From positions 49,959-113,958 of the forward strand of contig CAYVHO010000006.1 of NCBI GenBank assembly GCA_964451325.1: 64,000 nt of DNA, read 5' to 3'. The position numbers were made by a program, and so were the translations under genes. This document shows positions 1-64,000 of this stretch, piece by piece; the first letter of the stretch is position 1, and each line of letters begins with the position of its first letter. The notes below the pieces were generated by a model. It saw only the letters and a list, made by a program, of their open reading frames with translations. It searched no databases and had not been told where the DNA came from. Source of the stretch: an uncultured Nitrospira sp. (GTDB lineage: Bacteria > Nitrospirota > Nitrospiria > SBBL01 > JAADHI01).

Positions 1-139
1 TTTTCAACCACCCAAAGAACAGCTTAAACCCTTTATTGTCATTTGAGTGTTTTTTTTGTTTAAATTTTTTGTTTTTAAAGAGTGCTACATCAAATGTCTT
101 TTTGGAAATATCTATGCCAACTGAAATCATTTCTGTCAT
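1..139 (-). mobile_element. IS110-family transposase, N-terminal 46 codons only (gene runs off the left edge)
   Basis: Not in the ORF track because it is truncated. Minus-strand ATG at 139-137 is preceded by GAGGA. Translation MTEMISVGIDISKKTFDVALFKNKKFKQKKHSNDNKGFKLFFGWLK shows the V-G-I-D-x-S-K..F-D-V-A N-terminal signature of the DEDD/RuvC-like domain of IS110 transposases. Confidence 0.7.
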
Positions 140-410
140 CATTGTCCTCGCTAACCTCGTAATGCAGGCTCACCATAAATGGGGCCTTAGATACCGTCCT
201 GCGTTTTGAACAAATTCGCTTGGGGCACCTATCTGACCCACAGGTTCGAGACCTAAAGTCTTGTCGATGTCACCCAACCGTGCCAGTAAAATCATCTTAC
301 ATTGTTGGCTCTCTTAAGATACGAGGTCTTGTTTTTTGCTTCCAGGCTGATGGTTTGACTAATCCGCGAATTTGGAAGAGGGCAAGACCTCGTATCTGAC
401 CTCAGTGACT
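140..410 (-). other. Non-coding region upstream of the IS110-type transposase (candidate IS left end / structured 5' RNA)
   Basis: About 270 nt without a credible ORF between the transposase ATG (139) and the mazF stop (411). Contains the nested hairpin at 317-397. IS boundary not determinable from this window. Confidence 0.35.
317..397. repeat. Perfect 15-bp inverted repeat (317-331 / 383-397) with an inner 6-bp helix (339-344 / 373-378)
   Basis: AGATACGAGGTCTTG ... CAAGACCTCGTATCT read directly. Inner CTTCCA / TGGAAG gives a long stem with an internal loop and a 28-nt apical loop. Confidence 0.9.
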
Positions 411-764
411 TTATAGTTCTTTTAGCTCAATTAAAAGTTTAATGCCTTCTATGACTTGTTTTGCCCGAGAGGGCGACAAGGTTCCTATCTTTTCAATGAG
501 GTCAGTTTTATCAATCGTAACAAGCTGAGATATATTGACAACGCTCTGCTTCTTTAGATTGGCCTCGCCTTTTGACAATAAGACATTTCCTGGGACTCTT
601 GCCCGTTTAAGATTAGATGTCAGGGCACAGACAACCACCGTATGAATTTTACTCTGATTGAACAAATTATTTTGGATGACAACATGAGGAGGTTTGTAGC
701 CTGGTGCTGAACCCGAAGGAGTGCCCAGATCCACTCAGAATATGTCGCCCTGCCTGATCACCAT
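411..764 (-). pseudogene. mazF: MazF/PemK-family type II toxin interrupted by an in-frame TGA (735-737)
   Basis: ATG at 764-762 overlaps the antitoxin stop (ATGGTGA). Reading is MVIRQGDIF-TGA-VDLGTPSGSAPGYKPPHVVIQNN... The GDIF(W/L)VDLG strand is the conserved MazF N-terminus. The ORF track only reports the GTG-restart ORF 411-734. Confidence 0.75.
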
Positions 765-1006
765 TTTTCAGCCTTGAGCGACTTGGCATAATGTTTCTTG
801 CTTTGTTTTCTGAGCGCTGTTTCCTGTTCTGTCTCGGTATCAGAATAAACCTTGTTGATGGTTTCCAATATGATCTTGTTTCTCCGTCTATTGATGTAGT
901 CTCTTACTGCATCCGCAAAAATCTGGCTGCGTGAGAGATGTAATTCTGCTGCCAGTTCCTCAAGCGTTTTAAATAAATCGTCGGGTATGGAGATGGCTAT
1001 TTTCAT
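758..1006 (-). CDS. Ribbon-helix-helix (CopG/MazE-like) antitoxin
   Basis: Start moved to ATG 1006 (SD GAGGAA upstream). MKIAISIPDDLFKTLEELAAELHLSRSQIFADAVRDYI is a typical RHH fold sequence. Overlaps the toxin start. Confidence 0.8.
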   Translation of the reverse strand: MKIAISIPDDLFKTLEELAAELHLSRSQIFADAVRDYINRRRNKIILETINKVYSDTETEQETALRKQSKKHYAKSLKAEKW

Positions 1007-1182
1007 GGCGGTTTCCTCTAATTGTTCATTAAGGTTTTTGATATGCAGTACCGGCTTTAGACCTAAGTGATTGATTTTAAAAATAAAATATGTAAGAACA
1101 GAGCCCATTATTTGCTATAATATAACACATGTAGTAACATGCCTATATTGGTGTTGCCTAAACGGGGTTTTGGAGGTTTTGT

Positions 1183-1440
1183 ATGAGTATCACAACCGTT
1201 TCCAGCAGAGAGTTTAATCAAGATGTGAGCAAAATAAAGCGAGCTGCTTTGAATGGGCCGGTCTTTATCACTGACCGAGGTCACCCGGCGCATGTTTTAT
1301 TGACAATGGAGGAATATCAAAAAATCACGGACAAGAGGGAAAATATTGTCGAGCTCCTTGCAATGCCCGATGCGACCGACATTGATTTTGAAGCACCTCG
1401 TCTGAACAAAGCACTTTATCGACCTGCGGACTTATCATAG
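1183..1440 (+). CDS. Phd/YefM-family antitoxin
   Basis: 85 aa. SSREFNQDVSKIKRAALNGPVFITDRGHPAHVLLTMEEYQ is typical Phd/YefM. Stop overlaps the vapC start (TAGTG). Confidence 0.85.
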   Translation: MSITTVSSREFNQDVSKIKRAALNGPVFITDRGHPAHVLLTMEEYQKITDKRENIVELLAMPDATDIDFEAPRLNKALYRPADLS

Positions 1441-1883
1441 TGTATTTGTTGGATACCAATGTTATTTCTGAATTGAGAAAAGCAGGGTCGGGTAAAGCCG
1501 ATAAAAATGTCGTGGTGTGGGCCAATAGTGTTTCTGCAGCGAGCCTTTTTTTGTCGGTGATTACTATTTTAGAACTTGAAACAGGGATACTTTTGCTTGA
1601 ACGGCGAGATCCAAGGCAGGGGGCGGTGCTTCGGGCTTGGTTCAATATGAATGTGTTGCCGGCATTTTTCGGTCGTATCCTTGTGATAGATACCGTTGTT
1701 GCGCAATGTTGTGCCAAACTTCATGTTCCCAATCCACGCTCGGATCGAGACGCGATTATCGCAGCGACGGCATCAGTGCACTGTATGACGGTGGTGACAA
1801 GAAATGTCGATGATTTTAAGCCTACAGGCCTTGAAATATTGAATCCATGGGATCCCATGAAATCCGCTTCATCAGTTGAATGA
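1440..1883 (+). CDS. vapC: PIN-domain toxin VapC (FitB-like)
   Basis: 147 aa, GTG start. LLDTNVISELRK (first acidic PIN residue), ILELETG and VVTRNVDDF motifs. Confidence 0.85.
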   Translation: MYLLDTNVISELRKAGSGKADKNVVVWANSVSAASLFLSVITILELETGILLLERRDPRQGAVLRAWFNMNVLPAFFGRILVIDTVVAQCCAKLHVPNPRSDRDAIIAATASVHCMTVVTRNVDDFKPTGLEILNPWDPMKSASSVE

Positions 1884-1946
1884 AGCGGCAAATCTGATTT
1901 TGCTTGTTTTTAAATATAATCAGCCCGACTGAGGGGTTTTGATTTT

Positions 1947-1972
1947 ACAAAAAAAAGACCGCTCCAAAGCGG
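1947..1972 (-). terminator. Rho-independent terminator candidate downstream of the hybrid kinase gene
   Basis: Minus strand reads CCGCTTTGGAGCGG followed by TCTTTTTTTTG. 5-bp GC-rich stem, 4-nt loop, T-run. Confidence 0.5.
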
Positions 1973-2027
1973 ATTTGATTCTTTAAACATAGGCAATTCG
2001 AAAGATGCAAAAAACAGATATGTGTGA

Positions 2028-4040
2028 TTAGATCGTTTCATTTTTCAAACGCTGAAGCACGCGATGAGATTCTTTTTCTGCGTTCAGATAGATGTTGTGG
2101 GCGCTGTCGATCTCTGTTTCTTTTCCTGCGGTTTCCATTTGTTTTGCAAGCTGTGACAGACCGATGGCCCCCGGTTGCAGGCTGACGGATTTTAGGGAAT
2201 GTGCGGCTTCACGAATCGCAATACTGTCCTTATTTTCAATCCCTATTTTAATGTTTTTCATCAGGCGTTCTATATCTGATATGGTGGCGGCCATGAGTGT
2301 GCCAAAACCTTTGCCCACGAGATCTCGCAGGGCCTTGAGGGCCACATCGTCAATGATAGAAGTATTTTCCTTCAGAGACGGGAGTGTTATGGTGCTTTTT
2401 TTTGTCGAGGATTGTGTCGCCCATTGTCTGATTTTTTCAGAAATCTCCCGCCCTTTGACGGGTTTTATCAGGTAATCATTCATGCCTGCGTCGAGGCATT
2501 TTTCTCGGTCTCCTGCCATGGCATTGGCCGTCATGGCAACAATCGGAACTGGATTGTTGCGTTGCCGAATTGCTGCTGTTGTTTCGTACCCGTCTATTTC
2601 GGGCATCTGACAATCCATGAAAATGAGGTCGTAGTTTTTTGAGTCAAGTAATGCCAGTACCTCTTTTCCGCTTGCTGCGATATCCACCGAGCAGCCCATT
2701 TTTTGTAACATGCGTTTTGCAACCAACTGGTTGATTTGATTGTCTTCTGCGACAAGAATGTGTTTGCCGTTTGAGTGGGTGTGCGTCGAAGGACTTGTTT
2801 CTTTTTCAGCAAGTGTTCTTGCAGGTTCTTTTTTTTCTCTGTCACTGCACAGGGGAAGGTTGAGAGAAAAACTTGAGCCAATTCCGTCGTGACTCTTGGC
2901 TTCAATCCGTCCTCCCATGAGTTCTGCGAGCTGTCTGCTGATGGCAAGCCCTAAACCCGTACCGCCATATTGTCGTGTGGTTGAAGGATCGGCTTGTGTA
3001 AACTTTTCAAAGATGTCTTGCAGCTTCTCTTCGGGGATGCCGATGCCACTGTCTTTGACGGTCAAGCGGACGTCTGTTTCTGTCTCGGTCTTTTTCTGCG
3101 TTGAAACGCTGATGAGAATCTGCCCCTCGTGTGTAAATTTAATGGCGTTTGAGATGAAATTGATTAAAATTTGCCCAATACGCCCGGTGTCTCCAATGAA
3201 ATACCGGGGCAGGTGTGATGGGTATGCAAGATTCAAAGAAAGTCCTTTTTCTTCTGCTTTTGATTTTAAAAGTTCCGGAACGTCTTTGAGTAATTCTCTG
3301 AGATCGAAAGGGATTTTTTCGATCTTTAATTTTCCGGCTTCTATTTTGGAATAGTCGAGAATGTCATTGATGATGCTGAGCAGGGCATTGGCTGAACGAT
3401 TCAAGATCTCCAGATATTCTTGTTGTTCTGAATTTAAGTCTGTATCGAGCACCAATTCAGACATGCCGAGAATGCCATTCATGGGGGTTCTAATCTCATG
3501 GCTCATATTTGCGAGGAAATCACTTTTTGCCAGATTAGCAGCTTCTGCGGCTTTTTTGGCACGTCCTAATTCGCTCTCTGCACGTTGACGTTCTTTCACT
3601 TCCTCTAAGGCCTGGTCTCTCATCTTTCGATAGTCTTGGACTTTGTTATTGAGATCTGTGATGTCTTGAATAGAAAAGAGTGCGTTAAATCCACTGCCTT
3701 CGGTATCCGGTAAGGCACTCGCGGAACTATGCTGGGTTCGAAATGTGCCATCTTGAAGGGGAATGGGAATAATGTATTTGTGCAGATGAGAGGAAAAAAC
3801 AGCGGGAGGGCCTCCCTCAAATATCGTTTGCAATCTGGCTCGGACAAAGGGTTTTTTGAGCAATGGGAAATGCATGTCAATTTTTGTCCCGAGAATCTGA
3901 TTTCGCTCAATACCGGTCCAATCTTCGAGCCAGGTGTTCCAAAAAATCACAGAAAAATCAGATTTAAGGATGAAAATTCCGATCGGAATGTGGTCGAAGG
4001 GGTTGAAGTTTTGTGCGTGGTCTTCCATTTTTATATTCAT
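2028..4040 (-). CDS. Hybrid sensor histidine kinase (PAS - HisKA - HATPase - REC - HPt)
   Basis: 670 aa. H-box [19 protein letters not shown]-boxes DSGIGI / [11 protein letters not shown], receiver [22 protein letters not shown]-terminal HPt [12 protein letters not shown] overlap with the upstream gene. Confidence 0.95.
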
Positions 4041-4648
4041 TTTGTATCTGCAGTCACAATGTGATCTATTGCGGAGAGCAAGACACCGAAGGACTCAAAA
4101 TCAAAGACCAAGGCGACATCGCCTTCGATGTGGTGTTTTTCGATATTGAAGCGGGTTTGCGCCAATAAAATGGTTTCTTTCAAGTTTGCATTTGCAGTGC
4201 CAGGGCTGTCAGAGGAAGTCCCTTCTGAATAACAAGGGGTCGAGTAGCTGAGACGTTCTGAAAGGATGTTTGCGATGGAGCCCATGACACTGTTGATCAC
4301 GATATTGCCCATTTCCATCAGCACGCCCGCACGAATGGAATCCAGGTCATCGTTAAAATCCTCCTGACCCATGACGATTGAGACGAGTTTTGAAGCGCTT
4401 TCTTTTGGAAAAATCAATTGAGCACGTCCGGAAAATGACCCCTTAAATCTAAGCTGTACGGAAGAAATTGCTTCACCTTGATCTGTTTCGACACCGGCTT
4501 CTACTTCTTCAGGACTTAGGATTCTAAGCATTGGCACTTTTAGGGTGACCCGCGCATGCAATAAATCATTTAAAATGCTGCCTGCACGTCCAACCCCGAT
4601 ATTGATCATTTCTTTGAGTGCATCAAGTTGTTCTACTGAGGGAGTCAT
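4037..4648 (-). CDS. CheC-family (CheC/CheX/FliY-type) phosphatase
   Basis: Start moved to ATG 4648 (ATGA overlap with the receiver gene stop). Two motifs fit the CheC active-site pattern x-x3-E-x2-N-x22-P: DALKEMIN-22 aa-P and GVLMEMGN-22 aa-P (counted by hand). Confidence 0.8.
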
Positions 4649-5022
4649 TTTGCCTTTCCTTCGCATGTTTGCAGCATCATCGAAAGTGCATTCAGGATGT
4701 CCTCTTTTTTTATGGGTTTGTGAATGACCTGAAGCGCACCCAGATCTAAGCACTCCTGCCGTGCATCTTCTTGAATATCTGCCGTGGCCACGACAGTGGG
4801 GATATTTAAACCCGATTGTTCAAGTTTGCCCAGGAGCGCAAAGCCATCCATTTTTGGCATGGCCAGGTCGCTGAGGATACAATCGGGTTTTTCTCGAGTG
4901 GCCTTTTCGAGGCCATCCTGCCCATCGACGGCTTCGATGACTTCATGTCCTTCGGCCACGAGGATTCCTCCAATGATTTTACGCTGCAATAATGAATCAT
5001 CTATCACCAGGACACGTGCCAT
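4645..5022 (-). CDS. CheY-like single-domain response regulator
   Basis: 125 aa. VLVIDDS, phospho-acceptor context ILSDLAMPKMDG, VVATA, HKP. Confidence 0.93.
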   Translation of the reverse strand: MARVLVIDDSLLQRKIIGGILVAEGHEVIEAVDGQDGLEKATREKPDCILSDLAMPKMDGFALLGKLEQSGLNIPTVVATADIQEDARQECLDLGALQVIHKPIKKEDILNALSMMLQTCEGKAK

Positions 5023-5095
5023 ATCTTCCCTCCCTTTTTAAGTGATGCTTCTGCGCGATTTTTTCCCTGACTGAGGGTTTATTTTGCGATCAGCT

Positions 5096-5521
5096 CTATC
5101 TCAAAAGCTGCGACGCGGATTCCAAGACCTTTTTCACACGTAAAAACTCCATCTCAAGTCCTTTGATTTTTTTTGGGTGATTCGCTGTTATGCCGGAGCG
5201 CGCCGTCGTTTCTAAGTCCTTGCAGCGTGCAGAGAATGCGAGCGCCCCAAGCGTGGCACTACTTGATTTGAGGCTGTGTGCTATTTTTGAGATATTTTTT
5301 GCATCATTTTTAAGTGTATATTCTGAGAGTGATGTGATCTGTTCAGGGACACTGTTGATGAAAAGGTTTAACAATTCAGAAAAACCATCCTCCATAACTT
5401 TGCGGAGGGCATCGAGGATCTCCATGTCGATTGCATTTTCCCCTGGCCTTTCTAAATATTTTTCGGAGGTGTTATTGAAGTTGTGATTGTTTTTGCGGTG
5501 CACATTCCCCTCTTTTCCCAT
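5096..5521 (-). CDS. HPt-domain phosphotransfer protein
   Basis: 141 aa. IAHSLKSSSATLGA histidine phosphotransfer motif. First gene of the operon. Confidence 0.8.
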   Translation of the reverse strand: MGKEGNVHRKNNHNFNNTSEKYLERPGENAIDMEILDALRKVMEDGFSELLNLFINSVPEQITSLSEYTLKNDAKNISKIAHSLKSSSATLGALAFSARCKDLETTARSGITANHPKKIKGLEMEFLRVKKVLESASQLLR

Positions 5522-5604
5522 TTAAAGCAGAGCTTGTTTCCCATCCACTAATTATATCGACCGTTTTGGCAAAAATACTTCATCGCATAAGTTCTTGATA
5601 TTTT

Positions 5605-5765
5605 AGGAACCTCTGATTAAGTCTGTGTTGAATTTTTCATGAGACAAAATTTCCTGATTCAAGACGCAAATTGCAGAGAATAGCGCGTTATTTTCAAAAT
5701 TTGGAACACAGAAGCTGGGAATTTTTGCCCTGAAAAAACAATTCATGACTTGATCAGAGGTTCCT
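5605..5765. repeat. About 160-bp imperfect palindrome in the divergent HPt / purU intergenic region
   Basis: Outer arms AGGAACCTCTGATTAAGTC (5605-5623) and GACTTGATCAGAGGTTCCT (5747-5765) match 18/19. The arms continue with interrupted complementarity (GAATT..TTTTCA..CAAAA..TTCC). Confidence 0.85.
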
Positions 5766-5994
5766 TTATTCATGGGGAGGTGCCTTGAAAGCATGTCTCG
5801 TGGTGTACGAAATTATGAATTAAGAAAGGTTGCTGGTGTGCTATGTGTTCACGAAGAGATTTGATTATGGTATAGGTACAGCGATTTTTATAGGGCAATG
5901 AGATGCCGAAGCGTTCCTTTTATTTCTGGTGAGATAAGAATGGCGGTTTTTTTTAATACGATTGACCGGAAAGGCCCAGTCTGTGAAAAATGAT

Positions 5995-6864
5995 ATGAAA
6001 AATAGGCCGACGGCAGGTGTTATTTTAAGGGCGTCTTGTTTTTTACAGAAGGGCATTGCGGCAAAATTGACACAATTTGTTTATGGGTTGGGTGCAGAAG
6101 TTATTGACTATGATCAATATGTGGATACTGAAAAAAGCTATTTTTATTGTCGCATGGAATGGGCTGGGCCTTCAGAAGAGGTACAACAAGACGTGCTGCG
6201 TACACGTTTTCGAGATGAAGTTGCAGGCCCGTATCAACTGAACTGGGATCTGCGTTTTAAAAATAGACCCTTGCGTCTTGCCGTTTTTGTGACCTATGAA
6301 TTGGCCCACCTTTATCGTTTGTTGATGAAATGTCTCTCCAAACAATGGGATGCCAATATTGAGCTTATTGTCAGTAATCATGCAAATCTGGCTCCTGAAG
6401 CGGCGCGCTTTAATGTGCCTTACCATTATCTGCCCATCGATAAAAACAATAAAGCCGTGCAAGAAACGCGTCAATTGGCACTGTTGAAAGAAAACCAGAT
6501 TGATCTCATTGTTTTAGCGCGTTACATGCAAATCGTCACGGACACGATTATCGGGCCTTATGAAAATCGCATCATCAATATTCACCATTCGATGTTGCCT
6601 GCATTCGCTGGGGCAAAACCCTATCATCAAGCCCATGCCTGTGGTGTGAAACTGATTGGTGCGACGGGACATTATGTGACGAAAGATTTGGACGCGGGTC
6701 CGATTATCGCACAAGCGGTTAAGACGGTCGATCACCGTAAGTCTGTCCCTGCTTTGGTTTCGGTGGGTCGAGACTTAGAAGCAGAGGTGCTGGCGCGTGC
6801 TGTGGCACTGCACATTGATGCTCGAATTTTAGTGGGTGAGGGGCGCACCATCGTTTTTGACTAG
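5995..6864 (+). CDS. purU: Formyltetrahydrofolate deformylase
   Basis: ORF track 5962-6864. ATG 5995 is the more likely start. NIHHSMLPAFAGAKPY and HYVTKDLDAGPIIAQ formyltransferase core with an ACT-like N-terminus. Confidence 0.9.
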   Translation: MKNRPTAGVILRASCFLQKGIAAKLTQFVYGLGAEVIDYDQYVDTEKSYFYCRMEWAGPSEEVQQDVLRTRFRDEVAGPYQLNWDLRFKNRPLRLAVFVTYELAHLYRLLMKCLSKQWDANIELIVSNHANLAPEAARFNVPYHYLPIDKNNKAVQETRQLALLKENQIDLIVLARYMQIVTDTIIGPYENRIINIHHSMLPAFAGAKPYHQAHACGVKLIGATGHYVTKDLDAGPIIAQAVKTVDHRKSVPALVSVGRDLEAEVLARAVALHIDARILVGEGRTIVFD

Positions 6865-6883
6865 GGAGCCTGTCGGACTTAGG

Positions 6884-7651
6884 TCAGAAATTTAACGTCA
6901 TCCCGTCTGTAAGGAGATTTAAATGGGGCAAATTGAGCGCGACAAGTTCTTTTTCGATTTGCTGGAGGTATCTGGGTTTCATATGATAGGCGTAGACAGG
7001 AAGTTGCGGCTGTCCTATTTTTAAAAATTCTTTTTGAAAGAGGGCGGGTGTTAAGTGACCACTTTCATAAGCCAGGTCAGCAAGGGCATTGGGAAAGCTG
7101 ACTTCGATCAGTGCGGCTTTTAATGCGGGTTCTTTTGCGGCAGCCTGCCAAAGGGTTTCGGTCTGCTGTGTGTCTCCACTGTAGAGTAGCGCGGTGTCAT
7201 GCTGACGGATAATAAATCCAGATGAAGGCACGGTGTGATTGACCGCATAGGCTCGGACTTCAAGATCACCAATTTTATAGCCTTCTCCTTCAGAAAGGGT
7301 CTGCATGCGAAAGAGGGGATTTTCAGCATTGGGAAGTCGTGTGAAATCGGGCCAAAGTTGGTTATTTAATAAATGGTTTTGTATGGTTTCTAGCACCGCA
7401 TTCAGGCCGATGAGTGTGACCGATGTGTCGACAGCGCTCATTTGCAGGTTTTCGGAAAAAGACGCGAGTCCCTTTGTATGATCCAAATGCGCGTGTGAAA
7501 GCAGGATGTGTTTGATCCCTTGTTGTTCTGCAAGCTTGAGTTCGCTTGCGATGGTTCCCGCGTCAAGTAAGATGGATTCGTTGATTTGAAATCCGCAGGT
7601 CTTTCGATTTGCAAGTTCGGCCCCGTAACACCCGAGGACCCGAAGCTTCAT
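6884..7651 (-). CDS. MBL-fold hydrolase resembling class II 3',5'-cyclic-nucleotide phosphodiesterases
   Basis: 255 aa. LLSHAHLDHTKGL (HxHLDH) metallo-beta-lactamase motif. Its ATG directly follows the activator stop (TAAATG). Confidence 0.6.
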   Translation of the reverse strand: MKLRVLGCYGAELANRKTCGFQINESILLDAGTIASELKLAEQQGIKHILLSHAHLDHTKGLASFSENLQMSAVDTSVTLIGLNAVLETIQNHLLNNQLWPDFTRLPNAENPLFRMQTLSEGEGYKIGDLEVRAYAVNHTVPSSGFIIRQHDTALLYSGDTQQTETLWQAAAKEPALKAALIEVSFPNALADLAYESGHLTPALFQKEFLKIGQPQLPVYAYHMKPRYLQQIEKELVALNLPHLNLLTDGMTLNF

Positions 7652-9166
7652 TTATCGTAAACCCAACTGTTTCATAATGCGAGAGAGGTTTGAGGAGCGC
7701 ATGCCGAGGGCCTTGGCTGTTTCGGTTTGACTGCCGCCTGTTCTTTCGAGGGTTTTTCGGATATACGTGCGTTTGAAATGGTCAACGGCTTCGGCCATGA
7801 GTTGAGGTTCCTTCTTTTCTTCCGTTTCTGAAACATTGTCTGCTGTCATTTGATGCTGTTCAGAAATTTCCCTCGGTAAATCATTTTCCGTAATAATGGG
7901 TTCTGGTGCAAGTACGACGGCACGTTCGATGGTATTTTGTAATTCCCGCACGTTTCCAGGCCAAGGATAGTTTTCCAGTAAAACAAGTGCTTTGGGGTGT
8001 ATGGTCATTACGGCGCGTTTGACTTCGTGACAATGTTTGTCGACAAAGTATGAGCCGAGACCTGCAATATCTTCTCGACGCTCGCGCAAGGACGGCATGG
8101 TGATGGAAACGACGTTGAGCCGATAGTATAGATCTTCCCGAAAATCCCCCTTTTGGATGGCAATTTTCAGGTCTCTGTTTGTCGCAGCCAAAATACGGAC
8201 ATCTGCTTGAATATTTTTTGAGCCTCCGACTCGTTGAAATTCTCGTTCCTGAAGCACACGTAAGAGCCGGGTTTGTAGTGAAGCGGAGAGGTCTCCGATT
8301 TCATCCAGAAAAACCGTCCCGCCTTGCCCCAATTCAAACTTTCCTTTTTTTTGTGCAAAAGCACCCGTAAAAGCCCCTTTTTCATGTCCAAAAAGTTCAC
8401 TTTCCATGAGTTCAGAGGTGAGTGCAACGCAGTTGACCGCGATGAAGGGGTTTGCGGATCTTGGGCTCCATCCATGAATGGCACGGGCCATGACCTCTTT
8501 CCCTGTTCCGCTTTCTCCGAGCAATAACACGGTGGTTTTCATGGGAGCGACTCTGCGAGCGATTTCCATGACCTGGGTCATCGTTTTGCTTTGGCCGATG
8601 ACAAAACGATAGTGGTTTTGTACCACTGCTTCAAAGGCATTTTTTGCATTTTGTGTGGCCGCGAAGATTTTTGCGCGTTCGATGGCGGCTCCTGCGGGTC
8701 CCCCGAATGTGCCTAAAAATTTAAGGTCAGCCGGGGTGAAGCCGGCTGAATTTTTTGTATTAAGTACTTCAATCGCCCCGATATAATGCTCCCCTTGTTT
8801 TAAGGGAGCACAGAGTAGGGAGTGTGTTTTAAACCCGGTTTTTTGATCAACTTCCTTGAAAAAACGGGGATCACTTGAAACGTCGTTGCAAACAATACCC
8901 TTGCCTGTACTGGCAACGCTTCCAATAATGCCTTGTCCCAGTGCCATCCTGAATTCACCCACATCGGCTCCTCCAGAGGAAAAGGCAAAATTGAGCTGCT
9001 GATGTGTTTTGTCGATGAGTGCGATGCTACAGGCTTCGGCAGAGAAGAGTTGTTTTGCGGATTCAAGGATTAATTTAATCACCGCGTTTGGATCAACCGT
9101 GCTCATGAGCAGGTGGTTAATCTCAATAAGTTTTTCCAAACGCAACTGGCTTTCTTGCAAGGTCAT
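7652..9166 (-). CDS. Sigma54-dependent transcriptional activator, GAF - AAA+ - Fis-type HTH
   Basis: 504 aa. GAF-like N-terminus, Walker A GESGTGKE, sigma54 contact loop GAFTGA, C-terminal [22 protein letters not shown]. Confidence 0.95.
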
Positions 9167-9246
9167 TTAAATTCCCGGAGGGTGAGACTTCATCAAAAGA
9201 AGTGGAAATGGAGTGAGGTTAAAGCCGTTTGTCCTCAGACGGGGTC

Positions 9247-9276
9247 ATAATAGATCTCTTCCTTGAAGTGTGTCAA
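9247..9276 (-). promoter_or_regulatory. Sigma70-type promoter candidate for the activator operon
   Basis: Minus strand TTGACA (9276-9271), 18-nt spacer, TATTAT (9252-9247). About 75 nt upstream of ATG 9166. Confidence 0.45.
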
Positions 9277-9511
9277 GAAAGGCATGTCTTGTAAGCCAGT
9301 CGCCTCTCCCGGATTTCCGGAAGGATTTGTCAATATTGAATTCTGGATATCATCCTAAGATTCCTGATATCGGAAAGATATTTTTTGATTTTGATCGGCG
9401 TTACAAAATAAATAGATTTTGTTTTGAATTGAAGACGATTTAATTTCGTAATGTATTGTTTTTACTGTATTTGTGAAAATATAATCTGATGGGTTTTTTT
9501 TAATTAAACTA

Positions 9512-9528
9512 TGGCGCACTTTCTGCAT
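9512..9528 (+). promoter_or_regulatory. Sigma54 (-24/-12) promoter upstream of the sugar transferase
   Basis: TGGCGCACTTTCTGCAT. GG and GC are at the exact consensus spacing of TGGCAC-N5-TTGCA. Predicted start near 9538. Very AT-rich upstream tract and an adjacent divergent sigma54 activator. Confidence 0.7.
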
Positions 9529-9576
9529 ATGAACTCTCATCAATGGGGAAATAGACATTTTGAGGGGGGGAATAAA

Positions 9577-10554
9577 ATGTTAAGAAAACGGGGGAAAACA
9601 GTTCCGAAAGTTTTGGTGATTGGCTCAGGGGCCTCAATGAAAACCTTTAAGGATGCGGTTACAAAATATGGGATGCCTGGATTCCATCTGCTTTATTTTG
9701 AATGGCTTATCTCTTCGGGAGATTCTCTCAATAGGAGGATTCAGAAGATCAAGGAGACCATTGCATCACAGGGGATAAAAAAGGTCGTGGTTGCGATCGA
9801 TAATCGTCGTGGTGCACTTCCCGTGGATTTGTTGTTAGCACTTCGTGTGGAGGGCATTGAGGTGATGAAGGCCGTTTCATTTTATGAACAAATATATGGC
9901 AAAATGTGGGTGGAATCTTTAAATCCAAGTGATCTCATTTTTGGGGAAGGTTTTAAGCGGATGATGCTCATTGGCCTTGGAAAAAGAATCTTGGATCTGA
10001 GCGCCGCTCTCGTGGGTTTTATGCTCGCCGCACCCTTTTTTTTAATTCTTCCCATACTGATTAAGATGGATTCCCGTGGCCCCGTTTTTTATCGGCAGGA
10101 ACGTGTTGGGGCAGAAGGGGTGCTTTTCGATGTCTTTAAATTTCGCTCAATGTGTCAGGATGCGGAGGCTGCGACCGGTGCCGTCTGGGCCAAAGAGGGG
10201 GATCCTCGTGTAACACGTTTAGGACGTTTCTTGAGAAAGCTGCGTCTCGATGAGCTTCCTCAACTCTATAATGTATTAAGAGGTGAAATGAGTTTTGTCG
10301 GACCGCGCCCCGAGCGTCAAGTCTTTGTCTCTGACTTGGAAGAATGCATTCCTTACTATGCGCTTCGGCATACGGTGAAACCGGGATTGACGGGTTTGGC
10401 GCAAGTCAAATACCGCTACGGGGCGACAAAAGAAGATGCTTTGGAAAAACATCAATATGATTTGTATTATGTTAAGCATTTATCTTTGCTTTTTGATCTT
10501 TCGATCATGTTTGCCACGGTTCGGGTTGTTTTGAAGGGTTTGGGTGCGAGATAG
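9577..10554 (+). CDS. Polyprenyl-phosphate glycosyl-1-phosphate transferase (bacterial sugar transferase family, EPS priming enzyme)
   Basis: Start moved to ATG 9577 (SD GAGGGGGGG). The ORF-track ATG 9511 lies inside the sigma54 promoter. C-terminal PVFYRQERVG..FKFRSM..DELPQL..GEMSFVGPRPE. Confidence 0.9.
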   Translation: MLRKRGKTVPKVLVIGSGASMKTFKDAVTKYGMPGFHLLYFEWLISSGDSLNRRIQKIKETIASQGIKKVVVAIDNRRGALPVDLLLALRVEGIEVMKAVSFYEQIYGKMWVESLNPSDLIFGEGFKRMMLIGLGKRILDLSAALVGFMLAAPFFLILPILIKMDSRGPVFYRQERVGAEGVLFDVFKFRSMCQDAEAATGAVWAKEGDPRVTRLGRFLRKLRLDELPQLYNVLRGEMSFVGPRPERQVFVSDLEECIPYYALRHTVKPGLTGLAQVKYRYGATKEDALEKHQYDLYYVKHLSLLFDLSIMFATVRVVLKGLGAR

Positions 10555-10748
10555 CCTCGTTTTGCATTTTGACCTAGAACGCAATCTATTGCTTTTTCTT
10601 TAAATGTTTTGTTATCCTACGCTTGTATTTAGTTTTGGCACTTTTCAAGCGTGAACCGTGGGAATAAGATACCTCATGTTTATAGCGTTTCTCCCTTTTT
10701 TTCAAATAAGATTATGCGTCAATTTCTGAAGTATAAGGAGATCAGTGT

Positions 10749-10949
10749 ATGCCTAAAGGTACAGTAAAGTGGTTTAATGCCAGTAAGGGGTTTGGCTTTA
10801 TCGAACGCGAAGATGGCGGGGATGTGTTTGTGCATTTTTCAGCCATTCAGGACGAGGGCTTTAAATCGCTTGATGAAGGACAGGCCGTTGAATTTGAGAT
10901 CACCAGCGGCGCAAAAGGAGACCAAGCGGCGAATGTTATAAAGCTGTAG
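10749..10949 (+). CDS. Cold-shock protein (CspA family)
   Basis: 66 aa. [12 protein letters not shown] (RNP1) and VFVHFS (RNP2). Confidence 0.97.
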
Positions 10950-10985
10950 CTGTTCTCTTCAATTCACCTTTTATTTTTAAAAAAG

Positions 10986-11018
10986 TCTTCCTTGATTTGT
11001 TTCGGGGAAGATTTTTTT
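10986..11018 (+). terminator. Terminator hairpin between convergent csp and rpoH (possibly bidirectional)
   Basis: TCTTCC..GGAAGA stem, extendable with G-U pairs, followed by TTTTTTT and preceded by an A-run. Confidence 0.5.
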
Positions 11019-11041
11019 ATTTTTAGTCATCGGGCAGGCTC

Positions 11042-11962
11042 CTAGATGGAGATATCTTTGAAGTCGGGAATTTCTGTTTGCATGAATTTTTTGAGTTTCT
11101 TGAGCAGATTGTTTTCGATTTGACGGACACGCTCTTTTGAAATGCCGTATTTTTTGGCGAAGGTTTCCAATGTTTTGGGATCTTCAGACAGAACGCGGTT
11201 TGCAATAATATCGACTTCTCTGGCCTTGAGTTGTTTTGAAAAAAGTGCAAGTTTTGATTGAAAAAGGGTTTTGAGTTGTTTGTTGCCTAAATGTGACTCC
11301 GTGTCTTCCTGATTTGAAGGCAGCAGGTCGCCATAGGATGTATTTCCTTCCTCTCCAACGGGGGTGCTTAAGGAAACTTCGTGTCCCTCAAGTCGTTGTG
11401 TCATTTCAATGACTTCTTTTTCTTTGACATTTAACTGATCTGCAAGCAGCTTGGGTGTAACATCCATACCCTTTTTTTCGAGTGCTTCCCGTTCTTTTGA
11501 GAGTCTGAAGAAGAGTTTCCGTTGGGCCTCTGTGGTGCCGATACGCACCAGTCTCCAATTTTGTAAGATGTGTTTTAGAATATAGGCTCGAATCCACCAC
11601 GCCGCATAGGTAGACACCCGTACATTTTTATAGGGGTCATATTTTTTCACCGCATGCATGAGTCCCACATTGCCTTCCTGAATTAAGTCCATGGTGTTGA
11701 AAGGCAGTTTTTTATACTCCATTGCAATGGAAACAGAGAGGCGTAAATGAGAAAGAATCAGTTGTGTGACCGCATTAAGATCGCCTTTTTCCTGAAACCG
11801 GACCGCCAGCGCATGTTCCTCCTCACGGCTTAAAAAAGGGTATCTCCGGATCTCTACAAGGTATCCGCGAAGCGGATCGTAACTTGAGAGACCGCGATCT
11901 TCTATTTGGGGAGGCGCTTCCTGATCTTGTGGCAGATCGTCTGCGTCTTTTCTGTCATTCAT
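11042..11962 (-). CDS. rpoH: RNA polymerase sigma-32 (heat-shock sigma factor)
   Basis: ORF track 11042-11977 (TTG). ATG 11962 is the alternative and the start is uncertain. YAAWWIRAYILKHILQNWRLVRIGTTEAQRKLFFRL contains the RpoH box (QRKLFF). Confidence 0.9.
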   Translation of the reverse strand: MNDRKDADDLPQDQEAPPQIEDRGLSSYDPLRGYLVEIRRYPFLSREEEHALAVRFQEKGDLNAVTQLILSHLRLSVSIAMEYKKLPFNTMDLIQEGNVGLMHAVKKYDPYKNVRVSTYAAWWIRAYILKHILQNWRLVRIGTTEAQRKLFFRLSKEREALEKKGMDVTPKLLADQLNVKEKEVIEMTQRLEGHEVSLSTPVGEEGNTSYGDLLPSNQEDTESHLGNKQLKTLFQSKLALFSKQLKAREVDIIANRVLSEDPKTLETFAKKYGISKERVRQIENNLLKKLKKFMQTEIPDFKDISI

Positions 11963-12281
11963 CGTAGGCGGTCTCAAGGGCTTACATTGGAGTTAAGCGG
12001 AAGTGCTTTTGAAAAATACCCGAAGAAGGCCAGTGGGTTCAAGTGGTTTCCTGTGGTGGTTTTCAAGTTCTTTTTAATTTTGTCTTCTATGATCACCCTC
12101 AGATATAGGTCTTTTTTTTTAGAATTCAAGGTCAGGCCAAAAAAATTTGGTCCGAATTATTTCACGCTTTATTGTGATTGTGGTGTTTTGAATGGGAAAC
12201 TTGCGTGTTTTTTTTTAAAGTTATAACATTAACTTCTTTAGATTCTGACTCAGAACATGGTTTTGGGTTCAGGGTCAATCC

Positions 12282-12962
12282 GTGAGGGGAACAGTTGTGG
12301 GGGATTTTGAAAAAGACCTAAATGCGCTAAAAGACAAGATACTCAAGATGGGAGCATTGCTCGAAACCCAGATTGAAAATTCGATTAAATGTCTTGTCGA
12401 AACAGATCTCACCTTGGCTCGTCAAACAATTCAGGATGATCATCTCGTCAATGCAATGGATGTGGCGATTGATGAAGAATGTCTTCGTTTGCTCACGCTT
12501 TACCAGCCCGGGGCGGATGATTTGCGTTTTATCACCACGGCCATGAAAATTACGACCGCTTTGGAACGTGTGGGTGATCTTTCGGAAGATATCTGTGAAC
12601 GCGCAATCGCGCTTTCTCACGAGCCACTCTTAAAACCTTATATTGACTTACCCCGCATGGCGGAAGCCGCGCAAAAAATGGTGCGTGAAACCTTACATTC
12701 CTTTGTCAGTAAAGACGCCACTCTGGCGAGGAAAGTGTGTGGTGACGATGCTTTCATTGATGATTTGTCTGCTCAGATCTTCCGAGAATTGCTTGCTTAC
12801 ATGGTGGAAGACAGTCGCAGTATGACACGGGCGATTCACATCAGTTTTGTCTCAAGATACATTGAGTACATCGGAAACCATGCAACCGATATTGCCGAAA
12901 TGGTGGTCTATTTTGTGGAAGGTCAAGCCATTCGTCACAGACTCATTGAGTCGATTGAGTAA
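12282..12962 (+). CDS. phoU: Phosphate signalling regulator PhoU (no pst genes adjacent)
   Basis: 226 aa, two PhoU repeats. Start may be GTG 12297 (SD GAGGGGA). Confidence 0.85.
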   Translation: MRGTVVGDFEKDLNALKDKILKMGALLETQIENSIKCLVETDLTLARQTIQDDHLVNAMDVAIDEECLRLLTLYQPGADDLRFITTAMKITTALERVGDLSEDICERAIALSHEPLLKPYIDLPRMAEAAQKMVRETLHSFVSKDATLARKVCGDDAFIDDLSAQIFRELLAYMVEDSRSMTRAIHISFVSRYIEYIGNHATDIAEMVVYFVEGQAIRHRLIESIE

Positions 12963-13042
12963 CATCCTCTCTCTGCGAACGCTCTAAATTTCTTCTTACA
13001 AACATCCTCCGGGGCATCTTCTTGATTTCTTATTGTGTGATC

Positions 13043-13071
13043 TTGACAGCATTGCCCGGCTTTCATATAAT
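13043..13071 (+). promoter_or_regulatory. Perfect-consensus sigma70 promoter of the yceD-rpmF-plsX-fab operon
   Basis: TTGACA (13043-13048), 17-nt spacer, TATAAT (13066-13071), counted by hand. Confidence 0.75.
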
Positions 13072-13098
13072 ATTCGGCTGATGGAAAAGGTGTCTACA

Positions 13099-13644
13099 AT
13101 GAAGATTCAAGTACAAGAAGTTCCCCCGGAGGGGCTTCGCCTTTCTTATGAGCTGGGTCCGAAGGACTGGGATCTAGAAGGGAAAGGCTATGCGCTTCTT
13201 GAGCCTGTTCAGATTGTTTTGAATGTATTAAAACATGGAGAGGGTGAGGTCTATCTTTCGGGGACGCTTTCCGCTCGGGTTCAAGGCGAGTGTGGTCGGT
13301 GTACGGAATCTTTTGGTTTTCCAATTTTATCGAATTTCCATTTGGACTATATCCCTTCTCCGAAAAAATTTCCTGCGGGCGAAGTGGCTTTGTCTCCGGA
13401 TGGACTTGATCTCAATTTTTATGAGGGGGATGAGATCGATATTGATCATGAAATAATGGGGCAGTGTCTGCTCGCAATTCCAATGCATGCACTTTGTCAA
13501 CCAGATTGTCGGGGGCTTTGTCCGCAGTGTGGAGTCGATTTGAACAAGGGCAATTGCCAATGCCATTCTGAGCCTGTTGATTTGCGATGGGCCGCGCTGG
13601 AAAAATTTAAATATAAGGAAAATAATGCCAAATCCAAAACATAA
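13099..13644 (+). CDS. yceD: YceD/DUF177 family protein (large-subunit rRNA accumulation protein)
   Basis: ORF-track start 13033 lies upstream of the promoter. ATG 13099 (or 13081) follows it. CGRC and CPQCG cysteine pairs. Conserved position before rpmF. Confidence 0.8.
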   Translation: MKIQVQEVPPEGLRLSYELGPKDWDLEGKGYALLEPVQIVLNVLKHGEGEVYLSGTLSARVQGECGRCTESFGFPILSNFHLDYIPSPKKFPAGEVALSPDGLDLNFYEGDEIDIDHEIMGQCLLAIPMHALCQPDCRGLCPQCGVDLNKGNCQCHSEPVDLRWAALEKFKYKENNAKSKT

Positions 13645-13804
13645 AACGTCAAAATCACGGCGGGATAAAAGACGTACTCACAAAAAATTGAGCCCCCCCA
13701 ATACCGTTTTTTGTCCGCAATGTCATGAAGCCAAATTGCCCCATCAAGTTTGTCTGAGCTGCGGGACCTATAAGCGCCGCCAAGTAATTGAAGTCAAAGA
13801 CTAG
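13625..13804 (+). CDS. rpmF: 50S ribosomal protein L32
   Basis: MPNPKHKTSKSRRDKRRTHKKL with CPQC..CLSC zinc form. Start at ATG 13625 inside the longer ORF-track frame. Confidence 0.95.
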   Translation: MPNPKHKTSKSRRDKRRTHKKLSPPNTVFCPQCHEAKLPHQVCLSCGTYKRRQVIEVKD

Positions 13805-13863
13805 ACTGATTTGATTGCAGTCTATGGTGCGTTCTTCCCTGCTCCCGAAGTGAAACCAAAACC

Positions 13864-14868
13864 ATGAAAATTGCTGTAGATGCGATGGGGGGGGATGATG
13901 CGCCCGCGGCCATTGTTGAGGGTGCGATTATTGCTGCCCGAGAATATGATGTTTCCCCTATTTTAGTCGGTGATGAAACCGAGATCAAAAAAGCCCTCTC
14001 CATTCATAATGTAATGGGTTTGCCCCTCTCGGTAGTGCATGCCTCACAGCGTGTTGAGATGCACGAAGCCCCTTCTTTAGCCATTCGTAAGAAAAAAGAT
14101 TCCTCTATTTCGGTCGCGACACGGCTTGTGAAAACAGGTGAAGCCGTGGCCGTGATTAGCGCAGGCAACACGGGTGCAAGCATGGCAACGGGTTTATTGC
14201 ATCTAAGACCTTTAAGTTGTGTGGAGCGTCCGGCCATTGCAACACCGCTTCCGACTTTAAAGGGGACGGCGATTATGATTGATGTGGGTGCCAATGTGGA
14301 TTGCAAACCCACCCACCTGTTTCAATTTGCAATCATGGGCAGTATCTATGCAGAAGAAATTTTTGGAATTGTGAAGCCTAGGGTCGGTCTGTTGAGTATT
14401 GGTGAGGAAGAAAGCAAGGGCAACGAGTTGACAAAAGAAGTGTTTAAGATGTTAAAACAAAGTCAACTAAACTTTGTCGGAAATGTCGAGGGACGGGACG
14501 TTTATTCTGGTGAAGTGGATGTCATTGTGTGTGATGGTTTTACGGGCAATGTTGCGCTTAAAATCTCTGAAGGTTTGTCCGAAGCCATGCGACAATTTTT
14601 GAAACAGGAAATCCTGGCCTCCACTTTGGGGAAAATGGGTTATGCCTTACTCAAATCCTCTTTTGCACGATTTAAAAAGAAAGTTGATTACGCTGAATAT
14701 GGAGGTGCGCCGCTTTTAGGCCTTGATGGGGTAAGTATCATCTGCCACGGTCACTCTTCGCCAGAGGCCATTAAAAACGCGATACGTGTGGCCAAAGAAT
14801 CTTATCGTCGGGGGGTGGCACGTCATATCAAAGAACAAATTGAAGTCCACATGAAGCAGTCGTCTTAA
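13864..14868 (+). CDS. plsX: Phosphate acyltransferase PlsX
   Basis: 334 aa. MKIAVDAMGGDDAP, SAGNTGA. Confidence 0.95.
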   Translation: MKIAVDAMGGDDAPAAIVEGAIIAAREYDVSPILVGDETEIKKALSIHNVMGLPLSVVHASQRVEMHEAPSLAIRKKKDSSISVATRLVKTGEAVAVISAGNTGASMATGLLHLRPLSCVERPAIATPLPTLKGTAIMIDVGANVDCKPTHLFQFAIMGSIYAEEIFGIVKPRVGLLSIGEEESKGNELTKEVFKMLKQSQLNFVGNVEGRDVYSGEVDVIVCDGFTGNVALKISEGLSEAMRQFLKQEILASTLGKMGYALLKSSFARFKKKVDYAEYGGAPLLGLDGVSIICHGHSSPEAIKNAIRVAKESYRRGVARHIKEQIEVHMKQSS

Positions 14869-14880
14869 AGGGGGATTTTG

Positions 14881-15858
14881 ATGCGGGTCCAAATTCTTGG
14901 CAATGGCGCTTATGCGCCAAAGGCCATTCTGACGAATCATGATCTTGAAAAAAAAATCGACACTTCTGAGGAATGGATCGTGGCGCGGACGGGGATTCGG
15001 GAACGCCGTATTGCCGCCAAGGATGAAACGACTTCTGATTTGGCAACTCATGCGGCACGAGAAGCTTTGAAGCAGGCCAAGGTTGCTGCGATGGATGTGG
15101 ATCTTATTGTTGTCGCCACGTCGATGCCTGATATGTTTTTTCCTTCAACGGCCTGTATCGTTCAGGAAAAGCTGGGGGCAAAGAATGCTGCGGCTTTTGA
15201 TCTTTCTGCGGCCTGTTCGGGTTTTGTTTATGCACTTTCTGTGGGGGAACAGTATGTGCGCTCCGGCACCTATCGCCACGTATTGGTGATCGGTGCAGAA
15301 ATTATGTCTCGTTTGACCAATTGGCAGGATCGTCGAACCTGTGTCTTGTTTGGTGACGGCGCGGGTGCTGTCCTGCTTGGGCCTGCTGATGCGGAATCTG
15401 GCATTCTTTCTGTGCATTTGCACACGGATGGTGCGCTCTGGGATTTGATTTGTGTTCCGGGTGGCGCTGGGGCAATCCCACCCTCTGAAAAAGTGCTTGT
15501 TGAACATTTAAATACCATTCACATGAAGGGAAGTGAAACCTTCAAAATCGCGGTGAGAAATCTTGAAAATGTGGCTTTAGAAGCGCTTCGTGCAAATGAT
15601 CTGAGTATCTTGGACATTGACTGGCTGGTGCCGCATCAGGCCAATATCCGAATTTTAAAAGCCGTTGCTGCGCGTTTAAAAATGGCTTCAGAAAAGATGG
15701 TTGTGAATTTGGAGCGTTATGGTAATACCTCGGCCGCATCAATTCCACTTGCCTTTGACGAAGCTGTGAATGATGGACGGATCAAACGGGGCGACACCAT
15801 TTTATTTCTTGCTTTTGGGGGTGGTTTAACCTGGGGTGCTGCGGTGGTGCATTATTAG
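14881..15858 (+). CDS. fabH: 3-oxoacyl-ACP synthase III
   Basis: AACSGFVYAL (active Cys), VPHQANIRI, GNTSAASIP. ATG 14881 preferred over TTG 14878. Confidence 0.95.
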   Translation: MRVQILGNGAYAPKAILTNHDLEKKIDTSEEWIVARTGIRERRIAAKDETTSDLATHAAREALKQAKVAAMDVDLIVVATSMPDMFFPSTACIVQEKLGAKNAAAFDLSAACSGFVYALSVGEQYVRSGTYRHVLVIGAEIMSRLTNWQDRRTCVLFGDGAGAVLLGPADAESGILSVHLHTDGALWDLICVPGGAGAIPPSEKVLVEHLNTIHMKGSETFKIAVRNLENVALEALRANDLSILDIDWLVPHQANIRILKAVAARLKMASEKMVVNLERYGNTSAASIPLAFDEAVNDGRIKRGDTILFLAFGGGLTWGAAVVHY

Positions 15859-15888
15859 TTTTATGAATTTGTAGGACCCTTTCATGAC

Positions 15889-16692
15889 ATGAAGGAGTAT
15901 AAATTGGATAAAAAATTTTTGGAGGGTACGGCACTTATTTTAGGTGCCTCCAGTGGTTTTGGTGAAGCGACGGCTTTAGAGCTTGCCGCCTCGGGAATGG
16001 ATATTATCGGGGTACATCTTGATCGAAAAGGGACGATGCCCAATGTCGAACGCATTATTGCTGCAATCGAAAAACAAGGGCAACGTGCACTCTTTTTCAA
16101 TATGAATGCCGCCAGTGCTGAAAAACGTCAGGAAGTGCTCGACAAACTTGAATCAGAACAGATTACCGTGCGTGTCTTGCTTCATTCCCTGGCTTTTGGG
16201 TCTTTAAAACCTTTGATTGCTGAGACGCCCAAAAAGGCGATTACTCAGTCACAAATGGAGATGACGATTGATGTCATGGCCAATAGTCTTGTGTATTGGA
16301 CGCAGGGTTTAGTGCAAAATCAGCGTTTTGATCGGGGGGGACGTGTTTTTTGCCTCACCTCAGCAGGAGGCTCCCGTGTTTGGCCCTCTTATGGTGCAGT
16401 TTCGGCCGCAAAATCTGCGATCGAATGTCATGTCAGACAGCTTGCGCTGGAACTTGGTCCTTATGAAATTTCGGTCAATTCGATTCGAGCAGGTGTGACA
16501 GATACCCCGGCTTTGCGAAAAATTCCGGGTCATGAAGAGATGATTCGTCTTGCAAAAGAAAAGAATCCCTGGGGGCGTTTAACCACACCTCAAGATGTTG
16601 CCGGTGTGATTGCATTGCTCTCTCATCCCAAAGCAAAGTGGGTGACGGGGAATGTGATTGGCGTGGATGGTGGCGAATTTATCGTTGATTGA
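15889..16692 (+). CDS. SDR-family protein, probable enoyl-ACP reductase (FabI/FabL-like Y-x6-K)
   Basis: 267 aa. GASSGFG dinucleotide motif. YGAVSAAK is Tyr-x6-Lys (enoyl-reductase spacing), whereas FabG in this window has YAASK (Y-x3-K). Sits between fabH and fabD and no fabI is in the cluster. Confidence 0.55.
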   Translation: MKEYKLDKKFLEGTALILGASSGFGEATALELAASGMDIIGVHLDRKGTMPNVERIIAAIEKQGQRALFFNMNAASAEKRQEVLDKLESEQITVRVLLHSLAFGSLKPLIAETPKKAITQSQMEMTIDVMANSLVYWTQGLVQNQRFDRGGRVFCLTSAGGSRVWPSYGAVSAAKSAIECHVRQLALELGPYEISVNSIRAGVTDTPALRKIPGHEEMIRLAKEKNPWGRLTTPQDVAGVIALLSHPKAKWVTGNVIGVDGGEFIVD

Positions 16693-16775
16693 TATCGATG
16701 TTTTCTGCGAGATCTTGTATTGACTCTTTTTTGGTTTTTGAGCAAAATCAGCTCTAGTTTTTTGGATATAAACTC

Positions 16776-17732
16776 ATGAATATTGCGTTTCTTTTCCCCG
16801 GTCAGGGATCACAATCTGTGGGTATGGGGAAAGCCCTATTTGAGCAATTTGAGGCGGCCCGCACCGTTTTTGCCGAGGCTGAAAATGTCTTGGGATGGGA
16901 TGTTGCTGATCTCTGTTTTAATGGGCCTGAACTCAAACTCAATCAGACGGAGTTTACGCAGCCTGCGCTTTTAACGGCCAGCATTGCCGCCTGGCGTGTT
17001 TTAGGCTCCCCCATTTGCTCTGCAACATTTGTTGCGGGACACAGCCTGGGAGAATTTACGGCCTTGGTTGCTGCAGGCGCACTTTCTTTTACGGATGCGG
17101 TGCGTCTCGTACACCTTCGTGGGCGGTTTATGCAGGAAGCTTCTCCCGAAGGTGAGGGTGCGATGGCCGCCATCATTGGAATGAAGCGGGACGCGGTTGA
17201 GGCCATTTGTGTGCAAATTTCGAAGGATTCAGCACCCGTTTCCCCGGCAAATTACAACGGTCCCAGCCAGATTGTGCTTTCGGGGGAAACAAATGCGGTC
17301 AAACGCGCCATGGTTTTGGCGAAGGAACAAGGGGCAAAACTTGCGATTCAGCTTGCCGTGAGTGTTCCCTCTCATTCCCCTTTGATGCGTGAAGCGTGTT
17401 TGCGTCTCTCAGACGAATTAGACAAAATTTCGGGTTTAGATCTCCAGAGACCTCTTGTTAATAATTTAGCGGCAAAAGTCACAAAGACCTGGAAGGACGC
17501 CAAGGTAGGATTAGTCGACCAGTTATCTTCTCCCTTGCTTTGGCATGAGACGATGACCCGGATGCAGGATGCCGGGGTGGATCAATTTATCGAGGTCGGC
17601 CCTGGACGTGTGCTCTGTGGGCTTTTAAAGCGTATTGATCGCCGCGCAAAGGTGGTGCCCGTGGAAGACCCCGAAGGGATCGAAAAAACTTTGTCGCTTT
17701 TAAAGCAAAAAGGTGGAATCTGTTCGAATTAA
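16776..17732 (+). CDS. fabD: Malonyl-CoA:ACP transacylase
   Basis: FPGQGSQ and GHSLGE motifs. Confidence 0.95.
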   Translation: MNIAFLFPGQGSQSVGMGKALFEQFEAARTVFAEAENVLGWDVADLCFNGPELKLNQTEFTQPALLTASIAAWRVLGSPICSATFVAGHSLGEFTALVAAGALSFTDAVRLVHLRGRFMQEASPEGEGAMAAIIGMKRDAVEAICVQISKDSAPVSPANYNGPSQIVLSGETNAVKRAMVLAKEQGAKLAIQLAVSVPSHSPLMREACLRLSDELDKISGLDLQRPLVNNLAAKVTKTWKDAKVGLVDQLSSPLLWHETMTRMQDAGVDQFIEVGPGRVLCGLLKRIDRRAKVVPVEDPEGIEKTLSLLKQKGGICSN

Positions 17733-17738
17733 GGGAGG

Positions 17739-18494
17739 ATGAATTCATTGGAAATGAAAGCTAAAATAGCGCTGGTGACCGGAGGAGGTCAGGGCATCGG
17801 TAAAGCGATTTGTGAGGCCCTTGCGGCATTTGGTGGGACTGTGATAGTCTCCGATTTAAATCTTTCTCGTGCTGAAAAGACGGCTTCTGAATTGACCGAT
17901 AAAGGATATGAGGCCACCGCTGTAGAAGTGAATGTCGCGGATGCGGATTCGGTCAAACAGATGGCGACCGATGTTCGTTCTCAGTATGGAAAGCTCGATA
18001 TCCTTGTGAATAACGCGGGCATCACAAGAGACACCCTGCTCATGCGGATGAAGGATGCGGATTGGGACGCGGTGCTTTCTGTGAATCTGAAAGGGGTTTT
18101 TCACTGTATGAAAGCGGTGCTGCCGATGATGTCGAAGCAGCGTTATGGGCGGATCATCAATATTTCATCCATCGTGGGTGTCATTGGTAATGCAGGGCAG
18201 GCCAATTACGCCGCCTCGAAGGCTGCTGTGATCGGGTTGTCAAAAACAGTGGCGAGGGAATATGCGGCGCGGGGCATTACGGTCAACGTTGTTGCACCGG
18301 GTTTTATTGAGACGGCAATGACTGCTGAATTGCCTGAAGTCATTAAAACAGATTTGAAAAAACAAATCCCACAGGGGAAATTGGGACAGCCTTCCGATAT
18401 TGCGGATGCTGTTCGTTTTTTTGCCTCAGACCAAGCTGCTTATGTGACCGGACAGGTCTTGCATGTAAATGGGGGCATGTATATGGGGGGATGA
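17739..18494 (+). CDS. fabG: 3-oxoacyl-ACP reductase
   Basis: [19 protein letters not shown]. Start may be TTG 17748 or ATG 17754. Confidence 0.95.
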
Positions 18495-18580
18495 GCCCCC
18501 CTCGTTTTTAAGCGGGAGATTTCCTATATTTGGGAGGCTCCCTATTTCAATAAGCACTTTAACTTAGGAGGAACAGTCCA

Positions 18581-18811
18581 TTGGCGATAGAAGAGCAGGT
18601 CAAAAAAATTATTTCTGAGCAATTGGGTGTTGAAGCGAAAGAAGTGGTCTCCGGTGCATCTTTTGTAGAAGATTTGGGTGCGGATTCTTTGGATACCGTT
18701 GAGCTTGTAATGGCATTTGAAGAAGCGTTTAACATTGAGATTCAGGATGAAGATGCTGAAAAAATTCTCACGGTGCAAAGTGCCATTGATTACATTCAGG
18801 ACAAAGTTTAA
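18581..18811 (+). CDS. acpP: Acyl carrier protein
   Basis: [12 protein letters not shown] phosphopantetheine site. TTG start 8 nt after AGGAGGA. Confidence 0.97.
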
Positions 18812-18816
18812 ACCCG

Positions 18817-20091
18817 ATGAATTATTATAAAGACGAAGCCCCGTCGACCCTTCGCAGAAGACGTGTTGTTGTGACGGGATTGGGCATGGTTTCTCCGCTG
18901 GGGCTTTCTGTCAAAAGTTCCTGGAAAGCACTCTTAGCAGGAGAGTCCGGAATCAATAGAATCACGCACTTTGATGTGAAGGATTATCCCTGTCAAATTG
19001 CGGGAGAGCTTAAGGGTTTCAAGCCCGCTGATTTCATCAGTGCCAAAGAAGTCAAAAAAATGGATACTTTTATTCATTTTGCAGTTGCTGCTGCCCGTAT
19101 GGCGGTGGAGGATGCCAAGTTTGAAGTGTCTCCAGAAAATGCGGAGCGTTTTGGAACCTATGTGGGTTCTGGTATCGGGGGTTTGCAGGCCATTGAAAAA
19201 TGGCATACGACCTTGTTGGAAAAGGGGCCGAAACGTGTGACGCCTTTTTTTATTCCCATGACGATTATTAATTTAGCCTCAGGTCAAATTGCGATTGCAT
19301 TGGGGGCCAAAGGGCCTAATTCTTGTGCTGTGAGTGCTTGTGCGACGGGTAATCATTGCATTGGAGATGCCTTTCGCATCATTCAGCGTGGAGAGGCTGA
19401 CGCGATGTTGGCCGGTGGGGCAGAGGCTGCGATTACGCCATTGGGTATGGCAGGTTTTGCTGCATCTCGTGCACTCTCGCTCAGAAATGACGTGCCAAAA
19501 ATCGCAAGTCGGCCCTTTGACAGAGACCGGGATGGTTTTGTGATGGGGGAGGGTTCCGGTGTTGTCATGCTGGAATCTCTGGAAACGGCAGAAGCACGCG
19601 GTGCTCATATTTATGCTGAAGTGATGGGTTATGGTATGACAGCCGATGCGCATCATATGACTGCACCGCCTGTTGGTGGTGAAGGTGCCGTACGTTGTAT
19701 GAATTTGGCTTTAAATGATGCGGGTATTGCGGTGGAGGCGGTTGAGCACATCAATGCCCATGCGACATCCACAATGGCCGATGCGATTGAGACCGCCGCG
19801 ATTAAAACCGTTTTTGGTGCACATGCTGCAAAACTTGCAATCAGTGGCACAAAATCAATGACAGGGCATTTGCTCGGGGCGGCGGGAGGAATAGAAGCCA
19901 TCTTCTCAATTTTGGCCATTCGAGATCAGGTGGTGCCCCCGACCATTAACCTGGATCAGGCTGATCCCTTGTGTGATCTGAACTACACGCCTTTGAAGTC
20001 AGCCAAACAAAATATTTCTACCGTGCTCTCCAATTCCTTTGGTTTTGGTGGCACGAATGCAGCACTTTGCTTTCAAAAATTTACGGCTTAA
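18817..20091 (+). CDS. fabF: 3-oxoacyl-ACP synthase II
   Basis: AVSACATG, NAHATST, TGHLLGAAG (Cys-His-His triad contexts). Confidence 0.95.
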   Translation: MNYYKDEAPSTLRRRRVVVTGLGMVSPLGLSVKSSWKALLAGESGINRITHFDVKDYPCQIAGELKGFKPADFISAKEVKKMDTFIHFAVAAARMAVEDAKFEVSPENAERFGTYVGSGIGGLQAIEKWHTTLLEKGPKRVTPFFIPMTIINLASGQIAIALGAKGPNSCAVSACATGNHCIGDAFRIIQRGEADAMLAGGAEAAITPLGMAGFAASRALSLRNDVPKIASRPFDRDRDGFVMGEGSGVVMLESLETAEARGAHIYAEVMGYGMTADAHHMTAPPVGGEGAVRCMNLALNDAGIAVEAVEHINAHATSTMADAIETAAIKTVFGAHAAKLAISGTKSMTGHLLGAAGGIEAIFSILAIRDQVVPPTINLDQADPLCDLNYTPLKSAKQNISTVLSNSFGFGGTNAALCFQKFTA

Positions 20092-20112
20092 TTTCATTCC
20101 CTTTTATATTTT

Positions 20113-20826
20113 ATGAAACCCAAATCGCTTTCATTCCTCGAAACAGTACTTTCTTATGTTTTCCGTAATCCTGAGTTGTTACAACAAGCCCTGACGCATA
20201 AATCTTATGTGAACGAAACAAAAGAAAACAATCGAAAAGACAATGAGCGTTTTGAGTTTCTAGGGGATGCTGTGCTCGACTTGGTCATGTGTCAGGAACT
20301 TGTTGAACGTTTTCCGGCCTTGCCTGAAGGGGATCTTTCCAAAATGAAGGCCAAAATGGTGAGCGAGACGGTCTTGGCTGGGATTGCGAAAAAGATTGAC
20401 CTGGGAGCCTATCTTTTTTTAGGTAAGGGAGAGATTCAGAGTGAGGGACAAGAAAAACCCTCCTTGCTTTCCGATGCCTTGGAAGCTTTGATTGCTGCAA
20501 TCTATCTGGATGCGGGTTCTCACAATGGTTTGGGTGAAGCACGTCGCGTTATTTTAGCCTTGTTTTTTGAGCTGATACAGACCTTGGAATCAGGTGAATT
20601 GATCTTTGATCATAAGACCACCTTGCAAGAATATTCGCAGAAAAACTTTGCGGCCTTGCCTGAGTATCGTTTGATGAATACAAGTGGCCCAGACCATGAA
20701 AAGCAGTTTGAGGTTGGTGTTTTTGTGGATGAGCGTCTGTGCGGGATTGGCATTGGAAAAAGCAAAAAAATGGCCGAGCAAGAGGCGGCGCAAAAGGCCC
20801 TTTCAGCGCTTCCTAAGCTAAAATAG
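20113..20826 (+). CDS. rnc: Ribonuclease III
   Basis: ERFEFLGDAVLD signature plus C-terminal dsRBD (KKMAEQEAAQKAL). Confidence 0.95.
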   Translation: MKPKSLSFLETVLSYVFRNPELLQQALTHKSYVNETKENNRKDNERFEFLGDAVLDLVMCQELVERFPALPEGDLSKMKAKMVSETVLAGIAKKIDLGAYLFLGKGEIQSEGQEKPSLLSDALEALIAAIYLDAGSHNGLGEARRVILALFFELIQTLESGELIFDHKTTLQEYSQKNFAALPEYRLMNTSGPDHEKQFEVGVFVDERLCGIGIGKSKKMAEQEAAQKALSALPKLK

Positions 20827-20829
20827 TCT

Positions 20830-21330
20830 CTATTTTTTGAGGGGAGAGGATACGCCCCCCCCTTTTTTCTCTTGACCGGAATCATCCAGCAGGTTTTTTA
20901 ACTCAGACATAAACTGATTCACATCCTTAAATTCTCGATAGACTGACGCAAAGCGCACATAGGCCACCTGGTCAAGCATGTGCAGTTGCCGCATGACCTC
21001 TTCGCCGACGATCCGACTTTCGACCTCATTTACCCCGCGTTCCTGAATTGCTTTTTCGATCCGAGTGACGACGGATTCCAATTGGTCGATGCTGACCGGA
21101 CGTTTTTCACAGGCCTTGGTGAGCCCTGAAAAAATTTTTTGACGATCAAAGGGCTCTCGTCTGCCATCTTTTTTGACCAGCATCGGCAGGTTTTCTTCGA
21201 TACGCTCATAGGTGGTGAAGCGCCGTTGACATTTTAGGCATTCTCGTCGGCGGCGAATGGTTTCGCCTTCTTTGCTGAGACGGGAATCGACAACCTTGTC
21301 TTCAAAACTGCTGCAAAAGGGGCAATGCAC
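20830..21330 (-). CDS. nrdR: Transcriptional repressor NrdR
   Basis: MHCPFCS..CLKC zinc ribbon followed by an ATP-cone. Confidence 0.95.
20841..20868 (+). terminator. G/C hairpin plus T-run after rnc, embedded in the nrdR 3' coding end
   Basis: GGGG..CCCCCCCC followed by TTTTTT. The rnc stop and the nrdR stop are only 3 nt apart. Confidence 0.35.
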
Positions 21331-21340
21331 GGTGATGTTC

Positions 21341-22585
21341 CTATCGTGTAAAAGGGAAGCGTTTACAGAGGGCTTCTGCCTGGGTCTGAACCTGCTTCAG
21401 TGTCTCCGAGTTTTCTCTATTTTTTAAAACCGTATCGATCAATGTCGCGATTTCAGCCATCTCGTCTTCTTTCATGCCACGGGTCGTGACAATGGGCGTA
21501 CCGAGGCGAATTCCGCTCGCATGTACGGGGGGGCGTTGATCGAAGGGTACGGCATTTTTATTGACGGTAATGCCCGCTGTATCCAAAGCCTCGTCCGCTT
21601 CTTTTCCTGTGATGCCCTGTTCGGTGAGATCGACCAGCATTAAATGGGTATCTGTCCCGCCGGAAACAATTTGATAGCCTTTAGAGATGAGTGCATTTGC
21701 CAGTGTTGCCGCATTTTTTACGATTTGTTGTTGATAGCGGATAAAATCCTCGGAAAGCGCTTCTTTAAATGCCACAGCCTTTGCGGCGATGACGTGCATC
21801 AAAGGACCCCCTTGGATCCCCGGAAAAACCGATTTATCGACCCCCTTTGCAAACTGTTCTTTACAGAGAATCATGCCGCCACGCGGGCCACGCAGGGTTT
21901 TGTGTGTCGTGCTTGTCACAAAATCGGCATAGGGAAGGGGAGAAGGGTGTACTTTTGCGGCGACCAAGCCTGCAATATGGGCCATGTCGACCATCAAATA
22001 GGCGCCGACGCTGTCAGCAATTTCTCTAAATTTTTTAAAATCGAGTGTGCGCGAATAGGCGGAGGCTCCAACCACAATCATTTTGGGTTGTTCTGCTTCG
22101 GCCTGTTTTGCGGCATCATCGTAATTGATACGGCCTGTTTCTTTTTCTACACCATAGGATGTTGTTTCGTAGAGTTTTCCCGAAAAATTAACTTTAAAGC
22201 CATGGGTGAGGTGTCCCCCGTGTGCGAGACTCATGCCCATAATTTTGTCACCGGGTTTGAGTACAGAAAAATAAACGCCCATGTTCGCCTGCGATCCGGA
22301 GTGAGGCTGCACGTTTACATGTTCTGCTCCAAAAATTTCTTTCGCACGCTCAATGGCAAGCGTTTCAATCACATCCACATATTCGCAGCCACCGTAGTAG
22401 CGTTTTCCCGGATAACCTTCAGCATATTTGTTGGTCAACAATGAACCTTGCGCTTCCTGCACCGCTTGGCTGACGACATTTTCTGAGGCGATGAGGACAA
22501 TCTTTTTGTCTTCACGTTCGGTTTCTTGTGTGATGGCGGTTTCAACAGCCGGATCAAATGTTTTTAAGGGGATGCCTTTTTCCAC
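21341..22585 (-). CDS. glyA: Serine hydroxymethyltransferase
   Basis: 414 aa. [15 protein letters not shown]-lysine motif. Confidence 0.97.
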
Positions 22586-22610
22586 GTTGATTTTCCTTCT
22601 TGGAAGTGGG

Positions 22611-23093
22611 TTATGACTTGTTTGATTTTAAAGAAAAGCGCTCACTATTTTTTAGAGATTGTTCAATTTTTTGGAGTTTATCGAGTCGTCTTTGATGACG
22701 TCCCCCCTCAAAAGGTGTTTTGAGCCAGAGGGCGACAATGGACAGGGCGACATCCAGATCCAGTACCCGTGCGCCCAATATAAGAATATTCGCGTCATTG
22801 TGACGTCGGCTGGCGTCTGCCGTTTCCAAATCGTGACAGAGCGCAGCGCGCACACCTGGGAACTTGTTGGCGACGATGGACATGCCAATGCCCGTGCCAC
22901 AAATAAGGATACCGCGTTCATCAAGACCCTCAGAAATCCGCCGTGCGACTTTTAGCGCGTAGTCTGGATAATCGACAGAAGAATCCCCGTCTGTTCCCAG
23001 ATCGGTGGTCTCGATCTGGTTTTCGGAAAGATATTGAAGGACTTGGCTTTTACAGTCGAAGCCTGCGTGATCTGAGGCGAGGGTTATTTTCAT
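22611..23093 (-). CDS. rpiB: Ribose-5-phosphate isomerase B
   Basis: [21 protein letters not shown]. Confidence 0.93.
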
Positions 23094-23110
23094 CTTGTTT
23101 CCTGGTCGCG

Positions 23111-23139
23111 ATGGTAGCGAATCACCTATTTTGTGTCAA
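23111..23139 (-). promoter_or_regulatory. Sigma70 promoter candidate for rpiB-glyA-nrdR
   Basis: Minus strand TTGACA (23139-23134), 17 nt, TACCAT (23116-23111). Confidence 0.5.
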
Positions 23140-23182
23140 GCGAAATTGGGGTATTTGTTTATAAGATCTGAATCAAGCTGTA

Positions 23183-23211
23183 TTGACAAAAAATCCCACT
23201 TCAATTAGAGT
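23183..23211 (+). promoter_or_regulatory. Sigma70 promoter candidate for the chagasin-like gene
   Basis: TTGACA (23183-23188), 17 nt, TAGAGT (23206-23211). The ORF-track TTG start is the -35 hexamer itself. Confidence 0.5.
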
Positions 23212-23242
23212 GTTTTCCAGTCTTTTTTTAGGAGAGCCATTG

Positions 23243-23548
23243 ATGACGACGGGGAAAAGCGAAGCGATTAAAATTACGGCAAAAGCCGGAGAACCTTTTC
23301 AAATCAAGGTTTGGGAAGACCGTACAAAAGGGCATCGTTGGGTGCCGACTTATGACACGGCACTACTCCGGGTGCTTAGCGATGAGTATGAGCGGACGCG
23401 TAATATCCGGGTGACCGATTGTGGGATGCACTATTTTGAGTTTGTGGGCATGAAACCCGGCGCAACATTCATTGATTTTGAGTCCCGTTATGGGTGGAAG
23501 TTTTCAGCCGACAATCATCTCTCTTATGAGGTTATGATCACCGCCTAG
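23243..23548 (+). CDS. Small beta-rich protein, tentatively chagasin-type (I42) peptidase inhibitor
   Basis: 101 aa from ATG 23243 (SD AGGAGAG). WEDRTKGHRW resembles the N-P-T-T-G-Y-x-W loop. G..F.F...KPG...I.F...Y.W pattern. No signal peptide seen. Confidence 0.35.
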   Translation: MTTGKSEAIKITAKAGEPFQIKVWEDRTKGHRWVPTYDTALLRVLSDEYERTRNIRVTDCGMHYFEFVGMKPGATFIDFESRYGWKFSADNHLSYEVMITA

Positions 23549-23565
23549 TCTTTTTGAATTTCAGT

Positions 23566-23640
23566 GGTCCCATCGTCTAGTGGTTAGGACGTTGGCCTCT
23601 CACGCCGAAAACACGGGTTCGATCCCCGTTGGGACTACCA
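23566..23640 (+). tRNA. tRNA-Glu (anticodon CTC), CCA encoded
   Basis: Hand-folded cloverleaf: acceptor GGTCCCA/TGGGACT, anticodon stem TTGGC/GCCGA, loop CTCTCAC, T-arm ACGGG-TTCGATC-CCCGT. Confidence 0.9.
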
Positions 23641-23752
23641 CATTCCACAGTTCTTTTATTAAATTCAATCGGATACAGACAAATAAAGGGCTATTTTTCG
23701 ACTCTGTATGAGTGTCTCCCTGTGCTGGCACGCTGGGGTGTATCGACACAGC

Positions 23753-24301
23753 CTAAAACAGTTCGATATCGTCTGTTTCTTCCTCGCACTCGGCATTCGA
23801 AGTCTTAAGGGCATCTTCCACCGATGCGCCTGCCAAGAGGGCATCAAACATGCGTTTGTCGGATTCCGTTGGATATTTTGAGCGGATATTTTCTTGAAGA
23901 CCTTGCCATTCGGAAGGATTAAAAAGTCGTTTCGAATCCCCCACCAATTCAGACAAAGAAGATAAACTGGTACAGACATGATTGAGGCGTTGGCTCAATT
24001 TGTCATAAAATTGGAAGGCGACGATGGCAGACTGCATTTGAGATGAGATCATTTGGCTATTTTTCAAAATTGTTTTTTTTGCTGAGCTATCAGGCAATGT
24101 TTCACCCGCCCCGTCGATCAAGGATGCACTCTGCGCCATGGTGGTAAAAGAGTCAGTCAATGAACTCACAGAGTCCGTTCCTTCATTCATTGCGCGGTCA
24201 ATTTGTGTGACGGCCAGACTCAGCATCATGACGGTTTCCTGGACTTGACTCCAATCCAGATCGGGGGTCGTCGTCGTTGATTTTAGTGGATTATCGTGCA
24301 T
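23753..24301 (-). CDS. Hypothetical acidic protein with a CheZ-like F-x-D-x3-Q motif and acidic C-terminal peptide
   Basis: 182 aa. AFQFYDKLSQRLNHV. C-terminus EEETDDIELF. No family recognised with confidence. Confidence 0.6.
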   Translation of the reverse strand: MHDNPLKSTTTTPDLDWSQVQETVMMLSLAVTQIDRAMNEGTDSVSSLTDSFTTMAQSASLIDGAGETLPDSSAKKTILKNSQMISSQMQSAIVAFQFYDKLSQRLNHVCTSLSSLSELVGDSKRLFNPSEWQGLQENIRSKYPTESDKRMFDALLAGASVEDALKTSNAECEEETDDIELF

Positions 24302-24399
24302 CGTTTTCCTGATTTTTTATTGAGATATTGGGAATAAAGTGATGTATGTAAAGATAGCACGAAAGGCTTTGATCGGCCAGTAAAGAAAGGGGGGAGAAA

Positions 24400-26085
24400 C
24401 TATGATTGGGCTAGATTTTCCTTTCGTAATTTTTTCAGAATAAGAAAGGCTTCCACAATCATCCATATTTCCAAAATGAGAATGGCTGTGCCAATCAAGA
24501 TGGTCAGCCAGTTGGCGGAGGCATTTGTTGTGTTGAGCGCTGAGATCCAGGTGAGGATGTTGTAGATCATTGCCCCTGTGGTGATGGTGATGAGAAAAAC
24601 CATCGGAATTGCGATATGCAGCAGTGGTCTTTTGTTGCGATAAAGGTAGACAAAAAGCACGAGCAGGGTCATACCGCCAATGAGTTGATTGGTTGTGCCA
24701 AATAAGAGCCAGAGTGGGAGCCAGACTTTAGGCCCCGCCATGACAAGTGGAATGGCAGGGCCCACAGCGATGAGGGTTGCGATGTAGCGATTTTTAAGGA
24801 TTGGGATCTTGAGGGCTTCTCCCAGCTCGGAAACCACGAGGCGCTGGATGCGTGCGCCCGTATCCATAGAGGTTGTGGCAAAAGAAATGGCGAGGATGGC
24901 GACAAGGGCTTGTGCCCAAGGTCTTGGAAGCAGCAGTGCTTCTAAAAAATGCCCCGCCCCTGCGACAAAGTTTGCAATGGCGTTGATGCCGGAAGCGTTC
25001 CAGACCTCGTATTCAGAACCCCAAGAGGGTAAACCCGCAGCGACAGCCAAGGTTGCGATCAAAGCCAAGACCCCTTCGCCTAACATGCCCCCATATCCTA
25101 TAAATCGTGCATCTCCCATTTTATTGAGTTGTTTCGAGGTTGTGCCACTTGCGACGAGTCCGTGAAAACCAGAAATGGCACCGCAGGCGATGGTCACAAA
25201 AATAATCGGAAACAGGGGAGGTGCGCCCTTAGGGTTTAGATTGAGTATCGGTGCGTTCATTTCTGGATTGAGTATAAAGAGGCCGAGAAACAAGGCGATG
25301 AGTCCGACAATCAATTGATGTGAGTTGATATAGTCGCGCGGTTGCAAAAGTAGCCACACTGGCATGAGGCTTGCGATTGCAGCATAAATCAAAAGAAGAA
25401 CAGCCCAGACAATAACAGGGTTTCCGTTTTCGCCGATGAGTGGCGTCAGGGAGATGGGGAAGGCGACGCCGACTGCGACCATGGCGTAAAGGGAGAGCAG
25501 TGCAAGCACGGAAGGAATAAAGATTCCGCCTTTCTTGTTTTTGAATGTGATGCCAATGAGGATTGCGATAATGATTTCAAAATTAACCGGGATGACGGAA
25601 GCAGGGTAGCGGTCAAATAGAATGCCGATGGCAAAGGCAAAGACGGCTAAGACGACCCAGACCAGAAAATAGACGACGATTTGGAAGAGGATGTGTACGC
25701 GGGGGTTGATGACGCTACTTGCGAGTCCTCCGATGGTTTGTCCGTCCTTTCGCGCAGAAAGGACGAGCGCACCAAAATCGTGTACGGCACCAATGAAAAT
25801 CGTGCCAAAGACAATCCAAAACAAAGCGGGACCCCATCCCCAGATGACCGCAACTGTGGGGCCGATGATGGGCGCAGCACCCGCAATAGAGGTATAGTGA
25901 TGCCCCCAAAGAATGTGCCGATCTGTCGGGATGTAGTCGTAGTCGTCTCTGAGTTTCGGATTATGTGCGGGGAGTGCTTCGCTGTCGGATAGACCGAAGA
26001 CCTTCTTGCTGATGATGCGGGAGTAGCCTCGGTAGCCCAGAAAATAGAAGAGCAGGAGTACGGTGATTGCGATAAAAACAGGCAT
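24400..26085 (-). CDS. cstA: Carbon starvation protein A (CstA-family peptide/pyruvate transporter)
   Basis: 561 aa polytopic. HILWGHHYTSIAGAAPIIGP..GAVHDF typical CstA N-terminus. Confidence 0.93.
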   Translation of the reverse strand: MPVFIAITVLLLFYFLGYRGYSRIISKKVFGLSDSEALPAHNPKLRDDYDYIPTDRHILWGHHYTSIAGAAPIIGPTVAVIWGWGPALFWIVFGTIFIGAVHDFGALVLSARKDGQTIGGLASSVINPRVHILFQIVVYFLVWVVLAVFAFAIGILFDRYPASVIPVNFEIIIAILIGITFKNKKGGIFIPSVLALLSLYAMVAVGVAFPISLTPLIGENGNPVIVWAVLLLIYAAIASLMPVWLLLQPRDYINSHQLIVGLIALFLGLFILNPEMNAPILNLNPKGAPPLFPIIFVTIACGAISGFHGLVASGTTSKQLNKMGDARFIGYGGMLGEGVLALIATLAVAAGLPSWGSEYEVWNASGINAIANFVAGAGHFLEALLLPRPWAQALVAILAISFATTSMDTGARIQRLVVSELGEALKIPILKNRYIATLIAVGPAIPLVMAGPKVWLPLWLLFGTTNQLIGGMTLLVLFVYLYRNKRPLLHIAIPMVFLITITTGAMIYNILTWISALNTTNASANWLTILIGTAILILEIWMIVEAFLILKKLRKENLAQS

Positions 26086-26199
26086 AATTTCTCAAGCGGA
26101 ATCCGTTAATAGAGGACGACATTTTTCCACAGAATATTGATGCTGTCAATACCAGAGTGCTTCCGTATCTTGGGGTGTTATTGTTGCTGAAGCGACATT

Positions 26200-26228
26200 T
26201 TGACATTGCCCGAATCCTATAATATAGT
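26200..26228 (+). promoter_or_regulatory. Sigma70 promoter candidate for the HEAT / HD-GYP pair
   Basis: TTGACA (26200-26205), 17 nt, TATAGT (26223-26228). Confidence 0.55.
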
Positions 26229-26255
26229 TGCATTTTTAATTGAGGTTGTTGTGGG

Positions 26256-27977
26256 ATGTCTGAGCATGAAGTGGATTTGACCGAAGGTGAAGTCGACTAT
26301 GATCAGGAGGAAGTTCAGTCCGCCAGAGAAGTGCTTCAATTCCTCACAAAAACAGCCAAGACCCTCAAAATTTATCTCCCGAATAACCCCATTCATCAAA
26401 AATTTATTAACAGCTTGTTTGAAAAACTTGAGACTCACCTCGAATCCTTTGGCCCCCTTCGCCTCAGAATCAAGCAGTTTGAATTTTTGTGTTCAGCACA
26501 GCAAATTTATGAAAATCTAAACCGTCTGGAAAGTATTGCGTTTCGGTTATTTATCGATGGTTTACGCGAGTTGTCTTTTTATCCCGGTCTTGAAAAAAAA
26601 GAGCTGATTACTTTTCTGAAAATTATTGGTCAGGAAGCGGATGACGAGGTCGAAGGAGAGGCGGGAGCCGACGACGATATCGTGACCCGGCTTTGGGAAA
26701 AACATTTGACTCATATTCAGTATATTGTTGTGGACGATCTCATCGGAGACATGGATGCGGTTGAGACCTGTCGCGAGATGCGACCGGAGCCTGCAAAACC
26801 ACAGCAGCTTCAGGCCCTGCATCAACAGGAAGTGCTCTCTCCCGCCCAGATGATACCGAAGAATGTTGAGGTTCCTGCACTGCATATTTTCAAACTGAGC
26901 GAAGACGAAGTGAGTGACCTTAAACGTGAGCTGCGTTGGGAAGAAGAAATCGATATTGTGAATGAATTAGAAAGTATGCTCTTTGACATTCTCCGTATCG
27001 AAACGGATGCCACCCGTTTTTCGGAAGTGCTTGGCATTATCGACAATATTCTTGAAGAACTGATGTTCAAAGCAGATTTTATCCATGCACGAAAGATTCT
27101 TGAATTTTATTGGGAGATGCTGGAGCCGGAAAAAGCACTTTCCGAAGAACTGGTGGACTTGCTTAAAAAAGCCCTGATCCAGGGAGGGAATCCCAAACGA
27201 ATTGTTGCGATGAATGATGTCCTCAATCGTTTGTCTTCCGAAGCCCTGGATCAGTTTCTTCCGTTGATAGTGCTTTTTCAGAAAGAGGTGATTCCTTCGG
27301 TGATTGAGCTTTTGGCTGAGGTCAAAACCATGAAACCCCGAAGGGTCCTTTGCGATATTCTGGTGGAATTGGGACAGACGGATCTGAATGCGATTATTGC
27401 GCGATTACAGGATCCCCGTTGGTTTGTCGTCCGTAATTTGATTTATGTTCTGGGCAAAATAGGGGATGCGAGCGTGCTTAAGCATCTACCTCCGTTTGTG
27501 AATCATGAAGAACTGAAGATCCGTAAGGAAGTCCTGCATGTGCTGGATGCAATAAAAAACCCAAAAGCAGATGCACTCTTGATTCATTTTATTGATGATC
27601 CCGACCTTTCCAATCGTGTTTACGCGATTAAAAGCCTGGTGAAACGAGAGGTCGTAGATGCACTTCCCCTGCTGATGACCCTTATTTCAACAAAGGAATT
27701 TGAAGTGAAGGTGCTCTATGAAAAAAAAGAGATCTTTTATGCGCTTGCAAAGTTAGGGGGTGATTCTCTTGTGCCAGAATTTGAAAAACATCTGAACACG
27801 CCTTGGAGTTTATTTAAAAATATTCAAGCCGATGAGCGTGGGCTTTGTGCGGCAATGGCCTTGCAGCGTCTGGGTTCTCCTGCGGCCATCATTGTGCTTC
27901 GGGCCGGAGGGCGATCACGAAATAAAGTGATTCGAGAGGCCTGCGAGAAGGCGCTTGGGGTGTTGGGGACAGCGTAG
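26256..27977 (+). CDS. HEAT-repeat protein
   Basis: 573 aa. C-terminal half has repeated D/E-x-R-x3-A/V-x2-L-G-x-I/L-G units (DPRWFVVRNLIYVLGKIGD, ELKIRKEVLHVLD, DLSNRVYAIKSLV). N-terminal half unassigned. Confidence 0.75.
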   Translation: MSEHEVDLTEGEVDYDQEEVQSAREVLQFLTKTAKTLKIYLPNNPIHQKFINSLFEKLETHLESFGPLRLRIKQFEFLCSAQQIYENLNRLESIAFRLFIDGLRELSFYPGLEKKELITFLKIIGQEADDEVEGEAGADDDIVTRLWEKHLTHIQYIVVDDLIGDMDAVETCREMRPEPAKPQQLQALHQQEVLSPAQMIPKNVEVPALHIFKLSEDEVSDLKRELRWEEEIDIVNELESMLFDILRIETDATRFSEVLGIIDNILEELMFKADFIHARKILEFYWEMLEPEKALSEELVDLLKKALIQGGNPKRIVAMNDVLNRLSSEALDQFLPLIVLFQKEVIPSVIELLAEVKTMKPRRVLCDILVELGQTDLNAIIARLQDPRWFVVRNLIYVLGKIGDASVLKHLPPFVNHEELKIRKEVLHVLDAIKNPKADALLIHFIDDPDLSNRVYAIKSLVKREVVDALPLLMTLISTKEFEVKVLYEKKEIFYALAKLGGDSLVPEFEKHLNTPWSLFKNIQADERGLCAAMALQRLGSPAAIIVLRAGGRSRNKVIREACEKALGVLGTA

Positions 27978-28004
27978 CCTTCGGAATTGAGGAGTTTTAA
28001 CCGA

Positions 28005-29435
28005 ATGTTTGCATATGATGAAGCACGTGCGGATTCAGGAAAAAAACTGGTAAAGCAGTTATCTATCCTGATTAAAACGGCTCAGATCCATGGCATGGGT
28101 AATCTTGCCTTTGATCAGCCCATCGAAAAATTTCATCATACCTTGGACATGCTGTTTATGGATGATTCCGAAGTGGTCTTGATGCTTGAAGGGGATGTCC
28201 TCTTTTTGGGGGAGACGAAGCTCAAGATTGACATCGATGGGTTTTCCAGTTTGATGTTTGTCATCAATGAAATGAAAAAACGAGCGCTTGGCAGCATCGC
28301 TTTTTTTAAAGGGATTAGTAAACGAGAGGTCATCACTTTTTGTGTGCTTTTTGCGAAACTCGATCTGACCGCGGAAGATCCTTTTGAACGATTTTTACAG
28401 GAAAAAGACAAGGCCCATCTTTCAAATCCAGAGATCGAGCCCTACGAAGAAATTAAAGAAAAAGAGTCTTTAGACGATATATTTAAAGATAAAAAAGAGT
28501 TCGCTAAAAAAACCTATGTAAGCACGGTCAGCGCTGTTTCAGAGGTGATGGACAGCTTGAAGCTGAGGCAGGCCGTTAGTTTAAAACGCTCTAAACGAGT
28601 GGTGCAGTCGATGGTGGATCTCATGTTGAAGGAAGATTCTACTCTTTTGGGTTTAACAAATCTCAGAAGTCACGACGAATATACCTACAACCATTCGGTC
28701 AATGTTTGTATTCTGGCTTTGGCCATCGGACAGCGTTTGGGTTATCGCAAACGGAACCTCAGCGAACTGGGTATGGCGGCACTGTTTCATGACCTCGGAA
28801 AATACGATATCCCTCTGGAAATTTTAAATAAGCCAACCGATTTTACGCCGGAAGAATGGGAAATTATGCGGACACACCCGATTCTGTCGGTGAAAGAATT
28901 GGTCCGTTTGAAGGGAATTCATGAAATGGCAGTGAAAGTGGCCATCGGGGCTTTTGAACACCATCTAAACTATGACCTTTCGGGATATCCCAAACTTGCA
29001 ACAAAGCGAAAGCTATCGCTGGTGGGACGTATTGTGTGCATCGTGGATTGTTACGATGCTTTAACTTCTTCTCGGGTATACAGTCGTATTCCCTTTGCAC
29101 CAGACAAAGCCCTGCGGTTTATGTTGAGTCGGAGCGGAAAAGCCTTTGACCCCGTGCTCATGAAGTTGTTTGTTAATTCCATTGGGGTATTCCCAATTGG
29201 AACGCTTGTTTTACTCAATACCAAAGAAATCGGTGTCGTTGCTGCGTCAAACCCTAATCCAGAAAAAGGGGATCGACCCAAAATTCGCATTATTATGGAC
29301 GCCTCAGGCAATGAGACAGAAGAGCGGTTTATCGATTTGTCTGAGGAAGACAGTCGGGGGCATTTTGTTTTTGAAATCACAAATGTGCTGGATGCGACGC
29401 AGTACAAAATAGATGTAGGACGATACTTCCTTTAA
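28005..29435 (+). CDS. HD-GYP domain protein (putative c-di-GMP phosphodiesterase)
   Basis: HSVNV, LFHDLGK, HHLNYDLSGYP. ORF track starts at TTG 27987. ATG 28005 lies 10 nt after GAGGAG. Confidence 0.88.
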   Translation: MFAYDEARADSGKKLVKQLSILIKTAQIHGMGNLAFDQPIEKFHHTLDMLFMDDSEVVLMLEGDVLFLGETKLKIDIDGFSSLMFVINEMKKRALGSIAFFKGISKREVITFCVLFAKLDLTAEDPFERFLQEKDKAHLSNPEIEPYEEIKEKESLDDIFKDKKEFAKKTYVSTVSAVSEVMDSLKLRQAVSLKRSKRVVQSMVDLMLKEDSTLLGLTNLRSHDEYTYNHSVNVCILALAIGQRLGYRKRNLSELGMAALFHDLGKYDIPLEILNKPTDFTPEEWEIMRTHPILSVKELVRLKGIHEMAVKVAIGAFEHHLNYDLSGYPKLATKRKLSLVGRIVCIVDCYDALTSSRVYSRIPFAPDKALRFMLSRSGKAFDPVLMKLFVNSIGVFPIGTLVLLNTKEIGVVAASNPNPEKGDRPKIRIIMDASGNETEERFIDLSEEDSRGHFVFEITNVLDATQYKIDVGRYFL

Positions 29436-29464
29436 TTTTCCAAACCCGCCATTTTATTACAAGT

Positions 29465-30178
29465 TTATCGTGTGCCGGTGTGGATGGCGACGATGCCGCC
29501 TGCCAGGTTTTGGTAAGCGGTGTTTTTGAATCCGGTGTTTTCGATTTGTTTTTTGAAGGTGAGTTGGTTGGGGAATTTTCGGATGGAGTCGGGCAGGTAT
29601 TGATAGATGCCTGTTTTGTCTCTTGCGACCCAGGTGCCGATCTTGGGCAGCAGGACAAAGGAATAAAAATCGTACATTTTGCGAAAGGGTGGGAAAACCG
29701 GGGTTGAAAAATCGAGGCAGGCCATTCTCCCGCCGGGTTTGAGCAAACGGTAGATTTCACTGAGGGCTTGTTTGAGGTCTGAAACATTTCTCATGCAAAA
29801 ACCTGTCAAAATCGCATCAAATGACTGGTCTCGAAAGGGCAGGCGTTCTGCATTGGCGAGCGCGACGGAGACCTCTTTTAAACCTCGTGTTTCAATTTTC
29901 TTTTTGCCGATGGAAAGCATGGGTTCGTTTAAGTCGGAGGCGATAACAAATCCACCTTTTCCCAGTCGTTCTGCTGCTAAAATTGAAAGATCAGCTGTGC
30001 CAGAGCCAATATCCAGTACCTTATGATTGGGCGCAATGTCGAGCAGATCCAGGGTCTTTTTTTTCCATGAATGGTGAAGCCCAAGAGAGAGTAAGCTGTT
30101 ATTTAAATCGTAATAATGCGCGATGGAGCTGAACATCTTTTGTACGGTTTTTTCTTTGTCGAAGGCGGTTTGTGTCAC
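29465..30178 (-). CDS. ubiE: Demethylmenaquinone / ubiquinone C-methyltransferase
   Basis: MFSSIAHYYDLNNSLLSLGLHHSWKK and SAM motif VLDIGSGTADLS. GTG start. Confidence 0.88.
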   Translation of the reverse strand: MTQTAFDKEKTVQKMFSSIAHYYDLNNSLLSLGLHHSWKKKTLDLLDIAPNHKVLDIGSGTADLSILAAERLGKGGFVIASDLNEPMLSIGKKKIETRGLKEVSVALANAERLPFRDQSFDAILTGFCMRNVSDLKQALSEIYRLLKPGGRMACLDFSTPVFPPFRKMYDFYSFVLLPKIGTWVARDKTGIYQYLPDSIRKFPNQLTFKKQIENTGFKNTAYQNLAGGIVAIHTGTR

Positions 30179-30335
30179 AATTTTCCTTATGATTATAAAA
30201 ACGGAATTCTCTCTGTTCGAGGTTTTTACCTTTCTTTAAATTGAGTTTGTTTTTTGTCGGTTTTTATAAACGGATGCATGAAGCGAAGTCAAGAGAAGTC
30301 CTGCGTGAGCAGGGGATACTTGTTTGAACGTCGGC

Positions 30336-31076
30336 TTAAAAGCCGACATTCAAACGTGCAGTGTACATGGGCAGGTCACCAAAATCTGCTTGAAAAACAA
30401 AGTTGATGAGCGCGAGGGAAATCTTCGCACCGACAAAGGGTTTTGCGACGTTGATTTCCGCTTTTTGAAGGTTTAAAATCGGGTCTTTTTCTTCGCTGGA
30501 GATCCAAACCTGTCCGTAACCTGCGTAGGGCGTGACAAAGAGAAAACCCTTGCTGATAGAGATGTCGGCGCCCATGGTTTCTAAATCAAGATCATCCACA
30601 CCGGATAAGGTGGTGTAAGACCCGCGAATTGCGACAGCGGGTAGTGTTGCATTTCCCGAAATGATGGCCCACTTAAGCTCTCCTCCGATGACTTTAATAT
30701 TTGAACTGGGAAGTTTTGTGTAGCTTGCACCGATGTCAAACCCGAAAGGCAATCCTTTTTGAAGGTGAATTCGTGGCAAAATGATGGTTCCGGGTACATC
30801 ATCTAGGAGGACGGAATCCCAAAGTCCCTCATCTATGTTGATGGCCGTGGCTTCGATACCGATATCAAAGCCAAAAATGCCAAGCGGTTCTGCAGGTGCC
30901 AGCGGTAGGTAGCTGATCGCAAGTCCGATTTCTTTGGAGAAATCTTCAAAGACGGATTGCGCTAAGATGCTTGGAAGTTCAATGTCAAGTTTTCCCGCAG
31001 CGGCGGGTCGGCTGAAAACGACTAAGGTCAGGACCAGTGTAGCCCAAATTGTGTAGCCTTTTATTTTAGATGACAT
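30336..31076 (-). CDS. Putative outer-membrane beta-barrel protein
   Basis: Start moved to ATG 31076 (SD AAAGGAGAA). Signal peptide ..LVLTLVVFSRPAAAG, alternating amphipathic strands, C-terminal ..RLNVGF. Confidence 0.55.
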   Translation of the reverse strand: MSSKIKGYTIWATLVLTLVVFSRPAAAGKLDIELPSILAQSVFEDFSKEIGLAISYLPLAPAEPLGIFGFDIGIEATAINIDEGLWDSVLLDDVPGTIILPRIHLQKGLPFGFDIGASYTKLPSSNIKVIGGELKWAIISGNATLPAVAIRGSYTTLSGVDDLDLETMGADISISKGFLFVTPYAGYGQVWISSEEKDPILNLQKAEINVAKPFVGAKISLALINFVFQADFGDLPMYTARLNVGF

Positions 31077-31163
31077 GGATGGATTCTCCTTTAAAATGAT
31101 TGACTGTCTGCTCACGTAGTAAGTGGGGGATCAATTTTTAACCCAGTATATCAGAATTTTTTC

Positions 31164-31192
31164 TTGACAAAGAAAGACTTAGACACTAATAT
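31164..31192 (+). promoter_or_regulatory. Sigma70 promoter candidate upstream of the tRNA-tuf cluster
   Basis: TTGACA (31164-31169), 17 nt, TAATAT (31187-31192), with a T-rich UP-like tract upstream. About 135 nt before the first tRNA. Confidence 0.5.
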
Positions 31193-31332
31193 TAGCCGTT
31201 TGTTTGGCTAGGTCATTCTTTCGTTGTTTTTTGCTAAAACACGTTTGGGATATAAATTTCTTCAAATGCAAATCGTAGGTCTATATATCATAGTCATTTT
31301 TTGAATGTAAAGAATCCGACATTGAGCCGAAG

Positions 31333-31405
31333 GCTGGCGTAGCTCAGTTGGCAGAGCAGCTGATTTGTAATCAGCAGGTCGGGGGTTCAAATCCCTTCGC
31401 CAGCT
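31333..31405 (+). tRNA. tRNA-Thr (anticodon TGT), CCA not encoded
   Basis: Acceptor GCTGGCG/CGCCAGC, anticodon stem GCTGA/TCAGC with loop TTTGTAA. Confidence 0.9.
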
Positions 31406-31496
31406 CCGGATTTTCTGTCGAGCTTGGATTGACAAATCTGAAGGATGAACGCGGAAGTTGGTCGCATATAATATAGAGTTAATGTCTTTTTGATGT

Positions 31497-31582
31497 GGGG
31501 AGGTACCCGAGTGGACAAAGGGAGCAGACTGTAAATCTGCCGCTTCCGAGCTACGGAGGTTCGAATCCTCCCCTCCCCACCA
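31497..31582 (+). tRNA. tRNA-Tyr (anticodon GTA), long variable arm, CCA encoded
   Basis: Acceptor GGGGAGG/CCTCCCC, loop ACTGTAAAT, T-arm GGAGG-TTCGAAT-CCTCC. Confidence 0.9.
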
Positions 31583-31596
31583 GTCAAATTGGTTTT

Positions 31597-31671
31597 GCGG
31601 GAATAGCTCAGTGGTAGAGCGCTAGCCTTCCAAGCTGGATGTCGCGGGTTCAAATCCCGTTTCCCGCTCCA
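31597..31671 (+). tRNA. tRNA-Gly (anticodon TCC), CCA encoded
   Basis: Acceptor GCGGGAA/TTCCCGC, anticodon loop CTTCCAA. Confidence 0.9.
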
Positions 31672-31769
31672 AAATAAGCAGTGGGACTTGCGGTGGATGT
31701 CTTTTTTGTTTCGACTGAGTTTTATCTTGGGGAGATTTGTTAAGTTGTGAGGTTAGGGGCTGCTCTTGT

Positions 31770-31842
31770 GCCCTTGTAGCTCAGTCGGTAGAGCACATCC
31801 TTGGTAAGGATGAGGTCACCGGTTCAAATCCGGTCAAGGGCT
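31770..31842 (+). tRNA. tRNA-Thr (anticodon GGT), CCA not encoded
   Basis: Acceptor GCCCTTG/CAAGGGC, anticodon stem CATCC/GGATG with loop TTGGTAA. Confidence 0.9.
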
Positions 31843-31991
31843 TTTTTATGTACTATGCCACCTAAGGAAGAAATGCTAGACGGGGAGATGGATCGATGTT
31901 ATCTTTGTCCAAAATTGAGGGTCTGTCCCAGATCTTGGGGGCGTTTTAAGTTAGGTATTCTGTTTTTTGTAGTGTTTGATACTAATCTAAT

Positions 31992-33200
31992 GAGGAGATA
32001 GAGATGGGTAAGGCGAAGTTTGAGCGGACAAAGCCGCATGTGAATATAGGGACAATTGGTCACGTGGATCACGGGAAGACGACCTTGACCTCTGCAATTA
32101 CAAAAGTTCTGGCCGAAAAAGGCTCAGCCGAATATCTTGCCTACGACTCCATTGATCGAGCACCTGAAGAGCGGGAACGTGGTATCACCATCGCCATCGC
32201 GCATGTCGAATACGAAACCGAAAAAAGACACTATGCCCATGTGGATTGCCCCGGTCATGCCGACTACGTCAAAAACATGATTACTGGCGCTGCACAGATG
32301 GACGGCGCAATCTTAGTCGTCTCCGCCGCAGATGGCCCCATGCCGCAAACACGGGAACACATTCTACTCGCGCGTCAGGTTGGCGTGCCTTTCATCGTGG
32401 TCTATCTCAACAAAGCCGATCAGGTCGATGATGAAGAACTACTCGAACTCGTTGAATTAGAAGTTCGAGAGCTGCTTTCAAAATATGATTTTCCAGGAGA
32501 TGACATCCCCTTGGTCGTGGGTTCTGCCTTAAAAGCCTGCGAAGGCGATAGCGGCCCCATGGGAGGAGAATCCATCTTAAAACTCATGGATGCCATCGAC
32601 GAATACATCCCCACGCCGAAGCGTGAAATAGACAAACCCTTTATCATGCCTATAGAAGACGTCTTTTCTATTTCAGGTCGTGGCACCGTCGTGACCGGTC
32701 GTATCGAAAAAGGCGTTTGTAAGGTGGGTGACGAAATTGAAATTGTTGGCGTTACCGAAACCCAGAAAACAGTCGTTACCGGTGTAGAAATGTTTCGCAA
32801 GATCTTAGATCGTGGCGAAGCCGGAGACAATGTCGGCGTCTTAATTCGTGGCACCAAACGAGAAGAAGTGCAGCGTGGCATGGTCCTGTCGAAACCGGGC
32901 AGCATTACCCCGCACACCGTATTTAAGGCCGAAGCCTATATCCTGACCAAAGAAGAAGGGGGTCGTCATACCCCGTTTTTTAATGGCTATCGTCCGCAGT
33001 TTTATTTGAGAACCACCGACGTCACCGGTATTGCGAAATTGAACGAAGGTGTTGAAATGGTCATGCCTGGAGACAACGCCGCGATGGAAGTTGAGTTGAT
33101 TATGCCGATCGCCATGGACGTCGGATTGCGTTTTGCGATTCGAGAAGGCGGTCGAACGGTCGGCGCCGGCGTCATCACAGAAATTATTAAGTAATTTACG
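31992..33200 (+). repeat. tuf repeat copy 1 (1209 bp, pairs with 48112-49320)
   Basis: All 10-mers compared by eye. Identical from 12 nt upstream of ATG to 6 nt past the stop, except at 33137, 33167 and 33170. Confidence 0.95.
32004..33194 (+). CDS. tuf: Elongation factor Tu (copy 1)
   Basis: 396 aa. [19 protein letters not shown]. Confidence 0.99.
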
Positions 33201-33233
33201 CGTAATCATTACGCTTTACATGGGGCTTGGCTT

Positions 33234-33383
33234 ATGAGAGAAATTATTACTTTGGGTTGTTTGGATTGCAAAAGAAGAAACTATTCGACGATGAAGAACA
33301 AGCGGAATACGCCTGATCGGGTTGAATTGAAGAAATATTGTAATTCCTGTCGGAAACATACGCTGCATAAAGAGGTCAAGTAG
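33234..33383 (+). CDS. rpmG: 50S ribosomal protein L33
   Basis: Not in the ORF track (49 aa). [49 protein letters not shown]. Confidence 0.93.
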
Positions 33384-33406
33384 ATTTGATTGATGAATTG
33401 CATTTT

Positions 33407-33481
33407 AGGCCAGTAGCTCTAATTGGTTAGAGCGGCGGTCTCCAAAACCGCATGTTGGGGGTTCGAGTCCCTCCTGGCCTG
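33407..33481 (+). tRNA. tRNA-Trp (anticodon CCA)
   Basis: Acceptor AGGCCAG/CTGGCCT, anticodon stem GCGGT/ACCGC with loop CTCCAAA. Confidence 0.88.
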
Positions 33482-33548
33482 CTTTTTTTGAGTGGGTCGT
33501 TTGTGCGAATTCAATTTTATCGAGATTACTGATATAAGGGAGAGTCAG

Positions 33549-33743
33549 ATGGTTGGAAAGGGATTAAATGCTGTTCGTGGTTTTTTTAAGGACGTTAAAA
33601 GCGAACTCTTAAAAGTGACGTTTCCCTCGAAAAATGAAACGATTGGCTCGACAACGGTTGTGATTATTTTTACCATGATTGTGGCGCTTTATTTGGCCGG
33701 TGTTGATATTATTCTCGTTCGTTTGCTTCGTTTGGCAGTTTAA
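33549..33743 (+). CDS. secE: Preprotein translocase subunit SecE
   Basis: 64 aa from ATG 33549 (SD AAGGGAGAG). KDVKSELLKVTFPSKNET plus one TM helix. Confidence 0.9.
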   Translation: MVGKGLNAVRGFFKDVKSELLKVTFPSKNETIGSTTVVIIFTMIVALYLAGVDIILVRLLRLAV

Positions 33744-33766
33744 TGTCCTTGAGCGAGGGAGGGCTT

Positions 33767-34297
33767 ATGGAAAAGGAATGGTATGTCGTGCATACCTACT
33801 CGGGTTATGAGGGGCGGGTTAAGGCGAGTTTGGAAGAACGCGTGAAGACACTTGGCCTCGAAGAGCGGGTGGGAACGATCTTAATCCCCTCTGAAGAAGT
33901 GACTGAGATAAAGGAAGGGAAAAAACGGACTTCCACAAAAAAGTTTTTCCCAGGTTATATTATCGCAGAGCTGGTGCTTGATCCTGAAATTCATCAGCTT
34001 GTAACAGGAACCCCAAAAGTCACCGGGTTTCTGGGTGCAGGAGATATGCCTGCGCCCTTGCCGCTCCAGGAAGTAAAGCGGCTTCTAAAACAATTGGATG
34101 AAGGTGTTGCCCCTTCTGCTGATTTGGCGCGTTTCGACAAATCTGAAAATGTTCGTATTGTGGATGGTCCTTTTTTGGGTTTCAATGGTGTTGTTGATGA
34201 AGTGAATGCGGATCAGGAAAAGCTGAAGGTCTTGGTGAGTATCTTTGGGCGCTCTACTCCCGTTGAACTCAGTTATTTGCAAGTTGAAAAAGTGTAA
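33767..34297 (+). CDS. nusG: Transcription termination/antitermination factor NusG
   Basis: MEKEWYVVHTYSGYEGRV. KOW region at the C-terminus. Alternative start ATG 33743 overlaps the secE stop. Confidence 0.95.
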   Translation: MEKEWYVVHTYSGYEGRVKASLEERVKTLGLEERVGTILIPSEEVTEIKEGKKRTSTKKFFPGYIIAELVLDPEIHQLVTGTPKVTGFLGAGDMPAPLPLQEVKRLLKQLDEGVAPSADLARFDKSENVRIVDGPFLGFNGVVDEVNADQEKLKVLVSIFGRSTPVELSYLQVEKV

Positions 34298-34359
34298 TTT
34301 AAAGTGCCAATTCCAGGTGTGAACCTGGGGCCAGTTGGAATAGAAAGGGCGTAGAAAAA

Positions 34360-34782
34360 ATGGCAAAAGAAATAAAAGGTTTGGTTAAACTCCAAATTCC
34401 TGCAGGAAAAGCAAATCCCGCGCCACCCGTCGGTCCAGCCTTGGGTCAACATGGGGTGAATATTATGGAGTTTTGTAAGGCCTTCAATGAAAAAACAAAA
34501 GGCATGGAAGGCTCGATTGTTCCTGCGGTGATCGAAATCTATGCGGATCGCACCTTTACTTTTGTACTGAAAAGCCCTCCTGCCTCTGATCTTCTGAAAA
34601 AATCTGCGGGCATTGCGAAAGGGTCTGCGGTACCACACAAAGAAAAGGTCGGCTCGGTAACACAGGCACAGGTTGAGGAAATTGCAAAAAAGAAGATGGA
34701 CGATCTCAATGCAGTGGATCTTGCGGGTGCCTGCAAGATTATTGAAGGTGCGGCCAGAAGTATGGGAATTGAGGTGAAATAA
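34360..34782 (+). CDS. rplK: 50S ribosomal protein L11
   Basis: [34 protein letters not shown]. Confidence 0.98.
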
Positions 34783-34852
34783 TACAGGCGTAATTTTCTG
34801 CTGATGTTGTTTATCCAGCGGGTATTTGACTGCAACGCAATGAGGGATGAAG

Positions 34853-35551
34853 ATGGGAAAGAAGTATGACGCTTCGCTTCAAAAAATCGAAGCAAAAATG
34901 TATAGCCTGAAAGAGGCCTGCGACCTTGTCAGACAGGTGCATTCTGCAAAGTTTGATGGCAGTGTTGATTTTGCCATTCGGCTGGGGGTTGATCCACGGC
35001 ACTCCGATCAGATGGTCCGTGGCTCCGTTTTGTTACCGCATGGAACAGGGAAGAAGGTTCGGATCCTTGTTTTTGCTAAAGGAGATAAAGAAAAAGAAGC
35101 GCTTGAGGCAGGAGCAGACCATGTGGGTGTCGAAGATATACTCGAAAAAATCAAAACAGGGTGGCTTGATTTTGACCGGGTGATTGCAACCCCTGATTTG
35201 ATGGGTGTTGTCGGGCGTTTGGGGAAAGTCCTGGGTCCGAGGGGTTTAATGCCAAATCCGAAAACGGGCACCGTGACCTTTGATGTTGCAAAAGCGGTCA
35301 ATGAAATCAAAAAAGGCAAGGTTGATTATCGTGTTGAAAAGGCAGGGATTATTCATGTCGCTATTGGTCGTGTTTCGTTTACAGCGGAGCAGCTTTATGA
35401 AAATGCCCTAGCCATTTTTGACTCTGTGATCCGGCAGAAGCCTGCAGTTGCAAAGGGACAGTATATTAAACGTGTTGTTGTTTCTCCCACAATGGGGCCG
35501 GGTATCTCAGTTGACGAGGGAAGTCTTCGTCCCGAAAAAGCGGCCGCTTAA
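34853..35551 (+). CDS. rplA: 50S ribosomal protein L1
   Basis: [34 protein letters not shown] 34847 is the alternative start. Confidence 0.97.
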
Positions 35552-35579
35552 GCCCAAATTTGAGGGGAAAGGAAGAGGG

Positions 35580-36101
35580 ATGAATAGAGAAGAAAAAAAA
35601 GCGAGCGTTTCCCAGCTCAAGGACAAGTTTTCTCGTGCCAGTGTGGCGATATTGGCCGAGTTTTCTGGAATGGGTGTTGAGGAGCTTCGGCAGGTACGGA
35701 AAGAGTTGCGGGCAGCCGATGGTGAACTTCAGGTCGTCAAAAATAAGCTGGCCATTCGGGCTTCACTTGGAACGACAGCTGAGGCTCTCGGTGTCCACTT
35801 TAAAGGTCCGACGGTCGTGGCCTTTGGTTATGCTGATCCCGTTGCACCGACAAAGGCCCTCAAGGCAATTTCGGATAAACAAAAAAAGCTAAAGATAAAA
35901 GCAGGCGTTATTGAGGGAACAGTTGTCGATCTGGAGGATTTCAAAAAGATCGCGCTCTTGCCTTCTAAAGATGTTTTGATTGCAGAATTGATTGCTCGTT
36001 TTAATGGCCCAATTACAGGGTTTGCGGGTAGCCTTAATGGCATTCTAAGCAAATTTGTCCGTGCATTGGATGCGGTTCAGCAACAACGAAAAGATTCTTA
36101 A
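35580..36101 (+). CDS. rplJ: 50S ribosomal protein L10
   Basis: Start at ATG 35580 within the longer ORF-track frame, which overlaps rplA. MNREEKKASVSQLKDKF. Confidence 0.95.
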   Translation: MNREEKKASVSQLKDKFSRASVAILAEFSGMGVEELRQVRKELRAADGELQVVKNKLAIRASLGTTAEALGVHFKGPTVVAFGYADPVAPTKALKAISDKQKKLKIKAGVIEGTVVDLEDFKKIALLPSKDVLIAELIARFNGPITGFAGSLNGILSKFVRALDAVQQQRKDS

Positions 36102-36164
36102 ATATTGTAGTGGTGACATGGTCTTGGGGGCTTGCCCATAGACCTTAACGAGGAGGATGAAAAA

Positions 36165-36554
36165 GTGGCAACAGCAGAATTAACAAATGAAGCAATTTTA
36201 ACCGCAGTCGAAAAAATGCCTGTACTTCAACTTTCAGAGTTGATCAAGATGGTTGAAGAGCGTTTTGGTGTTTCCGCAGCAGCACCTGTCGCTGTTGCAG
36301 CTGCCCCAGCGGGTGGTGGCACTGTAGAAGCTGTAGCGGAAAAAACCGAGTTTGATGTGATTTTAGCCAGTATTGGCGATAAAAAAATTCAGGTCATTAA
36401 AGCGGTTCGTGAAGTAACCAGCCTTGGTTTGAAAGAAGCAAAGGCTTTGGTGGATGGTGCACCTACACCGATCAAAACAGGTTTGTCCAAGGATGATGCC
36501 GAAGAGATGAAGAAAAGCCTGGAAGCCTCGGGTGCGACGATCGAAGTCAAATAG
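36165..36554 (+). CDS. rplL: 50S ribosomal protein L7/L12
   Basis: GTG 36165 after GAGGAGGA. ..[22 protein letters not shown].., C-terminal [12 protein letters not shown]. Confidence 0.95.
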
Positions 36555-36580
36555 AACCTCAATTTTTTGGTAATCATTAA

Positions 36581-36611
36581 GGGTCTTTTTTTATGAGAAG
36601 GCCCATTTTTT
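36581..36611 (+). terminator. rplL-rpoB intergenic attenuator-type hairpin
   Basis: GGGTCTT / AAGGCCC stem (one G-U), 10-nt loop, then ATTTTTT. Overlaps the ORF-track rpoB start at 36593. Confidence 0.55.
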
Positions 36612-36634
36612 CTTCAAACCTGCGTGGAGGGCAT

Positions 36635-39600
36635 ATGGCACAGCGGTCTGGTGTCAAAGTCAGAAAGCGGAAAGATTTTTCAAAAATTCCCGTTAAAATT
36701 GGGATTCCTAATCTGATTGAAATACAAAAGGCGTCGTACGAACGTTTTATGCAACGTGAAGTGCTGCACGATCAACGGATAGACATTGGTTTGCAATCGG
36801 CATTTACCTCGGTTTTTCCGATTGCGGATTACAATAATACAACGATGATTGAGTTTATAGATTATTCAATCGGAGGGCCGAAATATGACGTACAGGAATG
36901 CCTCGAACGTGGGATGACTTACGCCGCGCCGCTCAAAATTCGCGTGCGCTTGGTGATTTGGGACAAAGAAGTCAAAGGTGAAGCCAAAGTTCTTCGGGAT
37001 GTCCGAGAACAAGAGGTTTACATCGGTGAATTGCCACTCATGACGGAAAATGGGACCTTCTTGGTCAATGGAACAGAGCGAGTGGTCGTGAGTCAACTCC
37101 AGCGTTCACCGGGTGCAGCCTTTACGCATGACAAAGGAAAGACGCATCCGAGTGGGAAGATTCTATATTCGGGGCGGATTATTCCTTATCGTGGTTCCTG
37201 GCTCGATTTTGATATGGACGCCAAGGATATTTTGTATGTGCGTATTGACCGGAGGCGCAAGCTGCCGACAACCATTCTTCTGAAGGCTTTTATTCAGACT
37301 GAAAAGCAAGAGACAGGCCCGCGTTATTTTATCGATGGACGAGATGAGCGTGTTGAGGGGGATACACTTGACGAAGTCGTCTTAAGGCTTTTCTATCCGA
37401 TGGAAGATGTCTTTCTGGAAGATGGGGCCTTTTTTCGCCGCTTAAATCCTAAAATTCATGCAGGTATTCGTGTGCCTTCTGATTTGATGGACTCTGCTGG
37501 AAAAGAGGTACTGGTCAAGGAAGGAAATAAACTAACACGTGGTGCACTTCGAAAGGTAAAAGCCCAAGGCATTGAGTCGATACCCTATCCGCGTGAAGAA
37601 CTTGTGGGCAAAGCGGTCTTAAACGACGTGATTGATGAGTCCACGGGTGAAATTTTGATTGAGCAAAACCAGCTCTTGACAGAGGAGATTCTCGCCGCAA
37701 TCAGTGCGAGTGGCATCAACGAACTCACGCTGCTCTTTATTGACAACATTAATGTGCTTTCTGTCATGCGGGATACTTTATCGCTCGAAAAAGTTTCTTC
37801 TCCAGAAGAAGCCATGGTTGAAATCTATCGTAGGCTCCGTCCAGGAGAAACGCCCACGATGGATACGGCGAAGCTGCTTTTTGAAAATTTATTTACAAAT
37901 CCGAAACGCTACGATCTTTCTCCTGTCGGCCGTTTGAAAATCAACAAAAAACTAGGACTCAAACTCCCGCTCGAACATCGAACCTTAACGGATCAGGATG
38001 TTGTGGAAGTGATCCGCTACCTTATAGAGCTTAAGGCAGGTAAAGGGGTGATCGAAGACATTGATCATCTTGGAAACCGTCGTGTGCGTTCTGTCGGGGA
38101 GTTACTTGAAAACCAATTCCGTATTGGTTTGGTTCGCATGGAACGCACGATCAAGGAACGCATGAATTTGCTTGATCTTGAAACCGCGCTCCCGCACGAC
38201 CTCATCAATGCAAAACCTGTGATTGCGGTGGTGAAGGAATTTTTTGGCAGCAGTCAGCTGTCTCAGTTTATGGATCAGACCAATCCTTTGGCGGAGACAA
38301 CACACAAACGCCGTCTTTCTGCCTTGGGACCAGGAGGCTTGACCCGTGATCGTGCCGGTTTTGAGGTGCGGGATGTGCATCCCAGCCATTATGGGCGAAT
38401 TTGTCCGATTGAAACCCCGGAAGGGCCAAATATCGGTTTGATTACCTCTCTTGCAACCTATGCACGTGTCAATGAATTCGGTTTTATTGAATCGCCTTAT
38501 CATAAGGTTGTGGACAAACACGTCTCAAGTGAAGTGGAGTACCTTTCTGCAATTGACCGAGATCGACCGGTGATTGCACAGGCAAACACCGCCCTGGATA
38601 AAGATAGCAATATTATTGCTGAAGTCGTCTCGGCACGATCTTTGGGGGATTTTATCGTCGTGCCGCCAGAATCGGTTGAATATATGGATGTTTCTCCAAA
38701 ACAGATCGTGAGTGTGGCGACCTCTTTGATTCCCTTTTTAGAACATGATGATGCAAACCGGGCCTTGATGGGTTCAAACATGCAGCGTCAAGCCGTACCC
38801 TTGATTGCCTCAGAGGCCCCCTTGGTGGGAACGGGCATGGAAGGGGTGGTGGCCAGAGATTCCGGATACATTGTGCTTGCACGCCGTGGGGGTGTTGTCG
38901 AGAGTGTTGATGGTGAACGTATTGTCGTGAGGATTGAGGCCACTAAAGACGACGCGGCTGAAAATGCTGATGTGGAAATTGATGTCTACAAACTCATCAA
39001 GTTTCAGCGCTCCAATCAAAACACCTGTATCAATCAGCGCCCCATTATTTCTGTGGGAATGCGTGTGAAAAAGGGCGATGTGCTTGCTGACGGCCCCGCA
39101 ATTGATCAGGGCGAATTGGCTCTAGGGCGAAATATCCTCGTGGCCTTTATGCCCTGGGGAGGCTATAACTACGAAGATGCCATCCTCATCTCCGAAAAAC
39201 TGATTAAGAATGACACCTTTACTTCGATCAACATCGAGGAGTTTGACCTGGAGTCACGCGATACAAAGTTGGGCAAAGAAGAAATCACACGTGATATTCC
39301 CAGTGTGAGTGAAGAAGCCCTGATGAATCTGGATGAATCCGGTATTATTCGTGTGGGTGCTGAGGTGAAACCCGGAGATATTCTGGTCGGAAAAGTGACC
39401 CCAAAAGGGGAAACGCAGTTGACACCGGAAGAAAAGCTCTTGCGTGCAATCTTTGGTGAAAAGGCAGGAGATGTGAAAGATGCATCGCTGTATGTTCCGC
39501 CGGGCATCGAAGGTATTGTTGTGGATGTGAAGATTTTTTCGCGTCGCAGTGTTGAAAAAGATGAACGTTCTAAAACCATTGAACGGCAGGATTTAGGGAG

Positions 39601-40669
39601 AATTCATCGTGACCACAAAGACGAGCTGGGTATTATTGAACAGGAAAAATTCAAAAAACTGCGTTCTTTGATGATCGACATGCTTGTTGGTGTTGATATT
39701 GTTGATCCTGAAACGGGTGAAATTCTGCTCAAGAAAAAGAAAAAAATTACAGAAGAAATTCTTGAGAGAATTAAGAACAACTCCTTAAAACATATCACGC
39801 TAAGTGATAAGAAGGCGCAAGCCAAGATTGACCATGTTGAGGTTTTTCATAAAGAGCAGGTTGATATCTTGCAGACCATTTACGATGAAAAAGCGGGACG
39901 CCTAAAGCGCGGGGATGAATTGCCTCCGGGTGTGATTAAATTGGTTAAAGTTCTCGTCGCAATGAAAAGAAAGCTTCAGGTCGGAGATAAAATGGCCGGA
40001 CGTCATGGCAACAAAGGGGTGATTTCTCGGATTCTTCCTGAAGAAGACATGCCTTATTTGCCGGATGGTACGCCCGTTGAGCTGGTTTTAAATCCCCTGG
40101 GAGTGCCTTCAAGAATGAATGTCGGACAGATATTGGAAACCCATCTGGGTTGGGCTGCGCATGTCTTGGGTGTTCATGTTGCGACCCCTGTGTTTGACGG
40201 TGCAACTGAAGAAGAAGTGAAAGCCATGCTTCGAGAAGCCAATCTTTCTGATAGTGGTCAGACCATTTTATATGACGGTAAAAGCGGGGAAGCTTTTAAA
40301 AGACCTGTGACGGTCGGCAAAATGTACATTCTGAAATTACATCATCTTGTCGATGATAAAATTCATGCAAGATCCATCGGGCCTTATTCCTTGGTGACAC
40401 AGCAACCTTTGGGAGGGAAAGCCCAATTCGGAGGGCAGCGTCTAGGGGAAATGGAAGTCTGGGCGCTTCAGGCCTACGGTGCTGCGTCGATTCTTCAGGA
40501 GTTTTTGACGGTGAAGTCCGATGATGTTCCCGGGCGTTCGCGTATTTATGAAGCGATTGTCAAAGGGGAGCACTTTTTAGAGTCGGGGCTTCCTGAATCA
40601 TTCAACGTGCTCATCAAAGAACTTCAAAGTTTAGGTCTTGATGTGGAGTTGATTCCGGCGGGTGCTTAG
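36635..40669 (+). CDS. rpoB: RNA polymerase beta subunit
   Basis: Start ATG 36635 (SD GGAGGG). Full-length beta with the [13 protein letters not shown] motif. Confidence 0.99.
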
Positions 40670-40765
40670 AACATCGAGCTGGATCGCCTGGCAATTTTCA
40701 ATTTTATTTTATACTGAGTTTCGCAATTTTCAGAGATAAGCTAACCTTAAGGGTTTGGAGGTTTG

Positions 40766-43700
40766 ATGCAAACAATCGATAAGGTTGAAACAGTAAAGGG
40801 TTTTTTTGAGAAATCAAAAAGTCCGATTTCTTTTGATGCCATCCGTATTCGGATTGCCTCAAGTGAAAAAATTCGTTCGTGGTCTTATGGTGAGGTCAAA
40901 AAGCCAGAGACCATCAACTACCGCTCATTTAAACCAGAACGTGATGGTCTTTTTTGTGCCCGAATCTTTGGGCCTGTGAAAGACTGGGAGTGTAACTGCG
41001 GCAAATACAAACGCATGAAACACCGTGGTATCGTTTGTGATAAGTGTGGTGTTGAGGTGATTCAGTCCAAGGTGCGTCGTGAACGTATGGGACATATTGA
41101 ATTGGCTTCACCTGTGGCACACATCTGGTTTTTAAAAGGGATTCCGAGCCGTATTGCAATTTTATTGGACGTGACGCTCAAACTACTAGAACGTGTGCTT
41201 TATTTTGAGAATTACATCGTTGTTGATCCGAGAGATTCGGGTTTACAAGAAAAAGACATCATTACAGAAGATCAGTATCGTAGCCTGATGGAAGAACATG
41301 GGCCAGGTGGTTTTGTGGCTGAAATGGGTGCAGAGGCCATTCGCGAAATCCTAAAAGCAATCGATTTGGAGGAGCTTTGGGAAACCCTTCAGCAAAAACT
41401 CGCAGATTCGACTTCGGCTGCTGCACAGAAAAAATTAACAAAACGTCTTAAGGTCGTTGAGTCTTTCAGAAAATCGGGAAACCTGCCTGAATGGATGGTT
41501 TTAGATGTCGTGCCTGTGCTTCCACCAGAACTTCGTCCCCTGGTGCCGCTTGATGGAGGACGTTTTGCGACATCAGATTTGAATGATCTTTATCGACGTG
41601 TCATTAACCGCAATAATCGTTTGAAGCGTCTTCTTGAATTGAAGGCCCCTTCCATTATTATTCGTAACGAAAAACGAATGCTTCAGGAATCGGTAGATGC
41701 CCTTTTTGACAATGGGCGTCGTGGACGTGCGATTCGCGGACCCAATAAACGTCCTCTCAAATCGCTTTCCGATATGCTCAAAGGAAAACAGGGCCGTTTT
41801 CGTCAGAATTTGTTGGGGAAACGTGTCGATTATTCCGGACGTTCGGTGATTGTGGTTGGGCCTGAATTAAAATTACATCAATGTGGTCTTCCCAAAAAAA
41901 TGGCACTTGAACTCTTTAAGCCCTTTATTTATCACAAGTTGGAAGCGCGTGGGGCCGTCACGACCATTAAGAGCGCAAAAAAAATGGTGGAACGGGAAAG
42001 TCCCGAGGTCTGGGATATTTTAGATGAGGTCATCCGTGAACACCCTGTTCTTTTAAATCGTGCACCCACCTTACATCGACTTGGGATTCAGGCCTTTGAT
42101 CCAGTGCTTGTCGAAGGCAAGGCGATTCGCTTGCATCCTCTCGTCTGTGCGGCTTTTAACGCTGATTTTGATGGGGATCAAATGGCCGTTCATTTGCCGC
42201 TCTCAATCGAAGCGCAGATTGAGGCCAGGGTATTGATGATGTCCATCAATAATGTGCTTTCTCCTGCCAGTGGTCAGCCCATCATGGTGCCTTCACAGGA
42301 CATGATTTTAGGGTGTTATTGGTTGACCAAGGAGCGGCCCGGTGCAAAGGGTGAGGGTAAAATCTTTTTTGGTCCTGAGGAAGTACGCGTTGCCTATGAT
42401 CACCACGTGGTCGAAGAACACGCTCGCATTAAGGTCAAGCTTGATGGTGTGTTGGTGGACACAACGGTTGGGCGGGTGATTTTTGGCGAAATCCTCCCCC
42501 AAAAAACACCGTTCTCCGCAGTGAATCGCACACTCAATAAAAAGGCTTTGGTTAAGATGATTTTTGAGGCCTATCGTGATGCAGGTCATCGTGAGACCGT
42601 TATATTTTTGGATCGCGTCAAAGAGCTTGGTTTTACTTATGCAACCCGTGCGGGGATTTCCATTTGTATCGATGACATGCATATCCCGAGTAAAAAGGCC
42701 TCCTTGATCGAGAAAGCCCGAAAGGAAGTGGGTGAGATCGAAGAGCAGTACGCAAATGGACTCATTACCAATGGAGAACGCTATAACAAGGTCGTCGATA
42801 TTTGGGCCCATGTTACGGATGTTGTGGCCACTGAAATGATGACGGAATTGTCCGAGGTTGAGGTGACTTCCGAAGTGGGTGAAGTTGGAAAGCCGAATCG
42901 TACAAAATTTAACTCTATTTATATGATGGCGGATTCAGGTGCGCGAGGAAGTGCACAACAAATCAGGCAATTGGGGGGGATGCGAGGCTTGATGGCAAAA
43001 CCTTCTGGTGAAATTATCGAAACCCCGATTACCGCTAATTTTAGGGAAGGTTTGACTGTTCTTCAGTATTTTATCTCGACACATGGTGCGAGAAAAGGGC
43101 TGGCGGACACTGCTTTAAAAACAGCCAATTCGGGTTATCTCACACGCCGTTTAGTTGATATTTCTCAAGATGTTATTGTCAAATTGCTTGACTGCGAGAC
43201 ACCTGATAGCATCTCGGTGATGGCCCTTGTTGAAGGGGGTGAAATCATTGAGCCGCTTGAAGAGCGTATTTCGGGTCGCGTCGCTGCGGAGGATATTCTT
43301 GATCCGATTACAGGCGAGTTGATTTGTTCTGCGAATGATGATCTTAATGAGGATCGCACTCAGGCTGTTGTTGATTCTGGGATTGACCGAGTCAAAATTC
43401 GTTCTACATTGACCTGTCAGGCCAGATGGGGGGTCTGTGCAAAGTGTTATGGTTTAGACCTTTCGCGTGGCGAAGAGGTTGAATTGGGTGAGGCCGTGGG
43501 TGTCATTGCGGCGCAATCCATTGGAGAGCCGGGCACCCAGCTGACCATGCGGACCTTTCATATTGGTGGTACGGCAAGTAAGGTGATTGAACAAACGACT
43601 CTGGAGGCAAAAAATGCCGGTGTCGTGAAGTATCTACAGCTCAATACAGTAAAGGACAAACATGGCGATATGATCGTCATGAATCGTAATGGTAAGATCG

Positions 43701-44944
43701 CGATTTATGACGAAACAGGCCGTGAAAAAGAGAAATATTCTGTTGTCTACGGTGCAAAAATCAAGGTCAAAGAAAATGCCACGGTTTCTGCGTCCCAGCG
43801 TTTAGTCGAATGGGATCCGTATTCACTTGCCATCCTGACCGAAGTCGGTGGCAAGGTTGCGATGGGTGATGTGGTTGAGGGCATGACCATGCGTGAAGAG
43901 GTGGATGAGGTGACAGGCCTTGCACGACGCGTTATTGTGGATTATCCCGGTGCGATGCGTCCTCGTATTTCAATCAAAGATAAGTCGGGTCGGACGGCGA
44001 AGCTACCTTCGACTGGGATGGTTGCGCGTTATCTTCTCCCTGCTGGCGCACATATTTTTGTTGAAAAAGGGCAAGAGATGAGTCCGGGAGATGTACTGGC
44101 GAAGATTCCAAGAGAGACAACCAAAACAAAGGATATCACCGGTGGTTTGCCGCGTGTCGCCGAATTATTTGAAGCCAGAAAACCAAAAGAGCTGACGATT
44201 ATTTCGGAGATTGATGGAACCGTGGAATATGGCGGTTTTGTCAAAGGCATGCGTAAGGTCATTGTCAAAAACGAACTGGGTGATATGCGCGAATATTTCA
44301 TTCCTAAAGGCAAACATGTCAATGTTCATGAAGGAGACTGGGTGAGTGCAGGAGAGGCTCTGATGGATGGTTCAGCCAATCCCCATGACATTCTTGATGT
44401 GCTTGGACCAAAGGCCCTGCAACAGTATCTTGTAGACGAGGTGCAGGAAGTTTATCGTCTTCAGGGGGTTTCAATTAACGATAAACATATTGAGATCATC
44501 GTCCGTCAAATGTTGCGTCGCGTCAAAATTGAAGCATCGGGTGATACCGGATTTCTTATTGGTGCTCAGGTAGATAAGTTTGCTTTTGCGGAAGAAAATG
44601 AAAAGGTCATGAATAAGGGGGGGCAGCCTGCGATCGGTAAACCGATTTTGTTGGGGATTACAAAAGGTGCGCTTTCAACCGATAGTTTTATCTCTGCAGC
44701 GTCCTTCCAGGAAACCACCCGTGTATTAACGGAGGCGGCGATCAGTGGGAAAGTCGATCATCTCTTAGGGCTTAAGGAAAATGTCATTGTCGGGCGTCTT
44801 ATTCCCGCAGGCACCGGGCCAGCACGTTATCGGGAGGTCTATGCCCGTTTGCCAAAATCTGAATTATCCGGCGAAAATGAAACATCTGAGACAACATTGT
44901 CAGGTGAAACTGCGGAGCAAAAAATCCCCAGTAAAACCGCTTGA
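40766..44944 (+). CDS. rpoC: RNA polymerase beta' subunit
   Basis: Zinc motif [20 protein letters not shown], catalytic NADFDGD. Confidence 0.99.
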
Positions 44945-44969
44945 CATGCAAAAGAGTTTTCCATATAAT
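44941..44969 (+). promoter_or_regulatory. Perfect-consensus sigma70 promoter of rpsL-rpsG-fusA-tuf, overlapping the rpoC stop
   Basis: TTGACA (44941-44946, contains rpoC TGA 44942-44944), 17 nt, TATAAT (44964-44969). Confidence 0.75.
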
Positions 44970-45001
44970 GCTGAAGTTTTGGGGGTGGAGAGTAAATAAT
45001 T

Positions 45002-45373
45002 ATGCCGACAATTAATCAATTGGTCAAAAACGGGCGACTTAAAGCGCAGTCAAAAACGAAAAGTCCTGCCCTGAAGCGCTCGCCTCAACGCAGAGGTGTT
45101 TGTGTCCGTGTTTATACAACGACACCCAAAAAGCCAAATTCAGCATTACGCAAAGTTGCACGTGTTCGTTTGACGAATGGCATCGAAGTGACCTCTTATA
45201 TCCCTGGTGAGGGTCATAACCTTCAGGAACATTCCATTGTTCTGGTGCGTGGTGGAAAAGTGAAGGATTTACCGGGTGTTCGTTATCATATTGTCCGTGG
45301 TGCCTTAGATACTGTAGGGGTTTCTGATCGGAAGCAGGGGCGTTCAAAATACGGTGCCAAAACGCCTAAATAA
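45002..45373 (+). CDS. rpsL: 30S ribosomal protein S12
   Basis: [12 protein letters not shown].. canonical S12. Confidence 0.99.
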
Positions 45374-45405
45374 TTGTTTTGTTATTGGAGTTAAAGTCGA
45401 TTTAG

Positions 45406-45876
45406 ATGTCAAGACGAAAAGTAACAGTTAAAAGGGAAATTCTTCCTGATCCCCGTTTTGGGGATAGGCTGATTTCTAAGTTTATTAGTTTGTTGATGCG
45501 GGGTGGAAAGCGGAGTATCGCTGAGTCGATCTGCTACGATGCTTTTGATCAGATTCAAGAAAAAACAGGTTCTGATCCCTTGACGGTCTTCAAGGCTGCG
45601 GTTGATAATGTGAAGCCCCGGGTTGAAGTGAAGTCCCGTCGCGTGGGTGGCGCGTCCTATCAGGTTCCCGTTGAAATTCATCAAAACCGAAGAGTCACTT
45701 TGGCCTTACGCTGGCTGACCCGCTATGCACGTCAGCGTTCCGGTCGAACCATGCGTGATAAGCTTGCCGGTGAATTGCTGGATGCTTCCAGCAATGCGGG
45801 CGCTGCGGTGAAAAAAAGAGAAGATACGCACCGAATGGCGGATGCGAATAAGGCTTTTGCCCATTACCGTTGGTAA
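45406..45876 (+). CDS. rpsG: 30S ribosomal protein S7
   Basis: [20 protein letters not shown].. canonical S7. Confidence 0.99.
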
Positions 45877-45904
45877 GTGGGTTCTTTATAATTTTTTTGT
45901 ATTG

Positions 45905-45942
45905 GGAGCGGGTGTTCTCTTTTGCCGCTCCTATTTTTTTTT
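45905..45942 (+). terminator. Intrinsic-terminator-like hairpin between rpsG and fusA
   Basis: GGAGCGG (45905-45911) / CCGCTCC (45925-45931), 13-nt loop, then TA + 9 T. Confidence 0.6.
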
Positions 45943-45965
45943 AGATCGAACGAAGGAAGTAAATC

Positions 45966-48047
45966 GTGTCTCGCGAATACGCATTAGATAAAACCCGGAA
46001 TATTGGCATCATGGCTCATATTGATGCGGGTAAGACGACGACGACAGAGCGTATTCTCTTTTATACGGGGGTGACGCATCGTATTGGCGAGGTTCATGAA
46101 GGTAACGCGACGATGGATTGGATGGAGCAGGAGCGTGAACGTGGCATTACCATTACTTCTGCCGCAACGACCTGTATCTGGAAGGATCATCGTATTAATA
46201 TTATTGATACACCAGGGCATGTTGATTTTACCATTGAGGTAGAGCGTTCCCTCCGTGTCTTAGATGGGGCCGTTGCCGTTTTTGATTCTGTTCAGGGTGT
46301 GGAACCTCAGTCTGAGACGGTTTGGCGCCAAGCGGATCGTTATCACGTTCCGCGTATTGCTTTTATGAATAAGATGGATCGCATGGGTGCTGATTTCTAT
46401 GCGGGTGTTCAGACCATGGTTGATCGTCTGGGTACCGTGCCTGTTCCGGTTCAAATTCCAATTGGAAAAGAAGCTGAATTTCGGGGTTCGGTTGATCTTA
46501 TTGGAATGAAGGGGATTTTTTTTGATGATGAAACCCTGGGCGCTAAATTTATCATTGGTGATATTCCTGATGATCTGCAAGGCATCGCAGAAGAGTATCG
46601 CAATAAGTTGATCGAAGTGGTTGCTGATTACGATGATGCCTTAATGGGGAAATATCTTGAGGGCCTTCCCGTTTCTTCTGGGGAAATTATCTCAGCCTTG
46701 CGGAAGGGCACACTTGCTCTGGAGATTGTTCCCGTTCTCTGTGGTTCTGCTTTTAAAAATAAGGGCGTTCAGCTCTTGATTGATGGCATTATCGATTTTT
46801 TGCCCGCTCCAACAGATATTCCCTCAGTCAAGGGGGTTGATTGCAAAACTGGAAATGACATAGAGCGAAGTGCAACCGATGAAGAGGATTTCTCTGCACT
46901 TGCTTTTAAAATCATGACCGATTCTTTTGTCGGGCAGTTGACTTTTTTCCGGGTCTATTCGGGTGTTCTTAAGGCGGGGTCTTATGTCTATAATTCGACA
47001 AAGGGTTCTAAGGAGCGTGTTGGTCGAATCTTAAAGATGCACGCGGATAAGCGAGAGGATGTTCAGGAGGTTCGCACCGGAGACATTGCTGCTGCAGTGG
47101 GTTTAAAGGGCACAAAAACAGGTGATACCTTGTGTGAGGAGAAAAATCCTGTGCTCTTGGAGGTCATGACCTTTCCCGAGCCTGTTATTTCCCTGGCCAT
47201 TGAGCCAAAGACCAAGGTGGATCAGGAAAAGCTGGGGCTTTCGCTTCAGAAGCTTTGTCATGAAGATCCTTCCTTGCGTGTTTCGTCAGACGAAGAAACC
47301 ATGCAGACCATTATTTCGGGCATGGGGGAGTTACATCTTGAAATCATTGTTGATCGTCTGAAGCGTGAGTTTAAGGTGGATGCCAATGTCGGTAAGCCGC
47401 AGGTTGCTTATCGAGAAACCATCCAGGCTGGGGCTGAAGCCGAAGGAAAGTATATTCGTCAGACAGGTGGACGTGGGCAATATGGTCATTGTTGGTTAAA
47501 GGTTGAGCCCCAGGAAGAAGACAAAGAATTTGAGTTCGTAAACAGTATTGTTGGTGGTTCAATTCCTCGGGAGTTTATTGCGCCGATTGAAAAGGGCGTG
47601 CGAGAGGCAACCACTTCTGGCGTTGTGGCGGGTTACCAAATGATTAATCTGAAAGTGACACTTTATGATGGATCCTTTCATGATGTGGACTCATCGGAAA
47701 CCGCATTTAAGATTGCGGGTTCTATGGCCTTTAAGTCAGCCACAAAAAAAGCCGATCCTGTTTTATTAGAGCCCATTATGGATTTGGAGGTTGTTGTTCC
47801 TGAGGAGTACATGGGCGATGTTATCGGTCGATTGAGTGCCAAGCGTGGAAAGATTTTGGGTATGACGATGCGAGGGGGTGCACAAGTCATTTCTTCATTG
47901 GTTCCTCTTGCAGAAATGTTTGGTTATGCGACAGACTTGCGCTCTATGACACAGGGGCGTGGTGTGTTTACGATGCAATTTTTGAAATATGGTGTCGTTC
48001 CTAAGGTGATTTCAGATGAAATTATTGCTAAAAACCAAGGAGCTTAG
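45966..48047 (+). CDS. fusA: Elongation factor G
   Basis: 693 aa, GTG start. [15 protein letters not shown]. Confidence 0.99.
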
Positions 48048-48064
48048 TTTCACTTTTAATTTTT

Positions 48065-48091
48065 AGTTGATAACAATCAACTTATTTTTTT
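48065..48091 (+). terminator. Weak AT-rich hairpin plus T-run between fusA and tuf
   Basis: AGTTGAT-AACA-ATCAACT followed by TATTTTTTT. Confidence 0.35.
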
Positions 48092-48111
48092 GTATTAGAG
48101 CGTAGAATTCG

Positions 48112-49320
48112 GAGGAGATAGAGATGGGTAAGGCGAAGTTTGAGCGGACAAAGCCGCATGTGAATATAGGGACAATTGGTCACGTGGATCACGGGAAGAC
48201 GACCTTGACCTCTGCAATTACAAAAGTTCTGGCCGAAAAAGGCTCAGCCGAATATCTTGCCTACGACTCCATTGATCGAGCACCTGAAGAGCGGGAACGT
48301 GGTATCACCATCGCCATCGCGCATGTCGAATACGAAACCGAAAAAAGACACTATGCCCATGTGGATTGCCCCGGTCATGCCGACTACGTCAAAAACATGA
48401 TTACTGGCGCTGCACAGATGGACGGCGCAATCTTAGTCGTCTCCGCCGCAGATGGCCCCATGCCGCAAACACGGGAACACATTCTACTCGCGCGTCAGGT
48501 TGGCGTGCCTTTCATCGTGGTCTATCTCAACAAAGCCGATCAGGTCGATGATGAAGAACTACTCGAACTCGTTGAATTAGAAGTTCGAGAGCTGCTTTCA
48601 AAATATGATTTTCCAGGAGATGACATCCCCTTGGTCGTGGGTTCTGCCTTAAAAGCCTGCGAAGGCGATAGCGGCCCCATGGGAGGAGAATCCATCTTAA
48701 AACTCATGGATGCCATCGACGAATACATCCCCACGCCGAAGCGTGAAATAGACAAACCCTTTATCATGCCTATAGAAGACGTCTTTTCTATTTCAGGTCG
48801 TGGCACCGTCGTGACCGGTCGTATCGAAAAAGGCGTTTGTAAGGTGGGTGACGAAATTGAAATTGTTGGCGTTACCGAAACCCAGAAAACAGTCGTTACC
48901 GGTGTAGAAATGTTTCGCAAGATCTTAGATCGTGGCGAAGCCGGAGACAATGTCGGCGTCTTAATTCGTGGCACCAAACGAGAAGAAGTGCAGCGTGGCA
49001 TGGTCCTGTCGAAACCGGGCAGCATTACCCCGCACACCGTATTTAAGGCCGAAGCCTATATCCTGACCAAAGAAGAAGGGGGTCGTCATACCCCGTTTTT
49101 TAATGGCTATCGTCCGCAGTTTTATTTGAGAACCACCGACGTCACCGGTATTGCGAAATTGAACGAAGGTGTTGAAATGGTCATGCCTGGAGACAACGCC
49201 GCGATGGAAGTTGAGTTGATTATGCCGATCGCCATGGACGTCGGATTGCGTTTTGCAATTCGAGAAGGCGGTCGAACGGTCGGCGCTGGTGTCATCACAG
49301 AAATTATTAAGTAATTTACG
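48112..49320 (+). repeat. tuf repeat copy 2 (pairs with 31992-33200)
   Basis: See copy 1. Differences at 49257, 49287 and 49290. Confidence 0.95.
48124..49314 (+). CDS. tuf: Elongation factor Tu (copy 2)
   Basis: Protein identical to copy 1. Confidence 0.99.
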
Positions 49321-49353
49321 TTTTACCTTAAGGCTTAAGAAGAGGCAAACACA

Positions 49354-49659
49354 GTGAGTCAGAAGATTCGAATTAGATTAAAGTGTTACGATTTTCGTGT
49401 ATTAGACCAGTCGGTAGCTGAGATTGTCGATACCGTGACACGTACTGGGGCGAAGGTTTCCGGTCCCATTCCTTTGCCAACAAAAATTAATAAATACACG
49501 GTGCTTCGGTCTCCGCATGTGGATAAAAAGTCTCGAGAGCAGTTTGAGATCCGAACACATAAACGCCTGATTGACATATTAGAGCCGACACCTGAAACAG
49601 TGGATGCTTTGATGAAGCTTAACTTGTCGGCGGGTGTCAATGTCGAAATTAAAACCTAA
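49354..49659 (+). CDS. rpsJ: 30S ribosomal protein S10
   Basis: GTG start. [14 protein letters not shown]. Confidence 0.98.
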
Positions 49660-49668
49660 GGCTGTCTG

Positions 49669-50301
49669 ATGATTGATGGATTGATTGGATATAAATTAGG
49701 CATGACTCAAGTCTTTGTGGATGGGAAGGGGCTCGTTCCTGTTACCGTTTTAGAGGTAGGGCCTTGTAAGGTGGTGCAGCTAAAGACATTAGAAAAAGAC
49801 GGATATGAGTCTGCCCAGATTTCATTTAAAGAAGTGAAGCCTCATCGTTCGAATAAACCCACGCTTGGGCATTTTAAGCGCGCAGCACTTCCTCCGAGTC
49901 GTATGCTGAGGGAGTTTAAGGGCGGCAAAGATCTTTCCTGTGGTCAAGTGCTTACTGCTGATCTTTTTCGTGAAGGGCAGTTTGTTGATGTCACGGGAAC
50001 TTCAAGGGGCAAAGGTTTTCAGGGGGTTATAAAACGTCATAATTATAGTGGCGGGCGTGCAACGCATGGCTCTCGTTTTCATCGTGCACCGGGATCTATT
50101 GGGCAGAGTGCCTATCCCTCTCATGTTTTTAAAAACAAGGGGATGCCGGGGCAAATGGGAGACAAACAAGTGACAACGCAGGGACTTGAAGTTGTGAGTG
50201 TGCGTCCTGAGGAGAACTTGATTCTTGTCAAAGGTGCAGTTCCTGGTGGAAAACAGGGGATGGTCCTTGTTCGTAAGTCAGTTAAAGGTCGCTCGAATTA
50301 G
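49669..50301 (+). CDS. rplC: 50S ribosomal protein L3
   Basis: GLIGYKLGMTQVF.. canonical L3. Confidence 0.98.
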   Translation: MIDGLIGYKLGMTQVFVDGKGLVPVTVLEVGPCKVVQLKTLEKDGYESAQISFKEVKPHRSNKPTLGHFKRAALPPSRMLREFKGGKDLSCGQVLTADLFREGQFVDVTGTSRGKGFQGVIKRHNYSGGRATHGSRFHRAPGSIGQSAYPSHVFKNKGMPGQMGDKQVTTQGLEVVSVRPEENLILVKGAVPGGKQGMVLVRKSVKGRSN

Positions 50302-50318
50302 GGAAAACGGTTTTAAAG

Positions 50319-50948
50319 ATGCTTGAAGTAGACGTAAAAAATAGTCATAACGAAAAAACAGGGACTGTGACGCTTGATGCACAGGTTTTTGGTGCTCCTG
50401 TTCTTCCTGAGCTCTTGCATGAAGTGGTTCAAATGCAGCGGGCTTCAATGCGTCAGGGGACAGCCTCGACAAAAACAAAGGGTTTGGTGCGTGGTGGCGG
50501 TAAAAAACCCTGGCGTCAGAAGGGCACAGGACGTGCTCGGGCGGGTTCGACTCGTTCTCCAATATGGCGTGGGGGTGGAGTAACTTTTGGTCCGAGACCC
50601 AGAAGTTATGCCTACTCCATTCCAAAAAAGAAAGCCCGTAAGGCGCTTTTTTCTGCCCTGTCTTGCAAAGTGGCAGAGGATGCACTTGTTGTTTTAGAGG
50701 AGTGGAGCTTTTCTGAAGTGAAAACGCGGGCCATGGTGCGTTTAATGGAAAAATTGTCTCTTTCGGGTCGTGTTTTAATCGCGGTGAGTCAAAAAGACGA
50801 TGACCTTGTTCGCATGAGTGGCAATATTCCAAACGTCAAACTCATTGAAATCAGAAATTTAAATGTCTATTCTCTCCTTCTGAATGAAACCCTGCTGATT
50901 ACGCAGAGAGATGTGGCGCGTCTGGTTGAAACCTGGGGGAAATCATGA
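50319..50948 (+). CDS. rplD: 50S ribosomal protein L4
   Basis: KPWRQKGTGRARAGS motif. Confidence 0.98.
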   Translation: MLEVDVKNSHNEKTGTVTLDAQVFGAPVLPELLHEVVQMQRASMRQGTASTKTKGLVRGGGKKPWRQKGTGRARAGSTRSPIWRGGGVTFGPRPRSYAYSIPKKKARKALFSALSCKVAEDALVVLEEWSFSEVKTRAMVRLMEKLSLSGRVLIAVSQKDDDLVRMSGNIPNVKLIEIRNLNVYSLLLNETLLITQRDVARLVETWGKS

Positions 50949-51229
50949 GTCCTTACGATTTAATTATTCGCCCTTTGGTGACGGAAAAAAGTACTGCGCT
51001 TCGGGAACAAGGGAATAAAGTGTGTTTTGTGGTGGATCAAAGGGCCAATCGAAGCATGATTAAATCTGCGGTTGAAGAGACCTTGAACGTGAAGGTTGAA
51101 AAAGTTCACGTACTCAACATGATCGGAAAAACAAAACGCTTGAATCGTTTTGAAGGAAAACGCCCCGATTGGAAAAAGGCGATTGTGACCCTCAAAGCGG
51201 GTGAAAAACTCGATTTGTTTGAAGGTTAG
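50945..51229 (+). CDS. rplW: 50S ribosomal protein L23
   Basis: LIIRPLVTEKS. ATGA overlap with rplD. Confidence 0.98.
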   Translation: MSPYDLIIRPLVTEKSTALREQGNKVCFVVDQRANRSMIKSAVEETLNVKVEKVHVLNMIGKTKRLNRFEGKRPDWKKAIVTLKAGEKLDLFEG

Positions 51230-51280
51230 CCTCTTAAGTTCAATGATTAAAACATTATTTCGAGTAGGACAAGGATAGAT

Positions 51281-52108
51281 ATGGCAACGAAGCAGCATAA
51301 ACCAACTTCACCGGGTCGAAGAGCCGCCTCTGGGTCGACATTTGAGGAGATTACAAAAAGCAAGCCTGAAAAATCTCTTCTAACCGCTTTGCATTCTACG
51401 GGTGGAAGAAATAATCGCGGACGTATGACCAGTCGTCATCGTGGCGGAGGGCATAAACGTGCGTATCGTGTCATTGATTTTAAACGTCAGAAATTCGATA
51501 TTCCGGCTAAGGTCGCGGCGATTGAGTATGATCCCAATCGTTCCGCTCGAATTGCCCTTCTCTTTTATGTTGATGGTGAAAAACGTTATATTATTGCGCC
51601 CGATAAGCTTGAGGTGGGCGATGAAATATCCTCTGGTGCCAAAGCTGAAATTCGCATTGGTTGCGCCCTGCCTTTAATCAATATTCCGCTTGGAAGTGCG
51701 ATTCATAATGTTGAGTTGAAAAAGGGAAAAGGGGGGCAACTTGCACGAAGTGCGGGTGCTTCTGCTCAACTGATGGCAAAAGAAGGGGATTATGCACATG
51801 TGCGTTTGACCTCGGGTGAAGTTCGTATTATTCGCTCGGAATGTTTGGCGACCATTGGGCAGGTTGGCAATATCGATCACGAAAATATTTCCTTGGGAAA
51901 AGCAGGCAGAAATCGTTGGAAAGGCCGAAGACCTCATGTTCGGGGTGTCGCGATGAATCCCGTGGATCATCCTCATGGCGGTGGTGAAGGTAAGGCAGGG
52001 GGAGGTAATCCGCATCCTGTTTCTCCTTGGGGCCAGTTGGCGAAGGGCTTTAAGACACGTAAAAGACATGAGTCTGATCGTTACATTGTTAAGAAACGAA
52101 AAAAATAA
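51281..52108 (+). CDS. rplB: 50S ribosomal protein L2
   Basis: [32 protein letters not shown]. Confidence 0.99.
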
Positions 52109-52152
52109 TAAGGACGTATTGCTGACATTGAGTCGGCTGCACGAGGGAAAAT

Positions 52153-52440
52153 ATGCCAAGATCAATTAAAAAAGGGCCTTTTGTTGACGATCATCTTATG
52201 AAGAAGGTGAGCAGGATGAATGCCTCTAATGACATGAAGATCATCAAAACTTGGTCTCGGCGTTCAACGATATTGCCTGAAATGATTGGTCATACCTTGG
52301 CCATTCACAATGGGCGGAAATTTATTCCGGTTTATGTGACGGAGAATATGGTCGGACACAAACTGGGTGAGTTTTCTCCAACCCGCCAGTTTAAGGGACA
52401 TGCTGGCGGAAAAAATGAAAAATCCTCAAAGGTTAGGTAG
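52153..52440 (+). CDS. rpsS: 30S ribosomal protein S19
   Basis: [15 protein letters not shown]. Confidence 0.99.
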
Positions 52441-52471
52441 GTCTGGTCTTATGTCCGAAGAAGGTTTAGAG

Positions 52472-52918
52472 ATGGAAGCAAAAGCAGTATTAAGATATAT
52501 CCGTGTTGCTCCGCGTAAAGCACGCATGGCGATTGACTTAATTCGAGGGAAAAATGCTGAAGAGGCCATGACGATTTTAAAGTTTACGCCCCGGCACGCA
52601 GCAAGAGTGGTGCAGAAAGTTTTAAAGTCGGCGGTTGCCAATGCGACTCAGAAAGACATGGGCGACGTCGATACCCTTAGGGTTTCACGGGTGTTTGTGG
52701 ATCCGGGGCCTTCGATGAAGCGCGTTCTGCCGCGGGCGATGGGGAGGGCCAATACCATCCTTAAAAGAACCAGTCACATTACGGTTGTTATTGGGCCTGA
52801 ATCGGGAAAAATTAAACCTGTACGGCGTTCGGTACCCCTTGAAGGGAAATCCAAGCCTGTGAATAAAAAGCGCGTAGAGAAAAAAGAGCCGGCTGTAAAT
52901 AAAGGCGAGGGGGAATAG
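52472..52918 (+). CDS. rplV: 50S ribosomal protein L22 with a Lys-rich C-terminal extension
   Basis: [27 protein letters not shown] aligns with typical L22 starts. ATG 52451 is the alternative. About 35 extra C-terminal residues. Confidence 0.95.
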
Positions 52919-53592
52919 TGGGGCAAAAGGTTCATCCATATGGATTTCGTCTGGGTTATATCAAGACTTGGAAGTCTCGATGGTATGCTGAAAAGGATTA
53001 TTCAAAACAGCTTCATGAAGATCTTGCCGTCCGAAAGACCGTGAAGGAAAAGCTTTATCATGCTGGAATTTCTCGTGTTGAGATTGAGCGCTCTGGTAAT
53101 CAGGTTAAGGTTTCTATCCATAGCTCTCGTCCAGGGATTATTATCGGTCGCAAGGGTGCAGAAGTTGACAAATTAAAATCAGAGCTTGAAGCGCTGACAG
53201 GGACACAGGTTTACATTAATATTAAAGAAATCAAAAAACCTGAGTTGGATGCCCAACTGGTTTCTGAAAATATTGCAAGTCAACTCGAGCGACGTGTTGC
53301 TTATCGCCGTGCCATGAAAAAGGCGGTTGCATCAACTTTAAGGCTTGGTGCGCAGGGCATTAAAGTACATTGTTCCGGTCGTCTTGGGGGGACTGAAATT
53401 GCCCGGGCTGAGTGGTATCGTGAGGGACGTGTTCCCCTCCATACTTTGCGTGCCGATATTGATTACGGTCAAGCGGAGTCCATGACGACAATGGGGCGTA
53501 TCGGGGTCAAAGTCTGGATTTATCATGGTGAAGTGCTTCCAGGAGTAGATCAGGAACAGCAGCGTGGTAGCGCTGGTGGCTGGAGGAGTTAA
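52918..53592 (+). CDS. rpsC: 30S ribosomal protein S3
   Basis: GTG start. [13 protein letters not shown]. Confidence 0.99.
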
Positions 53593-54005
53593 TGCTTTCC
53601 CCAAAAAAAGTAAAATTTAGAAAAAGAATGAAAGGTCGGATGAACGGTAAAGCTTACCGGGGTTCTGAGATTAGTTTTGGTGAGTTTGGTTTAAAAGCAA
53701 TGGAGCCTTGCTGGATTACTTCAAGGCAGATTGAGGCCGCTCGAATTGCGATGACCCGTTTCATTAAGCGTGACGGGAAAATTTGGATTCGGATTTTCCC
53801 AGATAAGCCGATTACCAAAAAACCGGCAGAGACGCGGATGGGAAAAGGGAAGGGAGCTCCGGAATATTGGGTTGCGGTTGTCAAGCCAGGACGGATGCTC
53901 TATGAAATGGACGGTGTGCCTGAAGATGTTGCCAGAGAGGCGTTTCGGCTTGCAGCGCATAAGTTGCCCATTAAAACCCAGTTCGTTTCCAGAGATGGTG
54001 TTTAA
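53592..54005 (+). CDS. rplP: 50S ribosomal protein L16
   Basis: [17 protein letters not shown]. Confidence 0.99.
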
Positions 54006-54203
54006 ATGAAACTTGATACTTTAAGGGATTTGACGGTTGAAGAGTTGCGAGATAAAGAAAAAAATATGAGAAAAGAACTCTTTAATTTGCGATTTCAGTC
54101 GGCGGTGGGTCATATTGAAAACCCCAATCGTTTTAAAGAAGTTCGTCGCGAGATTGCGCAATTACTTACCATTCTTCAGCTTAAAAAAAATGAGGCTGCA
54201 TGA
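54006..54203 (+). CDS. rpmC: 50S ribosomal protein L29
   Basis: [18 protein letters not shown]. Confidence 0.97.
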
Positions 54204-54454
54204 AAGATCGAAAAGAATATATTGGACGCGTATCGAGTAATAAAATGATGAAAACCGTCGTTGTTGCAATTGACCGGACGGTTAAACATCCGAGATATAA
54301 AAAATATCTAAAACGGACACGTCATTTAAAAGCTCATGATGAAACGAATACTTGTAATGTGGGTGATTTGGTGAAAGTCATTGAAACCCGTCCCTTAAGT
54401 GCTCAGAAGCGTTGGGTTGTGCTTGATGTGTTAAGGCGTGCCAAAGAGCTTTAA
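54200..54454 (+). CDS. rpsQ: 30S ribosomal protein S17
   Basis: [25 protein letters not shown] overlap. Confidence 0.98.
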
Positions 54455-54477
54455 CTTAAGAAGGAGATCGCCTTTTA

Positions 54478-54846
54478 ATGGTACAAATACAAACAATGCT
54501 TGATGTTGCAGATAATTCAGGCGCAAAAAAATTGATGTGTTTTCATGTGACGGGTGGCTCACGGCGTCGTTACGCCAGTTTGGGCGATGTTGTGATTGCA
54601 ACAGTTAAAGTGGCGATTCCTCAGGCAAATGTCAAAAAAGGTGATGTGGTAAAAGCTGTTATTGTGAGAACGACAAAGGAAGTGCGTCGCAGTGATGGAT
54701 CCTATATTAAATTTGACCGAAATGCTGCCGTCTTAATTAACGCCTCCGGCGAACCCGTCGGTACGCGTATCTTCGGTCCAGTGGCGAGAGAGCTGCGGTG
54801 GAAGAAATATACCAAAATTATTTCTTTGGCCCCAGAAGTCGTGTAG
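54478..54846 (+). CDS. rplN: 50S ribosomal protein L14
   Basis: [18 protein letters not shown]. Confidence 0.99.
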
Positions 54847-54857
54847 AGAGGTAGATC

Positions 54858-55199
54858 GTGAAGAAGGATGCACTGAATACCCGAATCCGAAAAGGAGACC
54901 TTGTTCGAGTCATTGCAGGCAAGGAAAAAGGGAAAGAAGGCAATGTGTTGAGTGTTTCCCCGGGAAAACAGGCCGTTTTTGTTGAAGGTCTTAATCTCTT
55001 TAAACGTGCGACAAAGGCCAGCCAAGGTAATCCTAAGGGCGGGCTTGTCGAGCGTGAAGGGCGGCTTCATCTCTCTAATGTGATGTTGCTTTGTGCCAAT
55101 TGCGGGAAGTTGGCACGTATTGGTGCTAAGATTTTACCGGATGGCGAAAAACTGAGAATTTGTCGACGCTGTGAAGAGGTACTGGACAAAAAGGCTTAA
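54858..55199 (+). CDS. rplX: 50S ribosomal protein L24
   Basis: IRKGDLVRVIAGKEKGKEG. C-terminal CANC..CRRC. Confidence 0.97.
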   Translation: MKKDALNTRIRKGDLVRVIAGKEKGKEGNVLSVSPGKQAVFVEGLNLFKRATKASQGNPKGGLVEREGRLHLSNVMLLCANCGKLARIGAKILPDGEKLRICRRCEEVLDKKA

Positions 55200-55248
55200 T
55201 GTTTATTTTGAATTGCCATGAAGGGCTGTAGGGCAGGATGACAGAATC

Positions 55249-55830
55249 ATGAAAAAAGAAAACAAACAGATAAAACCATTAAAAAGTCTTTACTCGGACA
55301 AGGTTGTTCCTGAAATGATTAAGGAATTTGGGTATAAAAATGTCATGCAGGTTCCCTTGCTTGAGAAGGTTGTTCTCAATGTGGGAATGGGGGCAGCTTC
55401 TTCCAATGCAAAAATGCTGGATGCTGCGGTCAAAGAGTTGGCTGCGATTACGGGACAAAAACCGGTTGTGACCAAAGCGAAAAAATCGATTGCGGGATTT
55501 AAGTTGCGACAAGGTGTCTCCATTGGTTGTATGGTGACGCTGCGCCGTAAGCATATGTTTGATTTTTTGGATCGTCTTTTTCATGCCTCATTGCCACGTA
55601 TTCGAGATTTTAGAGGGTTTTCTCCAAAGTCTTTCGATGGTCGTGGGAATTATTCGCTTGGGATTAAGGATCAATTGATTTTTCCTGAAGTGAACTATGA
55701 TGAAGTGTTTGCAGTGCATGGAATGAATATTGTTATTGTGACGACGGCGTCTACCGATGACGAAGGACGTTCTCTCTTAAAAAATCTTGGTTTTCCTTTT
55801 AAGAAAACAAAGGAGGAAAAAGTTGGCTAG
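55249..55830 (+). CDS. rplE: 50S ribosomal protein L5
   Basis: [28 protein letters not shown]. Confidence 0.98.
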
Positions 55831-56008
55831 AAAAGCACTTATTGTGAAATCGCAACGTAAACCGAAGTTTTCTGTGCGTGCCTATAGTCGTTGTTTACTT
55901 TGCGGTCGTGGTCGTGGTTTTCTTCGAAAGTTTTCGATGTGCCGTATTTGTTTTAGGTTGTTGAGCTTGAGAGGTGAGATCCCAGGGGTCACAAAATCGA
56001 GTTGGTAG
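55823..56008 (+). CDS. rpsN: 30S ribosomal protein S14, zinc-binding short (type Z) form
   Basis: TTG 55823 after [56 protein letters not shown], 61 aa. Confidence 0.93.
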
Positions 56009-56092
56009 GTTTGGCTCATCTCTATTCATGGGTCGCTTATTTTTTTATTTGAGTCCTTATAAGCACGTTTTTAGGAATTTTTTGGAGTTGTT

Positions 56093-56485
56093 ATGACTGA
56101 TCCAATTGCAGATCTTCTGGCCAGGATACGTAACGCAAAGCAGCGTAAACACAAAGACCTTTATCTTCCCTTTTCAAAAATCAAAAGAGATATTGCCTTG
56201 ATTTTGAAGGAAGAGGGTTTTATTCGCGGATACAAAATAAGCGGAACGACTGGTTTTGATGAAATTAAAATTACTTTGAAATACGGTCACGCAGAGGACT
56301 CCGTGATTACGGACTTAAAGCGGATTAGTAAACCGGGTCGTCGTGTCTATGTGGGTTGGGATGATATTCCTTATGTGAAACGAGGCTTGGGCATTGCGAT
56401 TCTTTCGACGTCAAAAGGTTTGTTGACTGATAAAAGATCTCGAAAAGAAAAAGTAGGTGGTGAAGTTCTCTGTTATGTTTGGTAA
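56093..56485 (+). CDS. rpsH: 30S ribosomal protein S8
   Basis: [15 protein letters not shown]. Confidence 0.99.
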
Positions 56486-56504
56486 GGGAAGGGTGTATTA
56501 GGCG

Positions 56505-57041
56505 ATGTCCCGTATTGGTTTGAAAAAAGTAAAGATTCTTAAAGGCGTTGAAGTAACGCTTGAGCCTGGTTTTGTCCATGTAAAAGGTCCAAAAGGCACG
56601 AGCTCTAAGTCGATTCGGCCTGAAGTTTCCGTTTCGCTCGAAGGAGACGAGCTTTCTGTGTCTCGATCTTCCGACACGCCCTTTGTTCGCTCCCTGCATG
56701 GACTGACAAGAAGTCAGATCCATAATGCTGTTGTCGGGGTTAAGGATGGATATGAAAAAATCCTTGATATCCTGGGTGTGGGGTATCGGGCTTCTTTAGA
56801 GGGTCGTACGCTTGTTTTAAATCTGGGGTTTTCACATTTGATTCGCTATGACCTACCCGTGGGTATTGATGCTGCGGTCGAGAAGCAGACGACCTTGATT
56901 CTCAAGGGGAGCGATAAGTATTTGGTCGGGGAGGTTGCAGCAAAAATTCGCTCATTTCGCCCCCCCGAGCCCTATAAGGGAAAAGGGGTTAAATATCGCG
57001 ATGAGAAGATTATTCGTAAAGAAGGCAAAAAAGGTAAGTAG
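56505..57041 (+). CDS. rplF: 50S ribosomal protein L6
   Basis: MSRIGLKKVKILKGVEV. Confidence 0.98.
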   Translation: MSRIGLKKVKILKGVEVTLEPGFVHVKGPKGTSSKSIRPEVSVSLEGDELSVSRSSDTPFVRSLHGLTRSQIHNAVVGVKDGYEKILDILGVGYRASLEGRTLVLNLGFSHLIRYDLPVGIDAAVEKQTTLILKGSDKYLVGEVAAKIRSFRPPEPYKGKGVKYRDEKIIRKEGKKGK

Positions 57042-57051
57042 GAGTTAAATC

Positions 57052-57405
57052 GTGATGCAGTCAAGCAAGGATAAAGTTGAAGCAAAACGCAGACGCCATT
57101 ATCGCGTACGTTTGAAGGTGGTTGGGAGCGCTGAGCGTCCAAGATTGTCTGTTTATCGGAGTTTGAAGCACATTTATGCCCAAATTATAGATGATGCTTC
57201 AGGTCAGACCCTCGTTTCCGCGTCTAGTCTGGGTGGGAGCAGTCAGGGAAATATTCAGGCTGCATCCGAAGTCGGTGGAAAGTTAGCCAAAGTAGCAAAA
57301 TCTGCGAATATTGAGCGTGTTGTTTTTGATCGCGGTGGCTGTCTTTATCATGGCAGAGTGAAGGCCTTAGCGGAGTCCGCGAGAGAAGGTGGGCTTCTCT
57401 TTTAG
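57052..57405 (+). CDS. rplR: 50S ribosomal protein L18
   Basis: [30 protein letters not shown]. Confidence 0.98.
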
Positions 57406-57454
57406 ATGGAATATTTTGGATCATGCAAGCAACATATTGTAAGGAGGCAGTTTC

Positions 57455-57952
57455 TTGAAGAAGATTAATCCTGATAACCTGGCATTAAAAGACAAGGTTG
57501 TTTTCATTAACCGTGTGGCTAAGGTCGTAAAAGGAGGGAAACGTTTTTCTTTTTCAGCGATTGTTGTGGTTGGTGATAGCCAGGGACATGTCGGTGCTGG
57601 AAAAGGAAAGGCTGCTGAGGTTCCTGAAGCGATTCGGAAAGCAATCGAAGATGGAAAGAAAAACCTTGTGCGTGTCCCTTTGAAAGGAACGACCATTCCC
57701 TTTGAGGTGATGGGGCGTTTTGGTGCAGAGCGTGTTCTACTAAAGCCTGCCTCTGAGGGGACTGGCATTATTGCGGGTGGTCCTGTGCGTGCCGTCATGG
57801 AAATGGTCGGTGTCTCGAATATTTTAAGTAAGTGTCTGGGCGGGGGAAACCCGATCAATGTCGTTAGTGCAACCCTAAACGGTTTTTCGCAATTGAAACA
57901 TCCAGAAGATGTGATGAAAGCCCGTTTTGGATCGACAGCTCAGTCGGAGTAG
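57455..57952 (+). CDS. rpsE: 30S ribosomal protein S5
   Basis: TTG start 7 nt after [23 protein letters not shown]. Confidence 0.98.
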
Positions 57953-57957
57953 TGATA

Positions 57958-58143
57958 ATGTCTAAAAATTTGTCAATTAAGTTAGTGCGAAGTTGTATTG
58001 GTCGACCTGAAAAACAACGCCGAGTTGTTGCAGGGCTTGGTTTAAGAAAAATGAATCAAGTGGTTGTTCGTCAAGATACGCCAGAGATTAGAGGAATGGT
58101 TAATAAAATATCCCATATGTTGGAAGTTGAGGAAATGCAGTGA
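57958..58143 (+). CDS. rpmD: 50S ribosomal protein L30
   Basis: MSKNLSIKLVRSCIGRPEKQR. The ORF track starts at GTG 57952. Confidence 0.95.
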   Translation: MSKNLSIKLVRSCIGRPEKQRRVVAGLGLRKMNQVVVRQDTPEIRGMVNKISHMLEVEEMQ

Positions 58144-58583
58144 AAATTTCGGATCTTGCCCCAGCGAAAGGCGCAAAAAAACAAAGAAAGCGTGTCGGTC
58201 GTGGCCCCGCGTCTGGTCATGGTAAAACTTCAACAAGAGGCCACAAAGGTCAGGCGTCGCGTTCCGGTGGAACAAAACCTTCCTGGTTTGAAGGAGGCCA
58301 ACAGCCTCTGACACGACGTGTGCCTAAACGAGGGTTTACGAACAATTTTCGCAAAATATATTCAATCATTAGTTTGCAGCGTCTAAACGTTTTTGAGGCC
58401 GATGCCGTTGTGACGCCCCAGGTGCTTCACGACAGTGGCATGATCAAAAAATTAAGTGATTCCGTTAAAATTTTAAGTGATGGTGAATTTACGAAACCTA
58501 TGGTAATTTCTGCGCATAAATTTAGTCGTAAGGCGATAGAAAAGATTGAAGCCGTCGGTGGTCGCGCCGAGGTCCTTTCTTAG
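58140..58583 (+). CDS. rplO: 50S ribosomal protein L15
   Basis: GTG start overlapping the rpmD stop. RVGRGPASGHGKTSTRGHKG. Confidence 0.98.
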   Translation: MKISDLAPAKGAKKQRKRVGRGPASGHGKTSTRGHKGQASRSGGTKPSWFEGGQQPLTRRVPKRGFTNNFRKIYSIISLQRLNVFEADAVVTPQVLHDSGMIKKLSDSVKILSDGEFTKPMVISAHKFSRKAIEKIEAVGGRAEVLS

Positions 58584-58593
58584 GAGATTCTTT

Positions 58594-59907
58594 TTGTTCG
58601 CTCGATTTACTAAAAGTATTCAAAGTATTTGCAAAATTGAGGAGTTACGCCAACGCGTTATTTTTACGGCGATGATGTTGTTTGTCTATCGCATGGGCGC
58701 GCATATCCCGACTCCAGGGATCAACAACGAACAGTTGAGTGAATTTCTCTTGGATCGAGGGGGCGCTTTGATGGGCTTTCTCGATATGTTTTCAGGGGGT
58801 GGGCTTTCTCGCCTAACCATTTTTGCCCTAGGGATCATGCCCTATATTTCGGCATCCATTATCCTGCAGCTACTGACAGTCGTGATCCCAACGCTTACAA
58901 AACTCTCAAAAGAAGGAGAGAGTGGGCGAAAAAAGATCACGCAGTATACTCGTTTTGCGACAATTGGTATCGGACTTGTACAGGCTTTTGGGATTGCGGT
59001 TGGTCTTGAAGGCATGGAAGGCGGCATTTTTGTTCAAAATCCCGGTTGGAGTTTTCGCCTGATGGCGATTATTACCATCACCGCTGGAACGGCTTTTTTG
59101 ATGTGGTTGGGTGAGCAGATTACTGAGAGAGGGATCGGAAATGGTATCTCTTTGATTATCTTTGCGGGAATCGTTGTGAGTATGCCGTCTGCGGTACTGA
59201 ATACCTTTCAGCTTTTTCAAACCGGTCAGATTAGTTTTATCTTGATTCTCGTCTTGGCTGTGATGATGATTTGCATGGTGGTCGCGATTGTCTTTCTTGA
59301 AAGTGGGCGACGCAAAATTCCGGTTCAGTATGCAAAACGCGTTGTCGGTCGTAAAATCTATGGTGGGCAGAGCACGCATATCCCTCTGAAAATCAATACA
59401 GCGGGGGTTATTCCGCCTATTTTTGCATCATCCATTATTGCTTTTCCTGCCACAATCGCAGGGTTTGTTTCCGTGCCTTGGGTTCAGTCTCTCGGACAAA
59501 ACCTGTCCCCGGGTACACTTTTTTACACCCTGCTTTATGCAGCCCTCATTATTTTCTTTGCGTTTTTCTATACGGCAGTGGTGTTAAATCCTGTCGACAT
59601 GGCTGACAATATGAAAAAATATGGTGGCTTCATTCCGGGCGTGAGGCCCGGTCAAAAGACTTCAGACTATATTTATCGTGTTTTAACACGGATTACTTTC
59701 GCAGGGGCGTTTTATTTGGCCCTCATAGCGATTATTCCAGAAATATTGATTTACCGGTTTAATGTTCCCTTTGCTTTTGGTGGGACCTCTTTGCTGATCG
59801 TTATTGGTGTTGGTATGGATACGGCACAGCAGATTGAAACCCATATGTTGACTCGAAATTATGAAGGTTTTATGAAAAAAGGCAAAGTCAAGGACAGAGG
59901 GTTTTAG
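58594..59907 (+). CDS. secY: Preprotein translocase subunit SecY
   Basis: TTG 58594 after TAGGAGA. The ORF-track frame extends back into rplO. KIEELRQRVIFT, 10-TM profile. Confidence 0.97.
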   Translation: MFARFTKSIQSICKIEELRQRVIFTAMMLFVYRMGAHIPTPGINNEQLSEFLLDRGGALMGFLDMFSGGGLSRLTIFALGIMPYISASIILQLLTVVIPTLTKLSKEGESGRKKITQYTRFATIGIGLVQAFGIAVGLEGMEGGIFVQNPGWSFRLMAIITITAGTAFLMWLGEQITERGIGNGISLIIFAGIVVSMPSAVLNTFQLFQTGQISFILILVLAVMMICMVVAIVFLESGRRKIPVQYAKRVVGRKIYGGQSTHIPLKINTAGVIPPIFASSIIAFPATIAGFVSVPWVQSLGQNLSPGTLFYTLLYAALIIFFAFFYTAVVLNPVDMADNMKKYGGFIPGVRPGQKTSDYIYRVLTRITFAGAFYLALIAIIPEILIYRFNVPFAFGGTSLLIVIGVGMDTAQQIETHMLTRNYEGFMKKGKVKDRGF

Positions 59908-59912
59908 GCCAA

Positions 59913-60548
59913 ATGCGTTTTGTTTTTTTAGGGCCTCCTGGGGTAGGCAAAGGGACTCAGGCAGCACGTTTTTCGGAACGCCATAAACTTCCGCATATCG
60001 CGACAGGTGACCTGTTGCGGGCTGCCATCAAAGCTGGAACCTCTGTTGGACTGAAAGCGAAGTCTTTTATTGAAGGTGGGCGTTTGGTTCCTGATGAAGT
60101 GATTATTGAATTGATGAATGATCGTATCCGGGCTTCCGATGCCAAGGCGGGGTATATCTTAGATGGTTTTCCAAGAACGATCACACAGGCAAAGGCGCTT
60201 TCAGACGTTTTGAGTCAAAATGGCGTTGCGCTGGATCGTGTTTTTTATTTTTCTTTGAGTGAGGAGACTCTCATGGAACGCATTGTGGGGCGGAGAACTT
60301 GTCCTGCTTGTCATGCGATTTATCACATCACTCATCACCCCCCCGAAAAAGAGGGCCTTTGTCATTGTGGGGGTGTTTTGTTGCAACGTAAAGATGATGT
60401 CCCTAAGACGGTAGCAGAACGCCTTACGGTTTATAAAAATGAAACGGCGCCATTGATTGCGTATTATAAAAATGAGAACATTTTGACGGAAATTAACGCG
60501 GATCGATCAGTAGACGACATCGCCGAAAACCTCAAACAGCTGGTTTAG
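59913..60548 (+). CDS. adk: Adenylate kinase
   Basis: FLGPPGVGKGTQ P-loop. LID with CPAC..CHCGG. Confidence 0.98.
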   Translation: MRFVFLGPPGVGKGTQAARFSERHKLPHIATGDLLRAAIKAGTSVGLKAKSFIEGGRLVPDEVIIELMNDRIRASDAKAGYILDGFPRTITQAKALSDVLSQNGVALDRVFYFSLSEETLMERIVGRRTCPACHAIYHITHHPPEKEGLCHCGGVLLQRKDDVPKTVAERLTVYKNETAPLIAYYKNENILTEINADRSVDDIAENLKQLV

Positions 60549-60574
60549 TTCTTTATTAAGGATAAGAAACCTTG

Positions 60575-61321
60575 ATGATTATTTTGAAGTCAAAAACTGA
60601 AGTTGAAAAAATGGCAAAAGCCAGTCGCATTGTTGCATCTACGCTTCAGGGCCTCAAAGCCTATGTAAAGCCTGGCATGACGACGCTCATGTTGGATGTT
60701 TTTGCTGAAAAACAGATTGTCGAAGCGGGTGGCATCCCCGCATTTAAGGGATATCGTAACTTTCCCGCGACTTTGTGTGTCTCTGTGAATGAGGAAGTCG
60801 TGCATGGCATTCCCTCGGGCAAAGTGCTGAAGGATGGGGATATTGTCGGCATGGATTTGGGTGTGATTTTGGATGGTTTTTACGGAGATGCGGCCATTAC
60901 GGTGCCTATTGGTGAGGTCGATGAAAAAATTCTTCGTCTGCTTGATGTGACAGAAAAATCGCTTTATGCGGGAATCTCCCAGGGGCTTGCGGGGGGGCGT
61001 TTGTCTGATATTTCCCATGCAGTGCAATCAGCCGTTGAGCCGCAAGGTTATTCTATCGTGACTGATTTTGTGGGGCATGGTATTGGCCGTTCCTTGCATG
61101 AAGAACCTCAAATCCCAAATTTTGGTCCAAAGGGCAAGGGGCCGCGTTTAAAAGAAGGCATGGTGCTGGCCATTGAACCGATGGTTAACATCGGAAAGCC
61201 GGAAGTGGAAGTTTTAGAGGATGGGTGGACGGCTGTTTCGTCTGATCGGAGTTTGTCTGCTCATTTTGAGCATACTGTCGCAATTACAAACAACGGTCCT
61301 GTCATTTTAACTCAGGTCTAG
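60575..61321 (+). CDS. map: Methionine aminopeptidase type I
   Basis: VHGIP, DIVGMDLG, GHGIG, EPM metal-ligand contexts. Confidence 0.97.
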   Translation: MIILKSKTEVEKMAKASRIVASTLQGLKAYVKPGMTTLMLDVFAEKQIVEAGGIPAFKGYRNFPATLCVSVNEEVVHGIPSGKVLKDGDIVGMDLGVILDGFYGDAAITVPIGEVDEKILRLLDVTEKSLYAGISQGLAGGRLSDISHAVQSAVEPQGYSIVTDFVGHGIGRSLHEEPQIPNFGPKGKGPRLKEGMVLAIEPMVNIGKPEVEVLEDGWTAVSSDRSLSAHFEHTVAITNNGPVILTQV

Positions 61322-61359
61322 TTTAGTGTTTAATTTGATTTTGGAGCGTTGATTTTTTA

Positions 61360-61581
61360 GTGGCTAAAGAAGATTCAATTGAAGTTCAAGGGACGATTAT
61401 TGAAACACTGCCAAATGCGCAGTTTCAAGTAGAGCTTGAAAATGGGTATCGCGTATTGGCCCATATTTCAGGTAAGATGCGCATGCACTATATTAAGATA
61501 CTACCAGGAGATAAAGTAACGCTTAAGCTGTCCCCTTATGATTTAACACGGGGACGCATTACATATCGTTTTAGTCGATAA
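61360..61581 (+). CDS. infA: Translation initiation factor IF-1
   Basis: GTG start. [21 protein letters not shown]. Confidence 0.98.
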
Positions 61582-61600
61582 TATTGGGATATGAATTGAT

Positions 61601-61714
61601 ATGAAAGTACGTGCTTCAGTAAAAAATATTTGTGATAAATGCCGGGTTATTCGCAGAAAAGGGATCGTTCGGGTCATCTGCCCAAATCCGCGGCACAAAC
61701 AACGTCAAGGCTAG
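61601..61714 (+). CDS. rpmJ: 50S ribosomal protein L36
   Basis: Not in the ORF track (37 aa). [37 protein letters not shown]. Confidence 0.95.
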
Positions 61715-61732
61715 AGTAGATAAGGAGATCTC

Positions 61733-62104
61733 ATGGCGAGAATTGCAGGGGTTGATTTACCCAGGAAGAAACGGGTCGTGATCGGCCTGACCTACATATT
61801 AGGGATCGGTCGCCCTTCTTCGGAAAAAATTTTAGAAGGAACATCGATTAACCCCAGTACGCGTGTGGAGGATCTCGGGGAAGACGAAATTAATCGTCTT
61901 CGTGAAGTTATTGAGCGAGACTTTAAGGTCGAAGGAGATCTTCGTCGTGAGGTTTCTATGAATATCAAGCGCTTAATGGATATTGGAAGCTATCGTGGCC
62001 TCCGTCATCGTCGAGGACTGCCGGTGAGAGGGCAGCAAACACGGACCAATGCGCGTACACGAAAAGGTCCTAAGAAACAGTCTGTCGGTGGTAGAAAAAA
62101 ATAA
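61733..62104 (+). CDS. rpsM: 30S ribosomal protein S13
   Basis: [15 protein letters not shown]. Confidence 0.99.
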
Positions 62105-62148
62105 GCGTGTTTATGATGATTTTAAAAAAATTGAAGGGATTCTAAAAA

Positions 62149-62532
62149 GTGGTGAAGAAGGGGACGAAAAAAAAGGAAAAACGCCGTGTTCAAACGGGAA
62201 TTGCTCATATTCAAGCCTCTTTTAACAATACCCTTGTTACAATTACAGATATGAACGGAAACGTCATTGTTTGGAGTAGTGCTGGAAGTCTTGGTTTTAA
62301 GGGGTCTCGGAAGAGCACACCTTTTGCGGCACAACGTGCTGCCGAGGTTGTTGCGAAAAAGGCGACAGATCAAGGCATGAAACAGGTGGATGTTTATGTC
62401 AAAGGGCCTGGTTCCGGTAGAGAATCTGCAATCCGTGCGATCCAGGCGGCAGGGCTTAAGGTGAATTTGATTAAAGATGTGACCCCGGTACCGCATAATG
62501 GGTGTCGGCCCCCGAAGAAAAGACGGGTGTAA
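62149..62532 (+). CDS. rpsK: 30S ribosomal protein S11
   Basis: [18 protein letters not shown]. Confidence 0.99.
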
Positions 62533-62575
62533 TTTATTTTAATCAATAGGATCATCAGATAAACGGAGGTTTTTT

Positions 62576-63202
62576 TTGGCAAGATATACAGGGCCAGCCT
62601 GTCGGCTTTGCCGACGAGAGGGAACAAAATTATTTCTGAAAGGGACGCGTTGCTTTTCAGAAAAATGTGCGATTGATCGGCGTGCTTATCCTCCGGGACA
62701 GCATGGTCAGGTTCGGGCAAGGGTTTCGGAGTACCGGACGCAATTGCGTGAGAAACAAAAACTGAAAAGAATTTACGGTTTGTTGGAACGCCAGTTTCGT
62801 TTGTATTTCTTCAAAGCGGATCGACAGAAAGGTGTGACCGGGGATAATCTTTTGTCTCTCTTGGAATCTCGTCTGGACAACGTGGTTTATCGGCTCGGTT
62901 TTGCTTCGTCTCGCCGACAGAGTCGGATGCTTGTTCGACACAATCATTTTTCGATCAATGGCAAAATAGTAAATATTCCTTCCTATCTTGTGAGTGTAGG
63001 GGAAGTGATTCAGGTGAAAGAAAAGAGCCGTACTTTGCTTCCCGTCTTAAGTGCGCTTGAAGTTTCCGGTGGCCGAGAGCTTCCTGCTTGGCTTTCTTTG
63101 GATATGGCGCAACTCAAAGGGGAAATTACGGCTTTGCCGACCAAAGAAGACACTGCGTTACCTGTGAATGAACAGCTTATTGTTGAGCTTTATTCCAGAT
63201 AA
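62576..63202 (+). CDS. rpsD: 30S ribosomal protein S4
   Basis: TTG start. [16 protein letters not shown]. Confidence 0.99.
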
Positions 63203-63265
63203 TTTTGACGGGTGCTGAAAACGGGCAGCCCATCGTGGCGTGTTTCCGCTCATAGGTGAGGGGTT

Positions 63266-64000
63266 ATGAATATTCAGACAATAGATTTACAAATACCAAA
63301 AAAATTAGACATTGACAAGGACACACTTTCGGAAAACTATGGCAAGTTTTTTGCCGAGCCTTTTGAACGTGGTTTTGGTGCAACCATTGGGAATTCTCTG
63401 AGGCGAATTCTTCTTTCATCTATTGCGGGTGCGGCAGTGACGTCCATTAAGATTGAAGGCGTCTTACATGAATTCTCAACTGTTCCTGGTGTGAAAGAGG
63501 ATGTAACCGACATTATCCTCAATATCAAAAATCTGCGTTTAAGATTGCATGGAGACAAACCGAAAGTCATTCGTCTTAAGAAAAAAGGCGCAGGTAAGGT
63601 TTGTGCAAAACACATTGTTTCTGATGCTGATATAGAAGTCCTTGATCCTGACTTGCATATTGCAACTTTAGACAAAGATGGAAAAATCGACATCGAAATG
63701 GTCGTGCAAAAAGGGCGAGGTTATGTCCCCTCTATTCAAAATAAAAATGAGGATATGTCCATCGGTGAGATCCCAATTGATGCTCTTTTTTCACCCATCC
63801 GAAAGGTGAATTTTTCAGTCGAAAATGCCCGGGTTGGACGTGTGACGGATTATGACAAGCTGATCCTTGAGATTTGGACGGATGGTTCTGTTCGGCCGGA
63901 TGATGTTTTGGGTTTTGCCGCTAAGATTTTAAAGGATCATTTGAGTCTTTTTATCAATTTTGAGGAAGCAGAGCAGCCCGTTGAAAAGAAACAAGCCGTT
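63266..64000 (+). CDS. rpoA: RNA polymerase alpha subunit, 3'-truncated by the window edge
   Basis: Not in the ORF track (no stop). ATG 63266. ..FAEPFERGFGATIGNSLRRILLSSIAGAAVTSIKIEGVLHEFS. Confidence 0.97.
   Translation, partial: MNIQTIDLQIPKKLDIDKDTLSENYGKFFAEPFERGFGATIGNSLRRILLSSIAGAAVTSIKIEGVLHEFSTVPGVKEDVTDIILNIKNLRLRLHGDKPKVIRLKKKGAGKVCAKHIVSDADIEVLDPDLHIATLDKDGKIDIEMVVQKGRGYVPSIQNKNEDMSIGEIPIDALFSPIRKVNFSVENARVGRVTDYDKLILEIWTDGSVRPDDVLGFAAKILKDHLSLFINFEEAEQPVEKKQAV

What the first reader, a model, noticed from the sequence alone, without database searches (positions are those of the whole stretch)
1..410. IS110-type transposase 5' end with a 270-nt structured upstream leader: candidate bridge-RNA-type guide, or a palindromic insertion target
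Seen in the sequence:
- A truncated minus-strand gene starts at 139 with a clear IS110 N-terminus (VGIDISKKTFDVAL).
- The 270 nt upstream of it (140-410) have no credible ORF.
- That region contains a perfect 15-bp inverted repeat (317-331 / 383-397), continued after an internal loop by a 6-bp helix (339-344 / 373-378).
- The motif TACGAGGT recurs at about 150-160.

Established knowledge:
- IS110-family elements lack classical terminal inverted repeats.
- The IS110 subgroup carries a structured non-coding RNA in the 5' non-coding end. This is the bridge RNA characterised for IS621 in 2024. Its internal loops base-pair with the target and donor DNA.
- Several family members insert into REP-like palindromes.

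Inference: the hairpin is either part of such a guide RNA or the palindromic host site beside which the element inserted. It lies only 13 nt from the mazF stop. Either outcome would define this element's target specificity.
Basis: partly seen in the sequence, partly recalled or inferred. Interest (0 to 1): 0.6.

Follow-up and report, generated by a model that had tools for sequence, protein, structure and literature searches.

The report
Bridge-RNA insertion sequence in a palindrome
The left end of the window holds one end of a small IS621-like jumping gene whose upstream leader encodes a guide ("bridge") RNA, while the conspicuous hairpin is mostly the host palindrome it jumped into, so this is a well-defined new member of a known kind.

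Summary
The sequence features are real. They are a 15-bp perfect inverted repeat (317-331/383-397), an inner 6-bp helix, the repeated TACGAGGT motif, and an IS110-type N-terminus starting at 139 on the minus strand.

I recovered the source contig and the whole element. It is 1161 bp and encodes a 319-aa recombinase that is 44% identical to IS621. About 28 independent insertions of relatives fix its ends.
- The element starts at window 323 (minus strand), after a CT core at 325-324.
- It ends outside the window with ...GACGGTATCT.

The leader at 148-309 (minus strand) encodes a bridge RNA.
- A covariance model built only from relatives hits 148-287 at 138 bits (E about 2e-33).
- The same model also hits the experimentally characterised IS621 bridge RNA.
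- 18 of 34 base pairs covary.
- All four guide segments match this copy's own junctions.
- Target guides covary with flanks across the family.

The hairpin is not part of that RNA. Positions 324-397 are host DNA: a palindromic target whose 3' arm received the element. The last 7 bp of the stem are the element's first 7 bases. The 5' arm carries a matching 7-nt insert that looks like the scar of an earlier, oppositely oriented insertion.

Verdict: new member of a known kind, of modest interest.

The parts
1..139 (-). First 46 codons of the IS110-family (IS621-like) DEDD/Ser recombinase. The full gene is 319 aa and continues beyond the window's left edge (L002 7998-8957).
   Evidence: Translation. 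PF01548 + PF02371. NCBIfam NF033542 at 234 bits, cutoff 140. 44% identity to the IS621 recombinase with catalytic D/E/D/D/S aligned.
1..323 (-). The part of the 1161-bp insertion sequence that lies in the window. The left end (LE) starts at 323 with CGTATCTT.
   Evidence: Independent insertions share sequence only from ...AAGACCT|CGTATCTT to GACGGTATCT|GACCC. Element length is 1161-1166 bp at about 28 sites.
324..325 (-). CT core dinucleotide at the left junction. The second copy follows the right end, outside the window.
   Evidence: CT precedes the LE and ends the RE in all copies. IS621 has the same core.
326..332 (-). Left target (LT) ACAAGAC: host sequence recognised by the left target guide.
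   Evidence: Conserved at independent insertion sites. With the core it matches LTG 264-256 at 9 of 9 positions, one of them a wobble.
316..321 (-). TATCTT, the -10-like hexamer of a promoter that is completed only in the excised circle. The -35 TTGATT lies at the end of the recombinase gene, 17 nt away across the RE-LE junction.
   Evidence: TTGAYN-17 nt-TATCTT is found in 40 of 40 distinct reconstituted junctions. IS621 precedent. Expression not tested.
282..309 (-). 5' stem-loop of the predicted bridge RNA.
   Evidence: Single-sequence fold. Relatives have a hairpin of different sequence at the same place. IS621 architecture.
217..280 (-). Target-binding stem-loop. LTG ACAAGACUU at 264-256, inner hairpin at 254-242, RTG GGGUCAG at 239-233, handshake AUA at 232-230.
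   Evidence: Helices 1 and 3 covary. RTG+HSG is the reverse complement of the RE junction TATCTGACCC. LTG and RTG covary with flanks across relatives.
148..204 (-). Donor-binding stem-loop. LDG GACGGUAUCU at 198-189, inner hairpin at 188-165, RDG UACGAG at 161-156, handshake GU at 155-154.
   Evidence: LDG is identical to the last 10 nt of the element (0 of 2000 shuffles). RDG+HSG is the reverse complement of the LE junction ACCT|CGTA. Helices 4, 6 and 7 covary.
148..287 (-). Covariance-model hit (target- plus donor-binding loops), model built without this sequence.
   Evidence: 138.4 bits, E=1.9e-33, the only hit in 64 kb. The same model hits the IS621 bridge RNA with guides aligned to guides.
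317..397 (-). The hairpin. 5' arm 397-383, inner helix 378-373/344-339, 3' arm 331-317. It is host palindrome except for 323-317, which is the element's end.
   Evidence: Boundary. The related locus L004 has the same loop and an intact inverted empty target.
383..401 (+). Inverted copy of the target carrying a 7-nt insert: CAAGAC-CT-CGTATCT-GACC. This is a footprint-like trace of an element end in the 5' arm.
   Evidence: Read directly from the sequence. L004 has the homologous arm without the 7 nt. The origin is inferred.
411..764 (-). mazF (PemK-like toxin), upstream and on the same strand. The annotated ORF is 411-734. An ATG at 764-762 is followed by an in-frame TGA at 737-735.
   Evidence: PF02452. 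With TGA read as Trp the profile is covered 1-108 at 91 bits instead of 9-108 at 75 bits.

Best explanation
Window 1-323 (minus strand) is the left part of a complete 1161-bp IS110-group insertion sequence, a relative of IS621.

Its 184-nt left end encodes a bridge RNA of about 165 nt with three parts:
- a 5' stem-loop (309-282);
- a target-binding stem-loop (280-217);
- a donor-binding stem-loop (204-148).

By analogy with IS621 (inferred, not tested here), the RNA is transcribed mainly from a promoter that forms only when the element circularises: TTGATT at the right end, 17 nt, then TATCTT at 321-316. The recombinase binds this RNA.

The guide segments then pair as follows.
- ACAAGACUU and GGGUCAG pair with the two strands of the 14-nt target ACAAGAC-CT-GACCC.
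- GACGGUAUCU and UACGAG pair with the joined element ends.
- The handshake bases AUA and GU pair with the partner DNA after strand exchange at the CT core.

The hairpin at 317-397 is not part of this RNA. It is a host palindrome downstream of mazF whose two arms each carried the target in opposite orientation. The element inserted into the 3' arm.

The stem is a perfect 15 bp because the element's first 7 bases (CGTATCT) are mirrored by a 7-nt insert in the 5' arm. That insert is most simply a scar of an earlier, oppositely oriented insertion that was lost imprecisely.

A left-flank hairpin that pairs with the left target is a reported feature of IS110 targets (ISPpu10). It may help integration and shield the element from mazEF read-through.
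For: Shown here:
- The source contig extends the window leftwards and gives an intact 319-aa recombinase. It scores above the NCBIfam IS110 cutoff, has both Pfam domains and is 44% identical to IS621 with the catalytic residues aligned.
- The ends are fixed by independent insertions of 88%-identical copies (L005, L008) and of about 25 further relatives.
- For structure, 34 consensus pairs are 97% paired and 18 carry compensatory changes. No shuffle of 500 reaches this, and slid controls give 29-49% paired.
- A model built from 27 relatives, with this locus and its 88% group excluded, hits 148-287(-) at 138 bits. It also hits the IS621 bridge RNA at 35 bits (E 1e-8 to 2e-7) with guide regions aligned to guide regions.
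- In this copy the four guide matches are 10, 10, 8 and 7 (9 with wobble) nt long. Shuffles of the leader reach them jointly 0 times in 2000.
- Across the family, target guides match their own flanks at 7.8 of 9 positions against 4.4 of 9 for other flanks. Several relatives with different targets match 9 of 9. The right target guide covaries in L014 and L025.
- The junction promoter is present in 40 of 40 distinct junctions.
- For the host palindrome, L004 has the same loop with an intact inverted empty target 86 nt upstream. Palindromic twin targets recur in L029, L030, L033, L040, L051, L092, L101 and L102.

Published rules used: strand polarity of guides, handshake guides, left-flank target hairpin.
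Against: - No expression data: transcription, the RNA ends and binding to the recombinase are inferred from IS621.
- The left target guide has U where the core has C (ACAAGACUU against ACAAGACCT). This is a wobble that most close relatives share.
- Single-sequence folding of 140-310 is not better than shuffles (z=-0.9), so the structure rests on covariation.
- The footprint reading rests on one locus; no second example was found. The alignment to L004 over that arm is short.
- The hairpin lacks a U-tract, and no terminator-like site is scored, so an insulator role is unproven.
Confidence: 0.9

Rival explanations
1. The whole hairpin (317-397) belongs to the element and is the 5' stem-loop, or a guide-bearing loop, of the bridge RNA.
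For: The hairpin is very stable. It sits upstream of the recombinase within a leader of IS110-like length. It shares TACGAGGT with the leader. Three Logan contigs of the 88% relative (L006-L008) carry a related loop sequence upstream.
Against: - L005 and about 20 other insertions have unrelated sequence immediately upstream of the 7-nt left target.
- The loop is only about 75% conserved where the leader is about 95% conserved.
- The conserved -10 lies at 321-316, downstream of most of the hairpin.
- The covariance model and the IS621 architecture are fully accounted for by 148-309.
Confidence: 0.03
2. The hairpin is primarily the transcription terminator or insulator of the mazEF operon, and the element merely landed next to it.
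For: The hairpin is 13 nt from the mazF stop on the same strand. In ISPpu10 the target-derived left-flank hairpin plus the element terminus acts as a terminator. Many relatives' right flanks are T-rich after GACCCC.
Against: - No U-run follows the stem: the next bases are UUAAGAG, and no terminator-like site is scored.
- The 51-nt loop is far larger than in intrinsic terminators.
- In L004 the same element exists without mazEF upstream.
- This reading is compatible with, not exclusive of, the host-target reading.
Confidence: 0.3
3. The 7 extra base pairs of the stem did not come from a previous insertion. They arose by arm-to-arm copying (hairpin-templated repair or gene conversion) after the present insertion, or from a truncated inverted copy of the element's end.
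For: - The 5' arm is the exact reverse complement of the canonical left junction over 15 nt.
- No second footprint example was found.
- The arm also resembles the reverse complement of the right end (AAGAC..GTATCTGACC).
Against: - The bases after the insert (GACC) match the right target. They also align with L004's homologous arm (GACTCC), as expected for an insertion within an intact inverted target.
- The footprint model needs no mismatches.
- The donor junction has two CT cores 7 nt apart within a tandem GTATCT-GTATCT, which gives a simple route by register slippage.
Confidence: 0.3
4. The palindrome is a REP-type multi-copy host repeat.
For: IS110 members often target REPs. Twin inverted targets are common in the family's flanks. 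L008 has the same left flank as L006 but a different right flank.
Against: No other copy of the arm, loop or 14-nt target (up to 2 mismatches; only one weak match at 59497) occurs in the 64-kb window. No exact hairpin was found in 185,579 representative genomes.
Confidence: 0.15

Closest known systems
IS621 (E. coli), IS110 group, with its 177-nt bridge RNA (Durrant et al. 2024, PMC11208160; Hiraizumi et al. 2024, PMC11208158)
   Same: - The recombinase is 44% identical over 315 aa, with the same catalytic residues.
- The bridge RNA lies in the left end and runs up to the start codon.
- The architecture is a 5' stem-loop plus target- and donor-binding stem-loops.
- The core is CT.
- Left guides equal the top strand, and right guides are the reverse complement.
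- Handshake bases are present.
- A promoter spans the circle junction.
- A model built from this family hits the IS621 RNA.
- The donor guide regions are alike in sequence: GGACGGUAUCU against GGACAGUAUC, and ACGAGGUUAG against GCAAGGUUGG.
   Different: - The element is shorter (1161 against about 1280 bp), with a right end of only 17 nt.
- The target is different (ACAAGAC-CT-GACCC).
- The left target guide carries U opposite the first core base.
- The donor junction carries a tandem GTATCT.
- No experimental data exist for this element.
ISPpu10 (Pseudomonas putida): 'structure-gated' bridge recombinase (bioRxiv 10.64898/2026.03.19.712850)
   Same: The target has a left-flank hairpin in which an upstream sequence pairs with the left target. 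Targets occur as convergent pairs. The hairpin is proposed to potentiate integration and to insulate the resident element.
   Different: - ISPpu10 targets abundant REPs; here the palindrome is not repeated in 64 kb.
- Here the loop is 51 nt and the stem extends 7 bp into the element through a footprint-like insert.
- Here a 5' stem-loop is present in the RNA, whereas ISPpu10 is reported to lack one.
IS1111 subgroup elements (seekRNA or bridge RNA in the right end; some target integron attC sites)
   Same: DEDD/Ser recombinase family, RNA-guided, and a preference for palindromic sites.
   Different: - In IS1111 the guide RNA sits downstream of the gene in a long right end, and subterminal inverted repeats are 7-17 bp.
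- Here the right end is 17 nt, the RNA is upstream, and the subterminal repeat is only TCTTAA/TTAAGA.

Membership tests
IS110 family, IS110 group recombinase | [quoted passage not shown] | tested here: met
   PF01548 at residues 7-153 (E=1.4e-25) and PF02371 at 194-275 (E=7e-26). NF033542 at 234 bits against a cutoff of 140. Only residues 1-46 lie inside the window.
IS110 family, IS110 group recombinase | Catalytic D, E, D, D and Ser (IS621 D11, E60, D102, D105, S241) | tested here: met
   The pairwise alignment places D10, E58, D100, D103 and S239 opposite them. The residue list comes from PMC11208158.
IS110 family, IS110 group recombinase | No long terminal inverted repeats, element flanked by a short core, and a left end longer than the right end | tested here: met
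   CT on both sides. LE is 184 nt and RE is 17 nt. Only a 6-bp subterminal repeat is present.
Bridge RNA (IS621 type) | [quoted passage not shown] | tested here: met
   Consensus structure with 18 of 34 covarying pairs, 97% paired, 0 of 500 shuffles. Single-sequence fold gives three stem-loops.
Bridge RNA (IS621 type) | The first loop matches the target flanks on both sides of the core (left guide = top strand, right guide = reverse complement) | tested here: met
   ACAAGACUU against ACAAGACCT, and GGGUCAG against CT+GACCC. Family-wide covariation: 7.8 of 9 for own flanks against 4.4 of 9 for others. Variants L014 and L025.
Bridge RNA (IS621 type) | The second loop matches the element's own ends (donor) | tested here: met
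   GACGGUAUCU equals the last 10 nt of the element. UACGAG is the reverse complement of CT+CGTA.
Bridge RNA (IS621 type) | Handshake bases next to the right guides that pair with the non-cognate DNA | tested here: met
   AUA pairs with donor TAT. GU pairs with target AC. Position 7 discriminates as in IS621.
Bridge RNA (IS621 type) | Detectable similarity in sequence and structure to the characterised IS621 RNA | tested here: met
   Model R1 hits L001 1601-1745 over its full length at 35.2 bits, E=1e-8 to 2e-7. Rfam 15 has no such family: the IS621 positive control gives no hit, so the Rfam miss in the window says nothing.
Bridge RNA (IS621 type) | Promoter reconstituted across the RE-LE junction of the circle | tested here: inconclusive
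   TTGATT-17 nt-TATCTT in this element and in 40 of 40 distinct junctions. This is a sequence match only.
Bridge RNA (IS621 type) | Discrete transcript bound by the recombinase and required for recombination | not testable with these tools
   No expression or biochemical data are available.
REP / multi-copy palindromic host repeat | Many copies per genome | tested here: not met
   No further copy in 64 kb and none in GTDB representative genomes by exact pattern. The whole host genome was not available.
Intrinsic terminator | G+C-rich stem with a short loop, followed by a U-run | tested here: not met
   The loop is 51 nt, the tail is UUAAGAG, and no site was scored.
IS1111 subgroup | Guide RNA in a long right end and subterminal inverted repeats of 7-17 bp | tested here: not met
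   The right end is 17 nt. The RNA is in the left end.

The most novel reading that the evidence does not exclude
The 7-nt insert in the 5' arm (CAAGAC-CT-CGTATCT-GACC) may be a genuine scar left by a bridge recombinase.

The family's donor junction carries two CT cores 7 nt apart (GGTAT-CT-CGTAT-CT). Insertion in one register and excision in the other would leave exactly this sequence.

That would mean IS110-type 'scarless' elements can leave footprints. Twin inverted targets could then be converted into longer perfect palindromes that flank, and possibly insulate, the resident copy.
Probability: 0.35. Interest if true: 0.45.

Novelty: new member of a known kind. Interest (0 to 1): 0.3.

Why it matters
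- It gives a fully delimited natural bridge-recombinase system: a 1161-bp element, a 319-aa enzyme, an RNA of about 165 nt and a 14-nt target. The system belongs to an uncultured marine-sediment lineage.
- The element has a family of relatives whose left target guides have naturally been reprogrammed to other sites. Such compact orthologues with mapped guides are the raw material for programmable recombinases.
- For annotation, the conspicuous hairpin beside an IS110 gene should be read as the insertion site, not as the guide RNA. An Rfam miss is uninformative here because Rfam has no bridge-RNA model.
- The possible 7-nt scar and the twin-target palindrome are small but testable hints about fidelity and target structure.

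Tried and rejected
- Rfam scan of 1-1200 gave only miRNA-like noise on the hairpin. I rejected this as evidence after the IS621 positive control also gave no hit.
- The word-index protein search with the 46-aa fragment found nothing.
- The exact hairpin pattern found nothing in GTDB representative genomes.
- blastn of 1-420 against plasmids found nothing.
- phmmer of the fragment gave only relatives of 50-60% identity.
- The breakthrough was an exact look-up of the neighbouring Phd antitoxin, which returned the source contig.
- Two alternative boundaries were considered and rejected. One lay at CACT|GAGG upstream of the hairpin. The other lay at CGTATCT|TAAGAG after the whole 3' arm. All other copies begin with (C/T)GTATCTT after CT, and only the 325-324 core puts all four guides in register.
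- My first automated extraction of left target guides was faulty. I replaced it with an alignment-column rule.
- The TACGAGGTCT-like match at 25000-25014 lies inside a 561-aa ORF and is taken as chance.
- Thermodynamic z-scores of the leader are weak (-1.97 for 140-410; -0.9 for 140-310) and were not used as evidence.
- An attC-site reading of the palindrome was dropped because the R'/R'' consensus is absent (sequence inspection, own knowledge).

Full report
**Observation**

The minus strand of window 1-139 translates to MTEMISVGIDISKKTFDVAL.... This matches the start of the IS110 DEDD domain (PF01548 positions 1-41, E=7e-4). The inverted repeat 317-331/383-397 is a perfect 15 bp with 51 nt between the arms. 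An inner CTTCCA/TGGAAG helix lies at 373-378/339-344. The hairpin folds at -30.4 kcal/mol, with z=-4.4. TACGAGGT occurs four times in the window against 0.72 expected. The gene at 411-734(-) is a PemK/MazF toxin that ends 13 nt from the hairpin. So the description is accurate.

**Getting the whole element**

The fragment alone led nowhere. An exact look-up of the neighbouring Phd antitoxin returned the source contig, JGI 3300033050 Ga0348266_1000111 (98 kb). I hold it as locus L002, where window x equals L002 x+8818.
- The recombinase is intact at 319 aa.
- It has PF01548 and PF02371.
- It passes NCBIfam NF033542, 'IS110 family RNA-guided transposase', at 234 bits against a cutoff of 140.
- It is 44% identical to the IS621 recombinase over 315 aa. 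D10, E58, D100, D103 and S239 lie opposite IS621 D11, E60, D102, D105 and S241.

**Ends of the element**

An 88%-identical relative occurs at several sites, and two collection scans gave 115 more loci. Alignment of both sides shows that independent insertions share sequence only between ...ACAAGACCT|CGTATCTT... and ...GACGGTATCT|GACCC. About 28 sites give an element of 1161-1166 bp. In window coordinates, on the minus strand:
- the left target ACAAGAC is 332-326;
- the CT core is 325-324;
- the element starts at 323.

The right end is outside the window, with its last base at L002 7981. The conserved flanks are 7+2 nt on the left and 5 nt on the right. These are exactly the lengths of the guides described below.

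**The leader encodes a bridge RNA**

I used the published IS621 rules. [quoted passage not shown] The 3' side is the reverse complement of core plus right half-site. Two or three handshake bases pair with the partner DNA after exchange. Under these rules the leader contains, in the right order:
- LTG ACAAGACUU (264-256), against ACAAGACCT, with one wobble;
- RTG+HSG GGGUCAG-AUA (239-230), the reverse complement of the right junction TAT-CT-GACCC;
- LDG GACGGUAUCU (198-189), identical to the last 10 nt of the element;
- RDG+HSG UACGAG-GU (161-154), the reverse complement of the left junction AC-CT-CGTA.

Shuffles of the leader reach these match lengths in 107, 3, 0 and 38 of 2000 trials respectively, and never jointly.

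**Comparative support**

I aligned the two-loop region of 27 relatives (61-72% recombinase identity), leaving out this locus and its 88% group.
- RNAalifold gives two stem-loops with internal loops and 34 pairs, 18 of them with compensatory changes.
- 97.1% of cells are paired, 0 of 500 shuffles reach the covariation, and slid controls give 29-49% paired.
- A covariance model from this alignment hits the window once, at 148-287(-), at 138.4 bits and E=1.9e-33.
- The model also hits the experimentally characterised IS621 bridge RNA over its full length (L001 1601-1745, 35.2 bits, E=1e-8 to 2e-7). IS621's LTG, RTG, LDG and RDG align to the corresponding model positions.
- It further hits more distant relatives from Wolbachia, Massilia and Nodosilinea.

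Guides covary with flanks. A second subfamily carries other left target guides (AUCGAGUCU, AAUUACUCU, UUGCUCUCU and others) that match their own left flanks at 9 of 9 positions. Overall the match is 7.8 of 9 for own flanks against 4.4 of 9 for other flanks. The right target guide changes together with the right flank in L014 (GGGAUAG with ATCCC) and L025.

Rfam has no bridge-RNA family. The IS621 positive control gives no hit, so the negative Rfam scan of the window is uninformative.

**Promoter**

Joining the right and left ends gives TTGATT, a 17-nt spacer, then TATCTT (window 321-316). The same arrangement is present in 40 of 40 distinct junctions, down to 40% recombinase identity. This parallels the IS621 junction promoter. 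It places the RNA start near 309, upstream of a 5' stem-loop at 309-282. Expression itself is inferred.

**What the hairpin is**

Positions 324-397 are outside the element.
- L005 and some twenty other insertions have unrelated sequence there.
- The related locus L004 shares synteny but lacks mazEF. It has the same loop (95% over 63 nt). It also has, 86 nt upstream, an intact inverted empty target GGGGTCAGGTCTTGTT facing AACAAGACCT|[element]|GACCCC.
- Reconstructed empty sites of other relatives also lie in one arm of an inverted repeat whose other arm carries the inverted target. This includes relatives with different targets, such as L030 (20-bp arms), L040, L101 and L102.

So the host site is a palindrome with twin targets, and the element sits in its 3' arm. 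A recent preprint reports that ISPpu10 and many IS110 elements have such a left-flank hairpin pairing with the left target. In that work the hairpin raised integration efficiency and acted as an insulator after integration. Here I find no U-run and no scored terminator, so that role is only a possibility. The palindrome is not a multi-copy repeat in this 64-kb window.

**Why the stem is a perfect 15 bp**

The 3' arm is host CAAGACCT plus the element's first 7 bases, CGTATCT. The 5' arm read on the plus strand (383-401) is CAAGAC-CT-CGTATCT-GACC. That is the inverted target with a 7-nt insert between the core and the right target. L004's homologous arm lacks those 7 nt.

Seven extra complementary bases are not expected by chance (about 6e-5), so they derive from an element end. 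The simplest route is an earlier insertion in the opposite orientation that was lost imprecisely. The donor junction carries two CT cores 7 nt apart, GGTAT-CT-CGTAT-CT. Use of different registers for insertion and excision would leave exactly this scar. Arm-to-arm copying or a truncated inverted end are alternatives. This step is inference from a single locus.

**Verdict**

The bridge RNA is at 148-309(-), and the hairpin is the host palindromic target plus 7 bases of the element.

The system works like IS621 and meets every membership feature that could be tested in silico. Transcription and RNA-protein function remain untested. It is a new member of a known kind.

Interest is modest (0.3). 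What raises it slightly is the clean natural series of reprogrammed target guides, the twin-target palindrome and the possible scar.

Noticed in passing
window 735-764 (minus strand): mazF appears to start at ATG 764-762, overlapping the antitoxin stop. It has an in-frame TGA at 737-735 where a conserved Trp is expected (MVIRQGDIF*VDLG). With W in place of the stop, the PemK profile is covered 1-108 at 91 bits instead of 9-108 at 75 bits. So the toxin is probably inactivated, or restarts at GTG 734.
   Followed up: partly
L002 7953-7980 (just left of the window, right flank of the element): The right flank begins with a perfect tandem duplication, GACCCCTTATTCAT x2, that starts exactly at the element boundary. 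Similar repeated GACCCC-containing motifs follow the element in L092, L029 and L026. The origin is unknown.
   Followed up: no
L002 7880-7893 (outside the window, 88 nt beyond the right end): A second target-like site, CAAGACCTGCCCCC (1 mismatch to the 14-nt target), lies in the same orientation as the occupied one. The locus therefore carries three target-like motifs within about 300 bp of host DNA.
   Followed up: no
window 411-1883 and L002 1-2: Toxin-antitoxin modules cluster next to the element: RHH-MazF (411-1108, minus strand), Phd-PIN (1183-1883, plus strand) and a ParE toxin further left on the contig. The related locus L004 has Phd-PIN but no mazEF at the same place.
   Followed up: partly
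L001 1470-1580 (E. coli NZ_CP024240.1): In this E. coli locus a complete IS621 is preceded by the first approximately 70 nt of another IS621 left end. That fragment stops exactly after the DNA encoding the left target guide (ATCGGGCCT). It looks like IS621 inserted into the target-mimicking guide sequence of a resident copy.
   Followed up: no
L017 1-143 and L023 ~760-830: L017 has a deletion derivative whose left end jumps from the 5' region straight to the right donor guide, so it lacks most of the bridge RNA. L023 has a 26-nt solo left-end fragment followed by AAGACCT and a complete element.
   Followed up: no
window 25000-25014: CCAGACCTCGTATTC resembles the element's left junction (11 of 15). 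It lies inside a 561-aa ORF (24400-26085, minus strand), so it is taken as chance.
   Followed up: yes
L095-L100, L107-L110, L119 (Wolbachia); L101, L102 (Massilia): Recombinases about 40% identical, in Wolbachia and Massilia, carry leaders that the family model still detects (46-61 bits in Wolbachia). They have the same GACGGTATCT right end and junction promoter. The Massilia copies target GCCCACCCT|ACG inside tight palindromes.
   Followed up: partly
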